Below, piece after piece: positions 1 through 64,000 of a stretch of DNA of 64,000 bases (within the stretch, counting starts at the first letter, position 1; every line of letters starts with the position of its first letter). The translations under genes were made by a program, and so were the position numbers. Below the pieces are notes generated by a model. It had not been told where the DNA came from. It worked only from the letters and a program-made list of their open reading frames with translations, and made no database searches. Origin of the DNA: an uncultured bacterium (GTDB taxonomy: Bacteria; Krumholzibacteriota; Krumholzibacteriia; JACNKJ01); NCBI GenBank assembly GCA_963695095.1, contig CAVOFT010000001.1, positions 3,456,001 through 3,520,000 on the forward strand, written 5' to 3'.

Positions 1-640
1 AGCGTGCCACCCCGGAGAGCGTCGGGTAGAAGCGCTCGCCGTGGCGCGCGCCGACCACGGCCTGGGCCACGACGGCCATCTTCTCGGCGCCGGGATCGGC
101 GCCCACGCGCGCGGCGTAGCGCCTCGCCTGGCTGAAGAAGGTGGAGGCCCAGACCAGCTTGATCCCCTCGGCGAGCTGGCGAAAGCGCGCGGCGGCATCC
201 ACCTGGTGGCCGGGGATCATCTTCGTGCCGTAGACGCCGGCGAAGGGATGGCTGAGGGCATCCTCGAGCAGGCTGGACGAGCGCAAGGCCAGGGGCTGAT
301 GCACCAGCTCGGCCAGAGCGCGCAGGTCCCCCGCGAAGGCGGCGGGCAGGGCGGCCTGCTGGAAGGCGAGGGCGAGGCGCTCGTCCGGCGGCGCCTCGGC
401 GATCAGCGCGGCGAGGTCATTCTCCGCGATGAAGCGATCGAAGAGCTCCGTGCTGAGCACGACCAGCGGCGGCACGCCCACGGCGATCTCCGGGAACTCC
501 TCGGCATCGATTCGGCTGAGGATCTGCTCCCGGATCAGCGCCAGGCCGGCGGCCTTGCCGCCCAGGGCGCCGTCGCCGATCACGGTGAAGGCGTCCTCGC
601 CCTCGCCGAAGCGGCGCCGGAAGCCGGGCAGACTCGCCAT
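1..640 (-). CDS. PEP/pyruvate-binding (PPDK_N, PEP-synthase-like) domain protein, runs off the window edge
   Basis: Own translation from ATG 640: MASLPGF...GALGGKAAGL...PLALRSSSLLEDALSHPFAGVYGT...EKMAVV. These are ATP-grasp motifs of PEP-utilising enzymes. Not in the ORF track because it is partial. Confidence 0.85.
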   Translation of the reverse strand, partial: MASLPGFRRRFGEGEDAFTVIGDGALGGKAAGLALIREQILSRIDAEEFPEIAVGVPPLVVLSTELFDRFIAENDLAALIAEAPPDERLALAFQQAALPAAFAGDLRALAELVHQPLALRSSSLLEDALSHPFAGVYGTKMIPGHQVDAAARFRQLAEGIKLVWASTFFSQARRYAARVGADPGAEKMAVVAQAVVGARHGERFYPTLSGVAR

Positions 641-666
641 GGATCGCGCCCCCTCTCGCTCGGCCC

Positions 667-1986
667 CTAGATCCAGCGGCGGCGCTGGCAGGCCGTCGCC
701 ACGCGCTCGACGGCCAGGAGCAGGGCGGCCTCGCGCAGGCTGAGCCCCCGCCTCGCCGCCAGCGCCTGGATGCCCTGGTAGGCCTCGGTGAGCTTGAGGT
801 CCAGGCGGCCGAGCACCTCGTCCAGCTCCCAGGGGTAGTTGGTCTCCCCCTGCACTTGCTCGAAGTAGCTGCAGAGGAGCCCGCCGGCGCCCGCCAGCAG
901 GGCGGGCAGTTCCCCGATTCCCCGCGCCTGGAGCGCCTCGGCGGCGCCGGTCTCGAGCGCGCCACTGGCGCCTTCGGCCACCAGGCGCAACGCGGGATGC
1001 ATCCGCGCCACCGCCGCCGGTCCGATCTGGCCCTCCATCGCGGCGGGGATGAGGATCTCCACCTCCTGCGCCAGCCAGTCCTCGCCCGGCAGCACCGCGT
1101 AGCCCCGCGCCGCGGCGGCGGCCGGGTCGATGCCGCCGTAGCGATCGGCGATCGGCGCCAGCTCGGCGAGCAGGATGCCGCCGGGCTTCGCGTAGGCCCG
1201 CGCGCAGCCGGCCGCCTGGTCCCAGCTCGCCACGCAGCTCACGGTGCCGCCGAGCTGCGTGAAGAGGGCGATGGCGTGCCGCGCCACGCTGCCGAAGCCC
1301 TGGACGCTGGCGCGGGTCGCGTCCAGGCGCAGGCCCTGCTCCCGCAGCGCCTCGCGGATCAGGTAGACAAGCCCGTAGCCGCCGGCCTCGACATGTCCCC
1401 GCGAGCCGCCCAGGCCGAGGCCCTTGCCGGCGAAGGCGCCGGGCGCATGCAGCCCGAGCAGGCGCTCGTGCTCGTCCAGGGCCCACTGCAGCTCGCGCTC
1501 GCCGGCCATCAGCTCGGGGCCCAGCACCAGGCGGCGCCCGCCCAGGCTGGACTGGACCTGGCGCACCCAGGCGCGGCAGATGGCCTCCAGCTCGCGGTCG
1601 CTGTAACCGTGCGGATCGCAGATGACGCCGCCGGCGCAGCCGCCGAGCGGCAGGTCCATGGCCGCCGCCTGCCAGCTGCGGCCCATGGCGAGGGCGCACA
1701 CCCGATCGGCGCTTTCCTGGGGATGGAAGCGCAGGCCGCCCTTTGCCGGACCGAGCGCGTCGTTGTGCAGGATGCTGAAGCCGCTGAAGACCTGCATGCG
1801 CCCGTCGTCCAGGCGCAGGCTGAAGCGAACGTGCAATTCGCGCTGGGGCAGGCGGAGGAACTCGGCCGCGGCCTCGCCGAGACCAAGGGCGCGGACGGCC
1901 GCGTCGAGCTCGGCCTGGGCCTGAAGCAGGGCACTGGGCTGCACGCCGTCCTCCCTTGCCGGGTCCGTGTCACGCCAGAAGGTCAT
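667..1986 (-). CDS. Glu/Leu/Phe/Val dehydrogenase family protein, catalytic residues degenerate
   Basis: GPAKGGLRFHP, VQGFGSVA, ILIPAA and SYFEQVQ motifs present; GGxKGG reads GGCAGG. Start placed at MTFWRD (ATG 1986). Confidence 0.85.
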   Translation of the reverse strand: MTFWRDTDPAREDGVQPSALLQAQAELDAAVRALGLGEAAAEFLRLPQRELHVRFSLRLDDGRMQVFSGFSILHNDALGPAKGGLRFHPQESADRVCALAMGRSWQAAAMDLPLGGCAGGVICDPHGYSDRELEAICRAWVRQVQSSLGGRRLVLGPELMAGERELQWALDEHERLLGLHAPGAFAGKGLGLGGSRGHVEAGGYGLVYLIREALREQGLRLDATRASVQGFGSVARHAIALFTQLGGTVSCVASWDQAAGCARAYAKPGGILLAELAPIADRYGGIDPAAAAARGYAVLPGEDWLAQEVEILIPAAMEGQIGPAAVARMHPALRLVAEGASGALETGAAEALQARGIGELPALLAGAGGLLCSYFEQVQGETNYPWELDEVLGRLDLKLTEAYQGIQALAARRGLSLREAALLLAVERVATACQRRRWI

Positions 1987-2183
1987 CAGGAATCCCGGCT
2001 CCTGCAAGCCGAAACGGCGCCCTGGCCACCGCTTTCGCCGGCCAGCGCCCCGCTCGGCCCCGCCGGGTGGCGGATCCGCCGCTTGCCGGCCCCGGCCCCG
2101 GCGTGGGAGTTGGCCCCAGCGCGCCCAGGCGCTATCATGCGCTGCCACCCGCCGCGGCAGCGCGGCTTGCCCCGGAGCCAGGA

Positions 2184-3596
2184 CTGAACCCCTCGCTGGA
2201 AGCTCGTTTCGCCGACGCCCTCGGCGCCCTCCTGCCCCCCGGCGCAGGGCGGCTGCTCCTGGCCTGCTCGGGCGGCAGCGACAGCAGCGCCCTGGCCGCG
2301 CTCACGGCCGCGGCCGCGCCCGCCCTTGGCCTCAGCGCCGACATCGCCCACTGCGACCACGGGCTGCGCGAGGGCTCGGCCGCCGAGGCCGTCAGCGTGC
2401 GCGCGCTGGGCGCCCGGCTCGGTTTGCCCGTGCACGCGCTCACGCTCGAGATCCCCGCGACCGGCAACCGGGAGGCTGCCGCCCGCCGCGCGCGCTATGC
2501 GGCCCTCGGCGACCTGGCAGCACGGGTCGGCGTCCAGGCCCTGCTCACCGGACACACGGCGGACGACCGAGCGGAAACCCTGTGGCTCTGGCTGCTGCGC
2601 GGCACGGGACCGGCGGGCCTCAGTCCCCTGCCGGCCTCGCGCCCCCTGCGCCCGGGTTCCTCGCTGCTCGTCCTGCGCCCGCTGCTCGGCTTCCGGCGCG
2701 CGGAGCTGCAGGACTACCTGCGCGAGCGGGATCTCCCCTGGCTCGAGGATCCCAGCAACGCCGATCTCTCCCTGCGCCGCAACCGCGTGCGGCATCGCCT
2801 GCTGCCCGCCCTCGCCGCCGACTACGGCATCGACCCCACCGGCAACGCCCTCGGCCTCGCCGAGCAGATGGGCGAGCTGATCGCCTTCCTGGACGCCGAG
2901 CTGGCCGCGCGGGGCCTCGGCCCGGAGGTCCTCGCCGGCCGCAGCTGGGACCGACAGCTCCTGGCCTCCCAGCCCCCCGTGCTCGCCCGGCGCTGTCTCG
3001 GCGAGTTGCTGGCGCGGCACGGCCTTCTTCGCGGCTGGGCCGTCGAGCGGCTGCTCCAGCACCTGAAGACCCCGGCCATGCGCGGCATCGTCGAGCTGGG
3101 GGAGGGCTGGCAGATCGACTTCGCCGAGAAGACGCTGGCTCTGGAGCAGCCGGGGAAGCCGGTGCCCGCCGCCGGCTCGCCGCCCCAGCTCGAGCCTGCC
3201 GGGGACGGCACTCTCCTGCCCCCCGACGAGGGCGCCCGCCTGCCCCTGGGCGGCGGCTGGACCCTCGTGATCGCGCGACGCCAGGGCAACCCCGGTCTGC
3301 CTGCGGGTCCGAACGCCGCCGTCTTCGACGCCGACGCGCTGGCCGAGCCCCTGCGGCTGGAGCGCCCGCGGCGGGGCCTGCGCATCCGGCCTCTGGGCCT
3401 GGGCGGCAGCCGCCTGCTCTCCGACCTGTTCGTGGATCGCAAGGTGCCGCGTGCCCTCCGGGCCAGCTGGCCCCTGCTCGTGGACGCCCGGGGCGAGCTG
3501 CTATGGGTTCCCGGCCTCGCTCGCGGCGCCTCAGCGCCGCTGGAGCCGCAAACCAAGCGCTGCCTTTGTCTGGACCTGGAGCCGCCCTGTGCCTAG
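2184..3596 (+). CDS. tilS: tRNA(Ile)-lysidine synthetase
   Basis: SGGSDS PP-loop, DHGLR, ARRARY, GHTADDRAET, EDPSN, RNRVRH, and TilS C-terminal domain; lies before hpt-ftsH. Start uncertain (CTG 2184 after GGAG). Confidence 0.93.
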   Translation: MNPSLEARFADALGALLPPGAGRLLLACSGGSDSSALAALTAAAAPALGLSADIAHCDHGLREGSAAEAVSVRALGARLGLPVHALTLEIPATGNREAAARRARYAALGDLAARVGVQALLTGHTADDRAETLWLWLLRGTGPAGLSPLPASRPLRPGSSLLVLRPLLGFRRAELQDYLRERDLPWLEDPSNADLSLRRNRVRHRLLPALAADYGIDPTGNALGLAEQMGELIAFLDAELAARGLGPEVLAGRSWDRQLLASQPPVLARRCLGELLARHGLLRGWAVERLLQHLKTPAMRGIVELGEGWQIDFAEKTLALEQPGKPVPAAGSPPQLEPAGDGTLLPPDEGARLPLGGGWTLVIARRQGNPGLPAGPNAAVFDADALAEPLRLERPRRGLRIRPLGLGGSRLLSDLFVDRKVPRALRASWPLLVDARGELLWVPGLARGASAPLEPQTKRCLCLDLEPPCA

Positions 3597-3666
3597 TATG
3601 TCGCGGATGGTCGGGGCAGAAACCCCGACCGCGGGGAGAGCCATGCCCAGGGTGGAGGAGAGTCGC

Positions 3667-4203
3667 TTGGTCGACGAGTACAAGGTTGCGCGCATCCTGC
3701 TCACGGAGCAGCAGATCCGCGCGCGCGTCGAGGCGCTGGGGGCGGAGCTGGCCCGGCGCTACCAGGGCCGGCGGCCGATCCTGGTCACCCTGCTCCGGGG
3801 CGGTTTCATCTTCCTGGCCGACCTGACCCGGGCCATGCCCATCCCGCACGAGGTGGACTTCATGCTCGTGCGCAGTTATGAAGGCAGCAGCACCAGCGGC
3901 AGCGTGCAGATCCTCCAGGATCTGAACCTGAACATCGAAGGCCGGCACGTGGTGCTGGTCGAGGACATCGTCGACACGGGGCTCACCCTGGCCTACATCC
4001 GCGAGCACCTGACCCTGCGGGAGCCGGCCAGCCTCATCGTCTGCTCCCTGCTGGACAAGCACGCGGCCCGCCAGATCGAGGTGCCCATCGAGATGGTCGG
4101 CTTTCGCGTCGAGAACGAGTTCGTCGTCGGCTACGGCCTGGACTACAACCAGCTCTACCGGAATCTTCCCTACCTGGCCGTGATCGACCCCGAGCAGGCC
4201 TGA
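3667..4203 (+). CDS. hpt: hypoxanthine phosphoribosyltransferase
   Basis: VLVEDIVDTGLTL PRPP-binding motif and FVVGYGLDY. TTG start after GGAGGAG (alternative ATG 3643). Confidence 0.95.
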   Translation: MVDEYKVARILLTEQQIRARVEALGAELARRYQGRRPILVTLLRGGFIFLADLTRAMPIPHEVDFMLVRSYEGSSTSGSVQILQDLNLNIEGRHVVLVEDIVDTGLTLAYIREHLTLREPASLIVCSLLDKHAARQIEVPIEMVGFRVENEFVVGYGLDYNQLYRNLPYLAVIDPEQA

Positions 4204-4248
4204 GCGCGGCGCCCCGTCCCGCCCCCGCGCCCGTCAGAAAGGACGTCG

Positions 4249-6354
<2,106 letters not shown>

Positions 6355-6355
6355 G

Positions 6356-7615
6356 GTGGGCGCGGCAGGCGGCAGCGCTGCGGGCAGCGGCAGCCCTCGC
6401 CTGCTGCAGGTGGCCGCGGGTGAACTGCGCACGCTGCTCGCCGCCGCGGGCGTGGACGCCTACGGCGCCGCCCTGATGGCGCGCAAGGCCGAGTCCCTCG
6501 TCGTGCGCGTCGACAACCTGCGCGCGCCGGCCGCCAACATCCTCAAGCAGGAGCTGCTCGCCCTCGGCGCCGACTGCGCCACGCACCGCGAGACCATCCT
6601 CGGCGGGCCCGAGCGCTCGAGCGCCCACCTCATCGGCACCGAACGGCAGCTCGCGAAGCTGCCCGAGCGCCTGAAGCCCCAGCCCTTCGGCCTGCGCGCC
6701 CTCGGCGAGGACCTCGCCGCCCTGCTCGCTCGCCGGCGCCGGCCGCCGAAAGCCTTGACCCTGCCGCAGGGCGCCCTTAGTTTCGAGGCCGCGCCGCTGC
6801 TGATGGGCATTCTCAACGTGACGCCGGACAGCTTCTCCGATGGCGGCAAGTGGGCGGACCCGGACCGCGCCGTCGAGCAGGGCCTGCGCCTCGTCGCCGA
6901 AGGCGCCGGCCTGCTCGACATCGGCGGCGAATCGACGCGGCCGGGCGCCGCGCCCGTCTCCGCGGACGAGGAGCGGCGGCGCGTGCTGCCGGTGCTGCGC
7001 GGACTGGCCCGGCAAGCGGGGGTGCCCCTGGCCGTGGACACGCGCAAGGCCGCCGTCGCCGGCGAGGCCCTGGCGGCCGGGGCGAGCATCGTCAACGATG
7101 TCTCGGCGCTGGCGGATCCGGCGATGGCGCCGCTGGTGGCGCAGAGCGGCGCGGCCCTGGTGCTGATGCACATGCAGGGCGAGCCGAACAGCATGCAGGC
7201 GGATCCGCGCTACGAGGACGCCGTCGACGAGATCTACCGCTGGCTTGAGACGAGGCTGGCCGCCGCGCGCCAGGCCGGCATCGGGGAGGATCGCTTGGTC
7301 GTCGATCCGGGCATCGGCTTCGGCAAGCGCCTGGAGGACAACACGGCCCTCCTGCGCCGGCTGGAGGAATTCCACAGCCTGGGCGTGCCGCTCCTGGTGG
7401 GCGCGAGCCGGAAGTCCTTCCTCGGCCGGCTGATGGACGAGCCGGACCCGGCCCGGCGCCTGGAAGGCAGTCTGGCCGCGGCGGCACGGGCGGCCCAGGC
7501 CGGCGCCCAGCTGCTGCGCGTGCACGACGTGGCGGCGACGCGCCGCTTCCTGGCGGCCTGGGCGCCGCTCTGCCGGCCCGCCGCCACGGCGGCCACTGAG
7601 GACGAGGTCCAGTGA
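6356..7615 (+). CDS. folP: dihydropteroate synthase with N-terminal extension
   Basis: MGILNVTPDSFSDGG, DIGGESTRPG, DPGIGFGK, SRKSF, LRVHDV; ~140 aa extension including AANILKQELLALGAD. Start approximate. Confidence 0.94.
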   Translation: MGAAGGSAAGSGSPRLLQVAAGELRTLLAAAGVDAYGAALMARKAESLVVRVDNLRAPAANILKQELLALGADCATHRETILGGPERSSAHLIGTERQLAKLPERLKPQPFGLRALGEDLAALLARRRRPPKALTLPQGALSFEAAPLLMGILNVTPDSFSDGGKWADPDRAVEQGLRLVAEGAGLLDIGGESTRPGAAPVSADEERRRVLPVLRGLARQAGVPLAVDTRKAAVAGEALAAGASIVNDVSALADPAMAPLVAQSGAALVLMHMQGEPNSMQADPRYEDAVDEIYRWLETRLAAARQAGIGEDRLVVDPGIGFGKRLEDNTALLRRLEEFHSLGVPLLVGASRKSFLGRLMDEPDPARRLEGSLAAAARAAQAGAQLLRVHDVAATRRFLAAWAPLCRPAATAATEDEVQ

Positions 7616-8388
7616 ACGATCTGCTCTTCACCGCCCTCAACGTGCTGGACATCCTCGTGGTGGCCTTTCTCTTCTACCGCCTCTACGTGCTGGTCCACGG
7701 CACGCGCGCGGCGCTCATGCTCAACGGCTTCCTGTTCATTCTGGTGGCCGGATTGCTCGCGCAATGGATCGGCCTGACCACCTTCAACTGGATCCTGGAC
7801 AACCTGCGCACGGTCTGGGTGATCGCCTTCATCATCCTGTTCCAGCACGAGCTGCGCAGCGCGCTGGCCCAGCTCGGGCGAAACCGCATCGTCAATCTGT
7901 TCCTGAAGGTCGAAAAGGACAGCGGCTACATCCAAGAAGTGACGCGCGCCGTCGAGGGCCTGGCGCGCGCGGGTCTGGGCGCGCTGATCGTCTTCGAGCG
8001 CGAGATGGGCCTGCGCAACTACGCCGAGAACGGGGTGATCATCAGCGCGGCGATCAGCGCCGATCTCATCGAGACCATCTTCACGCCGCCCTCGCCGCTG
8101 CACGACGGCGCCGTCATCATCAACGAGGGCAACCTGGTGGCGGCCCGGGTCATCCTGCCCCTCTCGCAGGACCAGAACCTGAGCCGCGTGCTCGGCACGC
8201 GGCACCGTGCCGCCGTCGGCATCAGCGAGGAGACGGACGCTCTCGTCGTGGTGGTGAGCGAGGAGACGCGCACCATCAGCGTCGCCGAGGGCGGCCGGCT
8301 CGAGCGCGATCTCGACGTGGCCGCCCTGCGCAAGCTGCTGATCGCCCGCCTGCGCGCCGGCGGCGGAGAGCGGGTTGCCGCGGCCTGA
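7612..8388 (+). CDS. cdaA: diadenylate cyclase (CdaA/DacA)
   Basis: Three N-terminal TM helices; HDGA and GTRHRAA DAC motifs; VVSEE. Confidence 0.94.
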   Translation: MNDLLFTALNVLDILVVAFLFYRLYVLVHGTRAALMLNGFLFILVAGLLAQWIGLTTFNWILDNLRTVWVIAFIILFQHELRSALAQLGRNRIVNLFLKVEKDSGYIQEVTRAVEGLARAGLGALIVFEREMGLRNYAENGVIISAAISADLIETIFTPPSPLHDGAVIINEGNLVAARVILPLSQDQNLSRVLGTRHRAAVGISEETDALVVVVSEETRTISVAEGGRLERDLDVAALRKLLIARLRAGGGERVAAA

Positions 8389-8977
8389 GCTACAGAGCTC
8401 CGAAAAGTGCCGGATCCGGCGAGGTGACGACACCCCCACGCGGACGGGCGCGGACGGCAGCGGTCCGGCCCCGATGGCGGCGGGCTCACGGTGCCTCGCG
8501 CTGCTGCGACGTCCGGTAGCCACCGGTCCCCCACGCCGCGTCGCAAGCGCGATGGCCCGTTCCCGAGGGTCGAGCCCGCCGGCCCGGCGGCGGCGCCGCC
8601 ACGCCTGCAAGGCGACTCCTCCCAGATCACCCTGCACGATGGCCGCTCGCCCGCCGGACCCGGCGAAACGCAAGTAGAGGGGCGGACCGGCGGCGGGCCC
8701 GCTGCGAAGCGGGCCGCGAGCCGCCCGTCCGGAGGAGAGTGGCCAGGCCGCGAGCCGCGCTGCGAAGTGCCTGCTTTCTGCCGGCGCCTGGACCCCGGTC
8801 GCCCTCCACGCGCGGGCCATTGCAGGCGCTGGGCCAGCGGGCGCCGCCCCGCCAGCGCGCGGCGGGACAGCGCCTTGCGCCTGCCGCCGTGCGCCGGGCC
8901 CCACGGCTACGACAACGGCGGGGCCCGCGCCGGCGCCAAGCCTGTCCACGTCGGTGGCGCCGGAGCGGGCAAGGGGC

Positions 8978-9006
8978 TTGAGTCCGCCCGGCCGAGGCGC
9001 TAGGCT
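8978..9006 (+). promoter_or_regulatory. sigma70-type promoter for the kelch lipoprotein gene
   Basis: TTGAGT-17 nt-TAGGCT, 65 nt upstream of ATG 9072. Confidence 0.45.
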
Positions 9007-9071
9007 GTGCGCCTGCCCCGGCCCGGCTGCCGTCCCGCGGAAGCGACGGCGCGACCATTCCAGAGGTTCCC

Positions 9072-10667
9072 ATGCGCCCTCAGCGGATCGCCCCCCTGCT
9101 CATGCTGCTCATCGCCTTTGGCCTGGGCGCCTGCGAGGAGAAAGTCAGCGAGCCCGGCATCCACATCTACACTGCCGACAGCCTGCGCGGGACCATCGGC
9201 GACACGCTGCGCTTCGCCGGCTTCTACACGGGCAATCCCGGCGACGTGGCCCGCCACCAGTGGGACTTCAACTCGGACGGCATCTTCGACGCCACCTGGG
9301 AGAACCTCGGCCAGGATTGGCCCGCCGTCTCCTTCCTGCACAGCTACTCGCGCGCTGACAACTACACCGCCACCCTGCAGGTGACGACGGTGCAGAACCG
9401 CCTCTACCGCGCCACCACGCGGGCCATCGTCACGGACGGCCTGCCCCAGCTCAGCGCTAGCGTGCCCGACAGCGCGAACTGCGGCGAGACGATCAGCCTC
9501 ATCGGCCACGCCGTGGACGATGCCGGCAACCGAGCCTTCTGGGACCTGCGCGGCGACGGCAGCGCGGAACTCAGCCAGACCTTCACGGACAGCATCACCC
9601 TGGTCCTGAACACCAGCTTCGCGGAGCCCGGCCGCTACACGCTGGTCTTCGGAGCCAGCGACAACGACAATCACGTGGAGCGCCTGAGCTTCACGCTCAT
9701 CGTGGGCGGGGCGCCCTACTGGACGAGCGGCGCCGACCTGCTCGAGGCGCGTGCGGACCATGCGGCGGCTGCTTTCGAGGGCCGCCTCTACGTGTTCGGC
9801 GGCCGCCACGGCCGCGGCGTCGTCGGCTCCACGGAGATCTACGATCCCGTCAGCGACAGCTGGTCCTTCGGCAGCCCGCTGCCCACGCCGCGCTGGGGCG
9901 CCAAGGCCGTCGCCATGGCGGAGCGCATCTACGTGCTGGGCGGCGTCACGCAGAACGACAGCATCTTCCCCAGCGTGGAGATCTACGAGCCGGCCACGGA
10001 TAGCTGGCGGGTCTTCAACCCGCAGCTGCCCAAGCACCGCATGCCCAGCCGGAAGCGCGGCTTCGCGGCGCTCAAGGTGGGCGGCACCACGGCCTGCTGC
10101 GACTCCATCCTGCTCTTCGGCGGCATGGGCGCGGGCGGCATCAACGACACCACGCTGATCTACTACACCGCCCGCGACTCCTTCTCGATGGATCGCACCC
10201 ACTTCATGCAGGAGACCCGCGCCTGGCTGGGCGGCGCGACGGCCTGGAACACGCCGGCAGAGCTGGACGGCCGGCTCTACGCCGTGGGCGGCAGCGCCGA
10301 CGGCGCCACGCCCAGCAGCCGCGTGGAGGCCTACGACCCCTTCAGCGATTTCTGGCGCCTGCAGCCCGCCCTGCCCACGGCGCGCATCGCGCCCGCCGTG
10401 GCCTTCCTGGCGGGCAAGCTCTACGTGCTGGGCGGCTCGACCTCGGGCAGCGGGGCCAGCGCGGTGGCGGAGGTCTTCAGCCTCGGCGAGGGGGCCTGGG
10501 ACAGCCTGCCCGCCCTGCCCGTCCCCCGCAGCGGGGCGACGGCCCTGCGGCTGCCGGGCGAGGAGCGCATCTATCTCGTCGCCGGGGCGACGCCGGCCAC
10601 CTCCACCTACCACGTGGAGGGGAGCCGCGACCTGCAGATCCTGGTACCCTGGCGCTGCAGCCCCTAG
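9072..10667 (+). CDS. lipoprotein with PKD-like Ig domains and kelch beta-propeller
   Basis: Lipobox FGLGAC; WDFNSDGIFD PKD motif; repeated LYVFGG...EIYDP...W kelch blades. Confidence 0.85.
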   Translation: MRPQRIAPLLMLLIAFGLGACEEKVSEPGIHIYTADSLRGTIGDTLRFAGFYTGNPGDVARHQWDFNSDGIFDATWENLGQDWPAVSFLHSYSRADNYTATLQVTTVQNRLYRATTRAIVTDGLPQLSASVPDSANCGETISLIGHAVDDAGNRAFWDLRGDGSAELSQTFTDSITLVLNTSFAEPGRYTLVFGASDNDNHVERLSFTLIVGGAPYWTSGADLLEARADHAAAAFEGRLYVFGGRHGRGVVGSTEIYDPVSDSWSFGSPLPTPRWGAKAVAMAERIYVLGGVTQNDSIFPSVEIYEPATDSWRVFNPQLPKHRMPSRKRGFAALKVGGTTACCDSILLFGGMGAGGINDTTLIYYTARDSFSMDRTHFMQETRAWLGGATAWNTPAELDGRLYAVGGSADGATPSSRVEAYDPFSDFWRLQPALPTARIAPAVAFLAGKLYVLGGSTSGSGASAVAEVFSLGEGAWDSLPALPVPRSGATALRLPGEERIYLVAGATPATSTYHVEGSRDLQILVPWRCSP

Positions 10668-10759
10668 GCTAGTATTACACTTAGGCATTAATTGAGCTGC
10701 CAGGCCCCGGCCTGGATTATCTGGCTACAGAGCGATTTCAGACTCGGGCAACCCTGGAA

Positions 10760-10775
10760 CGGCACGCGCTTCGCA
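10760..10775 (+). promoter_or_regulatory. putative sigma54 promoter
   Basis: CGGCACG-CGCT-TCGCA fits the -24/-12 GG-N10-GC spacing; AT-rich patch upstream at about 10670-10695. Confidence 0.5.
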
Positions 10776-10841
10776 TCCTGGGTTCGAATTCTCCGGCTGC
10801 CGGTGTCGGGCCACCAGGGGGCGACATCGTCGAGGAATGCT

Positions 10842-11822
10842 TTGTCGGATAAGCAGATAACCAGGGTCGAGCTGATCGGCCGCGGCCACGAGGCCCTGCC
10901 CGCCTTCTTCGAGGCCTTGCCGAAGGAGTCCGGTTGGCCGCCGGACACCGTGCTTTCGCTCACCGACCGGGAGCCCACGGAGTTCGAGCGCGCCGAGCGC
11001 TACGCGGCGGCCTTCGCCGAGGAGCAGATCGTCGGCGCCCTCAGCCTGCATCCGGCGGCAGCGGGCAACTACCACCGCATGCACAACCTGCACTTCCACA
11101 TCGACGTGCTCCCGGCCTGGCAGGGCCAAGGCGTCGGCACGGCCCTCATGCGCCGGCTGATCGATCACGCCCGCGAAGAGGGCTTCTGGCGCATCTACCT
11201 GGGCACCCTGTCCTGGAACCAGCCGGCGCTGGAGCTCTTCGGGCGCTTCGGCTTTCGGGTGGAGGGCCTCAGTCGCGGCGCCTACCGCGTCAAGACGCGC
11301 GGCGGCGAGGACTACTTCGTCGACGGCATCGGCATGGCGCTGTGGATCGGACCGCGCCTGGAGCTCAAGCCCGGCGACTGGAAGCTCAAGATCAACGCGA
11401 TGGAGCCGGGCACGGGCGAGCCGGTCTACCAGCTCGACGGCGAGCTGCTCATGGACGAGCTGGTCGCCCTCCACGAAGCCGTGGGCGATCTGCGCCATCG
11501 CCATCCGCGCTTGATCAAGGGGGCCTGGCGGCAGAGCGACCTGGTCGTCACCGCCCGCGTGGGCGGCCGACTCGTGGGCATGGCCCGCGCGCTCACCGAT
11601 CGCGCGAGCACGCTCTTCGTCTGCGACCTGATGGTGCACCCCGAGCAGCAGGGCCAGGGCATCGGCAGCGAACTGATGCGGCGACTCGTGGGGCCCTATG
11701 CGGAGATCTACCAGATCGTCCTGCTCACGGACCCGGAGACGATGCCGTTCTTCCAGCGCCTGGGCTACATGCACTGGGAGAGCACGGCGCTGCAGATGCA
11801 CCCGCCGCGGACGGAGACCTAG
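10842..11822 (+). CDS. tandem-domain GNAT N-acetyltransferase
   Basis: Two acetyl-CoA motifs (WQGQGVG, QQGQGIG). TTG start after GAGGA. Confidence 0.85.
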   Translation: MSDKQITRVELIGRGHEALPAFFEALPKESGWPPDTVLSLTDREPTEFERAERYAAAFAEEQIVGALSLHPAAAGNYHRMHNLHFHIDVLPAWQGQGVGTALMRRLIDHAREEGFWRIYLGTLSWNQPALELFGRFGFRVEGLSRGAYRVKTRGGEDYFVDGIGMALWIGPRLELKPGDWKLKINAMEPGTGEPVYQLDGELLMDELVALHEAVGDLRHRHPRLIKGAWRQSDLVVTARVGGRLVGMARALTDRASTLFVCDLMVHPEQQGQGIGSELMRRLVGPYAEIYQIVLLTDPETMPFFQRLGYMHWESTALQMHPPRTET

Positions 11823-11928
11823 CCGCCGCGGCGGCCCACCTCCCCACGCCGCTTGGGACGCGAAGGCCCTCCCCTCCAACTCCGCTTCACAGGAGTTGTC
11901 GGAGAGGGCCTTCGCGCCCCTGGCGGCA

Positions 11929-13095
11929 TCAGGCAAGGGCCGCGGCGGCTACCGGGGCTTCGTTCGTGGCGGGCGCGGGCAGGCCGAGCGCTTCCAGGTA
12001 CACGGCTTCAACGCGGCGGGCGATCTCGCTCCAGTCCAGGCCGGCGGCCTTCTCGCGCCCGCGCTCGCCGTAGCGGCGCCGCGCCTCGCGGTGCTCGAGG
12101 AAGTAGCGCAGGGCGTCGGCCAGCGCCTTCTCGTTGCCTGGCTCGACGAGCAGGCCGTCCACGCCGTGGCTGACCACGTCCCGGTAGCCCTCGATGTCGA
12201 AGCCCACCACGGGCAGGCCGGCGGCCATGGCCTCCAGCAGCACCATGCCGAAGCTCTCGCGGCCCAGGCTGGGCGCGCAGAAGATATCCGCGGCGGCGTA
12301 GGTGGCGGCCAGCTGCTCGCGATCGGTGATGGCGCCGAGGAAGTGCACGCGGCCGGCCAGCGCGGCGGGCAGCGCGGCCTCGATGCGCCGGCGATCGGGG
12401 CCGTCGCCGGCGACGAGCAGGTCCACGTCCGCGCGCGCGGCGACGAGGCGCGCGAAGCTGCGGAGCAATAGCGGCAGGCCCTTGCGCTTGACCATCGCCC
12501 CCACGAAGAGGATACGCAGGCGCTCGGGGTCGAGCCCCGACAGGCCGGCCGGCTCGGCCTCGGCGAAGAGCGCGTAGTCCACCCCGTTGGGAATGATCCG
12601 GTAGTCCCCCGGGAAGAGGCGCTCCACCGGGCGCAGCGCGGCCTGGCTCACGGGGATGCGCAGGCGCGCCGGCGCCAGCCGGCGGCGCAGGGGCGCGCGG
12701 AAGGTCTCGGCCAGCAGATCCCGCGGATAGTAGCTGTGGAAGGTGGCCACCACGGGGCAGCGCGCGTGCTCGAGGGCCAGGTGCGTGAGCGTGGGCTGCA
12801 GGGGGCTGTGCAGGTGCAGGACGTCGAAGTCCTCGGCGGCGAGCAGCTCGCGCATCTCGCCGCCCAGGCGCCAGCCCACCGAGAAGCGCGACAGGCTGTT
12901 GTTGTAGCGCACGGGGACGCTGCGGCCCAGGCGCAGCACCCGCGGGCCGGCGTTGCCGTTCTTCCCGGGCATGTGGCTGGTGATCACGGTCACCTCGTGG
13001 CCGCGGGCCGCCAGGGCGTTGCCCACGGCGCGGATGTGCTCGCTCACGCCGCCCCAGAGCGGGTAGTAGAATTCGCTGACCACGCCGACCTTCAT
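11929..13095 (-). CDS. GT4 glycosyltransferase, PimA-like
   Basis: GGVSEH, VPVRYN, KRKG and ESFGMVLLEAMAAG resemble phosphatidylinositol mannosyltransferase PimA. Confidence 0.85.
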   Translation of the reverse strand: MKVGVVSEFYYPLWGGVSEHIRAVGNALAARGHEVTVITSHMPGKNGNAGPRVLRLGRSVPVRYNNSLSRFSVGWRLGGEMRELLAAEDFDVLHLHSPLQPTLTHLALEHARCPVVATFHSYYPRDLLAETFRAPLRRRLAPARLRIPVSQAALRPVERLFPGDYRIIPNGVDYALFAEAEPAGLSGLDPERLRILFVGAMVKRKGLPLLLRSFARLVAARADVDLLVAGDGPDRRRIEAALPAALAGRVHFLGAITDREQLAATYAAADIFCAPSLGRESFGMVLLEAMAAGLPVVGFDIEGYRDVVSHGVDGLLVEPGNEKALADALRYFLEHREARRRYGERGREKAAGLDWSEIARRVEAVYLEALGLPAPATNEAPVAAAALA

Positions 13096-13967
13096 CAAGC
13101 AGCCGCTCCTTTCACGCCCGGCGCCATCTGCGCCGCCAGCTCACCGTCGTGCAGGGGGTAGAGCACGCACCACTGCTCGGGATCGGCGGCGACGGCCGCC
13201 GCCAGGGCTTGCGCGTAGCCGGCGAGCGAGTCGGCCCCGGCAGGCAAGGCAGGGTATACCTTGATAGCATAGCCGCCCGGCTCTCGCAGCAGGAAGATGG
13301 GCAGCAGCGCCGCGCCCGCGCGCTCGGCGAGCGCGAGGCCGGCGGCCGGAAAGGCCCGCGGCCCGCCGAAGAAGGTCTCCGAGCGCAGGCCCTGGCCCGC
13401 CGTGCTCGCCGGATCCAGCGCGCGGTCGATGAGCATGCCCACCGCGCGCCCGCGGGCGAGCTGGCGATAAAGGGCCACCCCGGCGCCGGGGCCCGAGATC
13501 GTGCGCAGCCCTCCCGCCGCGCGGATGCGCATGAAGAGCGCGGCCAGCGCCGGCGGCTCCAGGGCCTCGGCCAGGGCCGAGAACTCGGGGAAGCGGCGAC
13601 CCACCCAGCGCGAGAGCAGGTCCCAGTTGCCCAGGTGCGCGCCGAGGAAGCAGACCGGCCTGCCGGCAAGCCCGGCGAGGTGCTCGCCGCCCTCCACGCG
13701 GAAGCGCAGCCGCTCCAGGCGCTCGGGCCGCGCGCTCAGGGCCAGCAGCTCGCCCCAGTAGCGGCCGTAGTTCGCAAAGACCGCCCCGACGCGCCCGGGG
13801 CGGCCGCCCGCCGCGGCAATGGCGGCGAGATTGGCGGCCACCCTGGCCCGCCGCGGCGAAAAGCGCCCGCCCAGGCGCCAGGCGGCGGCAGCGAGGGCGG
13901 CGCAGGCACCCAGCGGCAGCAGGCCGGCGAGGGCGAGGCCGAGGCGCAGGGCGATCAGCGTGAGCAC
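13095..13967 (-). CDS. lysophospholipid/lipid A-type acyltransferase (PatA/LpxL family)
   Basis: HLGNWD acyltransferase motif and PEQW near the C-terminus; GTG start after GGAG; stop overlaps the GT start codon. Confidence 0.8.
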   Translation of the reverse strand: MLTLIALRLGLALAGLLPLGACAALAAAAWRLGGRFSPRRARVAANLAAIAAAGGRPGRVGAVFANYGRYWGELLALSARPERLERLRFRVEGGEHLAGLAGRPVCFLGAHLGNWDLLSRWVGRRFPEFSALAEALEPPALAALFMRIRAAGGLRTISGPGAGVALYRQLARGRAVGMLIDRALDPASTAGQGLRSETFFGGPRAFPAAGLALAERAGAALLPIFLLREPGGYAIKVYPALPAGADSLAGYAQALAAAVAADPEQWCVLYPLHDGELAAQMAPGVKGAAA

Positions 13968-14040
13968 GCGGGCTCCTGGCGGGATCGGGGTGGGTCGAGG
14001 GCTGCGGTCGAGTCTAGCGGGCGCGGGGCTCTCCGGCAGC

Positions 14041-14074
14041 AAAAAAGGGCCTCCCGCGCGGGCGGGAGGCCCTT
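14041..14074 (-). terminator. intrinsic terminator
   Basis: AAGGGCCTCCCGC/GCGGGAGGCCCTT stem with an A6 tract (U tract on the minus strand), just after the PLD gene stop. Confidence 0.85.
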
Positions 14075-14094
14075 CTCGGCGAAGCGCTCGGCGC

Positions 14095-16527
14095 CTACTG
14101 CACGCTGAGCAGCTTGTGGCTGGCCGTCTGGGCGCGACCGGCCGCATCGCGGGCGTCCACGCGGGCAAAGTAGACGCCGCTGGGCAGCTTGCGCCCGCTC
14201 TCGTCCGCGCCGTCCCAGCCGATCAGGTGATAGCCCGCGCCGAGCTGGCGATCCGCGAAGAGGCGGCGCGCCAGGCGGCCCGTCGCATCGTAGATCTCCA
14301 GGCTCACGGCGGCATCGACCCGCGTCGTGAAGGCGATGCTCGTGAAGGGGTTGAAGGGGTTGGGGAAGCTCGCCAGGCCGTCGAGGAGCGCGCCCTGGGG
14401 CACCGTGCCCTCGGGAACGCCCACGGCCGTGCCGAGGGTGCCCGTGCCGCCCGACTCGTGATAGCGCTCGGCGAACTCCTGCAGGAACATGTTGGCCACG
14501 CCCTGATCGTGGATGATCACCGTGTTCTCGTCATTCGCGCCGTCGGCGGCGAAGCTGTAGTTGTGGCTGCCCGTGGCCACCAGCGGGTCCGCGCTCGGGT
14601 TGTTCACGTCCACGACCATGTACTTGTGGTGCAGGAGCCGGCTGCTGGGCAGCGGCGTGTCGATCCAGACGTCGGCGGGGATATCCCAGGCATAGGGCGT
14701 GCAGGGATCGCCGGCCATCTCGTAGTACACGCTGCCTGCGCCGCATGCGCCCAGGCCCTCGTCGAAGACGCCGCGGATCTCCATGGCGCCGCCCAGGGCC
14801 GCGCGACGCTCGTACATGGCATCCGAGAGGTTGTAGTTCGTGAAGGCGAGAATGGTGAAGTAGACCGAGTAGTCGGCCGTCGCCACCGTGCGCTCGAGCT
14901 GGCTCTCGACGGCGTCGCTGGGGCTCATGAACTGCTCCACGCGCAGGCCGTTGATGCGGAACTCGTGCGGCGAGTCGTCCAGCTTGCGCGAGCCGAAGCG
15001 GGCGAGCGTGGAACTCGGCGTCTGCGTGTCGCTGCCCCACATCTCGTTGAAGTCCATCAGGTAGGCCTGGGCGAGGCCGTAGTCCTGGATGTCCAGGCCG
15101 TTGTTGACGTCGTCGTTGCCTGAAATGCTCATGTTGCCGCTGCCCGTCCACACGCGGTCGTTGTACTTGTCCGCGTCGCGGCCGTCGATGACCACGTACT
15201 TGTTGTGCATGATGCCGTAGCCGTCGGCGGCGCCGTGGTTGCCGCCGTAGCTGCTCGTGATGTAGGGGATGCCGAAGCTCGCGCAGTAGATGGCGTACTC
15301 CGGCGAGTTGTCGGCCTCGATGATCAGGCGCACCAGGCAGCCGCGCTGGTGGGCGGCGACGAGCGCATCGCGCACGTTGGTGAGGCTGAAGCTGTACAGC
15401 GCCGCGTCCACCGAGCTCTCGGCGCCGTTGATGAGGGCCGTCAGCAGCGAGCTGAGGTTCTGGCTCTCCGGCACCTCGTTGCCCGGGTCCGCGTAGCTCT
15501 CGTCCGCCGTGAAGCTCATGTAGACGTGCAGCTCGCCCGGCTGGTCGCTGGCCGTGGCCAGGAGCTGGTCGGGCCCGAAGCGGGTGCCCTCGCCGTCGCT
15601 GCTCTTGGCGCGGAAGTGATAGATGGTGTTGGCGTCGAGCGCGCTCAGCTCGACGGTGTGCGCCGTCTCGCTGGCGCCGGCGTCGCCGGCCGTCATGCCG
15701 TAGCTGTCGGTGAGGCCGTACTCGATCTCGCTCGTGCCCGGCGTGGCCGTCTCGAAGTAGAGCGTGGCGGCCGTGGCGGAAAGCTCCAGCACCTGCGCGG
15801 GGCCGTTGATCGGCGGGCCGGGCTGGGTGGGGATGATGTCGGACAGGAAGCGCGGCACGATCTCGTAGCCCGAGGTGTAGGGCGAGGTCGTGTCGTACTG
15901 CTTGACGATGCCGATCGCCGAGAAGTTGCTGCCGGGATCGGGGCTCCCGTTCACCGCCGTGTCCTTGTCGATGAAGAGCTGCGCCGTGGCCGTGCCGTCG
16001 CTGACGTAGACGGAGCTGTTGGAGCCCAGCGGCGAGGTGGGCCAGGCGCCGGTCACGATGTTCAGCCCGTCGATGCGGATCAAGCGGCCCTCGTTGGGCT
16101 CGCTGTGGTCCACGTGGAAGCTGCCGTTCAGCTCGGCGCAGCTGATCACCAGCGGCTCGGGCACCTCGTAGCCCGCGCCGTGGAGGACCTGCACGAAGGA
16201 GGGCGTGGTCAGCTCGACGAGGCCGTTGAAGTTGGCCACCGTGGCGGTCACCGTGATGCTGTCGCCCAGCTCGGCCTCGTAGGTCGCTGCCCCCGCGCTC
16301 ACCCAGAGGTTCACGCCCCCGGTGGGGTCCTGGACGTAGACCTCGTAGTTGTAGGTGCTGTAGATGCTGTCCGGGCTCGTGATGACCCCGCTGACGGTGA
16401 CGACCTGACCGAGCAGGTCGGGCACCCCGTTGGCGTCGTTGGCGTGCAGGGCGGAGATGTCGATGGCCGCCGCCGGGCCGGCCAGGGCGAGGATCCCGAG
16501 GAGGATCGGCAGGGTGCGCAGGCGCAT
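14095..16527 (-). CDS. secreted phospholipase D-superfamily protein with OB-fold/FN3-like domains and C-terminal FlgD-Ig domain
   Basis: Signal peptide; two HKD motifs (HNKYVVID, HHKYMVVD); C-terminal FPNPFNP...WDGADESG...SGVYF. Confidence 0.85.
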   Translation of the reverse strand: MRLRTLPILLGILALAGPAAAIDISALHANDANGVPDLLGQVVTVSGVITSPDSIYSTYNYEVYVQDPTGGVNLWVSAGAATYEAELGDSITVTATVANFNGLVELTTPSFVQVLHGAGYEVPEPLVISCAELNGSFHVDHSEPNEGRLIRIDGLNIVTGAWPTSPLGSNSSVYVSDGTATAQLFIDKDTAVNGSPDPGSNFSAIGIVKQYDTTSPYTSGYEIVPRFLSDIIPTQPGPPINGPAQVLELSATAATLYFETATPGTSEIEYGLTDSYGMTAGDAGASETAHTVELSALDANTIYHFRAKSSDGEGTRFGPDQLLATASDQPGELHVYMSFTADESYADPGNEVPESQNLSSLLTALINGAESSVDAALYSFSLTNVRDALVAAHQRGCLVRLIIEADNSPEYAIYCASFGIPYITSSYGGNHGAADGYGIMHNKYVVIDGRDADKYNDRVWTGSGNMSISGNDDVNNGLDIQDYGLAQAYLMDFNEMWGSDTQTPSSTLARFGSRKLDDSPHEFRINGLRVEQFMSPSDAVESQLERTVATADYSVYFTILAFTNYNLSDAMYERRAALGGAMEIRGVFDEGLGACGAGSVYYEMAGDPCTPYAWDIPADVWIDTPLPSSRLLHHKYMVVDVNNPSADPLVATGSHNYSFAADGANDENTVIIHDQGVANMFLQEFAERYHESGGTGTLGTAVGVPEGTVPQGALLDGLASFPNPFNPFTSIAFTTRVDAAVSLEIYDATGRLARRLFADRQLGAGYHLIGWDGADESGRKLPSGVYFARVDARDAAGRAQTASHKLLSVQ

Positions 16528-16650
16528 GCGTGTCTCCATGGCTGGGGAGAGGAGTGGCTGGGCGGGCAAAGCCGCCGCCGACCCGCTGGCGAGCCGGACC
16601 GTCAATTATAACAAACAGGACCCGGTTTGCGAAACCCCCAGGCGGGCGCT

Positions 16651-18387
16651 TCAGCCGCCCGAGCGCAGGCGGCGCTCCAGGCGCCAGTCGAGGCCGAGCT
16701 CGAGCTGCCAGCCGTCGCCGGGTACGCGGCCGTCCAGGCCGGCGGGCCAGAGCCCCGAGCGGTCCACGCGGGCCAGGCCGCAGCGCAGATCCAGGCGCCC
16801 GGCGCCGGGCGCTGGCCAGTCGCGGCGCTCCCAGATGAGGCGATAGAGGCGCTCGACGGAGCGCTCCCCCACCAGCCAGGCCTTGTCCTTCTTCGCCATC
16901 CGGATGAAGCCGAAGTCCTCGCCACGGCGGCCCTCGATGAGCCCCCAGCGGCATTGCTCGAACTCCAGGGTGAGACGCCCCCAGCGCGCCGCGGGCGGCA
17001 GGTGCAGGGCGGCGTAGAGGCCGTCGGCGTTGGGCCCCAGCCAGTGGCCGAGCAGGCGGCCCTCGCCGAGCCGATCGTCGCGGACGAAGGCGCGGCGGAT
17101 GTCGCGGTCGTGGTGAAAGTAGACCTGCGGATCCAGGTGCACGGCCTCGATCGCGAGGTCGGCCCCGGCCAGGCCGAGGGGATTGGCCCAGACGAGGCCC
17201 GCCAGCTCGGCGAAGCTCGAGATGCCCGCCTCCTCGCCGGCCGGTTCAGCGGACTCGAGAGTCACCAGGCGATCGAGGAGGAACTCGCCGTAGAAGGTGA
17301 GGGGCGCGAGATCGAGGCGGCAGTCGATGCCGAGCACCTTCTTGTCGTCGGTGCCGCTCTGATCGGCAATGTCCTGGGTGCCCGCCACGAGGAAGGTCAC
17401 CGGGTTCAGATAGGCGAGATCGATGCCCCGCCCGCCATAGGCCACCGCCTCGTAGAGCCCGAAGCTGAGCGGACCCGGCGGGTGGATCTCGAGGCGATGC
17501 AAGGCAACATAGGCCTCGCCCGGCACGGATTGCTCCGTGCTGTCGGGCGGGAAGGGCTCGCCCGGAATGTAGCTCGGCGGATTGGGGCCGCGCTGGGTCT
17601 GGGCGAAGAGGCTGGCGCCGGCGACGTAGCGCGTGCGGAAGTGGAAGCTGATCCCGTCCAGGGGAAAGGGGTTCTCCGAGAGGAAGAGGCTGCCGCGGCG
17701 GCCCACGCCCCAGCGGCGGTCCTCGCGGCCCAGGCGCAGTTCGGCCCAGTCGCCGCCCCAGGCGAGCACGGCGCGGTCGAGGCGAGCGCTGGGCTCCTGG
17801 GTGATGTCGCTCGCGGCAAACGGCAGGTTGTCCACCCAGCCGCCGTCGCCGGCCCCGCGGCTGAATCGGCTGTAGTCCTCGTAGAAGTGGAGCTGGGCCG
17901 TGAGGCGGCCATCGAGTTCGGCGTCGAGGCCGAGCTGGAGCAAGCCCTGGCGCCGCGGTCGCCGCTCGGCGAGGGCCAGCGAGTCCAGGTCCGTGGGCCC
18001 GCCGAAGTAGCGCAGGCCCGCGGACAGCTCCCAGAGCGCTGGCGGATCGGCGCCCGGCGCTCGCCGCGCCGGCGATCCGGAGATCTCGCCGGCCGGGGGC
18101 TCCCAGCCGGCGGTCAGCGCTTCCAGGCGCGCCAGGCGCCGCGCATCGGCCGGAGTCAGCTCCCCGCGCCGGCTCGCCACGCGGGCCACGGCCCGGGCCA
18201 GTTCGTCGCGGCGCAGCGGGCGCAGCTCGAGGCTGCCCTCCCAGAAGCCCAGGGTACGGAAGTGCTCGAGCTGCTCGTAGACTTCCGCAGCGGGCGGCAC
18301 GCGCAAGGCCCCTTGGGCCCGCGCCGTGACGCACTCTGCAACGGCGAGGAAGGCCAGGAGTGCATAACGAGCGATGGGATGATGCAA
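16651..18387 (-). CDS. outer-membrane beta-barrel protein, capsule assembly Wzi-like
   Basis: Signal-like N-terminus; ELRLGREDRRWG, LYEAVAYGGR, AYLNP and LGHWLGPNAD motifs. TTG start after GGAGGA. Confidence 0.65.
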   Translation of the reverse strand: MHHPIARYALLAFLAVAECVTARAQGALRVPPAAEVYEQLEHFRTLGFWEGSLELRPLRRDELARAVARVASRRGELTPADARRLARLEALTAGWEPPAGEISGSPARRAPGADPPALWELSAGLRYFGGPTDLDSLALAERRPRRQGLLQLGLDAELDGRLTAQLHFYEDYSRFSRGAGDGGWVDNLPFAASDITQEPSARLDRAVLAWGGDWAELRLGREDRRWGVGRRGSLFLSENPFPLDGISFHFRTRYVAGASLFAQTQRGPNPPSYIPGEPFPPDSTEQSVPGEAYVALHRLEIHPPGPLSFGLYEAVAYGGRGIDLAYLNPVTFLVAGTQDIADQSGTDDKKVLGIDCRLDLAPLTFYGEFLLDRLVTLESAEPAGEEAGISSFAELAGLVWANPLGLAGADLAIEAVHLDPQVYFHHDRDIRRAFVRDDRLGEGRLLGHWLGPNADGLYAALHLPPAARWGRLTLEFEQCRWGLIEGRRGEDFGFIRMAKKDKAWLVGERSVERLYRLIWERRDWPAPGAGRLDLRCGLARVDRSGLWPAGLDGRVPGDGWQLELGLDWRLERRLRSGG

Positions 18388-18443
18388 GGAATCCTCCGGC
18401 TGGGGCGGGGCGATTCTAGGCGCGCGCCCGAGCGCGGACAAAC

Positions 18444-18473
18444 AAAAAGGGCCGCCCCGCGCGCGGGGCGGCC
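18444..18473 (-). terminator. intrinsic terminator
   Basis: GGCCGCCCCGC/GCGGGGCGGCC stem plus A tract, downstream of the HTH gene. Confidence 0.75.
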
Positions 18474-18531
18474 ATGAATCCGCGAGGCAGCGGGGCGCAT
18501 CCATGCCCGCCCGCCGCCGGTCGCCGAGTTC

Positions 18532-18759
18532 CTAGGCGTTCACTTCCTGGGCGAGCCAGCGATCCAGCACGCTCTTGAGGAAGCGCCACTCGCTGCCGAC
18601 CTTCTTCGCCGGAATCTTGCCTTCCTTGGCCAGCCGGCAGACGGTCTTCACGTGCATCTTCAAGTACTCGGCCGCCTCGACCGAGGTGAGCACCGGAGAC
18701 ACCTGCTCCTCCGTGCCCACATAGATGTTCGAGTATTCGCTTTCCTTCCAGTCGGCCAT
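18532..18759 (-). CDS. small excisionase-like helix-turn-helix (HTH_17) protein, 75 aa
   Basis: LTSVEAAEYLKMHVKTVCRLAKEGKIPAKKVGSEWRF; RBS GAAGGA. Confidence 0.85.
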   Translation of the reverse strand: MADWKESEYSNIYVGTEEQVSPVLTSVEAAEYLKMHVKTVCRLAKEGKIPAKKVGSEWRFLKSVLDRWLAQEVNA

Positions 18760-18895
18760 CGGTATCTTCCTTCGTTGCAGGTTCCCATCGCTGCAGGTCG
18801 CCGGAGCTCCCCGCCACAGCTTGAACGTGCGCCTCTGCACTCGGAGCTCCCCTCCGCCAGGCAGGGCCGGGCGGCGCTCCCGTCGGCGATGCGAC

Positions 18896-18911
18896 AGCAA
18901 GGTCCATGCCA
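18896..18911 (-). promoter_or_regulatory. sigma54 promoter for the HTH gene
   Basis: Minus strand reads TGGCATG-GACC-TTGCT, near consensus. Confidence 0.75.
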
Positions 18912-19119
18912 CCGCTATTCTTCCCCATAATGCCCTGTATTTCTTGAGATTGCAGGCTTTGGGCCACGGCGAACCGGGCAAGAGCTGCTCGCCGCCCGCG
19001 ATGCCGGCGGCTTCCTTTGCCTTCCCCATCCTGCCCGTCCCCTCCCGATCGCGTCCTGCACGCCGCCCCGCAATCCGCACTTACCGCAGCGCGCCGCGCC
19101 GCGTGCCGGCCGTGGGCCG

Positions 19120-19135
19120 TGGCATATGCCTTGCA
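19120..19135 (+). promoter_or_regulatory. sigma54 promoter for the hypothetical gene
   Basis: TGGCATA-TGCC-TTGCA, near consensus, 35 nt before ATG 19170. Confidence 0.75.
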
Positions 19136-19169
19136 GTTTTTGCGTCGCCCTTCAGCGGGCGGGAGGGAT

Positions 19170-19844
19170 ATGGACACCGTCTACCTGCAGATCGACGGCG
19201 GACAGGCCCAGCGGCGCAAGCGGCGCTTCGGATTCATGATCGAGGCGCTCCTGCGCAGCCGCCTGTCGGCCGGCCTCGAGACGGGCTGCCATCGTCCCGA
19301 CGAAGACGTGAACATGTACCTGGCCGATCTGCTCTGCCACTACGCGGAGGGCGGAGCCGAGCGCTGGCAGAGCGACTACATCATTCCCTATGCGGGCGAT
19401 CTGGCCGAGCGCGTGGCGAGCGCCGGCGAGTGCCGCACCAAGTACCTCATCTATCGGAAGAATGCCGACCATCTCCTCGTGAGCCTGGGCATCTTCGGCA
19501 ATCCCTGGCTGCGCGGCCCGGTGCAGGGCAGCTGTCCGTGGCGGGCCAATCGGGAGGAGAGCATCGGGCGGGGCAAGAGCTACTATGCGCGGGCGGCGAC
19601 CTACGCCTCGCGGCTCGGCGAAGGCCGGCGCGGTCTGGACGCCTTGCTGGCGAAGCTGGAGATCGGCTTCGAGGAGTACCTGCGCATCCTCGAGACCCTG
19701 CGCAGCGAGGCCTTCAATCTGCGGCAGATCTTCACCGTCGGCGAGTGGTACCACTTCTGCCGCGAGCTGGGGATCAGTCCTCGTACTCCGCCGGGGGGCC
19801 CGGCGCCGGGGGGGGAGCCGCCGCCTTCCGCTGTGCTTGGATGA
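19170..19844 (+). CDS. hypothetical all-helical protein
   Basis: ATG after GGAGG; native codon usage; DEDVNMYLADLL, YRKNADHLL and GKSYY segments. No function recognised. Confidence 0.75.
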   Translation: MDTVYLQIDGGQAQRRKRRFGFMIEALLRSRLSAGLETGCHRPDEDVNMYLADLLCHYAEGGAERWQSDYIIPYAGDLAERVASAGECRTKYLIYRKNADHLLVSLGIFGNPWLRGPVQGSCPWRANREESIGRGKSYYARAATYASRLGEGRRGLDALLAKLEIGFEEYLRILETLRSEAFNLRQIFTVGEWYHFCRELGISPRTPPGGPAPGGEPPPSAVLG

Positions 19845-20694
19845 ACTCCTGCACCTCGCGCGTGACCCGCGCGCTCTCGGCGCCCTCGAGCAGCAAGTGG
19901 CCGCCCTTGTCGAGCAGGAGCGTGCGCGCCCGCTTGCCCAGGGCGCGCTGGACGCGGCGCAAGCCGGCCGTGCCGAGCTCCGGGTTGTCCTTGGCGTGGA
20001 TGGCCAGGACCGGGGCGCTGAGTCCGGACAGCTGCGCCGACGCCTCGTGCACGGCGCCGTAGCGGTCGGCCATCCAGCGGTGGGGACTGCGGGCGATCAT
20101 CCGCTCGAAGAGGCGCGGGAAGAGCCGGCGCCAGCCCAGGGCCAGGCGCTCGCGCAGGCTCAGGTGCGGCTTGAGCGGCGGCGAGAGCAGGGTGAGGCTG
20201 GCCACCGGGTGCCGCGCCGCGATGAGAATGGCGAGGATGCCGCCGAAGCTCGACCCCACGAGGTGGATGGGCACGTCGAGCAGGGCCAGGTTGCTGTAGC
20301 GCATCTCGAGCTCGGCCAGGGGCAGCTGCCAGGGCACGCCGCCGCGCTGCTCGCCCACCGCTGCCTCGCTGGGCAGCAGCGAGCTGTAGACGGTCATCCC
20401 CGCGCGGTAGAGGTGGCGGCCGAGCTGGAAGTACTGGGCGGGCGTGCTGTGGCCCCCCGGGACGAGGAGCACCGCCGCCGTCGGCGTTTCCTGGATGTAG
20501 AGGAAGGAGCGATCCCGCTTGGGGATGTCCAGGTCCTCTTCGCGCAGGCGCTGCAGCTCGTAGTGGCTGCGCAGGATGTTGAGCCGCTCGGCCAAGGGCA
20601 GCCGCGAGCCCTGGTTCATCCGCTCCAGGGTCCAGACCGTGTCGGTGATGTTGCGGAGCTGCTCTTCGCGGCTGCTCGGAATGACGGAGCTCAT
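19774..20694 (-). CDS. alpha/beta hydrolase (carboxylesterase-like)
   Basis: GSSFG nucleophile elbow, IHAKDN, GGH. Start uncertain. Confidence 0.75.
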   Translation of the reverse strand: MSSVIPSSREEQLRNITDTVWTLERMNQGSRLPLAERLNILRSHYELQRLREEDLDIPKRDRSFLYIQETPTAAVLLVPGGHSTPAQYFQLGRHLYRAGMTVYSSLLPSEAAVGEQRGGVPWQLPLAELEMRYSNLALLDVPIHLVGSSFGGILAILIAARHPVASLTLLSPPLKPHLSLRERLALGWRRLFPRLFERMIARSPHRWMADRYGAVHEASAQLSGLSAPVLAIHAKDNPELGTAGLRRVQRALGKRARTLLLDKGGHLLLEGAESARVTREVQEFIQAQRKAAAPPPAPGPPAEYED

Positions 20695-20783
20695 GGCGTG
20701 GCTGCGGGCTCGATGGCGGAGGGAAGGGTCCGGAAATTCCTCGCAAATATACTCCATCTTCGGGTCGCCTGCCACAGCCGCAA

Positions 20784-20812
20784 TTGACACTCAAGCGGAA
20801 TTCCTCTAAGAT
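20784..20812 (+). promoter_or_regulatory. sigma70 promoter for the cys leader and cysE
   Basis: TTGACA-17 nt-TAAGAT. Confidence 0.8.
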
Positions 20813-20853
20813 AGCGGCTAGTTGTAACGAGCCTCCGCGACGAGGAAATTTCG

Positions 20854-20928
20854 ATGGACCGACTCCTGAGCAGTTCCTTCTGCTGTTGTCGCCCCCTTCA
20901 CAACAGGGATCGGCGGGAAGAACTGTAG
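20854..20928 (+). CDS. cysteine-rich leader peptide [24 protein letters not shown]
   Basis: GAGGA RBS at 20842-20846, ATG 20854, TGC TGT TGT at 20881-20889, TAG 20926-20928. Lies between the promoter and the terminator upstream of cysE. Confidence 0.75.
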
Positions 20929-20959
20929 TCCGGTAGCTCCTCAGCACAGCGAAAACAGG

Positions 20960-20988
20960 ACGCGGGCCTTCCGGCCCGCGTTTTTTTT
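20960..20988 (+). terminator. attenuator (intrinsic terminator) in the cysE leader
   Basis: ACGCGGGCC-TTCC-GGCCCGCGT followed by a T8 tract, ending 43 nt before cysE. Confidence 0.88.
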
Positions 20989-21031
20989 CAGCCGGCGCCG
21001 TCCCGAGCCCGGCGACGAAGCGAGGTGGACG

Positions 21032-21715
21032 ATGAAGCTCTGGCACAAGCTCCGCGAAGATCTGCGCTCGGCCCAGGAGCGCGACCCGGCCGCACAGGGC
21101 GCCCTGGAGCTGCTGTTGCTGTACCCCAGCCTCCACGCGGTCTGGGCCTACCGGCTGGCCCATGGGCTCTGGCGGCGGGGCCTGCGCTTCCCCGCCCGCT
21201 TCCTGATGAGCGGCGTCCGCGTCTTCACCGGCGTGGAGATCCACCCGGGCGCCGTCATCGGCCGGCGTTTCTTCATCGACCACGGCGTGGGGGTCGTGAT
21301 CGGCGAGACGACCGAGATCGGCGACGACGTCCTCCTCTATCAGGGCGTCACCCTCGGCGGCACCAGCCTGGCCAAGGGCAAGCGCCACCCCACGCTGGGT
21401 CACCACGTGGTAGTGGGCGCCGGGGCCAAGGTGCTCGGGCCCATCCGCATCGGCGACGGCGCTCGCGTCGGAGCAAGCAGCGTGGTGATCAAGGACGTGG
21501 CGCCCCAGCAAGTGGTGGTCGGCATCCCCGCGCGCGTCGTCGGGCACCGCGAGGACGCCGAAATCCGCCTCCGCCACCACCTGATCAATGATCCCGTGCA
21601 GGAGAGCCTGCGCGGCCTCGAGGAGCGCATCCGCTTCCTCGAGAGCCGTCTGCAGGAGCGCCGGGACCCGCCGGAGCCCGCCGGGAGCGATGTGGCGGCC
21701 GACGATCCGCGCTGA
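21032..21715 (+). CDS. cysE: serine O-acetyltransferase
   Basis: [32 protein letters not shown]; hexapeptide repeats. Confidence 0.96.
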
Positions 21716-21888
21716 GCCCCCATCGCCGCACGCGGCTGGGCCCGATTGCAGCTTCTCGCAAGCGCTTGGCGGGAAACGCGTTGATGACGCCGCCATCTTG
21801 AACCCGGCTGCCGGCTCTGGCATATTGAGGCCTCGTGCGCCGCCTCCGGGCGGTGCCTGGCCGCCACCTGTCATGAGGAGCCAAGACC

Positions 21889-22827
21889 ATGAAGAAGGTG
21901 AGCATCGTCGGCAGCGGAAACGTGGGCGTGAATACCGCCTTCTTCATCGCCGAAACCGCCGCCGCCAATGTCCTGCTCGTGGACATTCAGGAGGGCATAT
22001 CCACCGGCAAGGCCCTGGACCTCATGGAGGCCGCGCCGATTCGCCGCTATCGCACGAGCATCGAAGGCAGCGACGCGATTGCCGACATCGCTGACAGCGA
22101 AGTGGTGGTGCTCGCCGCCGGCCGCATCCGCACGCCGGGCAAGGAGCGCAGCGAGCACTTCCAGGAGAACGCCGCCACGGCGCGAGAGATCGCCGCGGCC
22201 ATCGTCAAGTACGCGCCGGAAGCCAAGGTGATCGTGGCCACCGAGCCCGTGGACGCCATCGTCAAGGTCGTGCTCGACGCCACGGGCTTCGACCGCCACC
22301 GCGTGATCGGCGTGGGCGGGATCCTGGACAGCATGCGCATGGCCTCCTTCATCGCCGACGCCCTCGGCGTGAGTCCCCGCGACATCCACGCGCTGGTCAT
22401 CGGCAGCCACACCAGCCGCATGGTGCCGCTGCCCTTCTACGCGCGCGTCAACGGCGTCGAGATCACGCAGCTCCTGGACGCGCAGACCGTGGGCCGCATC
22501 GTCGACGATACCCGCCGGGCGGGCGACATGATCGTCGACCTCGCCAAGCGCGCGAATGCCTTCTACGCGCCCAGCGCCGCCATCGCTACCCTCGTCGAGG
22601 CCATCTGCCTGGACCTCAAGCTGGTGCGCTCGGTGAGCGTGATGCTCGAGGGCGAGTACGGCCTCAGCGGCGTGGCCCTCAGCGTGCCCTGCAAGCTGGG
22701 CGCGGGCGGCGTGGAGCAGATCATCGAACTGGCCCTCAACGAGGAAGACCGCCAGGCGCTCGCCGCTTCGGCCGGTCCCGTGCGCGCGCTCGTCGCCGCC
22801 GGCGACGAAAGGAAGGGAACGCGATGA
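21889..22827 (+). CDS. malate dehydrogenase family protein, divergent paralogue
   Basis: GSGNVG, GKALDL, RTPGKER, LDSMR, GSH; canonical SNP reads TEP. Confidence 0.85.
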   Translation: MKKVSIVGSGNVGVNTAFFIAETAAANVLLVDIQEGISTGKALDLMEAAPIRRYRTSIEGSDAIADIADSEVVVLAAGRIRTPGKERSEHFQENAATAREIAAAIVKYAPEAKVIVATEPVDAIVKVVLDATGFDRHRVIGVGGILDSMRMASFIADALGVSPRDIHALVIGSHTSRMVPLPFYARVNGVEITQLLDAQTVGRIVDDTRRAGDMIVDLAKRANAFYAPSAAIATLVEAICLDLKLVRSVSVMLEGEYGLSGVALSVPCKLGAGGVEQIIELALNEEDRQALAASAGPVRALVAAGDERKGTR

Positions 22828-23762
22828 AGAAGGTCAGCATCATCGGCGCCGGGCATGTGGGCGCCACCTGTGCCTACTACGTGGCCGAGAAGAACATCGC
22901 CAACATCGTGCTCGTGGACGTGATCGAGGGCATGCCCCAGGCCAAGGGCCTGGACTTCTGCCAGGCAGCGCCTCTGCGCCAGTACGGCGTCAAGGTGACG
23001 GGCACCAACCGCTACGCCGAGATCGCGGACAGCGACGTGGTCGTCATCACGGCCGGCGTGCCGCGCAGGCCCGGCATGGACCGCATGGATCTGCTCAAGA
23101 TCAACACGGAGATCGTCAAGACCGCCGCCCGCGCGGTGGCCGAGTACGCGCCCAACAGCACGATCATCGTGGTGAGCAACCCGCTGGACATCATGTGCAT
23201 GGTGGCCCTGGATGCCAGCGGCTTCGCCCTCAGGCGGGTCTTCGGCATGGCGGGCATCCTCGACAGCACGCGCTTCCGCTGGTTCGTGGCCGAGAAGCTG
23301 GGCGTCTCCGTGCACAACGTGCAGGCGATGGTGCTCGGCGGCCACGGCGACACGATGGTGCCCCTGCCCCGCTTCACGACGGTCAACGGGATTCCGATCA
23401 CGGAGCTCCTGACCGCAGCGGACATCTTGGCCCTCTCGGACCGCACCCGCGAGGGTGGCGCCGAGATCGTCAAGTACCTCAAGACGGGCTCGGCCTTCTA
23501 TGCCCCGGCGGCGAGCGCCGCGGAAATGGTGGAGGCCGTGCTCACCGACGAGAAGCGCATCCAGCCCTGCGCCGCCTATCTGCGCGGGGAATACGGCTAC
23601 GAAGCCATCTTCCTCGGCGTGCCCGTGCTGATCGGCGCCAACGGGGCCGAGAAGATCATCGAGCTGGATCTGTCCCTCGAGGAGAAGGCAATGCTCGACA
23701 AGAGCGCCGAGGCGGTGCACGAGGGCCTCAAGGCCCTGCGCAGCTTCTACACGATGGCCTGA
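22824..23762 (+). CDS. mdh: malate dehydrogenase (LDH-like type)
   Basis: GAGHVG, AGVPRRPGMDR, VSNPLD, LDSTR, GGHGD, GSAFYAPA. Confidence 0.93.
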   Translation: MKKVSIIGAGHVGATCAYYVAEKNIANIVLVDVIEGMPQAKGLDFCQAAPLRQYGVKVTGTNRYAEIADSDVVVITAGVPRRPGMDRMDLLKINTEIVKTAARAVAEYAPNSTIIVVSNPLDIMCMVALDASGFALRRVFGMAGILDSTRFRWFVAEKLGVSVHNVQAMVLGGHGDTMVPLPRFTTVNGIPITELLTAADILALSDRTREGGAEIVKYLKTGSAFYAPAASAAEMVEAVLTDEKRIQPCAAYLRGEYGYEAIFLGVPVLIGANGAEKIIELDLSLEEKAMLDKSAEAVHEGLKALRSFYTMA

Positions 23763-23934
23763 TGACGGCGCCGCCGGGCGCCGCCCACCGGCGCCGGGCG
23801 GGAACCCGGACGGGCCGCGGCGGTAGCAGCGGGCCGTCGACATCTTCAGCGATTCCGCGGGGGGGCTTGACCCCGGCGATCCCCTCCGGTACAACGCGAG
23901 CATTCCGGGACCGCAACCTGTCAAGGAGAGTGCA

Positions 23935-24492
23935 ATGAGAAGAATCGCGCTGTTTCTCGCGCTGCTGGGCGCGGCGGCCATGCTGAGCGCCGGCTACGCC
24001 TGGGCCGAGGGGGAAGCCCACGCCTACATCGGCCTCAAGAAGTGCAGCATGTGCCACAAGAAGGAAGCCACGGGCAACCAGTTTGCCAAGTGGGAAGCGA
24101 GCGCCCATGCCAAGGCCTTCGCCAGCCTGAGCAGTGAGGCGGGCAAGGCCAAGGCCGCCAAGCTGAGCGTGGCCGATCCGACCACCGATGCCAAGTGCCT
24201 GAGCTGCCACATGACCGGCCACGGCACCAAGGCCGAGCTGGGCGGCGAGCTGCTGCTGCCGGCCGATGGGGTCTCCTGCGAGGCCTGCCATGGCGCGGGC
24301 GGCGACTACTACAAGAAGGCCACGATGGAGGAGATCACCGCGGGCACCCTGGACGGCAAGACCGTCGGTCTCGTCCAGCCCACCAAGGAAGTCTGCCTGA
24401 CCTGCCACAAGGCCGACAACCCCGAGCACAAGGGCGTCTTCGACTTCGCCGAGATGGTGAAGAAGATCGCGCACCCGATTCCCAAGCCCTAG
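23935..24492 (+). CDS. periplasmic tetraheme cytochrome c (c554-like)
   Basis: Signal peptide; CSMCH, CLSCH, CEACH, CLTCH. Confidence 0.9.
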   Translation: MRRIALFLALLGAAAMLSAGYAWAEGEAHAYIGLKKCSMCHKKEATGNQFAKWEASAHAKAFASLSSEAGKAKAAKLSVADPTTDAKCLSCHMTGHGTKAELGGELLLPADGVSCEACHGAGGDYYKKATMEEITAGTLDGKTVGLVQPTKEVCLTCHKADNPEHKGVFDFAEMVKKIAHPIPKP

Positions 24493-24526
24493 TGATCGGC
24501 CTCGCGCCGACACCGCCTGAACAGGA

Positions 24527-24555
24527 CACCCCGCCGGGCCACGCTCGGCGGGGTG
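24527..24555. terminator. hairpin between convergent cytochrome genes
   Basis: CACCCCGCCG/CGGCGGGGTG inverted repeat. Confidence 0.55.
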
Positions 24556-24595
24556 ATCTGTTTGCCCGCAGCGGTGCGGGCCGCTTGCGGCCGGC

Positions 24596-26527
24596 CTAGA
24601 TCGCCGGTCCGCGCTCCCCGGCCTCGCGCTCGGCGATGATCGCCGCTTCCTCCGCATTGCTCGCGGCCAGAGCCAGCGGGTGCTCGGCCTTGAACTGCTC
24701 CTCGGGCATGAAGCCGGTCAGCCAGGAGGGGTTCATCGGGTAGACATTGGGACTGAACACGGTCGAGTACAGGTGCCAGATGAGGATGGCCAGGAAGGCC
24801 AGCCAGGCCTCGTAGTAGTGGATGACGAGCATGACGTCCAGGAAGCCCTTGGGCAGCCAGTTGACGAAGAAGTTGTCGAACCAGAGCATGAGCCCGGTGG
24901 CGCCCATGACCATCGTGCCCCAGACCAGCGCCCAGTACTCGGCCTTCTCCACGTAGGAGAAGCGGCCGAAGGGGGGGTGCGTCTTGCTGCGGCCGAGGTT
25001 GTAGGCCATGGTGCCGATGAAGTCGCGGAAGTCCTGGCCGGTGGGCCACATCTGCTTGACGAAGATCCGCCCGCGGCGCGTGAGCAGGAAGAGCAGGTGC
25101 CAGATCGAGGCCAGCAGCAGCACCACGCCCGCGACGCGGTGCAAGTTGCCCCGGAAGGTGTAGCCGCACTCCCAGCCGAAGAGCCAGCGCGACCACCAGG
25201 CCTCGTAGAAGCGCAGCGAGAAGCCGCTGACGACGAGCACCGTGAAGGACAGGGCGAGGATGAAGTGCTGGACCACCTCGTCGGCCTCCATGCGCCGCAC
25301 CTGCTTCTTGGCCATCACCTTGCGAATCTGGTGCGCCAGGTCGATGAGCCAGTGCAGGGCCATGCCGCCGATGACCACGAAGATGAGCGCGATGTAGATC
25401 GTCCGCACGAGGCCGGCCACGCCGGTGTGCAGGCCGGTGGAGTCCTGGTGGATGGGCGTCGCGGCGATCTTGGCCGTGATGGCGGGATGACAGCCGCCGC
25501 AGGTGTGCTGGAGGTTCTGCGGGTTGATGGTCGAGCCGGGATCGCTGGCCGGCAGGATGCGGTGCGCGCCGTGGCAGGAGGCGCAGTTGGCCACGGTGAC
25601 GTCGCCGGCCTGGCTCTTGAGCCCGTGGTAGGAGTCCTGGAAGGACTGCAGGCGCCCGGTCGGCAGCTCGTACTTGTCGTTGAGCATCGCCGACTCGTGG
25701 CAAGGCGAACAGGTGGCCTCGGCCAGGCGGTGGGAGCTGACCGGCGAACGGGGATCGCTGGTCGGCAGGATATTGTGCTCGCCGTGGCAGGTGGTGCAGA
25801 TGGGCGAGTCCACCTGGCCGCGCTCGGTGAGCTGGCCGTGGATGCCCTCGTGGTAGTCCTGGGCGATGTACTGGTGGCACTTGCCGCAGGTCTTGGCGAT
25901 GTTGAAGTGGTTGATCGCCGAGTTAACGTCGCCCGGCGGCAGGATCTTGTGGGCGCTGCCGTCGGTGGAGTGGCAATCGTTGCAGGTGGCCGCCGAGTAG
26001 ATCCCGCCCAGGGCGGCCCGCCCGTGCACGCTGTTGGTGTAGACGTTCACCGGGTGCTTGAAGCGAATGCCCTGCGCCTCGGTGAAGGCGTCGTCCTCGT
26101 GGCACTTGCCGCAGGTCTTGGGCAGGTTGAGCGAGTTGACCGGCGACTCCTTCTCGACCACGGCGCGAATATCGTGGGTGCCGTGGCAGTCGCTGCAGGT
26201 CGGCACTCCGGGATTGACGCCCACCTTGCCCAGTCCATGCCGGGTGTAGACGCGGCTCACGTCCTCGTGGCACTGAGCGCAATCAGCGGCGGGGAGATCG
26301 TCCTCATGGGGCAGCTCGGCGATGCCAAGGTGACAGTCCAGGCAGCCGAGATCGGCATGGACGCTCTTGGCCAGGTGCGCCGGCGTCACCTCCACGGGAT
26401 CGCCGCCCGACCCCTGGTGGCAGTCGAGGCAGTCCTTGTCGGTGACCTGGGCGAGGCTGGGACCGGCGAGGAGGAGGCCGAGGACCAGCGCCGGCAGCGC
26501 CGCCCGGCCGGGGATGAGAGCGCGCAT
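24596..26527 (-). CDS. 11-heme cytochrome c fused to a cytochrome b membrane domain (CbcL-like)
   Basis: Signal peptide; 11 CxxCH; C-terminal FdnI/HydC-type b domain (QHF, LHR, RFSYVEKAEYWA, IHYYEAWLA, IWH). ATG after AAGGAG. Confidence 0.9.
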   Translation of the reverse strand: MRALIPGRAALPALVLGLLLAGPSLAQVTDKDCLDCHQGSGGDPVEVTPAHLAKSVHADLGCLDCHLGIAELPHEDDLPAADCAQCHEDVSRVYTRHGLGKVGVNPGVPTCSDCHGTHDIRAVVEKESPVNSLNLPKTCGKCHEDDAFTEAQGIRFKHPVNVYTNSVHGRAALGGIYSAATCNDCHSTDGSAHKILPPGDVNSAINHFNIAKTCGKCHQYIAQDYHEGIHGQLTERGQVDSPICTTCHGEHNILPTSDPRSPVSSHRLAEATCSPCHESAMLNDKYELPTGRLQSFQDSYHGLKSQAGDVTVANCASCHGAHRILPASDPGSTINPQNLQHTCGGCHPAITAKIAATPIHQDSTGLHTGVAGLVRTIYIALIFVVIGGMALHWLIDLAHQIRKVMAKKQVRRMEADEVVQHFILALSFTVLVVSGFSLRFYEAWWSRWLFGWECGYTFRGNLHRVAGVVLLLASIWHLLFLLTRRGRIFVKQMWPTGQDFRDFIGTMAYNLGRSKTHPPFGRFSYVEKAEYWALVWGTMVMGATGLMLWFDNFFVNWLPKGFLDVMLVIHYYEAWLAFLAILIWHLYSTVFSPNVYPMNPSWLTGFMPEEQFKAEHPLALAASNAEEAAIIAEREAGERGPAI

Positions 26528-26589
26528 TGGACACTCCTTGGCAGGCGAGGCGCCGGGCGCCCGGGGGCACCCGGCGAGTTGGCCGGTAC

Positions 26590-26685
26590 AGAATATGGAC
26601 TTCCGGGTCTCCAATCAAGGGTCAACGAGCGTTTACACTGGAATTTCAGGCGCTGTTTGCCTTGAATAGGGACTTCCGCTAGTCT
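26590..26685. promoter_or_regulatory. divergent sigma70 promoters, each with GGACTTCCG in its spacer
   Basis: Minus strand TTGATT-17-TATTCT; plus strand TTGCCT-17-TAGTCT; GGACTTCCG at about 26597 and 26670. Confidence 0.5.
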
Positions 26686-26715
26686 GGGCGCCCCCCATCC
26701 CGCCGGAGGTCCTCG

Positions 26716-28155
<1,440 letters not shown>

Positions 28156-28224
28156 TCCGGAAGCGACGTGGGGCGGGGTTCAGCCCCCGCCCATGCACCA
28201 AGGGTGACACGCCTTACCGAGAGG

Positions 28225-30807
28225 TCAATGCGGACCGCCCGTGGCGAAGCCGATGATGATCAGGGCAAGCAGCAAGAGTCCCAGCAGGAGGGCGAAGCTC
28301 CCCCAGGCGTAGGCCAGCACGACGGCCCACAGCGAGCGGGCCCCCACGAAGCGCGGCTCGCCGCGCTCCGTCAGGCGCTCCCACTGCGAGGGGCGCTCTT
28401 CCATGAGCTCGTCCTCGCTGATCAATCCCGTGTAGATGCTGACATCCATGGGGAATTTCTCGCTGCGCAGGTGCGTGTTGAAGAAGTGCACGATGAAGAT
28501 GAAGGCCGCGGCCAGCAGCGCCTCCTCCTTGTGCACGGTGTCGGCCAGCGACACGGCGCCGCCCCCCAGCAGGTTGCCGAAGAACTGCTCGCGCCAGCGG
28601 ATGAGGCCGGAGAGGCCGATCACCGCCACGCCCCAGAACACCGCGAAGTAATCGAACTTCTCCCAGTAGGTCCAGCGGTCGAAGCGCGGGCGCTCGGCCC
28701 GGCCGAGGAACCAGCGGATGTGCTGGACGAAGTCCGTGAAGTCCTTCTTGCGGGGCACCAGCGAGTCGGGGCCGGTCAGCAGGGGTCGCCAACCGAGGCG
28801 GCGCAGCTTGACGGCGAGCTGGCCCAGATGCAGCGCGAAGTAGAGGCCCGTCACCGCAGCGGCCAGATAGTGCAGCTGCTGGGCGACCTTGAGCGGCATC
28901 ATGTTCTCGAGGAACCACCTGCCCGGCGTGGTCTCCACGTAGGACTGAGGCAGGCCGGTTAAACAGAGCACCAGGAAGCTGACGTTGACCATGATGTGCA
29001 GCACCCGCTCGTAGGGGCTGAAGCGCCGGAAGTAGCGCTTTTCCTTGCGCAGGCGCGGGCGGATGCCGCGCTGGAACCAGAGCACGGTGTGCAGGCCGAA
29101 GAAGCCGATGACGACAAGGAAGAGCAGCTTCATCGCGCGATCGGCAGCCGAGAATGCGACCTGAAAGGCCTCGCCGCCGCGGTTGGACTCTCTGCGCGCA
29201 GTCTGGCCATCGAGCAGCGGCCGCCCGCCCGGGTTCTTCGCCCGCGCGTCGTCGATCTCTGCTTGGCTGGGCTTGATCGGGTGCACGAGGTAGCTGACGA
29301 AGTTCTCCTCGGCCTTGGGATGGCACTGCCGGCAGGTTTCGACGATATGCGCCCGGTTCACCGAGGACTCGGGGGATTCCGGCTCCTGGATGCTGTGGTG
29401 CCCATGGCAGTTGGTGCAGACGGCGAAGCGCACGCCCTCGGTCATCAGCCCGTAGAGCTTGCCATGGTAGGTGTCCTTGAAGCCCGCCACGACGTAGGGA
29501 TTGATCTCGAAGCTGAGCATCAGCTCCTTGTTGGCGTGGCAGCTCGAGCAGAGCTCCACGATGCCGTCGGGCGTGAACTTGGTCTCGGGCGAGAGAACCT
29601 GCGTATCGCCGTGACAGGTGGTGCAGCTGGGCGCCGCATCGATGCCCGCTGCCCGCGCCCGGCCGTGGATGGACTTCGCGTAGGCCAGGTTCTGCTCGGC
29701 GTGGCAGTTGGCACAGGCCGGGTGGCTGTCGCGGGCGTGGCCTTCCGCGTCGGCCACCTGCCAGTGGTAGACGTGGCACTCCGAGCAGTTGACGTCCTGG
29801 CCCGCCAGGTCCTTGTCCATGACCTTGCTGTGCGCCAGCGGCTTGCCGTCATCCGTGCGCGTGTGCTCCCGGTGGCAGTAGTTGCACTTGTTGAAGATGC
29901 CGCCGGCCTTGTAGACGACCGCTGCAATGGAGGTCATGTCCGTCTGGTGGCCGGTGTGGCAGAAGGTGCAACTCACCTTGGAGTCCGCCTCGCCGGGCTC
30001 CTTGTGCAGACTCGCGCGATGGCCGGGGTGGCAGCCGTCGCAGGTGCGCGAGATGTTCTCGGTGTGCACCCTTGATTTCGGGTCCGTCGGCTTGCGGATG
30101 GCGTGCGACTCGTGGCAATCCACGCAGGAGGGGGCGCGGTTGTCGCCGTCTTCCTCGAGGCGGCGGTAGTGCGTCGAGTGGACGTAGGTTTCGATGTCCT
30201 TCTGGTGGCAGCGCGCGCAGGTGAGGACGATCTCCTGCTTGAAGGCCGTCGCCCCCATCAGCTCCTTCTTGCCCTTGAAGTGGGGATCGTGGCAGGTGAC
30301 GCAGGTGGGGTACTTGCGCGGATCGTCCTGGTAGTGCTGCGCATGGTAGCTGTCGCGATACTGCTGCTCCTGGGCGCCGTGGCACTTGCCGCAGACCTTG
30401 ACGTTGCCGCCCGGCACCTGGGCCTTGATCTGGTGGCTGCCGTGGCAGTCCGCGCAGCCGGGGATCTGCCCGGCGAAGTTCTTGCGCTTGAGGTGCTCGG
30501 AGAAGCGCTCCATCCAGAGGTTGCTCACGCGGTCGTGGCAGGTGGCGCAATTCACGCCGTTGCCGGCCGGCCAGTGCGGGGCGTCGTCGAAATCGCCGCC
30601 GGCGTGGCAGTCGCTGCAGTCCAGATCCGCATGCACCGAACCCTTCAGGGAGCCGGGCGCGACGTGGATCGACTGGCCGGCCTCGCTCTTCATCCCGGGG
30701 TCGTCGTGGCAGTCCAGACAGGCGCCGGCCCCCGCGGCGCGGACGGTCGGCGCGAGCCCAAGGGCGAGGATCAGGGCGAGCGGCGGCGAGAAGAGGCGTG
30801 TCGTCAT
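28225..30807 (-). CDS. 17-heme cytochrome c fused to a cytochrome b membrane domain (CbcL-like)
   Basis: Signal peptide; 17 CxxCH; C-terminal RWTYWEKFDYFAVFWG, HKEEALLA, HFFNTH b domain. Confidence 0.9.
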   Translation of the reverse strand: MTTRLFSPPLALILALGLAPTVRAAGAGACLDCHDDPGMKSEAGQSIHVAPGSLKGSVHADLDCSDCHAGGDFDDAPHWPAGNGVNCATCHDRVSNLWMERFSEHLKRKNFAGQIPGCADCHGSHQIKAQVPGGNVKVCGKCHGAQEQQYRDSYHAQHYQDDPRKYPTCVTCHDPHFKGKKELMGATAFKQEIVLTCARCHQKDIETYVHSTHYRRLEEDGDNRAPSCVDCHESHAIRKPTDPKSRVHTENISRTCDGCHPGHRASLHKEPGEADSKVSCTFCHTGHQTDMTSIAAVVYKAGGIFNKCNYCHREHTRTDDGKPLAHSKVMDKDLAGQDVNCSECHVYHWQVADAEGHARDSHPACANCHAEQNLAYAKSIHGRARAAGIDAAPSCTTCHGDTQVLSPETKFTPDGIVELCSSCHANKELMLSFEINPYVVAGFKDTYHGKLYGLMTEGVRFAVCTNCHGHHSIQEPESPESSVNRAHIVETCRQCHPKAEENFVSYLVHPIKPSQAEIDDARAKNPGGRPLLDGQTARRESNRGGEAFQVAFSAADRAMKLLFLVVIGFFGLHTVLWFQRGIRPRLRKEKRYFRRFSPYERVLHIMVNVSFLVLCLTGLPQSYVETTPGRWFLENMMPLKVAQQLHYLAAAVTGLYFALHLGQLAVKLRRLGWRPLLTGPDSLVPRKKDFTDFVQHIRWFLGRAERPRFDRWTYWEKFDYFAVFWGVAVIGLSGLIRWREQFFGNLLGGGAVSLADTVHKEEALLAAAFIFIVHFFNTHLRSEKFPMDVSIYTGLISEDELMEERPSQWERLTERGEPRFVGARSLWAVVLAYAWGSFALLLGLLLLALIIIGFATGGPH

Positions 30808-30943
30808 GGCGAAGCAGTCCCTGGCGCCCCCGGGGGGTAGACGGGGAGAATTCAAGCGCCGAGAGCCAAAATACCCCGCAGGGCCGAGGATTACAACCAG
30901 AGCCGGAAATCTTCTTTGATCCTGAAACTGCTGCGCAAAGGAA

Positions 30944-30969
30944 GAGCCCCCGGGCTTTCCCGGGGGCTC
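30944..30969. repeat. perfect inverted repeat in a divergent intergenic region
   Basis: GAGCCCCCGGG-CTTT-CCCGGGGGCTC. Confidence 0.6.
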
Positions 30970-31141
30970 CTGTCGGCATCTCAGTGCTGCCAAGGGTGCA
31001 GTGTCTGGCCTGCACTACGCCCTCGCCCTCGCCGGGTTCCCGCGCCCGGCGAATCTAGCTCCTCGTTCTCGCGGCTAGGCTCGCCGCCGCGAAAGGGCTA
31101 GACTGCGCCGAGCACCCCATCGGCCGAGAGGAGCCCTCGAG

Positions 31142-33612
31142 ATGTCCGTCGCCGCCCATCGCCGCCTTGCCCTGCTGCTGCCGGCCCTGCTGCTCTCCTC
31201 CGCGGCCCTGGCCCAGACGGAGGATCTGGTCTACCAGATGCCGGCGCCGGTCCTGGCCGCGATGATCGACGCGCCTCCCACTCCCGGCGTGAGGCTGAGC
31301 CCGACCCTGGACTGGCTGCTCCTCCTGGAGTCGCCGGGGCTGCCCTCCATCGAGGAGGTCGCCCAGCCGGAGTTGCGCCTGGCCGGCCTGCGCATCAACC
31401 CCCGCAGCAACGGCCCCAGCCGCCAGCGCAGCCTGAGCGGGCTGCGCTTCAAGCGCCTCGCCGCGGCCGGGGAGGCCCTGGAGCGCCCCGTGACCGGCCT
31501 GCCCGCCGGGGCTCGCCTCGATTTCGTGACCTGGTCCCCGGACGGCAAGCGCGTGGCCTGCGTCGTGGAGGGCGCCGAGGGCCTCAGCCTCTGGAGCGCC
31601 GAGCTCGCCGACGGCCTCGCTCGCCGCATCGGCCCGCGCGATCTCGCCCTCAACGCCGTCTACGGGCAGCCCTATCGCTGGCTCGCCGACGGCAGCGGCT
31701 TCGTCGTGGCGGCTGTGCCGGCCGCTCGGGGCGCGGCGCCCGCTGCGCCCAGCGCGCCGGCGGGGCCCCGCGTCCAGGAGAACCTGGGCCGCAAGACGCC
31801 GGCCCGCACCTACCAGGACCTGCTGCAGAATCGCCATGACGAGGCGCTCTTCGACCACTACGCAGGCAGCCAGCTCTGGCAGCTGGACCTGAAGGGCAAG
31901 GCGAAGGGGCTGGGCGAGGCCGGCATCCTGCGCGACTTCGAGCTGTCCCCGGACGGTCGCTACCTGCTGGTCCAGCGGGTGGGGCGGCCCTACTCCTACT
32001 CCCTGCCGGAGGACGACTTCCCCCGGCGCGTGGAGGTCTGGGACCGCGATGGCCGCCTCGTGGCCCTGCTCGCGGATCTGCCGCTTCAGGACGCCGTGCC
32101 CATCGCCTTCGGCTCGGTGCCCACGGGTCGCCGCAGCTTCTCCTGGCGGACGGACACGGCGGCCACGCTCTGCTGGGCCGAGGCCCTGGACGGCGGCGAC
32201 GCGGGCGTCGAGGCCGCCGAGCGCGACCGCGTCTTCACCCTGGCCGCGCCCTTCACGGGCCAGCCGCAGCCCCTGATCACGCTGGCCTATCGCTACGCGG
32301 GCGCGCTCTGGGGCAACGACTCGCTGGCCGTGGTCAATTCCATGTGGTGGAAGACGCGGCAGATCCGCAGCTGGCGCGTGGAGCCCGGCCGCCCGGGCGC
32401 GGCGCCGGTGCTGATGCAGGAGCGCTCCTACCAGGACCGCTATGCCGACCCCGGCCGGCCCGTGCTCGCCCCCGGCCCCTTCGGGCGGGACGTGATCCTC
32501 ACCGCCGCCGGCGGCCGCGCGATCTACCTGATCGGCGACGGCGCCTCGCCCGAGGGCAACCGGCCCTTCCTGGATCGCCTGGACCTGGCCGGCGGCGAGG
32601 CGACGCGGCTCTTCCGCTCCGAGGCGCCCTACTACGAGCGGCCCGTGGAGCTGCTCGATCCCGCGGCCCCGCTGATCCTCACGCTGCGCGAGAGCCAGGG
32701 CGAGCCGCCGAACTACTTCCTGCGCGACCTGGCCGCCGGCAGCCTCGCGGCCGTGACGGCCTTCCCCGATCCCACGCCCCAGCTCGCGGGCATGCAGAAG
32801 GAACTGATCCAGTACCCCCGCGCCGACGGCGTGCCGCTCACCGGCACGCTCTGCACGCCGGCGGGCTTCCGGCCCGGCGTCGATGCGCCCTTGCCGCTCA
32901 TCGTCTGGGCCTACCCGCGCGAGTTCAAGAGCGCCGCCGACGCCGGCCAGGTGACGGACTCGCCCTATCGCTTCAACCGCGTGGGCTGGTGGTCGCCGCT
33001 GCTCTTCCTCACGCGGGGCTACGCGGTGCTCGATGACGCGGCCATGCCCATCGTCGGCGAGGGGGATGCCCAGCCCAACGACAGCTTCATCGCGCAGCTC
33101 GTGGCCAGCGCCCAGGCCGCCATCGACGAGGCGTGCGGCGCGGCGTGGCCGACCGCGAGCGCGTCGCCGTGGGCGGGCACAGCTACGGCGCCTTCATGGT
33201 CGCCAACCTGCTCGCGCGCTCGGACCTCTTCCGCCTCGGCCTGGCGCGCAGCGGCGCCTACAACCGCTCGCTCACGCCCTTCGGCTTCCAGGGCGAGGAG
33301 CGCAGCTTCTGGGAGGCGCCCGAGACCTACTTCGCGATGAGCCCCTTCATGCACGCCGACAAGATCGACGAGCCGCTCCTGCTCGTGCACGGCGAGGCCG
33401 ACAACAACTCGGGCACCTTCCCCATGCAGAGCGAGCGGCTCTACGACGCGATCAAGGGCCTGGGCGGCACCGCGCGCCTGGTGCTGCTGCCTCACGAGAG
33501 CCACGGCTACCGGGCGCGCGAGAGCGTGATGCACCTGATCTGGGAGACCGACACCTGGCTCGAGCGCTACGTGAAGAACGCGCCGCCCCGGGAGCAGGCG
33601 GCGCGCGAGTGA
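31142..33612 (+). CDS. S9 prolyl-oligopeptidase-family peptidase, split by a 1-nt frameshift near 33133
   Basis: Signal peptide and beta-propeller; GHSYG, DNN and ESH triad motifs lie in the second frame (33133-33612). GAG GCG TGC lacks one G relative to E-A-V-R-R-G. Confidence 0.85.
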
Positions 33613-33716
33613 TCGCAGCGAGTGCGCTCGGCGCCGTTCTAGGCGGGCGCTTCTTGGACGAAGGCCCTTTCCGGCGTGAGGCGGAGCGGTCTTTCATGGC
33701 GCTCCCTTCGCGCTAC

Positions 33717-34136
33717 TCACAGCGGCGGCAGCGCCCGTAGTGCCGCCGACACTTGGCCACAAGCCTCGATCACGGATGCGAGGAGGCGCTCGTCAACGGA
33801 GGGGTCGCCTTCGTACTCGCTCCGATTGCGAACGTTGTGCGCGCGGTCGAGTACTCGCCACACCTCGGGGCCGAGTCCCAGCGTGTGCGGCAGTGCCTGG
33901 AAGACCACGTAGCGCTTGGACGAGCGATACCCAGTCCGCCGCAGAGCCGCGAGGCACAGCGCGTGGGCGGCATTGCAGGCCAGGTCAAAGCGGCTCACGA
34001 GCGAGTTCGCCAGCCGCATCGAATCGGCGAGACGCGCCTCGCCGGAGTCGATCAGGCCGAGGTACTCGGCAGCGTCGGGCGGCTCCTGCTTCAGCGGCCC
34101 ACCAGGTCCGCAGAGCGCCTCAAGGGCCGAGCTCAT
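33717..34136 (-). CDS. HEPN-domain protein, putative toxin
   Basis: RFDLACNAAH and RNRSEY (R-X4-Y); overlaps the upstream MNT gene. Confidence 0.7.
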   Translation of the reverse strand: MSSALEALCGPGGPLKQEPPDAAEYLGLIDSGEARLADSMRLANSLVSRFDLACNAAHALCLAALRRTGYRSSKRYVVFQALPHTLGLGPEVWRVLDRAHNVRNRSEYEGDPSVDERLLASVIEACGQVSAALRALPPL

Positions 34137-34752
34137 CTTCACCACCGATCAGCCACAGCTTGGGCTGGGCCATGACACGGACCGCAAAGGTGTTCTCGCT
34201 CTCAAGCCGCTCCTGGAACTCCTTCCCCGAGTAGATCGTCGGGGCCACCTTGCGGCCGAGTCTCTGCGATGCCGGTTCGAGCGCGGCGAACAGGTCAGCG
34301 TAGGCAAGACGGTCGCTGACGACCAGCACGTCGATGTCGCTCTCGCCGGTGTCTTCCCCCTTCGCGACGGAGCCGTACACGAAGGCCGCGCTGATCTCCG
34401 TGGCGAGGGGTTCGAGCGCCTCGCGCAGGATGTCGGCGAGTCCGAAGGTCTTGAGCACAAGCCCGTGCAGCTCTTCGAAGAGCGGGGACTTGGCGTTGGC
34501 TTGATAGTGCTTCTGCTTGCCCACCCGGCAAGCGCTCACGAGGCCCGATTCTTCGAGCCGGGCGAGTTCGCGCTGCACCGCGCCGGTGCCCGAGCGGGCA
34601 AGCCCGATGATCTGATTCGTGTAGAAGGAGCGGCCGGGGTTGCCGAAAAGCACGCCGAGCACGCGCTGCTGGACCTTCGAAAACAGCGCGTCCGCCAGCC
34701 CTGCAGATGCGGACTTCGGGCCGGGTTCAGGGGCTTCGTCATTCATTCCCAT
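34120..34752 (-). CDS. wHTH-fused minimal nucleotidyltransferase (MNT), putative antitoxin
   Basis: N-terminal wHTH (QRELARLEESGLV); GS-X10-DID motif. Confidence 0.85.
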   Translation of the reverse strand: MGMNDEAPEPGPKSASAGLADALFSKVQQRVLGVLFGNPGRSFYTNQIIGLARSGTGAVQRELARLEESGLVSACRVGKQKHYQANAKSPLFEELHGLVLKTFGLADILREALEPLATEISAAFVYGSVAKGEDTGESDIDVLVVSDRLAYADLFAALEPASQRLGRKVAPTIYSGKEFQERLESENTFAVRVMAQPKLWLIGGEDELGP

Positions 34753-34788
34753 GCTGGGTATGTTACTACCCAATCTGGGTACGGTCAA
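34746..34788 (-). promoter_or_regulatory. promoter with two palindromic operators
   Basis: TTGACC-17-TAACAT on the minus strand; TTCCCA-N3-TGGGTA and TACCCA-N3-TGGGTA overlap the start codon and the spacer. Confidence 0.65.
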
Positions 34789-34790
34789 GG

Positions 34791-35345
34791 GCGGATAGGC
34801 ATTTCATAGCCGCTTTCGGTGCCGCGCGCCTGACCATGGCTCGCCTTCAGCGACCGCTCGCTCTCTTGGAGCCGCTTCGAGTATGCGCCTGGCCTTCGCG
34901 CCTGCCAACACGAGCGCCACGTCGAGGGCGCGGTTGACACGCTGCGGTGTCAGCGGCGGCGGGGGCCTGAGTTGACGCCTTTCCTCGACTTCGCTGGCCC
35001 CGGCAATGGCGCTCGGCCGGGCACTCCGCGCGCAGACTCCGCCCCCGCGCGCGATGCGCACCGCCTACCAGGGCTCATCGGTGTAGGCCGTCCGCTGATC
35101 GACGCAGTCCTCGCCGCCCCCCTCCCATGCGAACTCCGCCCACGGCGGCGCCCGCGAGGGCGACAGCGGTGAAGGCCTCGCGGACTTCCCCAGGTGCTCG
35201 AGGATGCGCCGTACCGCGGCGGCTTCCGTCACGAAGGCGAGAATCCGCATGGCGCCGCCGCAGCGCGGGCAGACCAGGGGCAGCACCGCGTAGATGCGCG
35301 CCAGCAGCATCGCCCAGGCGTAGCGCGCCGCGCGCGGGGATGGCG
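34791..35345 (-). mobile_element. IS91/ISCR-family remnant: transposase C-terminus plus oriIS-like end
   Basis: YAWAMLLARIYAVLPLVCPRCGGAMRILAFVT; minus-strand terminus GCTATGAAATGCCTATCCGC. Confidence 0.8.
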
Positions 35346-35352
35346 GCTCAGC

Positions 35353-36307
35353 CAAGGAGCTGTGCCGGCGCCACGGGCTCGCCGAACAGGTCCTGGATAA
35401 CCAGGCGCTCAAAGTGATGCTGGAGACGGCAAGAAACCTCTGAGGCCGTCGGAGCGGCGGGAGTGCATCCGCGCGGCCAGAGAGCGACTCCCCATCAGTG
35501 AGCGGCGAGCCTGTCAGGTAGCGGGCCTGTCGCGCTCGACCTGCCGCTATCGCGGGCAGAGGCGGGAGGATTCCCGGCTTCGCGAGCGGCTACGTGAGCT
35601 AGCCGGCGAGCATCGGCGCTACGGGATGCCGCGGCTGATCGTCTTGCTACGACGCGAGGGCATCATGGACAACCACAAGCGGATCGAGCGGATCTATCGC
35701 GAGGAAAGCCTGCAGGTCAGGCTGCGCAGGCGCAAGCGGACCGCCGGTTGCTGCGGGTACCGCTGGTCGAGCTGCCCGAGCGGGCGAATCAGCGCTGGTC
35801 GATGGACTCTGATCACGATGGCCTGGCTTCGAGCCGCACCTTTCGCTGCCTGACGCTGGTCGTCGATTTCACACGGGAGTACCCGCACATCGAGGTGGCT
35901 CGCTCGATACCCGGAGCACGTGTGACGCGCGTGCTGGACTACCTGGCCTGGTCCCGGAGGCTGCCCGAGGAGCTCGTCGTGGACAACGGTCCTGAGTTTC
36001 GAGGCTTGGACATGGATCGTTGGGCGCACGAGCGCGGCGTCGCGTTGCGCTTCATCGAGCCGGGCAAGCCGGTTCAGAACTGCTTCATCGAGAGCTTCAA
36101 CGGCAGCTTCCGGGACGAGTGCTTGAACGAGCACTGGTTCGTGAATCTGGAAGATGCCAAGCGGAAGATCGAAGCCCGGCGGACAGAGTACAACACCTTC
36201 AGGCCGCACAGCTCGCTGGGGCAGATGACACCGGCAGCCTTCGCGGCCAAGCACGATGAGACCGCGGGACTAACTCCCGAGTTGGCCTAGAAGAAGGGGG
36301 AAGGTCA
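35353..36307 (+). mobile_element. IS3-family (IS407-like) degenerate element
   Basis: Deleted orfA (ELCRRHG..DNQALK); frameshifted orfB with WSMD, DNGPEF, PGKPVQN, ESFNG DDE core; ends ...GGGGGAAGGTCA. Confidence 0.85.
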
Positions 36308-36918
36308 CCGTTACCCTCGCGCTGTAGCTGTTTCCACACCTTGCGGGCACCGTAAACCTGGCGATTCTCCTGCCAGACACGCTCAATGGTTGAACTCAGC
36401 TCAAGATCGCGCTGTGCATGCGGAGGCAGCCGCGAGGGATCGGCCTCTCGCACCTTCTGCTCGTAGTTGGTCGACGGGGCGATCGGCAACTGGCCGCAGA
36501 TCGGCTCGACCCCGTACTGCTCGCGGCGCGCGTCGATGAACGCGACCATCACTTCCGTTTGTGGTCGAGCTCCGCTTGGGCGAAACAAGCTGAGGCCTGG
36601 CGCAGGATCTCGTTCGCTCGTCGCAGCTCGCGATTCTCCCGCTCCAGTTCCTTGACGCGTGCCCGCGCGTCGGTGCTCAGGCCACCGCGACGGCCGGCAT
36701 CAACCTCAGCCCGTCGCACCCAGCGCCGCAGCGACTCGGCCGTGCAGCCGAACTTGCTTGCGAGCGACACCACCACTTGCCACTGCGACGGGTACTCGCC
36801 CTCATGCTCGAAGACCATCCGCACCGCCGCTCTCGGACCTCGGGGGAATATCGGGTAGATCGTGTCATGCCCCAATCCTCTCGAAGATTGGAGCCTCCGG
36901 CAATCCCGGGGCGGTTCA
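36308..36918 (-). mobile_element. IS3-family (IS51-like) left part, truncated
   Basis: Terminus TGAACCGCCCCGG; frameshifted orfA ([10 protein letters not shown]); orfB start YGVEPIC...YGARKVW. Confidence 0.85.
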
Positions 36919-37049
36919 GTCTTTCAGGTTTCGTACGGCCGTCGGCGCCCTTGTAGATATTGATCCAGGCCCGCCATGTTTTGTCATCCATAATCCCAAT
37001 CCGCGTCCGACGTTCTGTTGGGCGCCCTCTCGGCGCTGTGTGAAGCTCG

Positions 37050-38756
37050 CTATTGCTGCGGATCGCCATCGCCATCCGGAAGCTCGAACCCGAACTCAAT
37101 CCATTCTCCGTACTGTCCATCGACTCCAACACGCCCACCATGCAGGTCAATGATCTTCTTGACGAGATAGAGTCCGACCCCAGTACCTTTGCGGGATCGC
37201 AACTCGGGGTCGTGGATTCGACGGAATTTCGTGAAGAGCTCGGGGAATCGTTCCCTCGGCACCCCCACTCCCTGATTGCGAACCCCAACGTGCAGCCCCT
37301 GCGGGAGCCGGTCGGCAGTGACCCGGATCTCCGTTCCTGTCCGACCGTACTTGACGGCGTTCCCGATCAGATTGTCCATGACCACTCGCATCAGGTCGGG
37401 ATCAGCCCGCAGAGGAATCTGGGCCGCTTTGAGAGAAATCGTCATCTCCTGTTGGGACGCCGGGGAGGAGAGGTCGGTGATCGCCGGGCGGATGACCTCT
37501 TGGCAGAAGTCGGCCAGCGGCGTCTTCTTCGGGGCGAACCCCTCACTTTCTGCCCGGCTCAGGTTGTTGAAGCTGAGCGCGATCTCATGCCCGTAGTCCA
37601 GGTAGCGACGAATCGCGGCCAGCGGGCGTTGAAGCGCCTCGGGCACATCCCCCGCGTCGCCGCTGTCTATCAGTGTCATTTGCATCAGTGCACCCGCGAC
37701 GGGGCTTTTCAGCTCATGGGCGACGAACCCCAAGACCTCCATGTAGTCGTCCAGAACCTTCTTCACTTGCCGGTTGCTGGCTTCCAGGGCAACAGTCCTG
37801 GCGTTGACCTGGTCCGCCATCTGATTGAACGTATCGGCCAGCGACCTGACCTCCTCTGGATCCCTTCTCGATACCTCTATACGTTCTCGCTCTCCGCTGC
37901 CAAGGGCGGCCGCAGCCCCGGTCAGTTTCGTCAGAGGGTACGCCAGACGCCTCCCAAGATACCAGCCTCCCGCCGACATGATCAGGGTGAGGCCCAGGAT
38001 GAAGACGAGGAACAGGACGATGCTCCGTTTTCCCTGTGCGACATACGGATATTCGTCAAGTCCAGCGTAGAGCATTCCGACAACATCACCGTCGATGGTG
38101 CGAATGGGCAAGTAGGAAGAGATCACCCAGCGGTCCACGACGAACGCCCGATCGTTCCAGGGCCGTCCTTCTCCGAGGACCCGCCGGGCCACTTCCTCTG
38201 AGACACGCGTCCCCGTCGCCCGGCGACCGTCGGGCAGTCTCACATTGGTGGCGATGCGGGTGTCTCCTTCAAAAATCGTGATGGTCGCAGGATTCGGCTC
38301 CAAACCAGAGGATCCGAAGACCATCGCGCAGATCTCGTCGGGCAACCGGTTCGCCCCCCGGAGCGGCGCAGCAGCCACCAGGAGTTTCTCCGCGTCCGGG
38401 GCACGGCGCACCGAGACCACGCACAGACCGTCCGTCAATAGGGCAAACCCTTCTGCCTTGGTATCCGTGAGCGCCTTCTGGACAAGGGCGTACAAGGGCA
38501 CGCCTGGGCGCACGTCCTCGGCCAAGACGGCGGTCAGTTTCGCGGCGCGGGGGAAAGGACCACCAGGATCCAGGCGAGCGAATTCCGCATCGAGAAGTCG
38601 TCGTCCGACCCGGGTGGCTTCATCGACGCGAGCCATCGCCTCACGGCGCACGGCCTCGATCATCTGCTGGTAACCCACCAGTCCGACGACTCCGCCTACC
38701 ACGCACGTCAGAGCTAGACCAAAAAGGGCGAATCGATTTTCCAGCTTGCTTAGCAT
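37050..38756 (-). CDS. sensor histidine kinase (Cache, HAMP, HisKA, HATPase)
   Basis: RIATNV..GRRATGT Cache motif; two TM helices; AHELKSP, NAVKY, GTGVGL. Confidence 0.9.
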   Translation of the reverse strand: MLSKLENRFALFGLALTCVVGGVVGLVGYQQMIEAVRREAMARVDEATRVGRRLLDAEFARLDPGGPFPRAAKLTAVLAEDVRPGVPLYALVQKALTDTKAEGFALLTDGLCVVSVRRAPDAEKLLVAAAPLRGANRLPDEICAMVFGSSGLEPNPATITIFEGDTRIATNVRLPDGRRATGTRVSEEVARRVLGEGRPWNDRAFVVDRWVISSYLPIRTIDGDVVGMLYAGLDEYPYVAQGKRSIVLFLVFILGLTLIMSAGGWYLGRRLAYPLTKLTGAAAALGSGERERIEVSRRDPEEVRSLADTFNQMADQVNARTVALEASNRQVKKVLDDYMEVLGFVAHELKSPVAGALMQMTLIDSGDAGDVPEALQRPLAAIRRYLDYGHEIALSFNNLSRAESEGFAPKKTPLADFCQEVIRPAITDLSSPASQQEMTISLKAAQIPLRADPDLMRVVMDNLIGNAVKYGRTGTEIRVTADRLPQGLHVGVRNQGVGVPRERFPELFTKFRRIHDPELRSRKGTGVGLYLVKKIIDLHGGRVGVDGQYGEWIEFGFELPDGDGDPQQ

Positions 38757-38922
38757 GATCTTCAGTCCACTTCAGTGACAACGCAGGGAGCCGCGTGGGG
38801 CGCCACTCTCTCGGATCGCATGCCGAGCGATGGCCGTAATCTCAGATACTTTCGCCAGCACAAGCGGTGGGCGGTGGGCGAAACGCTTGATGCCGTCCTC
38901 CGTGGTCACGCCGACAAGCACG

Positions 38923-40018
38923 GGTGCATCCGGGTTTTGTGTTGGTAGCCGCCGCTCATGACGGCCGCGCCGCGGCGGGGTAGAGGTCGAGTCCACCGAG
39001 ATGAAAGTAGATCGCCAGACGGAAGCGCTCCCGGTTGTGAAAGCCGCAGGCCTTCCTCTTAATCGCCTGGATACTCGCGTTGATCCCCGCCGCAGCCCGC
39101 TGCGCCACCGCGGTCACGATGCCCTCGAGATGCCGCTCCAGCATCACGGCCACCCGCGTCAGCTTCGTGCAGCCCATCGCCAGCAGCCCGCGGTGCTCCC
39201 CGCGTCGCACGGCATTGACCGCATCCCCCAGGTGCTTCGCCACGTGGAGCTCGTCGAAAGCGATCTTCTCGGCGGCGCCCGGCGCAAAGGCCAAGGTGGC
39301 CTGGATGTAGGGCTGCCACATGTCCATGCACACCGACGCGATTTCGGCCAAAGCTCGCGGACTCAGGGTGGCGTAGTGGCCTTCCAGACTCGCTTGATCG
39401 CGGTCATCGGCCATGTAGAGAACATCACCGCCGACCGAATCGGAGACCACCGTCGCGTACTCGTGCCGCTTCTGGAACGAAGTCTCGTCGACGCCGAGGC
39501 GCGTGGGCGGATCCAGTTGCCGGCGCTGAAAGCCTCGCCGGACTGCCCGCTGCTGGATACCCGCGGGCTCATCCCAGCTCAGCTTCAGCAGACGGCCGGC
39601 ACCCGAAAGTCTCGCTTCCTTGAACCAGTCGATGGCCCGTGCCTCGAACGAGGCCGTGAAGTGCGAGCTGGGCTCGGCCCAGGACACATGAATCTGGTGG
39701 ACGCCGTGCACTGCGCACTCGACCCGTGGGATCTCCGCCTCGATCACCGTGCGATACTGGCAGGCGTCGAGATGGCGCCAGCGGCGGCGGCAGGCATCGT
39801 AACCCGGTGCCACCTCGCCGCAGACCGGGCAGGTCAACACGCCGGATAGTTCCCGATCGAGCAGGACGAGAACTTCGCCGGCTTGGAGCCGAAGCTCCAC
39901 GTCACGCACGAACCAGAGCGATCGGATGCCGGGGAGCTGGGCATAGAGTCCTTTGTCTCGCATGCTCGCGAAGATAGCGGCTCAGGCGGTTCCTACCCAT
40001 ACGAAATCCTGAAGCGCC
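38923..40018 (-). mobile_element. ISL3-family element with an internally deleted transposase (CDS 38956-39963)
   Basis: CPVCG, WRHLD, GVDETS, CMDMW, FDELHV; imperfect terminal IRs GGTGCATCCGGGTTTTGTGTTGGTAG / GGCGCTTCAGGATTTCGTATGGGTAG. Confidence 0.88.
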
Positions 40019-40176
40019 AGGCTGGGGAAGACCATCTCAACCGCTGTCCCAAGTGCAGCTCCAGAGTCGAAGAGCGCTACGAAGCTCTCATTCTGCCTAT
40101 AAACATCTTCAATGAACCACACGGGCCAGCCGTGGGAATGTCAACGATCTCCTTCCCGAACCGAGCTTCGTCCCCG

Positions 40177-40665
40177 GCGGATGGGCGTTTCAAAGCCACT
40201 TTCGGTGCCGCGTGCTTGGCCATGACTCGCCTTCATCGACCGCTCGCCCTCTTCGAGCCCACGTCGAGTATGCGCCTGGCCTGCGCGCCTGTCAACGCGA
40301 GGGCGCGGCTGGCACGCTGCGGTGCCATTGGCTGCGTGGCCCTGAGCTGGAGGCTTCCCTCGACTTCCCCGGCCCCGGCAATAGCCCCTAGCCGGGGGAC
40401 TTCGCGCGCAGACTCCGTCCCCGCGCGCGTTGCACGCCGATTATCAGGGCTCGTCGCTGTATCGGGTGCGCTGATCGTCGTCGCCATCGCCGCCCCCCCC
40501 CTCCACGTGTTCAGGGACGCACCGCGCTGTGGCCGCCGCCGACACGAAGGCAAGGATCCGCATGGCGCCGCCACAGCGTGGGCAGACCGGGGGCAGCACC
40601 TCGTAGATACGCGCCAGCAGCATGGCCCAGGCGTAGTGCGCCGTGCGCGTGGATGGCGGCGGCAG
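40177..40665 (-). mobile_element. second IS91/ISCR remnant: C-terminus plus oriIS-like end
   Basis: HYAWAMLLARIYEVLPPVCPRCGGAMRILAF; downstream DNA homologous to 34791-35100. Confidence 0.8.
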
Positions 40666-40850
40666 GATCAGCGCTGCCAGACGCGCGATTCGGTTCGAGT
40701 CTCTGGCGCTGAGCATTGCCGACGGACGGGCGACCGACGCCAGGAAGGATGCTGCGCATTGCGCGAACCCGCTATGTGTTTCCCCTGATTCCGCCAAACA
40801 GGCCAGCTTGGCTAATTCATACCAGCAGACTCAGACATCCGAGGTGTAGC

Positions 40851-42332
40851 ATGAGACACGAATCAAGATCGCACGGGGAAGCCAAGAGGGAAGGTGCCGG
40901 GACGACGACGGAGCGCCCGCCCGCCGGCGGGCAACAGCACCTCCGGGACGAGGTGCAATGGGTCGGCGAGCGCAAGAGCACGGACGTGCTCGTCGTCGGC
41001 GGCAGCGCCGCGGGGTTGACCGCGGCGATCACGGCGAGGCGGCACCACCCGGACAGAAGGATCCTGCTCCTGAGGCGTGAGGCGAAGGTCCTTGTTCCTT
41101 GCGGTATCCCGTACATCTTCGGCACTCTGGGCTCCCCAGACAAGAACCTGATCCCGGATACGGTGCTTCAGGACAACGACATCGAGCTGAAGATCGGCGA
41201 GGCGCTTGCCCTGGATCCGGCACGGCACCGGGTGAGCCTCGTCGGCGGCGGGATCCTGGAGTACGACAGGCTCGTTCTCGCCACGGGCTCGAATCCGACG
41301 TACCCGCCCATCCCCGGCCTCGAGAAACAGAACGTCTTCGCCGTCTGCAAGGACGTCGACTATCTACGCCAGATGCAGCAGGCGCTACAATCCGCCAAGG
41401 AACTGGTCATCATCGGCGGCGGCTTCATCGGCGTGGAACTCGCGGACGAGTGCAGGAAGCTGGGCGACGTCAACGTGAGCATCGTCGAGGCCATGCCACA
41501 CTGCCTCAACCTGGCTTTCGACGAGGAGTTCTGCCAAGTCGCGGAGGCTCGCCTCGCCGAAAGCGGTATCAAGACCTATCTGCGGCATCGCGTGCGGGAG
41601 ATCTCGGGCGGGGCCGCCGTGACGGGCGTCGTCCTCGACAATGGCGAAGAGCTGCGCGCTGATGCCGTGGTGCTCGGCATCGGATCCCAGCCGAACGTAT
41701 CGCTGGCGAAAGCCGCGGGTCTCGAGATCGGGCCGACCGGAGGAGTTGCTGTCGACCGCTGGATGCGGACATCCGCCGGCGACATCTTCGCCTGCGGCGA
41801 CTGCGCGGAGAAGGTCTCGTACTTCGACGGCAAGCCCTGCAACCAGAAGCTCGCATCCATCGCCACGGTCGAAGCGAGAATCGCTGCCGCCAACCTCTAC
41901 GAGGACCGCCGCGAGAACGCCGGTACGCTGAGCGCATGGGGCACCGTCGTCGGGGGGACGGCGCTGGGCGGAGCTGGCATGACCGAAGCCATGGCGATCG
42001 AAGCCGGCTACGACGTGGCAGTCGGAGTCGCCGAAGCGCCGAACCGCCATCCCGGCTCGATGCCGGGGATGTGCCCGACGAAGGTGAAGCTCGTCTTCGA
42101 CCGTAGCCGTGGCACGCTCCTGGGGGGCGAGCTAGTCGGCGGACACGACATCGGCGGCGACGTGAACGTGATCAGCGCCCTCATCCAGGGCAAGGCCAAC
42201 GCGGATGAAATCGCAGTGTTTCAGATGGCGACCCATCCGGCGCTGACGGCATCGCCTCTCGTTTACCAGATCGCCAATGCTGCCGAAGCGGCCTTGCGGA
42301 AAATGCGACTCGCTCCCTCGGCTAGCCTCTAG
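40851..42332 (+). CDS. FAD-dependent pyridine nucleotide-disulfide oxidoreductase (NADH oxidase/CoA-disulfide reductase type)
   Basis: GGSAAG, PCGIPY redox Cys, ATGS, GGGFIG, FACGD. Start uncertain. Confidence 0.9.
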   Translation: MRHESRSHGEAKREGAGTTTERPPAGGQQHLRDEVQWVGERKSTDVLVVGGSAAGLTAAITARRHHPDRRILLLRREAKVLVPCGIPYIFGTLGSPDKNLIPDTVLQDNDIELKIGEALALDPARHRVSLVGGGILEYDRLVLATGSNPTYPPIPGLEKQNVFAVCKDVDYLRQMQQALQSAKELVIIGGGFIGVELADECRKLGDVNVSIVEAMPHCLNLAFDEEFCQVAEARLAESGIKTYLRHRVREISGGAAVTGVVLDNGEELRADAVVLGIGSQPNVSLAKAAGLEIGPTGGVAVDRWMRTSAGDIFACGDCAEKVSYFDGKPCNQKLASIATVEARIAAANLYEDRRENAGTLSAWGTVVGGTALGGAGMTEAMAIEAGYDVAVGVAEAPNRHPGSMPGMCPTKVKLVFDRSRGTLLGGELVGGHDIGGDVNVISALIQGKANADEIAVFQMATHPALTASPLVYQIANAAEAALRKMRLAPSASL

Positions 42333-42399
42333 CCCACGGGGGGTGGGGGGTGGATTTCAAGCGAATCTAACCGTCGCCGGGAATCGTCGAGCACTCGGG

Positions 42400-42620
42400 C
42401 TAGATCCGGGAGAGGCCATTGACCACCTGACCTTCGACGGCGAAGGGGAGCCGAAGCTCTGCGGGGATCCGGGCTACCTGATCCGTCGCACCAGGAAACG
42501 AAGCGCGACCCCCATGGCCGTTGTCACCAACGGCGTCCCGGTTTCAACGGGGGAGGTCCGGCGCGAGCTGCTGTCAGCCAATGTCGTGTTAGCGCCCGTA
42601 CCAAGTGCACGACCCATCTC
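42400..42620 (+). pseudogene. radical SAM (COG0731-like) internal fragment
   Basis: IDHLTFDGEGEPKL...AVVTNG...EVRREL resembles the GEP and TNG motifs of radical SAM enzymes; no CxxxCxxC remains. Confidence 0.5.
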
Positions 42621-42881
42621 GATCCCGCTGATGAGTCCATCCACGTATGCCACCGCAATCGTGACCAGGGCGCGACCGCAAGCCGGGCGGGTTCCGTAGT
42701 CTGTGCCGACCGCTGGCCCGGCACTCGGCAATCTAGCCCACGGAATCCGTCCGTTCGGCGGCGCCTTCCGTCGCGGGATCACGTCAAGCGCGACTTAGCT
42801 ATGTAGATGCCCTGATTCACAGATTGGTCCTCGTGCCCGATATTGACCGTGGCACACGGAAGCCAATCCCAGGAGCGCAGC

Positions 42882-43358
42882 ATGAACGATCTCAGTCCAG
42901 AGTGCGGCAAAGCGACAGCGGCCGATGCCAGGCCGATCGTCCACATCATCGACGCCGACGGCCTCTGCCGCGAAAGGGTGCGCGCCCTGCTCGGCAAGCT
43001 GGGCGTCTCGACGCAAGCCTACGTCAGCGCGGAGGACTTTCTCTCCCGGTACGCGCCCCACCGGCGAGAGTGCATCGTCACGGCGGCTTCGCTGCCAGGC
43101 CTGAGCGGGCTTGCACTTCAGGACGCCATGAACCGTAAAGCGGGAGCTCCCCCCTTCATCTTCATCTCGGACGACTCCAACATTCGTGTGGCGGTGGAAG
43201 CGATGCAGGCCGGGGCCGTCGGCTTCATGGAGAAGCCCATCATCGGCCACGTCCTCCTTGACTACATTCGTGCCGCCTTGAGTTCCTTGGCCTCATCTGG
43301 CCCCGAGATCATCTCCCGACCGCCCGCCCTGGCTTCTCACGCCCAAGGAAGGCGATGA
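42882..43358 (+). CDS. FixJ-like single-domain receiver lacking the phospho-acceptor Asp
   Basis: VHIIDAD, CIVTAASLPG (D to A), AMQAGAVGFMEKP. Confidence 0.7.
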   Translation: MNDLSPECGKATAADARPIVHIIDADGLCRERVRALLGKLGVSTQAYVSAEDFLSRYAPHRRECIVTAASLPGLSGLALQDAMNRKAGAPPFIFISDDSNIRVAVEAMQAGAVGFMEKPIIGHVLLDYIRAALSSLASSGPEIISRPPALASHAQGRR

Positions 43359-43831
43359 AGCGGAGGATCCTGCCGGCCGTGGACGGATCGGCGCATTCGC
43401 GGAAAGCGGTTTTGAACGTCAGGGACATGGTGGCCGAAGTGAGCGATGTGGACATCACCCTGTTTCAGGTACCGATAATCGAGGTAATGTTCGTCAACAG
43501 CGAGCATCTGTCCGCAGATCCGAAGAGGGGTTTCGACAATCTGGTGGCCTCCTTCCTTGCCGACGCGGAGACGCACGTCGTCGCGCAGGCAAGACAAGCG
43601 CTCGCGGCCTGGCAAGGGCTGCCGGCCGGAGTGAGGGTTCACGACTAGATGATCAGGGACGTGGTTCCCGATGCGTCCAGCGCGATCCTCGATGAAGCCT
43701 CCGCAGGCACTTACGACACCCTCGTGCTCAGCCGCCGGGGCAGGAACGCGATCAAGGAATTCCTGCTCGGCAGCGTAACCTCAAAGGTACTGCACCAAGC
43801 GAACGACTGCGCAGTGTGGATCGTGGAGTAG
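43355..43831 (+). pseudogene. universal stress protein with in-frame TAG at 43646-43648
   Basis: RILPAVDGSAHS N-terminus and LVLSRRGR..FLLGSVTSKVL..CAVWIV C-terminus are in the same frame, separated by a single TAG. Confidence 0.8.
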
Positions 43832-43840
43832 GAGATGGCG

Positions 43841-44452
43841 TCAGCTATCCTGATCCAAAGCCATGCGCACGAGTGCTGCCAACGACTCCGCTTTCATCTT
43901 CATCATCACCCGTGCGCGGTGTATCTCAACGGTTCGCTCGCTGATGTTCAACTCCTGGGCGATCCCTTTGTTGGGCTTGCCCGCGACGACGAGTTGCATG
44001 ACTTCACGCTCGCGTTTGGTCAATTTGGCCAGCTTGCTCTCGGTCTCCCGCCGACTGGCCATCTCGCGTCGCCGCGAAACGTCGGCGTCCAGCGCCTTCT
44101 GGACGCTGTCGATGAGTTTCTGGTCCCGGAAAGGCTTCTGGATGAAATCGAAGGCGCCAGCCTTGAGCGACTCCACGGCCATCGGCACGTCCCCGTGAGC
44201 GGTGATGAAGATGATGGGAATGCTCGCCCCCATCGCGGCCAGCTTCTCCTGAAGCTCAAGGCCGCTCATCCCCGGCATGCGGATGTCCAGGACGAGGCAT
44301 CCTGGCTGGTCGCCGTCGTAGGAATCGAGAAACTCCTGCGCGGAAGAAAGTGCTTCGGACTGGAGGCCGATGGAGCGCATGAGCAGTCTGATGGAGCGAC
44401 GAACACCGACATTGTCATCGACGACGTAGACGATGGGTCTTTCATCCGGCAT
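43841..44452 (-). CDS. FixJ-family response regulator
   Basis: VVDD, LDIRMPG, FIQKP; LuxR HTH (LTKREREV..TVEIHR). Confidence 0.93.
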   Translation of the reverse strand: MPDERPIVYVVDDNVGVRRSIRLLMRSIGLQSEALSSAQEFLDSYDGDQPGCLVLDIRMPGMSGLELQEKLAAMGASIPIIFITAHGDVPMAVESLKAGAFDFIQKPFRDQKLIDSVQKALDADVSRRREMASRRETESKLAKLTKREREVMQLVVAGKPNKGIAQELNISERTVEIHRARVMMKMKAESLAALVRMALDQDS

Positions 44453-45845
44453 GGTCTCCTCCGGGATCGACCGGTAGCGTGAAGTGGAAGGTCAGTCCGG
44501 ATCCCTTGTTTCTGGTGAACCACAGGTTTCCGCCGTGGGAATTGACGATTGACTTGCTGATCGATAGCCCGAGGCCCATGCCCGACTCCTTGGACGTGAA
44601 GAACGGATCGAACAGCTTCTCTTCGTCGGCGGTGGGGATACCGGGCCCGCTGTCGGCTACCGTAACTTCGATCATTTCCTCAACCTGTGAGGCTCGCACG
44701 CTCAGCGAGCGCCTCCCCGTGTCCCCGGCCATCGCCTCGATCCCATTTCGCATGAGATTCAAGATCACCTGCTGAATCTGGACACCATCCGCGATGACCT
44801 GGGAAAGCCCGACAACGTTCTCGAGGACAATTCTCACGCCGGCGCTCTTGGCTTCGACCTCGGCCAGCTTGACCACGTCCTGGATCAAGGCGGACAGGTC
44901 GCAGGGCTCGCGGTGTCGGTCCTGCCGCTTGACCATGGTGCGAAGCCGCAGGACGATCTCGCCGGCCAGCAACGCCTCGGAGCTGATGCTCTCTAGAGTA
45001 TCCTGGAGATCCGGACGACAGCGATCACTGGCGCCCAGCATCCGCAGCCCCGCTTGGGCGTAGGTCGCGATCGCCGTCAGCGGCTGGTTGACCTCGTGGG
45101 CGATGCCCGTCGCCAGTTCTCCTAGCGTGCGCAGGCGATCCATGTGGGCCAGGCGCGTCTGGGTGAGCAGCGCCTCCTCCTCGGCCTGGTTGCGCTTCAG
45201 AAGCAGCTCGATTTGCCTGGCGACAGTGTCGATCAGCGACTTCTCCTCGGCCAGGAAGGCGCGAGCGGATGATGGGACGGAGGCGGGTGGGTAGGCGACC
45301 GCGATGCGACCCCGGGGAATCCCGTCCACGACGATGTCGGCGCTCAGCCCGCTGTTGTCACTTGGGAAGCCTGGAGTCGAGTACTCCTCTCCGTCCAGGC
45401 CGATGCTGCACCGTGCCGCTTCCGGAAACAGCATCGCCTTTGCGACGATCTTCGCCACCTTGGTCATGATCTGCGGAAACCTGCCGTCGTTGCTCTCGAT
45501 GATGGCGGCGGTTTCGTGCAGGCACTCCAGTTCTCTGACCCTGTTCTGGAGAAGCTTGCGGTACCCGCCCGCCGTTTCGACCTGTCGCTTCATCAGCGCG
45601 TAGACCAGGACGCCCGTGGCGCCGATGAAGATAAGGTCCTTCGCGATCTGCCCCTGCGTGAGATCAAGGGGATCGCTGAACAGCTTGAACAGCAGCACGT
45701 CGAGGAAGATCACCCAGAACCCGCAGGCCAGCGCAAAGATCGCGGCGATCCTGAGCGGCGTCGGGCGCGTGCGTAGCCTGCCTTCGGATCCCGTCAGGGA
45801 TGGGACGTCAGTGGGCACGGGGCTTTGATCACGCTGGGGTTTCAC
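44442..45845 (-). CDS. FixL/NtrB-type membrane sensor histidine kinase
   Basis: Two TM helices; AHEVNQPL, NGIEA, DSGPG, FFTSK, GMGLGL. Start uncertain. Confidence 0.88.
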   Translation of the reverse strand: MKPQRDQSPVPTDVPSLTGSEGRLRTRPTPLRIAAIFALACGFWVIFLDVLLFKLFSDPLDLTQGQIAKDLIFIGATGVLVYALMKRQVETAGGYRKLLQNRVRELECLHETAAIIESNDGRFPQIMTKVAKIVAKAMLFPEAARCSIGLDGEEYSTPGFPSDNSGLSADIVVDGIPRGRIAVAYPPASVPSSARAFLAEEKSLIDTVARQIELLLKRNQAEEEALLTQTRLAHMDRLRTLGELATGIAHEVNQPLTAIATYAQAGLRMLGASDRCRPDLQDTLESISSEALLAGEIVLRLRTMVKRQDRHREPCDLSALIQDVVKLAEVEAKSAGVRIVLENVVGLSQVIADGVQIQQVILNLMRNGIEAMAGDTGRRSLSVRASQVEEMIEVTVADSGPGIPTADEEKLFDPFFTSKESGMGLGLSISKSIVNSHGGNLWFTRNKGSGLTFHFTLPVDPGGDHAG

Positions 45846-45954
45846 GTCTATAGAATAGGTACTACAGGCCCAGGGTGGAAGACCGGCCGGGCGTTTTCCG
45901 GCGGGGACCTGGGACTGCGATTCGACCCGATTTCTGCGGATGCGTCCCGCCAGT

Positions 45955-46352
45955 CCCGCGCCTGCGAAGCGCCGGTCAGCGAGCCGATCACGGGACATCC
46001 GATGCCAGGCGGCCCGTCCACGATCAGTAGGTCCTTCGCTTCGAGTTCCGCCAGGCGGCGCGCCTCCCTGCGCACCACGGACACGAACCTGCCGGAGTTC
46101 TCGGCGGCGATGTCCAGATGCACGTGCACCATGGTGCCGCTGCGGGTCGTGGATACCATCCACTCCCCACAAGGGCGCGTCTCGAGATCGATGGCATGGC
46201 TGCGGCAGAACCTCGCACTGACGCCGCAGCCGGCGCAGGCGTCCTGCCTGATGACCGCCTCGTGTCCGCTGTGGAACTCGTGGCGCTCCTTGACCTGCAG
46301 CGCGAGCACGAGATGCAGGCCCGCTGCATCGACGGCGCAATCGGCGAGGACG
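45955..46352 (-). pseudogene. fragment of a MinD-type ATPase with ferredoxin insert (COG1149-like)
   Basis: VLADCAVDAAGLHL, CAGCG, AENSG, DGPPGIGCPV; both ends missing. Confidence 0.75.
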
Positions 46353-46354
46353 GT

Positions 46355-46990
46355 GCGGACTTCCCCACGTGCTCAAGGATGCGCCGCACCGCGGCCGCCT
46401 CCGTCACGAAGGCGAGGATCCGCATGGCGCCGCCGCAGCGCTGGCAGACCAAGAGCAGCACCTCGTAGATCCGCGCCAGCAGCATGGCCCAGGCGTAGTG
46501 CACCGTCGCCCGCAGGAAGATCCGCAGCACCGGGCTCAGCGTCTCGGCCAGTGGCGCAGGTACCAACGCACCCGCTTGGGCAGGGAGAGCACCCACTGGC
46601 GAATAGGCACGCGCGGCAGCACCTGAGCGGTCAGGGCCGCCGCTGTCTCCACCATCCAGCGCGTGTCGCAGCTCGGGCACAGGCCCCGCGTGCGGCAGGA
46701 GAAGGCCACCAGGAAGCTGTGCCCGCAGCGGCCGCAGCGCACCTTGGCGAAGCCGTGGGCCAGGACGCCGCACTCGAGGTACTGGCGGAAGCTGCGCTCG
46801 ACGAAGGCGGGAACCGGATCGATCTCGGCGTCCGCCCGCCTTGCGAGGTCCAGGAAGGTCTCCAGGTGCTCCCGCACCAGGCGGTGTAGGAGGCACTGCT
46901 CCGGCCGCCGGGGGCGGCAGATCCCAGGCTCCGGAACGCTGGCTCGGCTGGCAGAGTAGGCGGGCAAGAGGCTCCCGCGAGGGCAGTGAC
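46355..46990 (-). mobile_element. internally deleted IS91-family transposase
   Basis: Zn-binding N-terminus (RPRRPE..CGVLAHGF..C..C..FSCRTRGLCPSC..RQWVLSLP) joined to the C-terminal WAMLLARIYE..CQRCGG; catalytic core absent. Confidence 0.85.
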
Positions 46991-47122
46991 GGCAGCGGGC
47001 GGATCAGCCTAACCCGGGAGTATCGAAAGTCGTGCCAAAAAGAAAGGCTCAATGACGCGATCAAGGGCCTGGGCAGGCGGTGCGCTAGGAGTCGCAGCGG
47101 CTACGCCCGCGCGGGGCGCGGG

Positions 47123-48862
47123 CTACTTGATGAGCAGCAGCTTGATGGCGGCGCCCGCCTCGCCGGCCTGCAGGCGCGCGAGATACACACCTGTCGGCAG
47201 CGCGCGGCCGGCCGCGTCGCGGCCATTCCACTGCACGCGCTGCTCGTCGCCGGTGGCCGGGCCGTCGAGCAGGATGGCCACACAGCGCCCGGCGAGATCG
47301 TGGATGGCCAGTTGGACGCGCGTGCCCGCCGACGCGCTGAAGCGCAGCTCGGTCGCCGGATTGAAGGGGTTGGGCTGCGCGCTGAGCGCCAGGTGCGCCG
47401 CCGGCACCGCGGGCGCGGCCGTGAGGTCGCCCTCCACCAGCATCAGCCGGATGTTGTCGAAGTAGGGCGCCTGGTTGCGATGCTCCGTCTCACCGTAGCC
47501 CCAGATGCCCTCCATGTCCCGCACGGCCAGGCGTAGGCCGATGGCCTCGACGTTCCAGTACTCTCCGCCCGCCGATTCCCAAAGGGATTCGGTCAGGTCT
47601 ATGGTCCAGGTGTCCCAGCGCGCCCCGTCGCCATAGTAGAGCTGGTTGTTGTTCTCCCAGTGACCGAGGCAGTCGCTGCCTTCCGATCGCGTGGCGAGCT
47701 CCCAGTAGAAGAAGATCAGGTCGTTGAGCGGCAGATCCCGGTACACGTCCGCCTGCAGGATGACGTGCGTGGCCGGGCCCAGGAGCAAGGGCTGGCCGGC
47801 TGCATCTACGCTCAAGAACGGGCTCTCGATGGCGTCGTTCAGATACGGTTTGCCCCACACGATCCCGAACTCGTAACCCGGGGCGTTCCAGGCCGGCGTC
47901 AGGCTGTCGAAGCAGGCCCAGACGAAGCTGTCGTTCGCGGGCTGGACGCTGCCCTGGTAGAGGCCCGCGTAGAGCCCGGCGTAGTCGCCCGTGGCGGGAT
48001 AGGCCAGGAAGCTGATCTCCGGGGGGAGCGCTCCATCCTCGAAGTCCGCGGCGAAGACCTCGACACCGTCCACGCTGGCGCGCACGTTGTCGATCCACAC
48101 AGCACCCAGGTTGGAGAGATAGGAGCCGTCCTCGTCCGACCAGCCGCCATCGGAGAAGAAGCGAAAGGCCACGCGGGGGCGGTCCGCCTGATCCCCGAAC
48201 TCGAAGCGGGGGATGCTGACGCTGAGCTCACGGTAGGTCCGATCGCTCGCGATCGACTGGATGTAGACGCCGTCCCAGCGCAGCGGTCCCTCGCCGTACT
48301 TCACGTCCACCGCGAAGTAATCGTAGTAGCCGCCTTCGAAGTCGCTGCGAAAGGCAAAGTCCAGGCGCAGCGTGTCGCTCAGGGGATGCCCCGTTAGGTC
48401 CAGCACCGCAAACTGGTACCAGTCGTTGCCGTAGCCCGCAGGGTCGGACCAGCAGGGATCCTCACCGCCGCACCAGAGGGCGCAGTCGTTCTGCGCATCC
48501 TCTGGGTCGAAGGGAAGGGCCGGGCTCATGTCCGTGCCCGTGCCGGCGCAGATCGAAGTGCTCGCGAGCTGCCAATGGGTGGGCTGCACGGTCTTGTCCA
48601 CGCCCTGCCAGCCAGCAGGGGCCGCCTCGCCCGCGGGGCCGTCGAAGGTGAAGCCGCGGGCGTCGGTGCCCGGACTGCCGTAGCTGCCCGGACCCTCCGC
48701 CGCGAAGAGGAAGAGCGTGTCGCTGCGGGCGCCCGCCCCCGGGGGCGGCAGCTCGTCCGCCGGGCGGGGGGGTTCGCCGGCGCCGGAGGCCAGCAGGGCC
48801 GCGAGCAGAGTCAGAAAGGCGAGGGCGACCGGCGTCCGCCCGGGATGCGTCCTACCCATCAT
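47123..48862 (-). CDS. secreted protein with C-terminal FlgD-Ig domain
   Basis: Signal peptide; GYGNDW and FFSDGGWSDEDG beta-sandwich motifs; PNPFNP...WNGRD...GVYL. Confidence 0.8.
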   Translation of the reverse strand: MMGRTHPGRTPVALAFLTLLAALLASGAGEPPRPADELPPPGAGARSDTLFLFAAEGPGSYGSPGTDARGFTFDGPAGEAAPAGWQGVDKTVQPTHWQLASTSICAGTGTDMSPALPFDPEDAQNDCALWCGGEDPCWSDPAGYGNDWYQFAVLDLTGHPLSDTLRLDFAFRSDFEGGYYDYFAVDVKYGEGPLRWDGVYIQSIASDRTYRELSVSIPRFEFGDQADRPRVAFRFFSDGGWSDEDGSYLSNLGAVWIDNVRASVDGVEVFAADFEDGALPPEISFLAYPATGDYAGLYAGLYQGSVQPANDSFVWACFDSLTPAWNAPGYEFGIVWGKPYLNDAIESPFLSVDAAGQPLLLGPATHVILQADVYRDLPLNDLIFFYWELATRSEGSDCLGHWENNNQLYYGDGARWDTWTIDLTESLWESAGGEYWNVEAIGLRLAVRDMEGIWGYGETEHRNQAPYFDNIRLMLVEGDLTAAPAVPAAHLALSAQPNPFNPATELRFSASAGTRVQLAIHDLAGRCVAILLDGPATGDEQRVQWNGRDAAGRALPTGVYLARLQAGEAGAAIKLLLIK

Positions 48863-48944
48863 CCACCTCCGAGCCAGGGGCAACGGAACAAGTCTAGCCC
48901 TGGCGAGAGGTGGCGTCAAACCGGCCGCGGCGGCGCCAGGGCGG

Positions 48945-50480
48945 CTAGTACGCCCCCAGCTCGCCCACCACGGCCTCGACGGCCTCGAGGATCTCGCCGC
49001 TCTTGACCAGCGCCGCCATCGCGTTGTGGTCGGGATAGAGCGGCCGGTCCACGTCGAGGAACTCCACGTGCTGGCGGATCACCGCGTGGGCCGCCCGCGT
49101 GCCCTTGCCGAAGCCGTAGTTGCGGAAGTCCAGGCGCCTGGGCCGCGGCCATCAGCTCGATGCCCAGCACGCCGCAGGCCGTGTCCAGGATCTGCCGCGT
49201 CTTCAGCGCCGAGTTCATGCCCATGGAGACGAAGTCCTCCTGGTCGGCGGCGGCCGGGATGGACTGGTGGTAGGCCGGCGTGGAGAGGATCTTCTGCTCC
49301 ACGATCTGCATGTCGGCCGTGTACTGGCTGAGCATCAGCCCGCTGAACATGCCCGCGCCCTTGGTGAGGAAGGCCGGCAGGCCCACGCTGAGCGCGGGGT
49401 TGGTGAGGCGGTTCAGGCGCCGCTCGCAGAGCACGCAGACCATGGTGATCGCCCCGCCCATGTGGTCGATGGGCATGCTGACCGGCGTGCCCTGGAAGTT
49501 GGCGCCGGTGAGCACGACCTTGTCCTCGGGCAGGAAGATGGGGTTGTCGCCCACGCCGTTGACCTCGATCTCGCAGCTGCTCGCGCGTCCAGCGCAGCTG
49601 GTCGCGCACGGCGCCGATGCACCTGCGGCGTCGAGCGCATGCGAGTAGGCGTCCTGCACCTTCACCTTCTCCTTGCCGCGTGAGCAGGTCCGAGCCCTCC
49701 ATCACCTTGCGCAGGTTGGCGGCGCAGGTCACGGCGCCCGCGGAAGCCGCGCAGCTCGTGCAGGCGCTCGTCGTAGGGCTTCATGTTGGCCTTGAGGGCC
49801 TCGAGCGTCATCGCCGCGGCGATCTCCGCCTGCTTGAGCCAGCGCTCGGCGTCGTGCAGGGTGAGCAGGCCGATGGCCGTGATCAGGTTGGAGCCGTTGA
49901 TCGTGGCCAGGCCGTCGCGCGCCTTGAGGCCGGGCACGGGGATGCCCGCCTTCTGGAAGGCGCGGTCGCTGGCCAGGCGCTCGCCCTCGTAGAAGCACTC
50001 GCCCTCGCCCATCATGGTCAGCGCGATCTGGCTCATCGGCGCCAGGTCGCCGCAGGCCCCCACCGAGCCCTTCGCGCAGACCACGGGCGTGACGCCGCGG
50101 TTGAGCATGGCGACCAGCGTCTCGGTGATCTCCGGTCGGCAGCCCGAGTGCCCGTGGGCGTGGACGTTCGCGCGCAGCAGCATGGCCGCGCGCACGTGCT
50201 CCAGCGGCGCCGGCTCGCCGATGCCGGCCGCGTGGTTGTAGATGAGGTAGCGCTGGAACTGCTGCACCTGCTCGTCGTCGAGCACGATCTCCGAGAACTC
50301 GCCGATGCCCGTGTTGACGCCGTACATGATCTCGCGCGCGGCGATGCGCTCTTCGATGAAGGCGCGGCAGGCCTGGATGCGCGCGCGGGCTTCGGGGTGC
50401 AACTGGACGGCCTCGCCCTGGCGGGCGACGGCGACGATGGCCTCGAGACTGAGCTGGGATCCGCTGATGACGACGGGCAT
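48945..50480 (-). CDS. histidine/aromatic amino acid ammonia-lyase, several frameshifts in 49140-49745
   Basis: YGVNTGIG, GSVGACGDLAP, INGS, VQDAYSMR, DNP, GANFQG and QEDFVSMG recovered across three frames. Confidence 0.85.
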
Positions 50481-50730
50481 GCGCTGACCTCCGCGACGGC
50501 CCGGCCTTTGGCCGGGAGCCAATGGCTGACGGGTTGATCGCGCCCACCCACCCCGCTCGGCCGGAGTCCCGGCCCGCGCGCCGACAAGATGACGCGCGAG
50601 CCCAGCCTGCGTCAATGGGGCGCCTTCGGGTGGCGGGCTTGGGCTCGAGCTCCTGCGTTCCGCTATACTCGAAGCAAGCGGCTCCGGGCCTGATCGCCCC
50701 TCGACGACCCTACCCCGCACTGGACTGCCG

Positions 50731-51252
50731 ATGACGCGCTGGCCCCTGGTATTGCTTGGTCTTCTGCTCGCCGCCGCCCCCGGACCCGCCCAGGACATGA
50801 GCGGCAGCGAGGTCGCGCTGGTCTCGCCATCCCTGGTGAATGCAGGAGATGCGGGCGTCCTGTTCACCTTCTATGTCTACAATGGCAGCCCGGACGCGGA
50901 ATGGACCCGGACCCTGACCTTCAGCTTCCCGGCCTGCTTCACGGTGACGGGCGGCTCCTACGATGACGGCGGGCTCGGCTGGGTCTTCTTCTTCGCCGCC
51001 GCGGGCGCGGTCGGCAGCTTCACCGACGGCGACGGCGGCTACGGCGAGATCTACGACGGGGACGGCGGCTACTTCTTCCTCACCGTCGATGTCGGCGCCG
51101 ACTGCCCGGCCGGTCCCGCCACCGTCCACTGGCTCCAGGAGGGGGACGCCTGGGGCGCCGACCCCCACTCGATCGCAGGCGACCTGGGCTTCGCGATCGC
51201 CGGCACGGCCACCGCGCCCACTTCCTGGTCCCGCCTGAAGGCCCTCTACTAG
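50731..51252 (+). CDS. secreted beta-rich protein with C-terminal SWSRLKALY motif
   Basis: Signal peptide; Gly/Asp-rich; paralogous in layout to 52561-53088. Confidence 0.8.
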   Translation: MTRWPLVLLGLLLAAAPGPAQDMSGSEVALVSPSLVNAGDAGVLFTFYVYNGSPDAEWTRTLTFSFPACFTVTGGSYDDGGLGWVFFFAAAGAVGSFTDGDGGYGEIYDGDGGYFFLTVDVGADCPAGPATVHWLQEGDAWGADPHSIAGDLGFAIAGTATAPTSWSRLKALY

Positions 51253-51529
51253 CCGGCCGGGGCGGTCCCGGGCAAGGCCCGCGCCTCCGGCTGGGGGACC
51301 CATTTCATGCCGACTTATCAGAAATCATCATCCATTGATTTTGCGAACCCTCTCGCGCTATACTCTGCGCGCCACACCGGAAGTCTCGAGGCCGCCTTTC
51401 GGCAGCCCGATTTCGTGCCCTGTCACGCTGCCGACCGGCCGAGCGGGGGTTAGGTGTGCGCAGACTGCGCCCAATCGCCTCCGCTCGCCTCGGGAGTTCC
51501 CAGGCAGCACCATAACCGGAGGCATGAAT

Positions 51530-52246
51530 ATGAAAAGACTGCTCTTCGCTCTGGCCCTGACGGCCGTGCTGGCCCTGCCCGCCCTGGCCGAGAAGCCTGA
51601 GGTGTCCCCCATCAGCGACTACGAGCGGGTCGCCTGCGATCTCGTCTCGATCTGCTGGACCTGGGACGGCAGCTTCACCACCGAGGCCTGCGACGCCACG
51701 GGCGGTCTTCCCGTCTGGCAGTATGGCCCCTCCACCGGCATTCCGACCGTGGACTGCTACGGCAACCCGATCACCAACGTGCTCGGCACCATTCTCAACG
51801 GCAGCTATCCGAGCAACTCGGGGCATCGGGCGATCTTCGGCGGCAGCTTCCTCGTCAGCGAGTCCTGCTATCTGCTCGAGCTGTGCCACTACTATGACAC
51901 CGAGAACAGCTACGACGGCGGCAACCTCGAGGTGAAGGTGGGCAGCACCTACACCGTGGTGCCTCCGGTCGGCGGCTATCCCGACGCCCAGCTCTGCGAG
52001 AGCACGAGCTTCTATGCCTACTGCGTCGACATGCAGCCCGGCTTCACGGACGGCCCCACGGCGGGCTTCGTGAAGGACTGCTTCGACCTCAGCGCCTTCA
52101 TGGGCCAGACGGTCCAGATCGCGGTGAAGTTCGGCAGCGACAGCTCCGTGACCTACCCCGGCTGGTACATCGCCGGCGTGATGGCTGGCGGCCTGACCAC
52201 GGCGGTCGAGGAGAGCACCTGGTCCACGATCAAGCAGCTCTACTAG
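51530..52246 (+). CDS. secreted Cys-rich beta-sandwich protein with C-terminal TWSTIKQLY motif
   Basis: Signal peptide after GGAGG; YDTENSYDGG...FGSDSSVTYPGWYI (immune-inhibitor-A/MAM-like). Confidence 0.85.
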   Translation: MKRLLFALALTAVLALPALAEKPEVSPISDYERVACDLVSICWTWDGSFTTEACDATGGLPVWQYGPSTGIPTVDCYGNPITNVLGTILNGSYPSNSGHRAIFGGSFLVSESCYLLELCHYYDTENSYDGGNLEVKVGSTYTVVPPVGGYPDAQLCESTSFYAYCVDMQPGFTDGPTAGFVKDCFDLSAFMGQTVQIAVKFGSDSSVTYPGWYIAGVMAGGLTTAVEESTWSTIKQLY

Positions 52247-52275
52247 CCCGACCCTTCGTCTAGCGAAGGAGCGCT

Positions 52276-52312
52276 GGGTCCGCGTCCCTTGGACGCGGAC
52301 CCTCTTTGTTTC
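52276..52312 (+). terminator. intrinsic terminator
   Basis: GGGTCCGCGTCC-CTT-GGACGCGGACCC followed by TCTTTGTTT. Confidence 0.8.
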
Positions 52313-52560
52313 TGGCCTCTGCACCCAGCGTCCGCCAACAGACGGGAGATCAGCCCCTTGTTGGTAATGAATAAGTTACGCAATTCGCGTGTCGGCCATA
52401 AATCTGCCGCTCGACGCATTGACCGCTGCCGGCCCCTTTCGCTATACTTGAGCCACTATCGACGACTCTCCGGGTATGCCTAGTCCGGGAGCCGCTTCGT
52501 AGCTGTACACCTTGTCGATGCAACATCGAACGGCTGCCATCACCCCTGGAGGGTGTCCCC

Positions 52561-53088
52561 ATGAAGATCCTCAGGCTCCTGGCGGGTCTCCTGCTGGTGA
52601 GCTCGCCGGCCTTGGCCGACATGATCGGCGGCACCGCGGAGATCCTCGGCCCGGGCATGGTCAATCCTGGCACTGTAGTCACGTTCATGATCGAGGTTAC
52701 GAACGGCAGCAGCGACGGCGAGGCGACCTCGGCCGTGCACTTCCGCTTTCCGGAGACTTTCACCGTTCTCGAGGGCTGGGTCGACGATCGTGGCCAAGGC
52801 TGGAGCTTCGCCATGATGCCCTCCGGGTCCTACAACGAGCGCGGCATCTTCTACGACGCTGACGACGACCTCGCACGGGGCGAGATCCTGCCCGACCAGA
52901 GCGGCACCTTTTTCATCCGGGTGGCCGTCACGGGCAGCACCGACTGCGGCATCTACGACATCGGCTGGAAGCAGTACGGCGACAATCAGGGCAAGCACCC
53001 GCACTACGTCCTCAGCAGCATTCCCTACGACGTCTGCGGCATCGCCGTGGAGGAGATCAGCTTCTCCAGCGTGAAGAGCCTCTACTAG
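52561..53088 (+). CDS. secreted beta-rich protein with C-terminal SFSSVKSLY motif
   Basis: Signal peptide; GGAGG RBS; VTNGSSDGE..FRFPETFTV..GEI parallels 50731-51252. Confidence 0.85.
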   Translation: MKILRLLAGLLLVSSPALADMIGGTAEILGPGMVNPGTVVTFMIEVTNGSSDGEATSAVHFRFPETFTVLEGWVDDRGQGWSFAMMPSGSYNERGIFYDADDDLARGEILPDQSGTFFIRVAVTGSTDCGIYDIGWKQYGDNQGKHPHYVLSSIPYDVCGIAVEEISFSSVKSLY

Positions 53089-53147
53089 GAGTTCGGCAGA
53101 ACTGCGAGCCCCCGGCCATGGCGGCCGGGGGCTTGCCATAGCGGGAC

Positions 53148-54407
53148 CTAGCGCCCCCGCTCGAGGCTTTGGCGCTTGAGCTCGAGGAAGCGCGCCTTGA
53201 GTTCCTGGTTCTCCGGCAGCCGCGCCCGTTCCTCGTAGGCCTTGTCCAGGCGCAGCACGAGGAAGGCCGAGAGCAGCACGAACCAGGCCGGGACGATGAG
53301 CGGCACCAGCCGCCGCCAGCCGCGCCCGACCAGGACCCGCAGCATCTTCATGGTTCCCGTGGCGATCACCAGGCAGAACCCCGCCGAGGCCAGGTAGAGG
53401 TACTTGGTGTTGACCCAGTCCCCCGGCAGGTAGAAGAAGCAGAAGGGCAGGATCGTCAGCACCATCCAGGCGATGAAGAAGCGCAGGGTGGTGTTGCCGA
53501 ACACGAAGCCGTAGGCCGCGTAGCTGAAGATGATCACGGCGGTGAGCGGCCGGATCCAGCCGCTCCAGCCGTAGATCCGCGAGATCCAGGTGCCCTCCTC
53601 CACCAGCTCCGTGTAGTGGATGGGGTAGACCATGTGCACCAGGTAGCTGGGCACATTGCCGAGGAAGTTGCCGACGGCGAAGCCCAGCCCCCAGCCCGCG
53701 GGATAGGCGCTGGTGACGGCGCGGAAGTGCGCCCACTGGAAGCCGGTCAGCAGCCCGCCGTAGATCAGCAGGATCAGCAGCGGCCCCGCCAGCACGCGCC
53801 GTCCCTGCCGCTCGCGGCGGAGGAAGACGTTGTAGGCCAGCAGCACGCCGATGCCGCTGAGGAAGGCAAAGCGGTTGATCAGCGACAGCGTGAAGAAGAC
53901 CAGGGTGGCCAGGAACCAGAGTGAAATGAGGCGCCCCTTGCCGCGGGTCTCGTTGATCACGTAGAACATGACCGTGAGGATGAAGACCGCATGCATGAGG
54001 ATGCCGCTCACGCCCGCGGCGTACATCACCTCCTTGCCGTAGTTGCCCACGGCGAAGGCGAACAGGCTGGCGCTGAGGAAGGCGATCCCGAAGTCGTGCA
54101 GGATGAGGTCGATGAGCAGGTAGAGCAGGAAGGCGTTCACCGCGTGGATGAAGATGTTGAGCAGGTAGTAGCCGGCCGGCTTGTCGCCGAAGAAGAGATA
54201 CTCGAGCCGATGCAGCAGGCTCACGAGGGGATGCGCCTCGAGGCTCCTGCCCGCCAGCTCGTCGCCCGCCGTGCCCTGGAGGCTCTGGGCAAGGAACTCG
54301 TACTCGATGGCCGTCCAGAACTCGTTGTTGAGAATCCGTCCAAAGAGCAGGAAGCTGAAGCCGAGGAGGATGAGAAAGAGCAGCGTCTTGTTGTCCTTTA
54401 GCCTCAT
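53148..54407 (-). CDS. multi-pass membrane protein, GT-C (ArnT/TMTC-like) glycosyltransferase candidate
   Basis: About 11 hydrophobic segments; HPL...GYYLLNIFIHAVNAFLLY and KYLYLAS motifs. Confidence 0.6.
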   Translation of the reverse strand: MRLKDNKTLLFLILLGFSFLLFGRILNNEFWTAIEYEFLAQSLQGTAGDELAGRSLEAHPLVSLLHRLEYLFFGDKPAGYYLLNIFIHAVNAFLLYLLIDLILHDFGIAFLSASLFAFAVGNYGKEVMYAAGVSGILMHAVFILTVMFYVINETRGKGRLISLWFLATLVFFTLSLINRFAFLSGIGVLLAYNVFLRRERQGRRVLAGPLLILLIYGGLLTGFQWAHFRAVTSAYPAGWGLGFAVGNFLGNVPSYLVHMVYPIHYTELVEEGTWISRIYGWSGWIRPLTAVIIFSYAAYGFVFGNTTLRFFIAWMVLTILPFCFFYLPGDWVNTKYLYLASAGFCLVIATGTMKMLRVLVGRGWRRLVPLIVPAWFVLLSAFLVLRLDKAYEERARLPENQELKARFLELKRQSLERGR

Positions 54408-54475
54408 TCTCTGCCACCTCTCGCGCCGGGCTCGGCGCACTGACCAGTCTAGGCCGCGCGAAAGGGGCGGGCAAC

Positions 54476-55717
54476 GTGTTTCGTGACCGCAACCTGCTGC
54501 TCCTCGCCAGCGGCCAGTTCGCGAGCCGACTCGGCGACGCCAGCTTTCACCTGGCCCTGATCTGGCTGGCCAAGGAGCTGACCGGCTCCAAGCAGGCCAT
54601 GGGCCTGGTGGCCATGCTGGAGTACCTGCCCATCCTGCTCTTCGGCGCCCTGGCCGGCGTGCTCGTCGATCGCTGGGACCGCCGGCGCGTGATGCTGGGT
54701 GCCAGCCTCTTTCGCGCCTTCCTCATGCTGGCCGTGCCCCTCGCCTTCATGGCCGGCTATCGCGGCCTCGCGGCCGGAGCGGCGGCGGCCTTCGGCCTGG
54801 CCCTGGCAACCAGCCTCTTCACCCCGGCCCGCGACGCCCTCGTCCCCCAGCTCGTCGGCGGCGGCGACCGCGTGGGCGCCAACGCGCTGGTGCAGGTCTC
54901 GGACCAGTTCGCCTGGCTGCTGGGCCCGCTGGTTTACCCGCTGCTGGTGCCCTGGCTGGGCTTCACCTGGGCCTTCATGGGCCCGGCGTTCATCTTCCTC
55001 GTGAGCTGGGCGCTGCTGCGCCGCCTGCGCAGCCCGGCCCGCGCGCTGCCGCCGGCGGAAGGCCCCGAGGCGCTGCTGCGCGCCGGGGAGGCCGGCCCGC
55101 CCCCGGGGGCGGTGGCCCTGGCCTGGAGCGAGCTGAAGGCCGGCTACGCGCTGGCCTGGCGGCGTCGCGAGCTGCGCTGGCTGCTCCTGCTCACGGCGGT
55201 GAACAACTTCTTCATCATGGGGCCGGCCATCGTGGCGATGCCGGCCTACATCGGCATCGATCTCGGCCTGTCCGCGATCTACCTGGGCCTCATCGAGTCC
55301 GTGCTGGCCGCGGGCATGATCCTGGGCTCGCTCGCCATCATCCGCTGGAAGCCGCGCACGGGCATGGGCAAGCTCTGGCTCTTCGGCATGGCGGCCGACG
55401 GCCTCACCTACGTGCCGATGCTGCTCGGCCCGCCCTTCCGCTGGCTGGTGCCGCTCATCTTCGTCCACGCGCTGTTCATTCCGTGGATCACGGTCTACCG
55501 GATCAGCATCGTGCAGAGCGTGGTGGCGCCGGCCCTGCAGGGGCGGGCCTTCGCCTTCGTGGGCATGGCGGTGGTGGGCATGACGGCCCTGGCCAGCGGC
55601 GTCACCGGGCTGTTGCTGGGCGTGATCCCCACCCACACCCTCTTCGGCGCCTGGGGTTTCTTCGGCATGTGCTGCGGGCTGCTGGGCTTCGCCGTGCCCA
55701 GCCTCCGGCGCTTGTGA
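54476..55717 (+). CDS. MFS transporter (DHA3-like)
   Basis: GVLVDRWDRRRVM motif A; about 12 TM helices; QGRAF. Confidence 0.9.
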   Translation: MFRDRNLLLLASGQFASRLGDASFHLALIWLAKELTGSKQAMGLVAMLEYLPILLFGALAGVLVDRWDRRRVMLGASLFRAFLMLAVPLAFMAGYRGLAAGAAAAFGLALATSLFTPARDALVPQLVGGGDRVGANALVQVSDQFAWLLGPLVYPLLVPWLGFTWAFMGPAFIFLVSWALLRRLRSPARALPPAEGPEALLRAGEAGPPPGAVALAWSELKAGYALAWRRRELRWLLLLTAVNNFFIMGPAIVAMPAYIGIDLGLSAIYLGLIESVLAAGMILGSLAIIRWKPRTGMGKLWLFGMAADGLTYVPMLLGPPFRWLVPLIFVHALFIPWITVYRISIVQSVVAPALQGRAFAFVGMAVVGMTALASGVTGLLLGVIPTHTLFGAWGFFGMCCGLLGFAVPSLRRL

Positions 55718-55794
55718 GCGCACTGCGGATTCCGGTATCCTTGGGCGCTGCGCACAGGTGCTGAACCTGTGCCGTCCGGGAGGAGTCGAGGCCG

Positions 55795-58242
55795 GTGCAC
55801 CGAGCGATGCGTGCCGCGTTCCGCCTGCGCTCTCTGGTCTGGCTCCTGTCGGGGTCGGCCCTCTTGCCCTTCGCCGGCCGCACGTCCGCGAGCCCCTTTC
55901 TCGTCGAGCGGCAGCTCTCCGACCGCCTCCGCCCCCTGCCCTACCGCGCCGAACTCGACGCGGAGAATTTCCTGCCCCTCGGCTCTGCCACCGGCGGCGC
56001 CTGGAATCGCGCCTACCTGCTGATGGACGTCGACGGGGATGGCAGCGAGGATCTGGTGTTCTCGGGACCGCGTAACGTCGTGGCGACATCCCGCGCGACT
56101 GGCCCCGAGGTGATCCTGCTTGACCATTACCCGCCTCCCCAGTTCGACAGTGGCGATATTGGCTTCGAGCTGCTCGCCGCCGACTGCGACGGGGACGGCC
56201 AGGACGAGATCGTCATCGGCGGCCGCACTCGCGACTGCTCGCGCTATGGCTTCTGGATCTACGATCCGCGGACGCGCAGGGTGGAGTCGGAGTTCTACCT
56301 CGACGCGGTCAGCGACCGCCGCCCCGATGGCGCCTGGGACGGCGTCTACGCCCCCATCGGCATCTTCAGTGTGCCCACGGCGAGCGGCGAGCGGCGCGCC
56401 CTGCTCATCGCCTGCACGGTGGGCTTCGACATCGACGGCCGCGGCCTGCTCGCCGTGGATCCGAGCAGCGGCGAGGTGCTCTGCCGCTTCAGCTCGGGCG
56501 CCGGCATCGACTACCGGCTCGTTCACCTGCTGGACCTCGACGGCGACGGCCGCCTGGACATCCTGGCCGGCGCGCGCTGCCCGGACAACCTGGGCGGGCA
56601 CGCGATCAACGGCTTCGACGATCACAGCCTCCGCCTCATGGCCTTCGATGCCACCGGCAGCCTGCTCTGGACGCGCGAGCTCTACAGCTACATCGCCTAC
56701 CTGCAGCTCGAAGTCGGCGACCTCGACGGCGACGGCAGGCCGGAGATCGTCACCAGCGCCGCGCGGGACAGCTCGCTGGAGAGCCGGCTCACGGTGTGGT
56801 CCAGCACAGGCGAGCCGCTGGCCGACTACCGGGAAACCGGGGCCTCCTACCGCGATATCGCGATCGCGGAGAATCCCCGTGGCCTGATCGCCGTCGGCGG
56901 CGCGGGCACGGAGCTGCGGACCTTCCGCTACCGGCAGGGCAAGCTGGACCCGCAGGTCCTCGCGCGGGGTCCGGGATCGCTGAAGGTCTGCCGCTTCCTC
57001 GACGTCTTTCCCGAACGCCCGGCGCAGGAGCTGGTCGTCGTCAGCGTAGAGGGTCCGCTCTTCGTGCTCGATGCGAGTCTGCGCGCGCTGGCGACGGCCC
57101 CCGACAACCCGGGACCCGCCGGCCGCTACGTCGACATCTGGCAGCCGCGCCCGGACCTGCGACTGCTGCTGCGGCAGAATCATCTCGGCCACTCGGGCAG
57201 CTCCCTTCGCTTCTCCGCTACTCCATGGCCGCTGCAGCGCTGGCCCGAGCTTGCCGCCGCGGGCGCGCTGGCGCTCCTCGCCCTGCCGGCCTACCGCCGC
57301 CTGCGCCGACCGGCGCCGCCCAGCGAGGAGCTGCTGCGCATCCGCCGGCGGGAACTGCTGGGGCGGCTGGAGGTCGCGGACCACGGCTCGCTGGCGGCCT
57401 TCCGCCCCTTCCGGCGCCTGCACTGGTACCTGCAGGGACTGGGCACCGATGACCCCGGCAAGCGCGAGACGCTGCGGGAGCAGGCCCGGCTGCGTTGCCG
57501 GGAGTACGGGGAGGGCGCCGAACTCCTGCTGCAGGATTGCCTCGCGCAGGCCGCTGCGGCAGGGCTGGACGCGCGCGCCGTCGAACGCGCCGGCGAGGAT
57601 CTGGAGCGGCTCCGCGAATTGATCGATGCGCTCCTGCGCGCCGATCTCGACCCGGCGCTCTCCGCCCGCCTGATCCCCGAACTGCGCGCCGCCCAGGACA
57701 GCGCGGAGGCGAGCTTCCTGCGCCTGCGCCGCCACCTGGAGGCCGATCTCCGCGCCGATTTCGGCACCGTGCTGCAGCGGGTCCTCGCCGAGTATCGGGG
57801 AGAGATCGACAGTCGCGCGGTGGAGATCCAGGTCGCGGGGCCGGCGGGCCTGCCGGCCTGCCGGATGGATCCGGACGATCTCGCCTTCGTCCTCGACAAC
57901 CTGGTGGCCAACGCGCTGCGCGCCCTGACCAGCAGCGGGGAACGCCGCCTCCGCATCGAGACCAGCGTGGAGCATGGCCTGCTCCACTGCCTGTTCAGCG
58001 ATACGGGCGCCGGCATTCCGCCCGAGGACTGGGATGCGGCCCTCGACACGAGCTTCACCACCAAGGAGGGCGGCAAGGGCGGTCTCGGCCTGCCGAAGAG
58101 CCGCGAGTTGCTGGCCCGCAGCCGCGGCGCCCTGAGGATTCGCGAAAGCCGGGCGGGGGTCGGCACCACCCTGGAGCTGCAGCTTCCGCTCGCGCTGGCC
58201 GGCGCCGACGAGCAGACCACGGCCGAGGCTCCTCTCGGCTAG
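55795..58242 (+). CDS. membrane sensor with FG-GAP/VCBS-type repeats and a HATPase_c domain
   Basis: Four DxDGDGxxD/E repeats; one TM; DNLVANALRA, DTGAGI, FTTK, GLGL boxes. Confidence 0.8.
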   Translation: MHRAMRAAFRLRSLVWLLSGSALLPFAGRTSASPFLVERQLSDRLRPLPYRAELDAENFLPLGSATGGAWNRAYLLMDVDGDGSEDLVFSGPRNVVATSRATGPEVILLDHYPPPQFDSGDIGFELLAADCDGDGQDEIVIGGRTRDCSRYGFWIYDPRTRRVESEFYLDAVSDRRPDGAWDGVYAPIGIFSVPTASGERRALLIACTVGFDIDGRGLLAVDPSSGEVLCRFSSGAGIDYRLVHLLDLDGDGRLDILAGARCPDNLGGHAINGFDDHSLRLMAFDATGSLLWTRELYSYIAYLQLEVGDLDGDGRPEIVTSAARDSSLESRLTVWSSTGEPLADYRETGASYRDIAIAENPRGLIAVGGAGTELRTFRYRQGKLDPQVLARGPGSLKVCRFLDVFPERPAQELVVVSVEGPLFVLDASLRALATAPDNPGPAGRYVDIWQPRPDLRLLLRQNHLGHSGSSLRFSATPWPLQRWPELAAAGALALLALPAYRRLRRPAPPSEELLRIRRRELLGRLEVADHGSLAAFRPFRRLHWYLQGLGTDDPGKRETLREQARLRCREYGEGAELLLQDCLAQAAAAGLDARAVERAGEDLERLRELIDALLRADLDPALSARLIPELRAAQDSAEASFLRLRRHLEADLRADFGTVLQRVLAEYRGEIDSRAVEIQVAGPAGLPACRMDPDDLAFVLDNLVANALRALTSSGERRLRIETSVEHGLLHCLFSDTGAGIPPEDWDAALDTSFTTKEGGKGGLGLPKSRELLARSRGALRIRESRAGVGTTLELQLPLALAGADEQTTAEAPLG

Positions 58243-58259
58243 AATCCCGGCCACGGGTC

Positions 58260-58350
58260 GTGGTGGCGCCGGCCCTGCAAGGGCGAGCCTTCGCCTTCGT
58301 GGGCAAGGCGGTGGAGGGCATGGCGCTCCCGGCCGGCGGCGTCAGCGGGC
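58260..58350 (+). repeat. diverged copy of MFS gene segment 55520-55610
   Basis: Ungapped alignment by eye: 81 of 91 nt identical. Confidence 0.9.
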
Positions 58351-58437
58351 CGCCACGAGTCGGAAACCCCTTCCCACTGCCGGGAAGGCGTGTAGAGTCC
58401 CCTTCGAGACTTGCCTTCTCGTGCCGGGTGGTGGTCG

Positions 58438-60903
58438 ATGGCGATGCCTGCAAGTCCGGAATCCCAGCGCGCCGCCCGCCGGCGCCGGGCCCTGCTTCTC
58501 TTCCTCAGCGCTCTTCTCCTGGTCCAGCTTGGGATCGGCATCGCAGCCATCGTCAGCCTCAGCCATCTGCCTTGGGCAGGCGACAGCCGGGTGAGCAGTC
58601 GCAGCTTCCTGCGCGACCTGCCGGCACTGCGGCAGGCGGGCGGCTTTCCAGGCGACGCCACGCCTGCCGGCGCCGCCGCCGAGGGAGCCGAGAGGGCAGC
58701 TTCCCCGGCGCGCATCTGGCTGCTCTACGGGCCCCTGCTCGCGCCGTCCCTGCTCCTGCTTCTCGTGGGCGCCCTGGTGGGGCTGCTCAAGCCCCTCGAT
58801 GCGCGGGCCTGGGCCGTGGCACTTGCCTTCCTCTCGCTTGCCCAGGGCGTCTCGCTCTTTCTCGAGCAGACGCCCCTGCTGGGTATTCTTCCCCTCCCCC
58901 TGCTCGCCGTTCTGCTGGCGCTCGCCCGGCTCGCCCTCTATCCCTTGGCCCATTTCAGTCTGGTCATGCTGTCGAGCTTCCCCAGCGAGTCCTGGCTTGG
59001 CCGCGCTCTGCGGCCCTGGCGCTGGCTAGTGACCCTGCCCTTCGCCCTGCTTGCCCTGGACGGACTGCTCGACAGCCTCGTGATCGGCGGCGCCGGCACC
59101 CGTCCGCTTGGGACCTTCGGCGCACTGCTGGAGCGCTTTGCGCACTGGGAGCTGCTGATCGCGCTGCTGGTCGCGCTCTGCCTCGCCCTTCTCGCCGCCC
59201 AACGCCGGAGCGCATCGGCGAGTGAAGAACGGCGGCGCGGGATCATCGAGGCGGGCATCCTGGCAGCCTGCGCCGGGGCTCTCTGGGCCGTTCTGGGCTG
59301 GAAGACGGGATGGCACCAGGGGCTGGCGGCCGCGCCGGGGGGGCCGGCGCCGCTCTGGGTGCTGAGCTGGTTGGCGCCTGTCTTCCTGTTCTCCTTTCTC
59401 CCCGCTTCCTTCACCTATGCCGTGCTCGCGCGCCGTGTCTTCGGCATTCGGCTCATCATCCGGCGCGGTCTCCAGCATCTGCTGCTCTCCCGCAGTGTCC
59501 TCGTGGTGGAGGGGATACTGATCTTCCTCATCCTCGAGAGCCTCCTCCGTCTGGAAGCGGGGCGCGCCGAGGGCGCGAGCGGCGCGGCGATCATCACCCT
59601 GGCCGCGATCGTTGGCATCGGCCGCATCAACCGCCCGCTCTTCAGGCGGCTCGACCGCCGCTTCTTCCGGGAACGCTACGACGCGCGGCGTCTCCTGCTC
59701 GGTCTTGGGCAGCGCTTCGGGATTCTGTCCCAGAAGAGCCTGATCCTCGCGGAGGCCGTGCAGGTGATCGGACAGGCCTTGCAGCTGGAGGGCGCTGCCT
59801 GCCTGAGTCGCGACCTTCGCGCCGGGCAGCCCCGCTGGCATGTCCTCGTCCGCTTCCCGGCGGAAACCGACGGTGTGAGCGCCCTCGACGGCGATGAGCC
59901 GCCCGTGTCGGCGCTGGAGGCCCTCAGCTGCGAGCGGCCGCTCCTCGATCTGCCGGCTACGGGTGCGCGTGAAGGCGCTGCTGCAGGGCACCCGCGCGCC
60001 GAGCTGCTCGTCGCGATCCCCGGCGCAGAGGGTGTCGTCGGTTGCCTGGCCCTGGCCGCCAAGCGCTCCGGCGAGCCCTTCGGTCGCGAGGACCGGACTC
60101 TCCTGACCACCGTGGCGGGTCAGCTGGGCCTCACGCTGGAGAACCTGGCGCTGCTCGAAACAGCCCGCCGCGAGGCGCGGCAGGTCCGCGAGCTCGAGAT
60201 TGCCCAGCAGGTGCAGCGACAGCTGTTTCCCGCCCGGCTGCCGGAGCTTTCCGGCTGGCGGCTGGCCGCCCTCTGCAAACCCGCGCAGGAAGTGGGAGGC
60301 GACTACTACGATGTCTTCCTCACGGAAGGTCGCCAGCTGGCGCTCGCGCTTGGCGATGTCTCGGGAAAGGGCCTTGGCCCTGCACTCGTGATGTCGAACA
60401 TCCAGGCGCTGATTCGTGACCGGATGCGGCGCGCCGACATCGAACTGCCCGCCCTCGCTCAGACCCTGAATCAGCACCTGCGCGAGTTCACGGGTCCCAG
60501 CACCTTCATCACGCTCTTCGTGGGACTCCTGGATCCGGATACGGGGCGCTTGCGCTACGTGAACTGTGGTCACAACCCGCCGCTGCTGCTGGCTCCCGGT
60601 GCTGCTGAGCCTTTGCGGCTCGAGGCCGGTGGCACTGTCCTCGGGCTCCTGCCTGCGCTCGCCTTCGCCGCCGCCGAGGCCAGGCTAGCGCCGGGCTCGA
60701 CGCTCCTGCTCTACAGCGACGGAGTGACGGAGGCTGCAGGCCCCGGAGAATCGCAATTCGGGGAAACGCGGCTCATGCAGGGTCTGGGGTCGGGGCTGCA
60801 GCCCGAGGCCATGCTCGCCGAGCTGATGACCGCCATTCAGGATTTCGCCGGTGGCCAACCGCAGTCGGACGACATCTCGGTCGTCTGCCTCAAGCGGCTC
60901 TAG
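58438..60903 (+). CDS. membrane PP2C/SpoIIE (RsbU-like) phosphatase with GAF-like domain
   Basis: Multiple TM helices; VGGDYYD, GDVSGKG, NCGHNPP, YSDGVTEA, QSDDIS. Confidence 0.9.
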   Translation: MAMPASPESQRAARRRRALLLFLSALLLVQLGIGIAAIVSLSHLPWAGDSRVSSRSFLRDLPALRQAGGFPGDATPAGAAAEGAERAASPARIWLLYGPLLAPSLLLLLVGALVGLLKPLDARAWAVALAFLSLAQGVSLFLEQTPLLGILPLPLLAVLLALARLALYPLAHFSLVMLSSFPSESWLGRALRPWRWLVTLPFALLALDGLLDSLVIGGAGTRPLGTFGALLERFAHWELLIALLVALCLALLAAQRRSASASEERRRGIIEAGILAACAGALWAVLGWKTGWHQGLAAAPGGPAPLWVLSWLAPVFLFSFLPASFTYAVLARRVFGIRLIIRRGLQHLLLSRSVLVVEGILIFLILESLLRLEAGRAEGASGAAIITLAAIVGIGRINRPLFRRLDRRFFRERYDARRLLLGLGQRFGILSQKSLILAEAVQVIGQALQLEGAACLSRDLRAGQPRWHVLVRFPAETDGVSALDGDEPPVSALEALSCERPLLDLPATGAREGAAAGHPRAELLVAIPGAEGVVGCLALAAKRSGEPFGREDRTLLTTVAGQLGLTLENLALLETARREARQVRELEIAQQVQRQLFPARLPELSGWRLAALCKPAQEVGGDYYDVFLTEGRQLALALGDVSGKGLGPALVMSNIQALIRDRMRRADIELPALAQTLNQHLREFTGPSTFITLFVGLLDPDTGRLRYVNCGHNPPLLLAPGAAEPLRLEAGGTVLGLLPALAFAAAEARLAPGSTLLLYSDGVTEAAGPGESQFGETRLMQGLGSGLQPEAMLAELMTAIQDFAGGQPQSDDISVVCLKRL

Positions 60904-61001
60904 CGCCCCAAGCGCAGGCTGCAGGGCAGGCCCTCGGCGAAATCCGCCGCGCCGGCCGGCCCCGACTTGTGCGGTCCGGGCCGCCGTGCTACTGCTTGCC
61001 C

Positions 61002-62468
61002 ATGCCCAGCTTCAAGAACCTGCGCGAATTCTTGACCTTCCTCGAGGCCCGCGGCGAGCTGGTTCGCGTGCGCGAGCCCGTCAGCCGCGACCTCGAGATC
61101 ACCGAGATCGCCCTGCGCACCGTGCGCGCGGGCGGCCCGGCCCTGCTCTTCGAGCAGGTGAAGGGCTTCTCGACGCCGCTGGTCATCAACCTGTTCGGCA
61201 GCGAGCAGCGCATGGCCTGGGCCCTGGGCGGCGAGAGCCTGGCCGAGGTAGCCGGCCGCATCGAGGCCATGGTGAAGCTCACCCCGCCGGGCAGCATCCG
61301 TGAAAAACTGGCCGTGTTGCCGAAGCTCGCCGGCCTTGCGCGCATCCTGCCGAAGTCCGTGGGCAAGGCGCCCTGCCAGGAGCTGGTCTTCACCGGCAGC
61401 GAAGTGGATCTCGAGCGCATTCCCGCCCAGCTCTGCTGGCCCGGCGACGGCGGCCACTACTTCACGCAGACGCAGGTGTTCACGCGCGATCCGGCCACCG
61501 GCGCGCGCAACGTCGGCATGTACCGCGTGCAGATCTTCGACCGCAACAGCTGCGGCATGCACTGGCAGATGCACAAGGTGGGCGCCCAGCACCACCGCGA
61601 GGCCGAGGCCCGCGGCGAGCGGGTCGAGGTGGCCATCGCCTTCGGCGGCCAGCCGGCGATGATCTACGCCGCCAGCGCGCCGCTGCCCGAGGGCATCGAC
61701 GAGTGCCTGCTGGCCGGCTTCCTGGCGGAGCGCCCCGTCGAGCTGGTGAAGGGCAAGACGGTGAGCCTCGAGGTGCCCGCCGAGGCCGAGTTCGTCATCG
61801 AGGGCTATGTCGAGCCCGGCGAGCGGCGGCTCGAGGGCCCCTTCGGCGACCACACCGGCTACTACAGCCTCGCCGAGCAGTACCCGGTGCTGCACGTCAC
61901 GGCGATCACGCAGCGGCGGGACGCCATCTACCCCAGCATCGTGGTCGGCCCGCCGCCCCAGGAAGACGGCCCCATGGGCAAGGCCACCGAGCGGCTCTTC
62001 CTGCCGCTGATCAAGACGCAGTTTCCCGAGATCGTCGACATGCACCTGCCGGTGGAGGGCGTCTTCCACAACATCGCGCTGATCAGCATCAAGAAGCGCT
62101 ACCCCGGCCACGCCCGGAAGATGATGCAGGCGATCTGGGGCACGGGCCAGCTGATGTTCACCAAGGTGGTCATCGTGGTCGACGAGGACGTCGACGTGCA
62201 GAACCTGCCCGAGGTCGTCTGGCGCGTCACGGCCAACATCGACCCCAAGCGCGACGCGGTCTTCGCCGACGGCATCACCGACGTGCTCGACCACGCGTCT
62301 GACCGCATCGGCCTCGCGGGCAAGCTGGGCATCGACGCCACGCGCAAGTGGCCCGAGGAGGGCTTCCCGCGCGAGTGGCCCGAGGTGCTGACGATGGACC
62401 CCGCCGTGCGCGCCCGCATCGACGCCCTCTGGCCCGCCCTCGGCATCCGCCTGCCCGAGCGGCCTTGA
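61002..62468 (+). CDS. UbiD-family decarboxylase, menaquinone (futalosine-route) type
   Basis: NVGMYR, MHWQMHK, EGPFGDHTGYY, VGPPPQED, GIDATRK; adjacent to a methyltransferase. Confidence 0.9.
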   Translation: MPSFKNLREFLTFLEARGELVRVREPVSRDLEITEIALRTVRAGGPALLFEQVKGFSTPLVINLFGSEQRMAWALGGESLAEVAGRIEAMVKLTPPGSIREKLAVLPKLAGLARILPKSVGKAPCQELVFTGSEVDLERIPAQLCWPGDGGHYFTQTQVFTRDPATGARNVGMYRVQIFDRNSCGMHWQMHKVGAQHHREAEARGERVEVAIAFGGQPAMIYAASAPLPEGIDECLLAGFLAERPVELVKGKTVSLEVPAEAEFVIEGYVEPGERRLEGPFGDHTGYYSLAEQYPVLHVTAITQRRDAIYPSIVVGPPPQEDGPMGKATERLFLPLIKTQFPEIVDMHLPVEGVFHNIALISIKKRYPGHARKMMQAIWGTGQLMFTKVVIVVDEDVDVQNLPEVVWRVTANIDPKRDAVFADGITDVLDHASDRIGLAGKLGIDATRKWPEEGFPREWPEVLTMDPAVRARIDALWPALGIRLPERP

Positions 62469-63232
62469 GCAAGAACCCGCGCTCGAGCACGCGAGCGCCG
62501 CTGGACGCGGCTCCCGCCATCCCCACCGGCGAGGCGCCGGGCAAGCGCGCGGCCGTCCAGCGCATGTTCACGGCGATCAGCCCCCGCTACGATCTGCTCA
62601 ACCGCCTGCTCAGCGCGGGCCAGGATCAGCGCTGGCGGCGACGGGCCGTGCGCTGCTTCGGTCCCGAAGTGCGCCGCGCGCTCGACGTGGCCGCCGGCAC
62701 CGGCGACCTCGGCGCCGCCTGGCTCGCCGCGCGACCGGGCGCCGAGCTCATCGCCACGGACTTCGTGCCGGCGATGTGCGTCGCCGGCGGCGTGAAGCTG
62801 GCCGGACGACCGGGCTTCCGCGGCTACCTCGTCGCCGACGCGCTGGCCCTGCCGCTGGCCGATGCCTGCGTGGACGGCGTGATGGTCGCCTTCGGGGTTC
62901 GCAATTTTGAGAAGCTGGAAGCCGGCCTCGCCGAGATGGCGCGCGTCCTGCGGCCGGGGGGCGAACTCCTCGTGCTCGAGTTCTTCCCCCCGCGCAATCC
63001 CGCCAGCGCGCGGCTCTTCCGATTCTATTTCAAGAGCGTGTTGCCGCGCCTGGGCGGCTGGATCAGCGGGGATGCCCAGGCCTATCGCTACCTGCCGCGC
63101 AGCGTCGGCGACTTCGTCGACCGCGAGCGCTTCGCCTCGCTCCTGGCGGAGGCGGGGCTCTCCCCGCCCCGCGTGCAGGAATTCAACGGCGGCATCGCAA
63201 CCGCCTTCCTGGCTCGCAAGCCCACCGCCTGA
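62465..63232 (+). CDS. menG: UbiE/MenG ubiquinone/menaquinone methyltransferase
   Basis: MF..I..RYDLLN, LDVAAGTGD, AFGVRN, RVLRPGG, AYRYLP; TTG start overlaps the upstream stop. Confidence 0.88.
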   Translation: MSKNPRSSTRAPLDAAPAIPTGEAPGKRAAVQRMFTAISPRYDLLNRLLSAGQDQRWRRRAVRCFGPEVRRALDVAAGTGDLGAAWLAARPGAELIATDFVPAMCVAGGVKLAGRPGFRGYLVADALALPLADACVDGVMVAFGVRNFEKLEAGLAEMARVLRPGGELLVLEFFPPRNPASARLFRFYFKSVLPRLGGWISGDAQAYRYLPRSVGDFVDRERFASLLAEAGLSPPRVQEFNGGIATAFLARKPTA

Positions 63233-63426
63233 TTGCCCGATTTCGGTGCCGGTGGTCCGCTGGATCTGATACACTGTTTGCGTCTGGAAGCGGCGCGAAC
63301 GACAGCCTGGCGCATTCGCGTTAGTCGCGCCCCGCCTGGCCCTGCGGGCGTCCAGTCGTTCTCTCAGTCTGGAGCCGACGCCCTCGGTGACGACCGAGGG
63401 TTTGCCATACATCCTTCGGAGGACAA

Positions 63427-64000
63427 ATGATGAAGAAGCTACTGCTGCTTGCCCTGATCCTGAGCCTGGCCGTGGGCGGCGCGCTCGCCAAGGAGCAGGA
63501 ACCGGAGAAGCCGCTCGTGCCCTTCCAGGGCGACATCCGCGCGACCGAGTCCGAGCCCAACAACAGCTGCGCCACGGCCTCGCTGGTCGTGCTCGGCGAA
63601 GCGATGCTGGCTTCGATCAATCCGATCGGGGACATCGACTACTTCCAGCTCAACGTCACGACGGCGGGCAGCTTCACGATCTCGACCGAGCCCGGCGTCG
63701 GCCAGACCGGCGGCGACACGCAGATGTACCTTTACGCCGCCGACTGCACGACCCAGCTCGCCTATGACGACGACGGCGGCACCGGCCTCTACTCGCTGTT
63801 CACCGTGACGCTTGGAATCGGTACCTACTACGCTCGCGTCAACGAGTACGGCAACAACGGCGTCATCACCGCCTACGTGCTGAACGTAGCCGCTCCGCAG
63901 CCGCCGCCGGCGAACGACACCTGCGCCGGCGCCATCAACCTGGACGGCATGCCCCAGAGCTTCACGGTGGACCTCTGCCCCGCGGCGAACAACTACAGCC
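63427..64000 (+). CDS. secreted protein with PPC (pre-peptidase C-terminal) domain, runs off the window edge
   Basis: Own translation: MMKKLLLLALILSLAVGGALA..ESEPNNSCATA..GDIDYF..DTQMYLY..YDDDGG..GTYY..PPANDTC; GGAGG RBS. Confidence 0.8.
   Translation, partial: MMKKLLLLALILSLAVGGALAKEQEPEKPLVPFQGDIRATESEPNNSCATASLVVLGEAMLASINPIGDIDYFQLNVTTAGSFTISTEPGVGQTGGDTQMYLYAADCTTQLAYDDDGGTGLYSLFTVTLGIGTYYARVNEYGNNGVITAYVLNVAAPQPPPANDTCAGAINLDGMPQSFTVDLCPAANNYS

Follow-up and report, generated by a model that had tools for sequence, protein, structure and literature searches.

A putative cysteine-codon leader-peptide attenuator upstream of cysE in an uncultured bacterium of the Krumholzibacteriota

We analyzed a 64,000-nt stretch of DNA (hereafter the window) from an uncultured bacterium of the Krumholzibacteriota, where cysE, the gene for the committed step of cysteine synthesis, is preceded by a promoter, a short ORF with a run of Cys codons, and an intrinsic terminator. 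Judging from the sequence and from modelled RNA folds, this region very likely works as a ribosome-mediated (leader-peptide) transcription attenuator, with charged tRNA-Cys as its signal and cysE as its target. The same elements stand before orthologous cysE genes of related genomes, and two helices of the leader RNA, 1:2 and P0, show covariation.

Layout and conservation of the leader

A sequence-only reading of this DNA had listed a promoter, a ribosome-binding site, a 24-codon ORF with three Cys codons, a terminator and cysE, and all of these are present (Table 1). The promoter-like TTGACA-17-TAAGAT agrees with the consensus at 10 of 12 positions, and a consensus scan of the 1-kb region 20400-21400 returned two promoter-like sites against 0.1 expected, the second being on the minus strand. 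From the sequence, we infer that transcription starts near 20819. The leader ORF begins 41 nt past the -10 box, behind a 5' UTR of 35 nt that contains a Shine-Dalgarno site, and the AGG core of this site is kept in 6/6 leaders of the window's type (type A; alignment A3). Within the Cys run, alignments A1 and A2 show no variation in TGTTGT; TGT accounts for only 9.2% of the Cys codons in the window's genome, which has a single tRNA-Cys(GCA). The terminator stem (20960-20968/20973-20981) consists of 9 bp, eight of which are G-C, closed by a TTCC loop and followed by eight T at 20981-20988. A consensus scanner listed this hairpin only in its minus-strand reading, apparently because G-T pairs that lengthen the stem use up part of the T run on the plus strand. 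The cysE gene stands without cysK, and its product also scores 235.9 bits on the EpsC model NF041874.

Table 1. Features of the cysE leader region, in coordinates of the window.
Feature	Position	Strand	Details and basis
Promoter	20784..20812	+	-35 TTGACA (20784-20789), spacer 17 nt, -10 TAAGAT (20807-20812)
Outer helix P0, 5' strand (GAGC, CCG, GAC)	20829..20841	+	Minimum-energy fold; pairs with 20928-20939
Shine-Dalgarno-like GAGGA of leader ORF	20842..20846	+	Read from sequence; 7 nt 5' of ATG
Leader ORF, 24 codons plus TAG	20854..20928	+	Direct reading and ORF listing
Region 1, 5' strand of 1:2 anti-antiterminator helix	20870..20885	+	Predicted by folding; overlaps first Cys codons
Putative regulatory codons TGC TGT TGT (Cys10-12)	20881..20889	+	Direct reading
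Region 2, 3' strand of 1:2 helix	20911..20926	+	Folding and comparison; ends at stop codon
Candidate antiterminator, 5' strand (GGAAG, CUGU, GUCC)	20916..20931	+	Masked partial-transcript fold; overlaps region 2 and P0
Outer helix P0, 3' strand (GUC, CGG, GCUC)	20928..20939	+	Minimum-energy fold and helix comparison
Candidate antiterminator, 3' strand (GGACGCGG, CUUCC)	20958..20972	+	Terminator 5' arm plus loop
Intrinsic terminator GGACGCGGGCC / UUCC / GGCCCGCGUUU	20958..20988	+	U run 20981-20988; -21.5 kcal/mol
cysE, serine O-acetyltransferase, 227 aa	21032..21715	+	TIGR01172, 241 bits (cut-off 210.65)

The leader is single-copy in its genome (3.64 Mb). In a scan of the whole genome, six places had a small ORF with two or more adjacent Cys codons and a terminator nearby; the window's leader is the only one of them with an ATG, a Shine-Dalgarno site, three consecutive Cys (CCC) and a terminator no more than about 50 nt away. 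We could not find a Cys-leader regulon in the same genome, where three cysK-like genes lie elsewhere, all without a leader.

Conservation was assessed in 208 species genomes of one class of the window's phylum. The combination of a promoter, a mini-ORF with two to four consecutive Cys codons and a terminator is present at 20/20 cysE orthologues in families f1 and f4, bearing out the earlier suggestion to look for Cys-run mini-ORFs in relatives: nine of the 12 genomes in f1 and 11 of the 43 in f4 have a cysE orthologue, and the leader set accompanies every one of them (9/9 and 11/11). As these relatives are not independent, such counts overstate the conservation. The promoter (TTGAC[AGC]-17-TAnnnT) was found in all 20 leaders; the ORFs, of 15-24 codons, are in the same place and always carry the Cys run, and the terminators sit 19-108 nt 5' of cysE. 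All 20 leaders end in a G+C-rich hairpin with a run of at least four U (at least five in all except L112). In a third family, f8, an ORF with five Cys codons (L120) and a terminator precede cysK-cysE at one of four orthologous loci.

These leaders belong to four types that are unrelated in sequence and have in common the Cys run and the architecture. Two types have a Shine-Dalgarno site, while the other two (C and D) are probably leaderless, their ORFs starting 7-10 nt past the -10 box; type-D leaders in the phylum also precede cysE-cysK. The leader peptides share little besides the Cys run, just past which Pro and His recur. Sequence comparison indicates that selection acts on the RNA and on the Cys codons, not on the peptide. 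It had also been suggested that the Ser codons before the Cys run sense the substrate, an idea that we reject because relatives do not keep these codons: the window has SSSF, its closest relatives SNPT, NTPL, HNLL and KSAR.

In a control set of 79 cysE loci from other phyla, we could not find the combination of promoter, ORF and terminator at any locus (0/79), and some short ORF with two adjacent Cys is present at ten. Moreover, a search with Rfam (v15), including the T-box models, gave no relevant match in 19500-22500 at E values up to 10, nor did 15 related loci contain anything relevant at gathering thresholds.

A metagenome scan with a 17-nt word from the terminator arm gave 71 matches, three of them true A-type leaders and 68 chance 17-mers. 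Among sequencing runs, a DNA run shares the most words with the stretch (24%), RNA runs reaching at most 8%; one DNA contig from a close relative spans the leader, with 17 differences in 520 nt. In three RNA runs, the assembled contigs are confined to 21204-21400, where they represent a conserved portion of cysE and come from other organisms; none includes the leader.

Predicted folds and the candidate antiterminator

The terminated-state structure comprises the outer helix P0, the 1:2 helix and the terminator. Across six A-type leaders, P0 is paired in 98.3% of cells, with compensatory change at one pair, and the 1:2 helix, of 15 pairs, is paired in 87.8% of cells, with compensatory change at five. 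The terminator pairs are invariant in A-type leaders (11/11). The whole structure is 95% paired, and seven pairs have changed on both sides; at most one in 500 shuffles was as high, and no more than 51% was paired on sliding. These six leaders hardly vary over a stretch of about 45 nt past the stop codon (20926-20968), and no helix accounts for its linker 20940-20957.

Two pairings of the 1:2 region had been proposed by eye. The pairing between CAGTTC/CTTC and GAAGAACTG falls within the predicted 1:2 helix and is supported. That of CTGTTGT, over the Cys codons, with ACAACAG does exist in the window, but the minimum-energy fold lacks it, and none of the five other A-type leaders has it in perfect form.

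The mechanism that we propose is the following. Transcription would begin at about 20819, and a ribosome loading at the Shine-Dalgarno site would translate the 24-codon leader behind the moving RNA polymerase. When Cys-tRNA is plentiful, the ribosome would reach the TAG at 20926 and cover region 2 and the sequence just beyond, so that the terminator would fold and transcription would end 43 nt short of cysE; without translation, region 1 would pair with region 2, and termination would result too. When Cys-tRNA is scarce, the ribosome would stall on the three Cys codons and occupy region 1. The 5' strand of the candidate antiterminator (region 2 plus GUCC) would then be free to pair with the emerging 3' strand, the terminator would be blocked, and the polymerase would read into cysE.

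The candidate antiterminator was obtained by folding a transcript ended before the 3' arm of the terminator, with the Cys codons masked as if occupied by a ribosome. In the window, its duplex (-18.3 kcal/mol) is weaker than the terminator hairpin (-21.5 kcal/mol). In full-length folds (ViennaRNA), no condition and no ribosome mask removes the terminator from the minimum-energy structure, and antitermination would therefore have to be kinetic. A duplex of region 2 with the terminator 5' arm plus loop can form in 20/20 leaders (-15.7 to -24.7 kcal/mol), although the terminator sequences of the four types are unrelated. Cognate pairs gave -20.1 against -14.9 for cross-type pairs, with a permutation fraction within type D of 0.006; for the terminator loop and the stop-codon hairpin's 3' arm, the test in type D gave a modest result (0.013).

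Masking at the first Cys codon gives the terminator 5' arm more upstream-pairing energy in 17/20 leaders, the mean modelled gain being -6.6, against -3.9 in the free state and -4.4 with the mask at the stop codon. With the mask at the last Cys codon, only 10/20 leaders beat the free state. The window's own modelled gain is -2.8 kcal/mol at the Cys codons, -1.9 free and -5.4 at the stop; as it is greatest at the stop, stalling does not favour the antiterminator there in this crude model.

In alignment A3, 93.6% of antiterminator cells are paired. The pairs are mostly invariant in type A, and their covariation is not significant (two double-change pairs, a number reached by 152 of 500 shuffles); a consensus antiterminator was not recovered by RNAalifold on alignment A2. 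Loop variants in L166 and L167 break one antiterminator pair without compensating. We also considered a compensatory loop change in L003, which has GGUAGG with CAUCC; because L166 and L167 changed on one side only, we do not count it as support. On these models, the antiterminator is the weak link of the attenuation reading.

The by-eye pairing of GGAAG with CTTCC turned out to be the core of this candidate. As for the more general claim of an alternative fold opposing the terminator, each of the 20 leaders can adopt such a fold, which however is less stable than the terminator and lacks significant covariation. The central proposal of the sequence-only reading, a Cys leader peptide and a terminator controlling cysE through ribosome stalling, gains support from the 20/20 conservation, from the covariation of the 1:2 stem and from the competing fold available in each leader.

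Alternative explanations and type-D elements without cysE

One alternative is translational attenuation of the mycobacterial kind, in which a stalled ribosome exposes the ribosome-binding site of cysE and the hairpin is no regulated terminator. The only experimentally dissected Cys-codon leaders act in this way, according to the accessible part of the report (bioRxiv 10.1101/834739), and types C and D of the relatives are probably leaderless, as in mycobacteria. However, all 20 leaders have the hairpin and U run that characterize intrinsic termination, whereas mycobacterial leaders are described without terminators in the accessible text of an earlier study (PMC1262725). Moreover, the Shine-Dalgarno site of cysE (about 21021-21027) lies 33 nt past the U run, outside all modelled helices. 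We consider this explanation quite improbable.

Searching with the pattern of the type-D terminator alone yielded 30 real elements. The Cys-run ORF is kept in 10/10 that precede cysE, against 2/20 homologous elements without cysE downstream. These 20 orphans, found in two families, are not followed by cysE-cysK, and 18 of them have lost the Cys-codon ORF; all 20 nevertheless keep the consensus promoter, the hairpin body of about 140 nt and an almost invariant terminator. They provide a clean natural control, where Cys codons decay once cysE is gone. A convergent glycosyltransferase gene faces the orphan element in 9/9 cases tested. We rejected its assignment to BshA or MshA of bacillithiol and mycothiol synthesis, the scores of 83-93 and 75-98 bits lying below the respective cut-offs of 273.7 and 462.5.

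Since the orphans persist without the Cys ORF, the leader RNA may have a second role. That the cysteine attenuator has acquired a second life as an RNA gene in this phylum strikes us as speculative and rather unlikely. If the orphans are under selection, they would be trans-acting small RNAs derived from the attenuator, or antisense regulators that reach the facing gene by readthrough. In that case terminated leader RNAs, including the 170-nt one of the window, could act in trans as well, and such action, if true, would tie cysteine status to other targets.

The orphans bear directly on the possibility that the window's leader is an independent gene, either for a small Cys-rich peptide or for a terminated small RNA of about 170 nt, with cysE expressed separately. 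Promoter, ORF and terminator are indeed complete in themselves, there are 20 places where a homologous type-D unit occurs on its own, and Pro and His recur after the Cys run. However, the distribution of the Cys run among type-D units (10/10 before cysE, 2/20 elsewhere) speaks against it, as does conservation of the RNA pairs and not of the peptide outside the Cys run. Furthermore, the scan found no second promoter-like site in the 43 nt between the U run and the ATG of cysE. We give this explanation the same small chance as translational control.

A terminator controlled by a metabolite or a protein (a riboswitch-like element or the target of an RNA-binding protein), with the ORF incidental, could account for the almost invariant stretch past the stop codon and its helix-free linker, and orphan type-D elements do retain their structure without the ORF. 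However, no Rfam family matches, and neither a ligand pocket nor a protein site would account for the Cys run and the architecture that four unrelated leader types share, which leaves this possibility marginally behind the previous two. Finally, one may suppose that ORF and terminator came together by chance between divergent genes. Spurious ORFs are common in high G+C DNA (9 kb contain 84 ORFs with 20 or more aa), and some ORF with two adjacent Cys lies upstream of 10/79 unrelated cysE genes, but chance is effectively refuted by the 20/20 conservation, the covariation and the presence of one such unit in the 3.64-Mb genome.

Comparison with known attenuators and cysteine leaders

Classical leader-peptide attenuators of enterobacteria are trpL, hisL, pheL, thrL, leuL and ilvL. 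The proposed cysE attenuator resembles the trpL/hisL class in its short ORF close to the promoter, where several codons in a row specify the amino acid that the pathway makes, in its 1:2, 2:3 (here a candidate) and 3:4 hairpins with the terminator placed before the first biosynthetic gene, and in the proposed dependence of termination on ribosome position. It differs in having cysteine as the amino acid and cysE as the gene, and it has no similarity to that class in sequence or to its Rfam models. Moreover, the window adds helix P0, which joins the 5' UTR to the post-stop region, its candidate antiterminator uses the terminator loop along with the 5' arm, and types C and D of its relatives are probably leaderless.

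Control of cysteine synthesis is usually ascribed to CysB, CymR, T-boxes and feedback inhibition of serine acetyltransferase. The T-box leader of Bacillus cysE-cysS is an attenuator with a terminator that reads uncharged tRNA directly and has no ORF. The window's leader shares with it a terminator before cysE and tRNA-Cys charging as the proposed signal, but has an ORF and no T-box match at E values up to 10.

A published arrangement close to this one is the uORFC-8-2 motif upstream of cysS in Rhodobacterales (alpha-proteobacteria), a prediction for which sensing of aminoacylated tRNA-Cys through ribosome stalling was proposed (Brewer et al., 2021, PMC8632094). As the accessible part of that paper describes it, tandem Cys codons in a first stem are followed by a terminator with a U run, as in the window, and the novelty claimed by the sequence-only reading was thus too strong. 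However, uORFC-8-2 controls cysteinyl-tRNA synthetase, whereas the window's leader precedes a gene of cysteine synthesis; compared by description only, the Cys codons are 14-15 and mostly UGC in the former, and 10-12 with UGU kept in the latter.

In mycobacteria, Cys leaders were predicted early (Seliverstov et al., 2005, PMC1262725), and leaderless polycysteine short ORFs form a 'Cys ribulon' where low Cys-tRNA makes the ribosome pause and relieves repression (Canestrari et al., bioRxiv 10.1101/834739). In the accessible text of the latter report, short ORFs with at least two consecutive Cys codons precede cysteine-metabolism genes, a likeness to our leaders that extends to the probable leaderless start of types C and D. 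The dissected mycobacterial case is translational, with a sequestered Shine-Dalgarno site, and the mycobacterial leaders have no obvious terminators, whereas all of the leaders analyzed here end in one. Furthermore, unlike the leaderless mycobacterial ORFs, that of the window has a 35-nt 5' UTR with a Shine-Dalgarno site and comes from another phylum. The experimental record of Cys-codon leader-peptide control is, as far as is known, confined to mycobacteria and to the translational form. Our search of the main texts of openly accessible papers turned up none that describes a Cys leader in front of cysE.

If our interpretation is correct, the classical terminator-based form guards cysE in two families of an uncultured phylum, with an instance before cysK-cysE in a third. 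The leader would then mark the short-form acetyltransferase as a true enzyme of the cysteine pathway, where homology alone leaves an EpsC-type polysaccharide acetyltransferase possible, and these leaders would offer small portable cysteine-responsive switches for testing. Compared with the systems above, the cysE leader is most likely a switch of textbook type, not new in its kind of mechanism, and found with an amino acid, a gene and a phylum for which little of the sort has been described.

The leader unit and its genomic setting

The elements from which the sequence-only reading had built a cysteine attenuator, namely a promoter, a ribosome-binding site, a 24-codon ORF with a Cys run and a terminator ahead of cysE, are all found in the sequence. 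As the upstream alpha/beta hydrolase gene is divergent, the entire unit is confined to an intergenic region of 337 nt. The kilobase around it holds two promoter-like sites, where shuffled sequences predict 0.1. Folded with ViennaRNA, the leader (20815-20995) reaches -75.4 kcal/mol (z = -3.6 relative to shuffles), and its minimum-energy fold contains the plus-strand terminator hairpin, which has -21.5 kcal/mol on its own; the terminator scanner gave this hairpin in its minus-strand reading alone. An Rfam search of the leader region with E up to 10 gave nothing above noise, so the leader is neither a T-box nor any other known leader.

Features of the cysE leader and its neighbourhood (positions in the window)
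Feature	Position	Strand	Basis
alpha/beta hydrolase gene, upstream and divergent	5' end ~20694	-	bounds the 337-nt intergenic region
Promoter TTGACA-17-TAAGAT	20784-20812	+	10/12 positions match
Outer helix P0	20829-20841 with 20928-20939	+	minimum-energy fold
Shine-Dalgarno-like GAGGA	20842-20846	+	sequence
Leader ORF, 24 codons	20854-20928	+	direct reading and ORF listing
1:2 helix	20870-20885 with 20911-20926	+	minimum-energy fold; includes first Cys codons, ends at stop
Cys codons TGC TGT TGT of leader ORF	20881-20889	+	sequence
Antiterminator pairing GGAAG/CUUCC (candidate)	20916-20920 with 20968-20972	+	truncated, masked fold
Antiterminator pairing CUGU/GCGG (candidate)	20923-20926 with 20962-20965	+	truncated, masked fold
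Antiterminator pairing GUCC/GGAC (candidate)	20928-20931 with 20958-20961	+	truncated, masked fold
Terminator hairpin ACGCGGGCC-TTCC-GGCCCGCGT, then eight T	20960-20988	+	sequence
cysE	21032-21715	+	TIGR01172, 241 bits, cut-off 210.65
Malate/lactate dehydrogenase-family gene, first of tandem pair	21889-22827	+	subfamily model only
MDH, second of tandem pair	22824-23762	+	TIGR01763, 434 bits

The tandem dehydrogenase genes overlap by 4 nt, and the first begins 174 nt past cysE; since neither a promoter nor a terminator consensus was found in this gap, the pair may belong to the same attenuated transcript. Elsewhere in the window, an ORF of 617 aa (16651-18504, minus strand) carries a capsule-assembly Wzi domain (PF14052, 51 bits) and lies opposite a 616-aa ORF of nearly equal span, a pattern typical of shadow ORFs in high-G+C DNA.

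Conservation, leader types and orphan elements

The genome of the window (G000; 3.64 Mb, 70.5% G+C) was compared within a phylum sample of one class, nine families and 208 species genomes. At a threshold of E at most 1e-45, orthologues of the short cysE occur in three families: f1 (9/12 genomes, G000 counted), f4 (11/43) and f8 (4/13). All 20 loci of f1 and f4 have a TTGAC[AGC]-17-TAnnnT promoter, a G+C-rich hairpin followed by a U run, 19-108 nt upstream of cysE, and, as the sequence-only reading would predict for relatives, a mini-ORF of 15-24 codons containing a run of two to four Cys codons. Among 79 control cysE loci of other phyla (L031 is identical in sequence to L004), a CC-containing ORF no longer than 45 codons occurs at ten, and the full set of promoter, ORF and terminator at none. 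Chance co-occurrence is excluded by this conservation. When G000 was scanned for small ORFs that contain adjacent Cys codons and lie close to a terminator, six places emerged, the window's leader being the only convincing one; it is single-copy, and the three cysK-like genes located elsewhere in that genome have no leader.

In f8, cysK directly precedes cysE. One of the four loci (L120, genome G198) has an ORF of uncertain start codon with five consecutive Cys codons (…EFCCCCCAC…), and a terminator lies some 60 nt ahead of cysK-cysE; it represents a fifth build of the design. The other three have neither Cys-run ORF nor terminator upstream of cysK.

The f1 and f4 leaders, together with three metagenomic ones, split into four types unrelated in sequence. 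Type A (the window, L002-L004 and, from metagenomes, L159, L166 and L167; the peptide of L159 equals that of L002) and type B (L005-L008) carry a Shine-Dalgarno site within a 5' UTR of about 35 nt. Type C (L009) and type D (eleven f4 loci, followed by cysE-cysK, the latter of the PALP family) are probably leaderless, because their ORFs begin 7-10 nt past the -10 box. Across the peptides compared (L001-L011, L111-L119), the common features are just the Cys run, a Pro that often follows it by 1-3 codons, and one His, which lies 3-5 codons past the run in types A-C and ahead of it, as Gly-His, in type D; a contribution of the nascent peptide to pausing is possible. All 20 leaders contain an invariant TGTTGT despite the rarity of TGT in G000 (9.2% of Cys codons), whose single tRNA-Cys is tRNA-Cys(GCA). 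This would reflect either wobble decoding that sharpens the sensor or a pairing constraint.

A natural control is provided by type-D elements that stand without cysE. A pattern derived from the type-D terminator alone matched 32 places in 31 of the 208 genomes, and its reverse none; two matches (f6, f2) resemble chance, leaving 30. The Cys-run ORF is kept in 10/10 elements preceding cysE and, as a CC ORF, in 2/20 orphans from f4 and f7 without cysE downstream (L200, L207, L209-L213, L215-L219, L222-L229), so that Cys codons persist next to a regulated cysteine gene and decay where such a gene is missing, a clear direction with counts inflated by kinship. Each orphan has a consensus promoter, a hairpin body of about 140 nt and a near-invariant terminator arm, with cysE-cysK missing downstream, and those of f4 align over their full length with the cysE leaders (alignment A4, f4 orphans only) but have lost the Cys codons. 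The same GTTGTTGTT is read as Val codons in L229, owing to a frame change; L216 has substitutions at the Cys codons and has gained a stop. A convergent GT4 glycosyltransferase gene faces all nine orphans tested, and of 3 type-D cysE-cysK loci examined, 2 end at a gene of this kind, so the orphans look like remains of cysE-cysK deletions. They would be relics left by loss of the operon or, alternatively, a small RNA family derived from the attenuator; an Rfam search of them gave no match.

Terminated-state structure and the candidate antiterminator

The minimum-energy fold of the window's leader consists of P0, the 1:2 helix, a small apical hairpin and the terminator. In A3, an alignment of six type-A leaders, 95% of this structure is paired, compared to 51% or less with partners slid, and seven pairs are altered on both sides, a number equalled by at most 1/500 column shuffles. 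Five of the 15 pairs of the 1:2 helix are compensatory; the terminator is invariant among type-A leaders and thus uninformative for covariation. In type D, compensatory changes affect 10/37 predicted pairs. Because the codons of region 1, the 5' strand of the 1:2 helix, change in a pairing-preserving manner (SSSF, SNPT, NTPL, HNLL), the conserved entity here, judged from the alignment, is RNA and not peptide. The same variation leads us to reject the earlier suggestion that the Ser codons sense serine.

The 45 nt that follow the leader stop (20926-20968) are nearly invariant in A3, while the ORF and cysE diverge. The ends of this stretch are accounted for by P0 and the candidate antiterminator; the linker within it (20940-20957, CTCAGCACAGCGAAAACA) finds no explanation in the modelled helices.

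Because full-length folds favour the terminator under all ribosome masks, any genuine antiterminator would have to work kinetically, as it does in trp. When the transcript is truncated before the 3' arm of the terminator and a ribosome footprint masks the Cys codons, region 2 (the 3' strand of the 1:2 helix) and the next bases pair with the 5' arm and loop of the terminator (-18.3 kcal/mol). The alternative pairing first proposed by eye, GGCGGGAAG/CTTCCGGCC, has the five core pairs of this duplex in common with it.

A comparable duplex (-15.7 to -24.7 kcal/mol) forms in 20/20 leaders, whose terminators are unrelated among the four types, with a mean of -20.1 kcal/mol for cognate and -14.9 for cross-type pairs; in type D, 0.6% of random re-pairing trials gave a mean as strong as the cognate one (L113, a near-duplicate of L111, left out). 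Pairing of the antiterminator in A3 is 93.6%, falling to at most 49% when slid, with both-sided changes at just two pairs, a number that 152/500 shuffles match, and the terminator-loop variants of L166 and L167 lack a compensating change. Upstream pairing of the 5' arm yields a mean net energy of -6.6 kcal/mol when the ribosome sits at the first Cys codon, compared with -3.9 in the free state and -4.4 with the ribosome at the stop. The gain on stalling is larger than that of the free state in 17/20 leaders and than that of the stop state in 14/20, the window's own values being -2.8 (stalled), -1.9 (free) and -5.4 (stop). With the mask moved to the last Cys codon, the free state is beaten in 10/20 leaders only. 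Given the poor covariation, the uncompensated loop variants and the mixed energy gains, we rate this 2:3 element as no more than plausible.

Mechanism and comparison with known systems

Conservation in 20/20 loci and covariation of the 1:2 helix support the core of the sequence-only reading, attenuation of cysE through Cys codons in a leader. Classical ribosome-mediated attenuation, in which the leader would report Cys-tRNA status to cysE, is the best account and a likely one. Translational control of the mycobacterial style is an unlikely rival, against which stand the U-tract terminators, universal among the leaders, and the fact that the Shine-Dalgarno site of cysE is free. Equally unlikely is an independent small gene or small RNA, as a second promoter is missing and the peptide is not conserved. 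A switch operated by a ligand or protein is a third unlikely rival, and would have to work through four unrelated sequences with the Cys codons as sole common feature.

Our literature search, mostly outside subscription journals, returned no publication on a Cys leader before cysE; a term search of Naville and Gautheret 2010 (PMC2965389) finds cysteine just within a reference. For Mycobacterium, P. acnes and B. longum, Cys-run leader peptides were predicted ahead of cys operons and described as 'without obvious terminators' (Seliverstov et al. 2005, PMC1262725); in M. smegmatis, leaderless ORFs of this kind were shown to work by unmasking a Shine-Dalgarno site (Canestrari et al., bioRxiv 10.1101/834739). 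In contrast to these leaders, all 20 leaders of f1 and f4, the window's among them, have an intrinsic terminator. The uORFC-8-2 motif of Rhodobacterales, with 145 examples upstream of cysS, pairs tandem Cys codons with an intrinsic terminator and was interpreted as ribosome-mediated attenuation (Brewer et al. 2021, PMC8632094). Cys codons and terminator are common to both systems, whereas the gene downstream is cysS in one and cysE in the other. Mechanistically this would be textbook attenuation; what sets it apart is the combination of amino acid, regulated gene and phylum.
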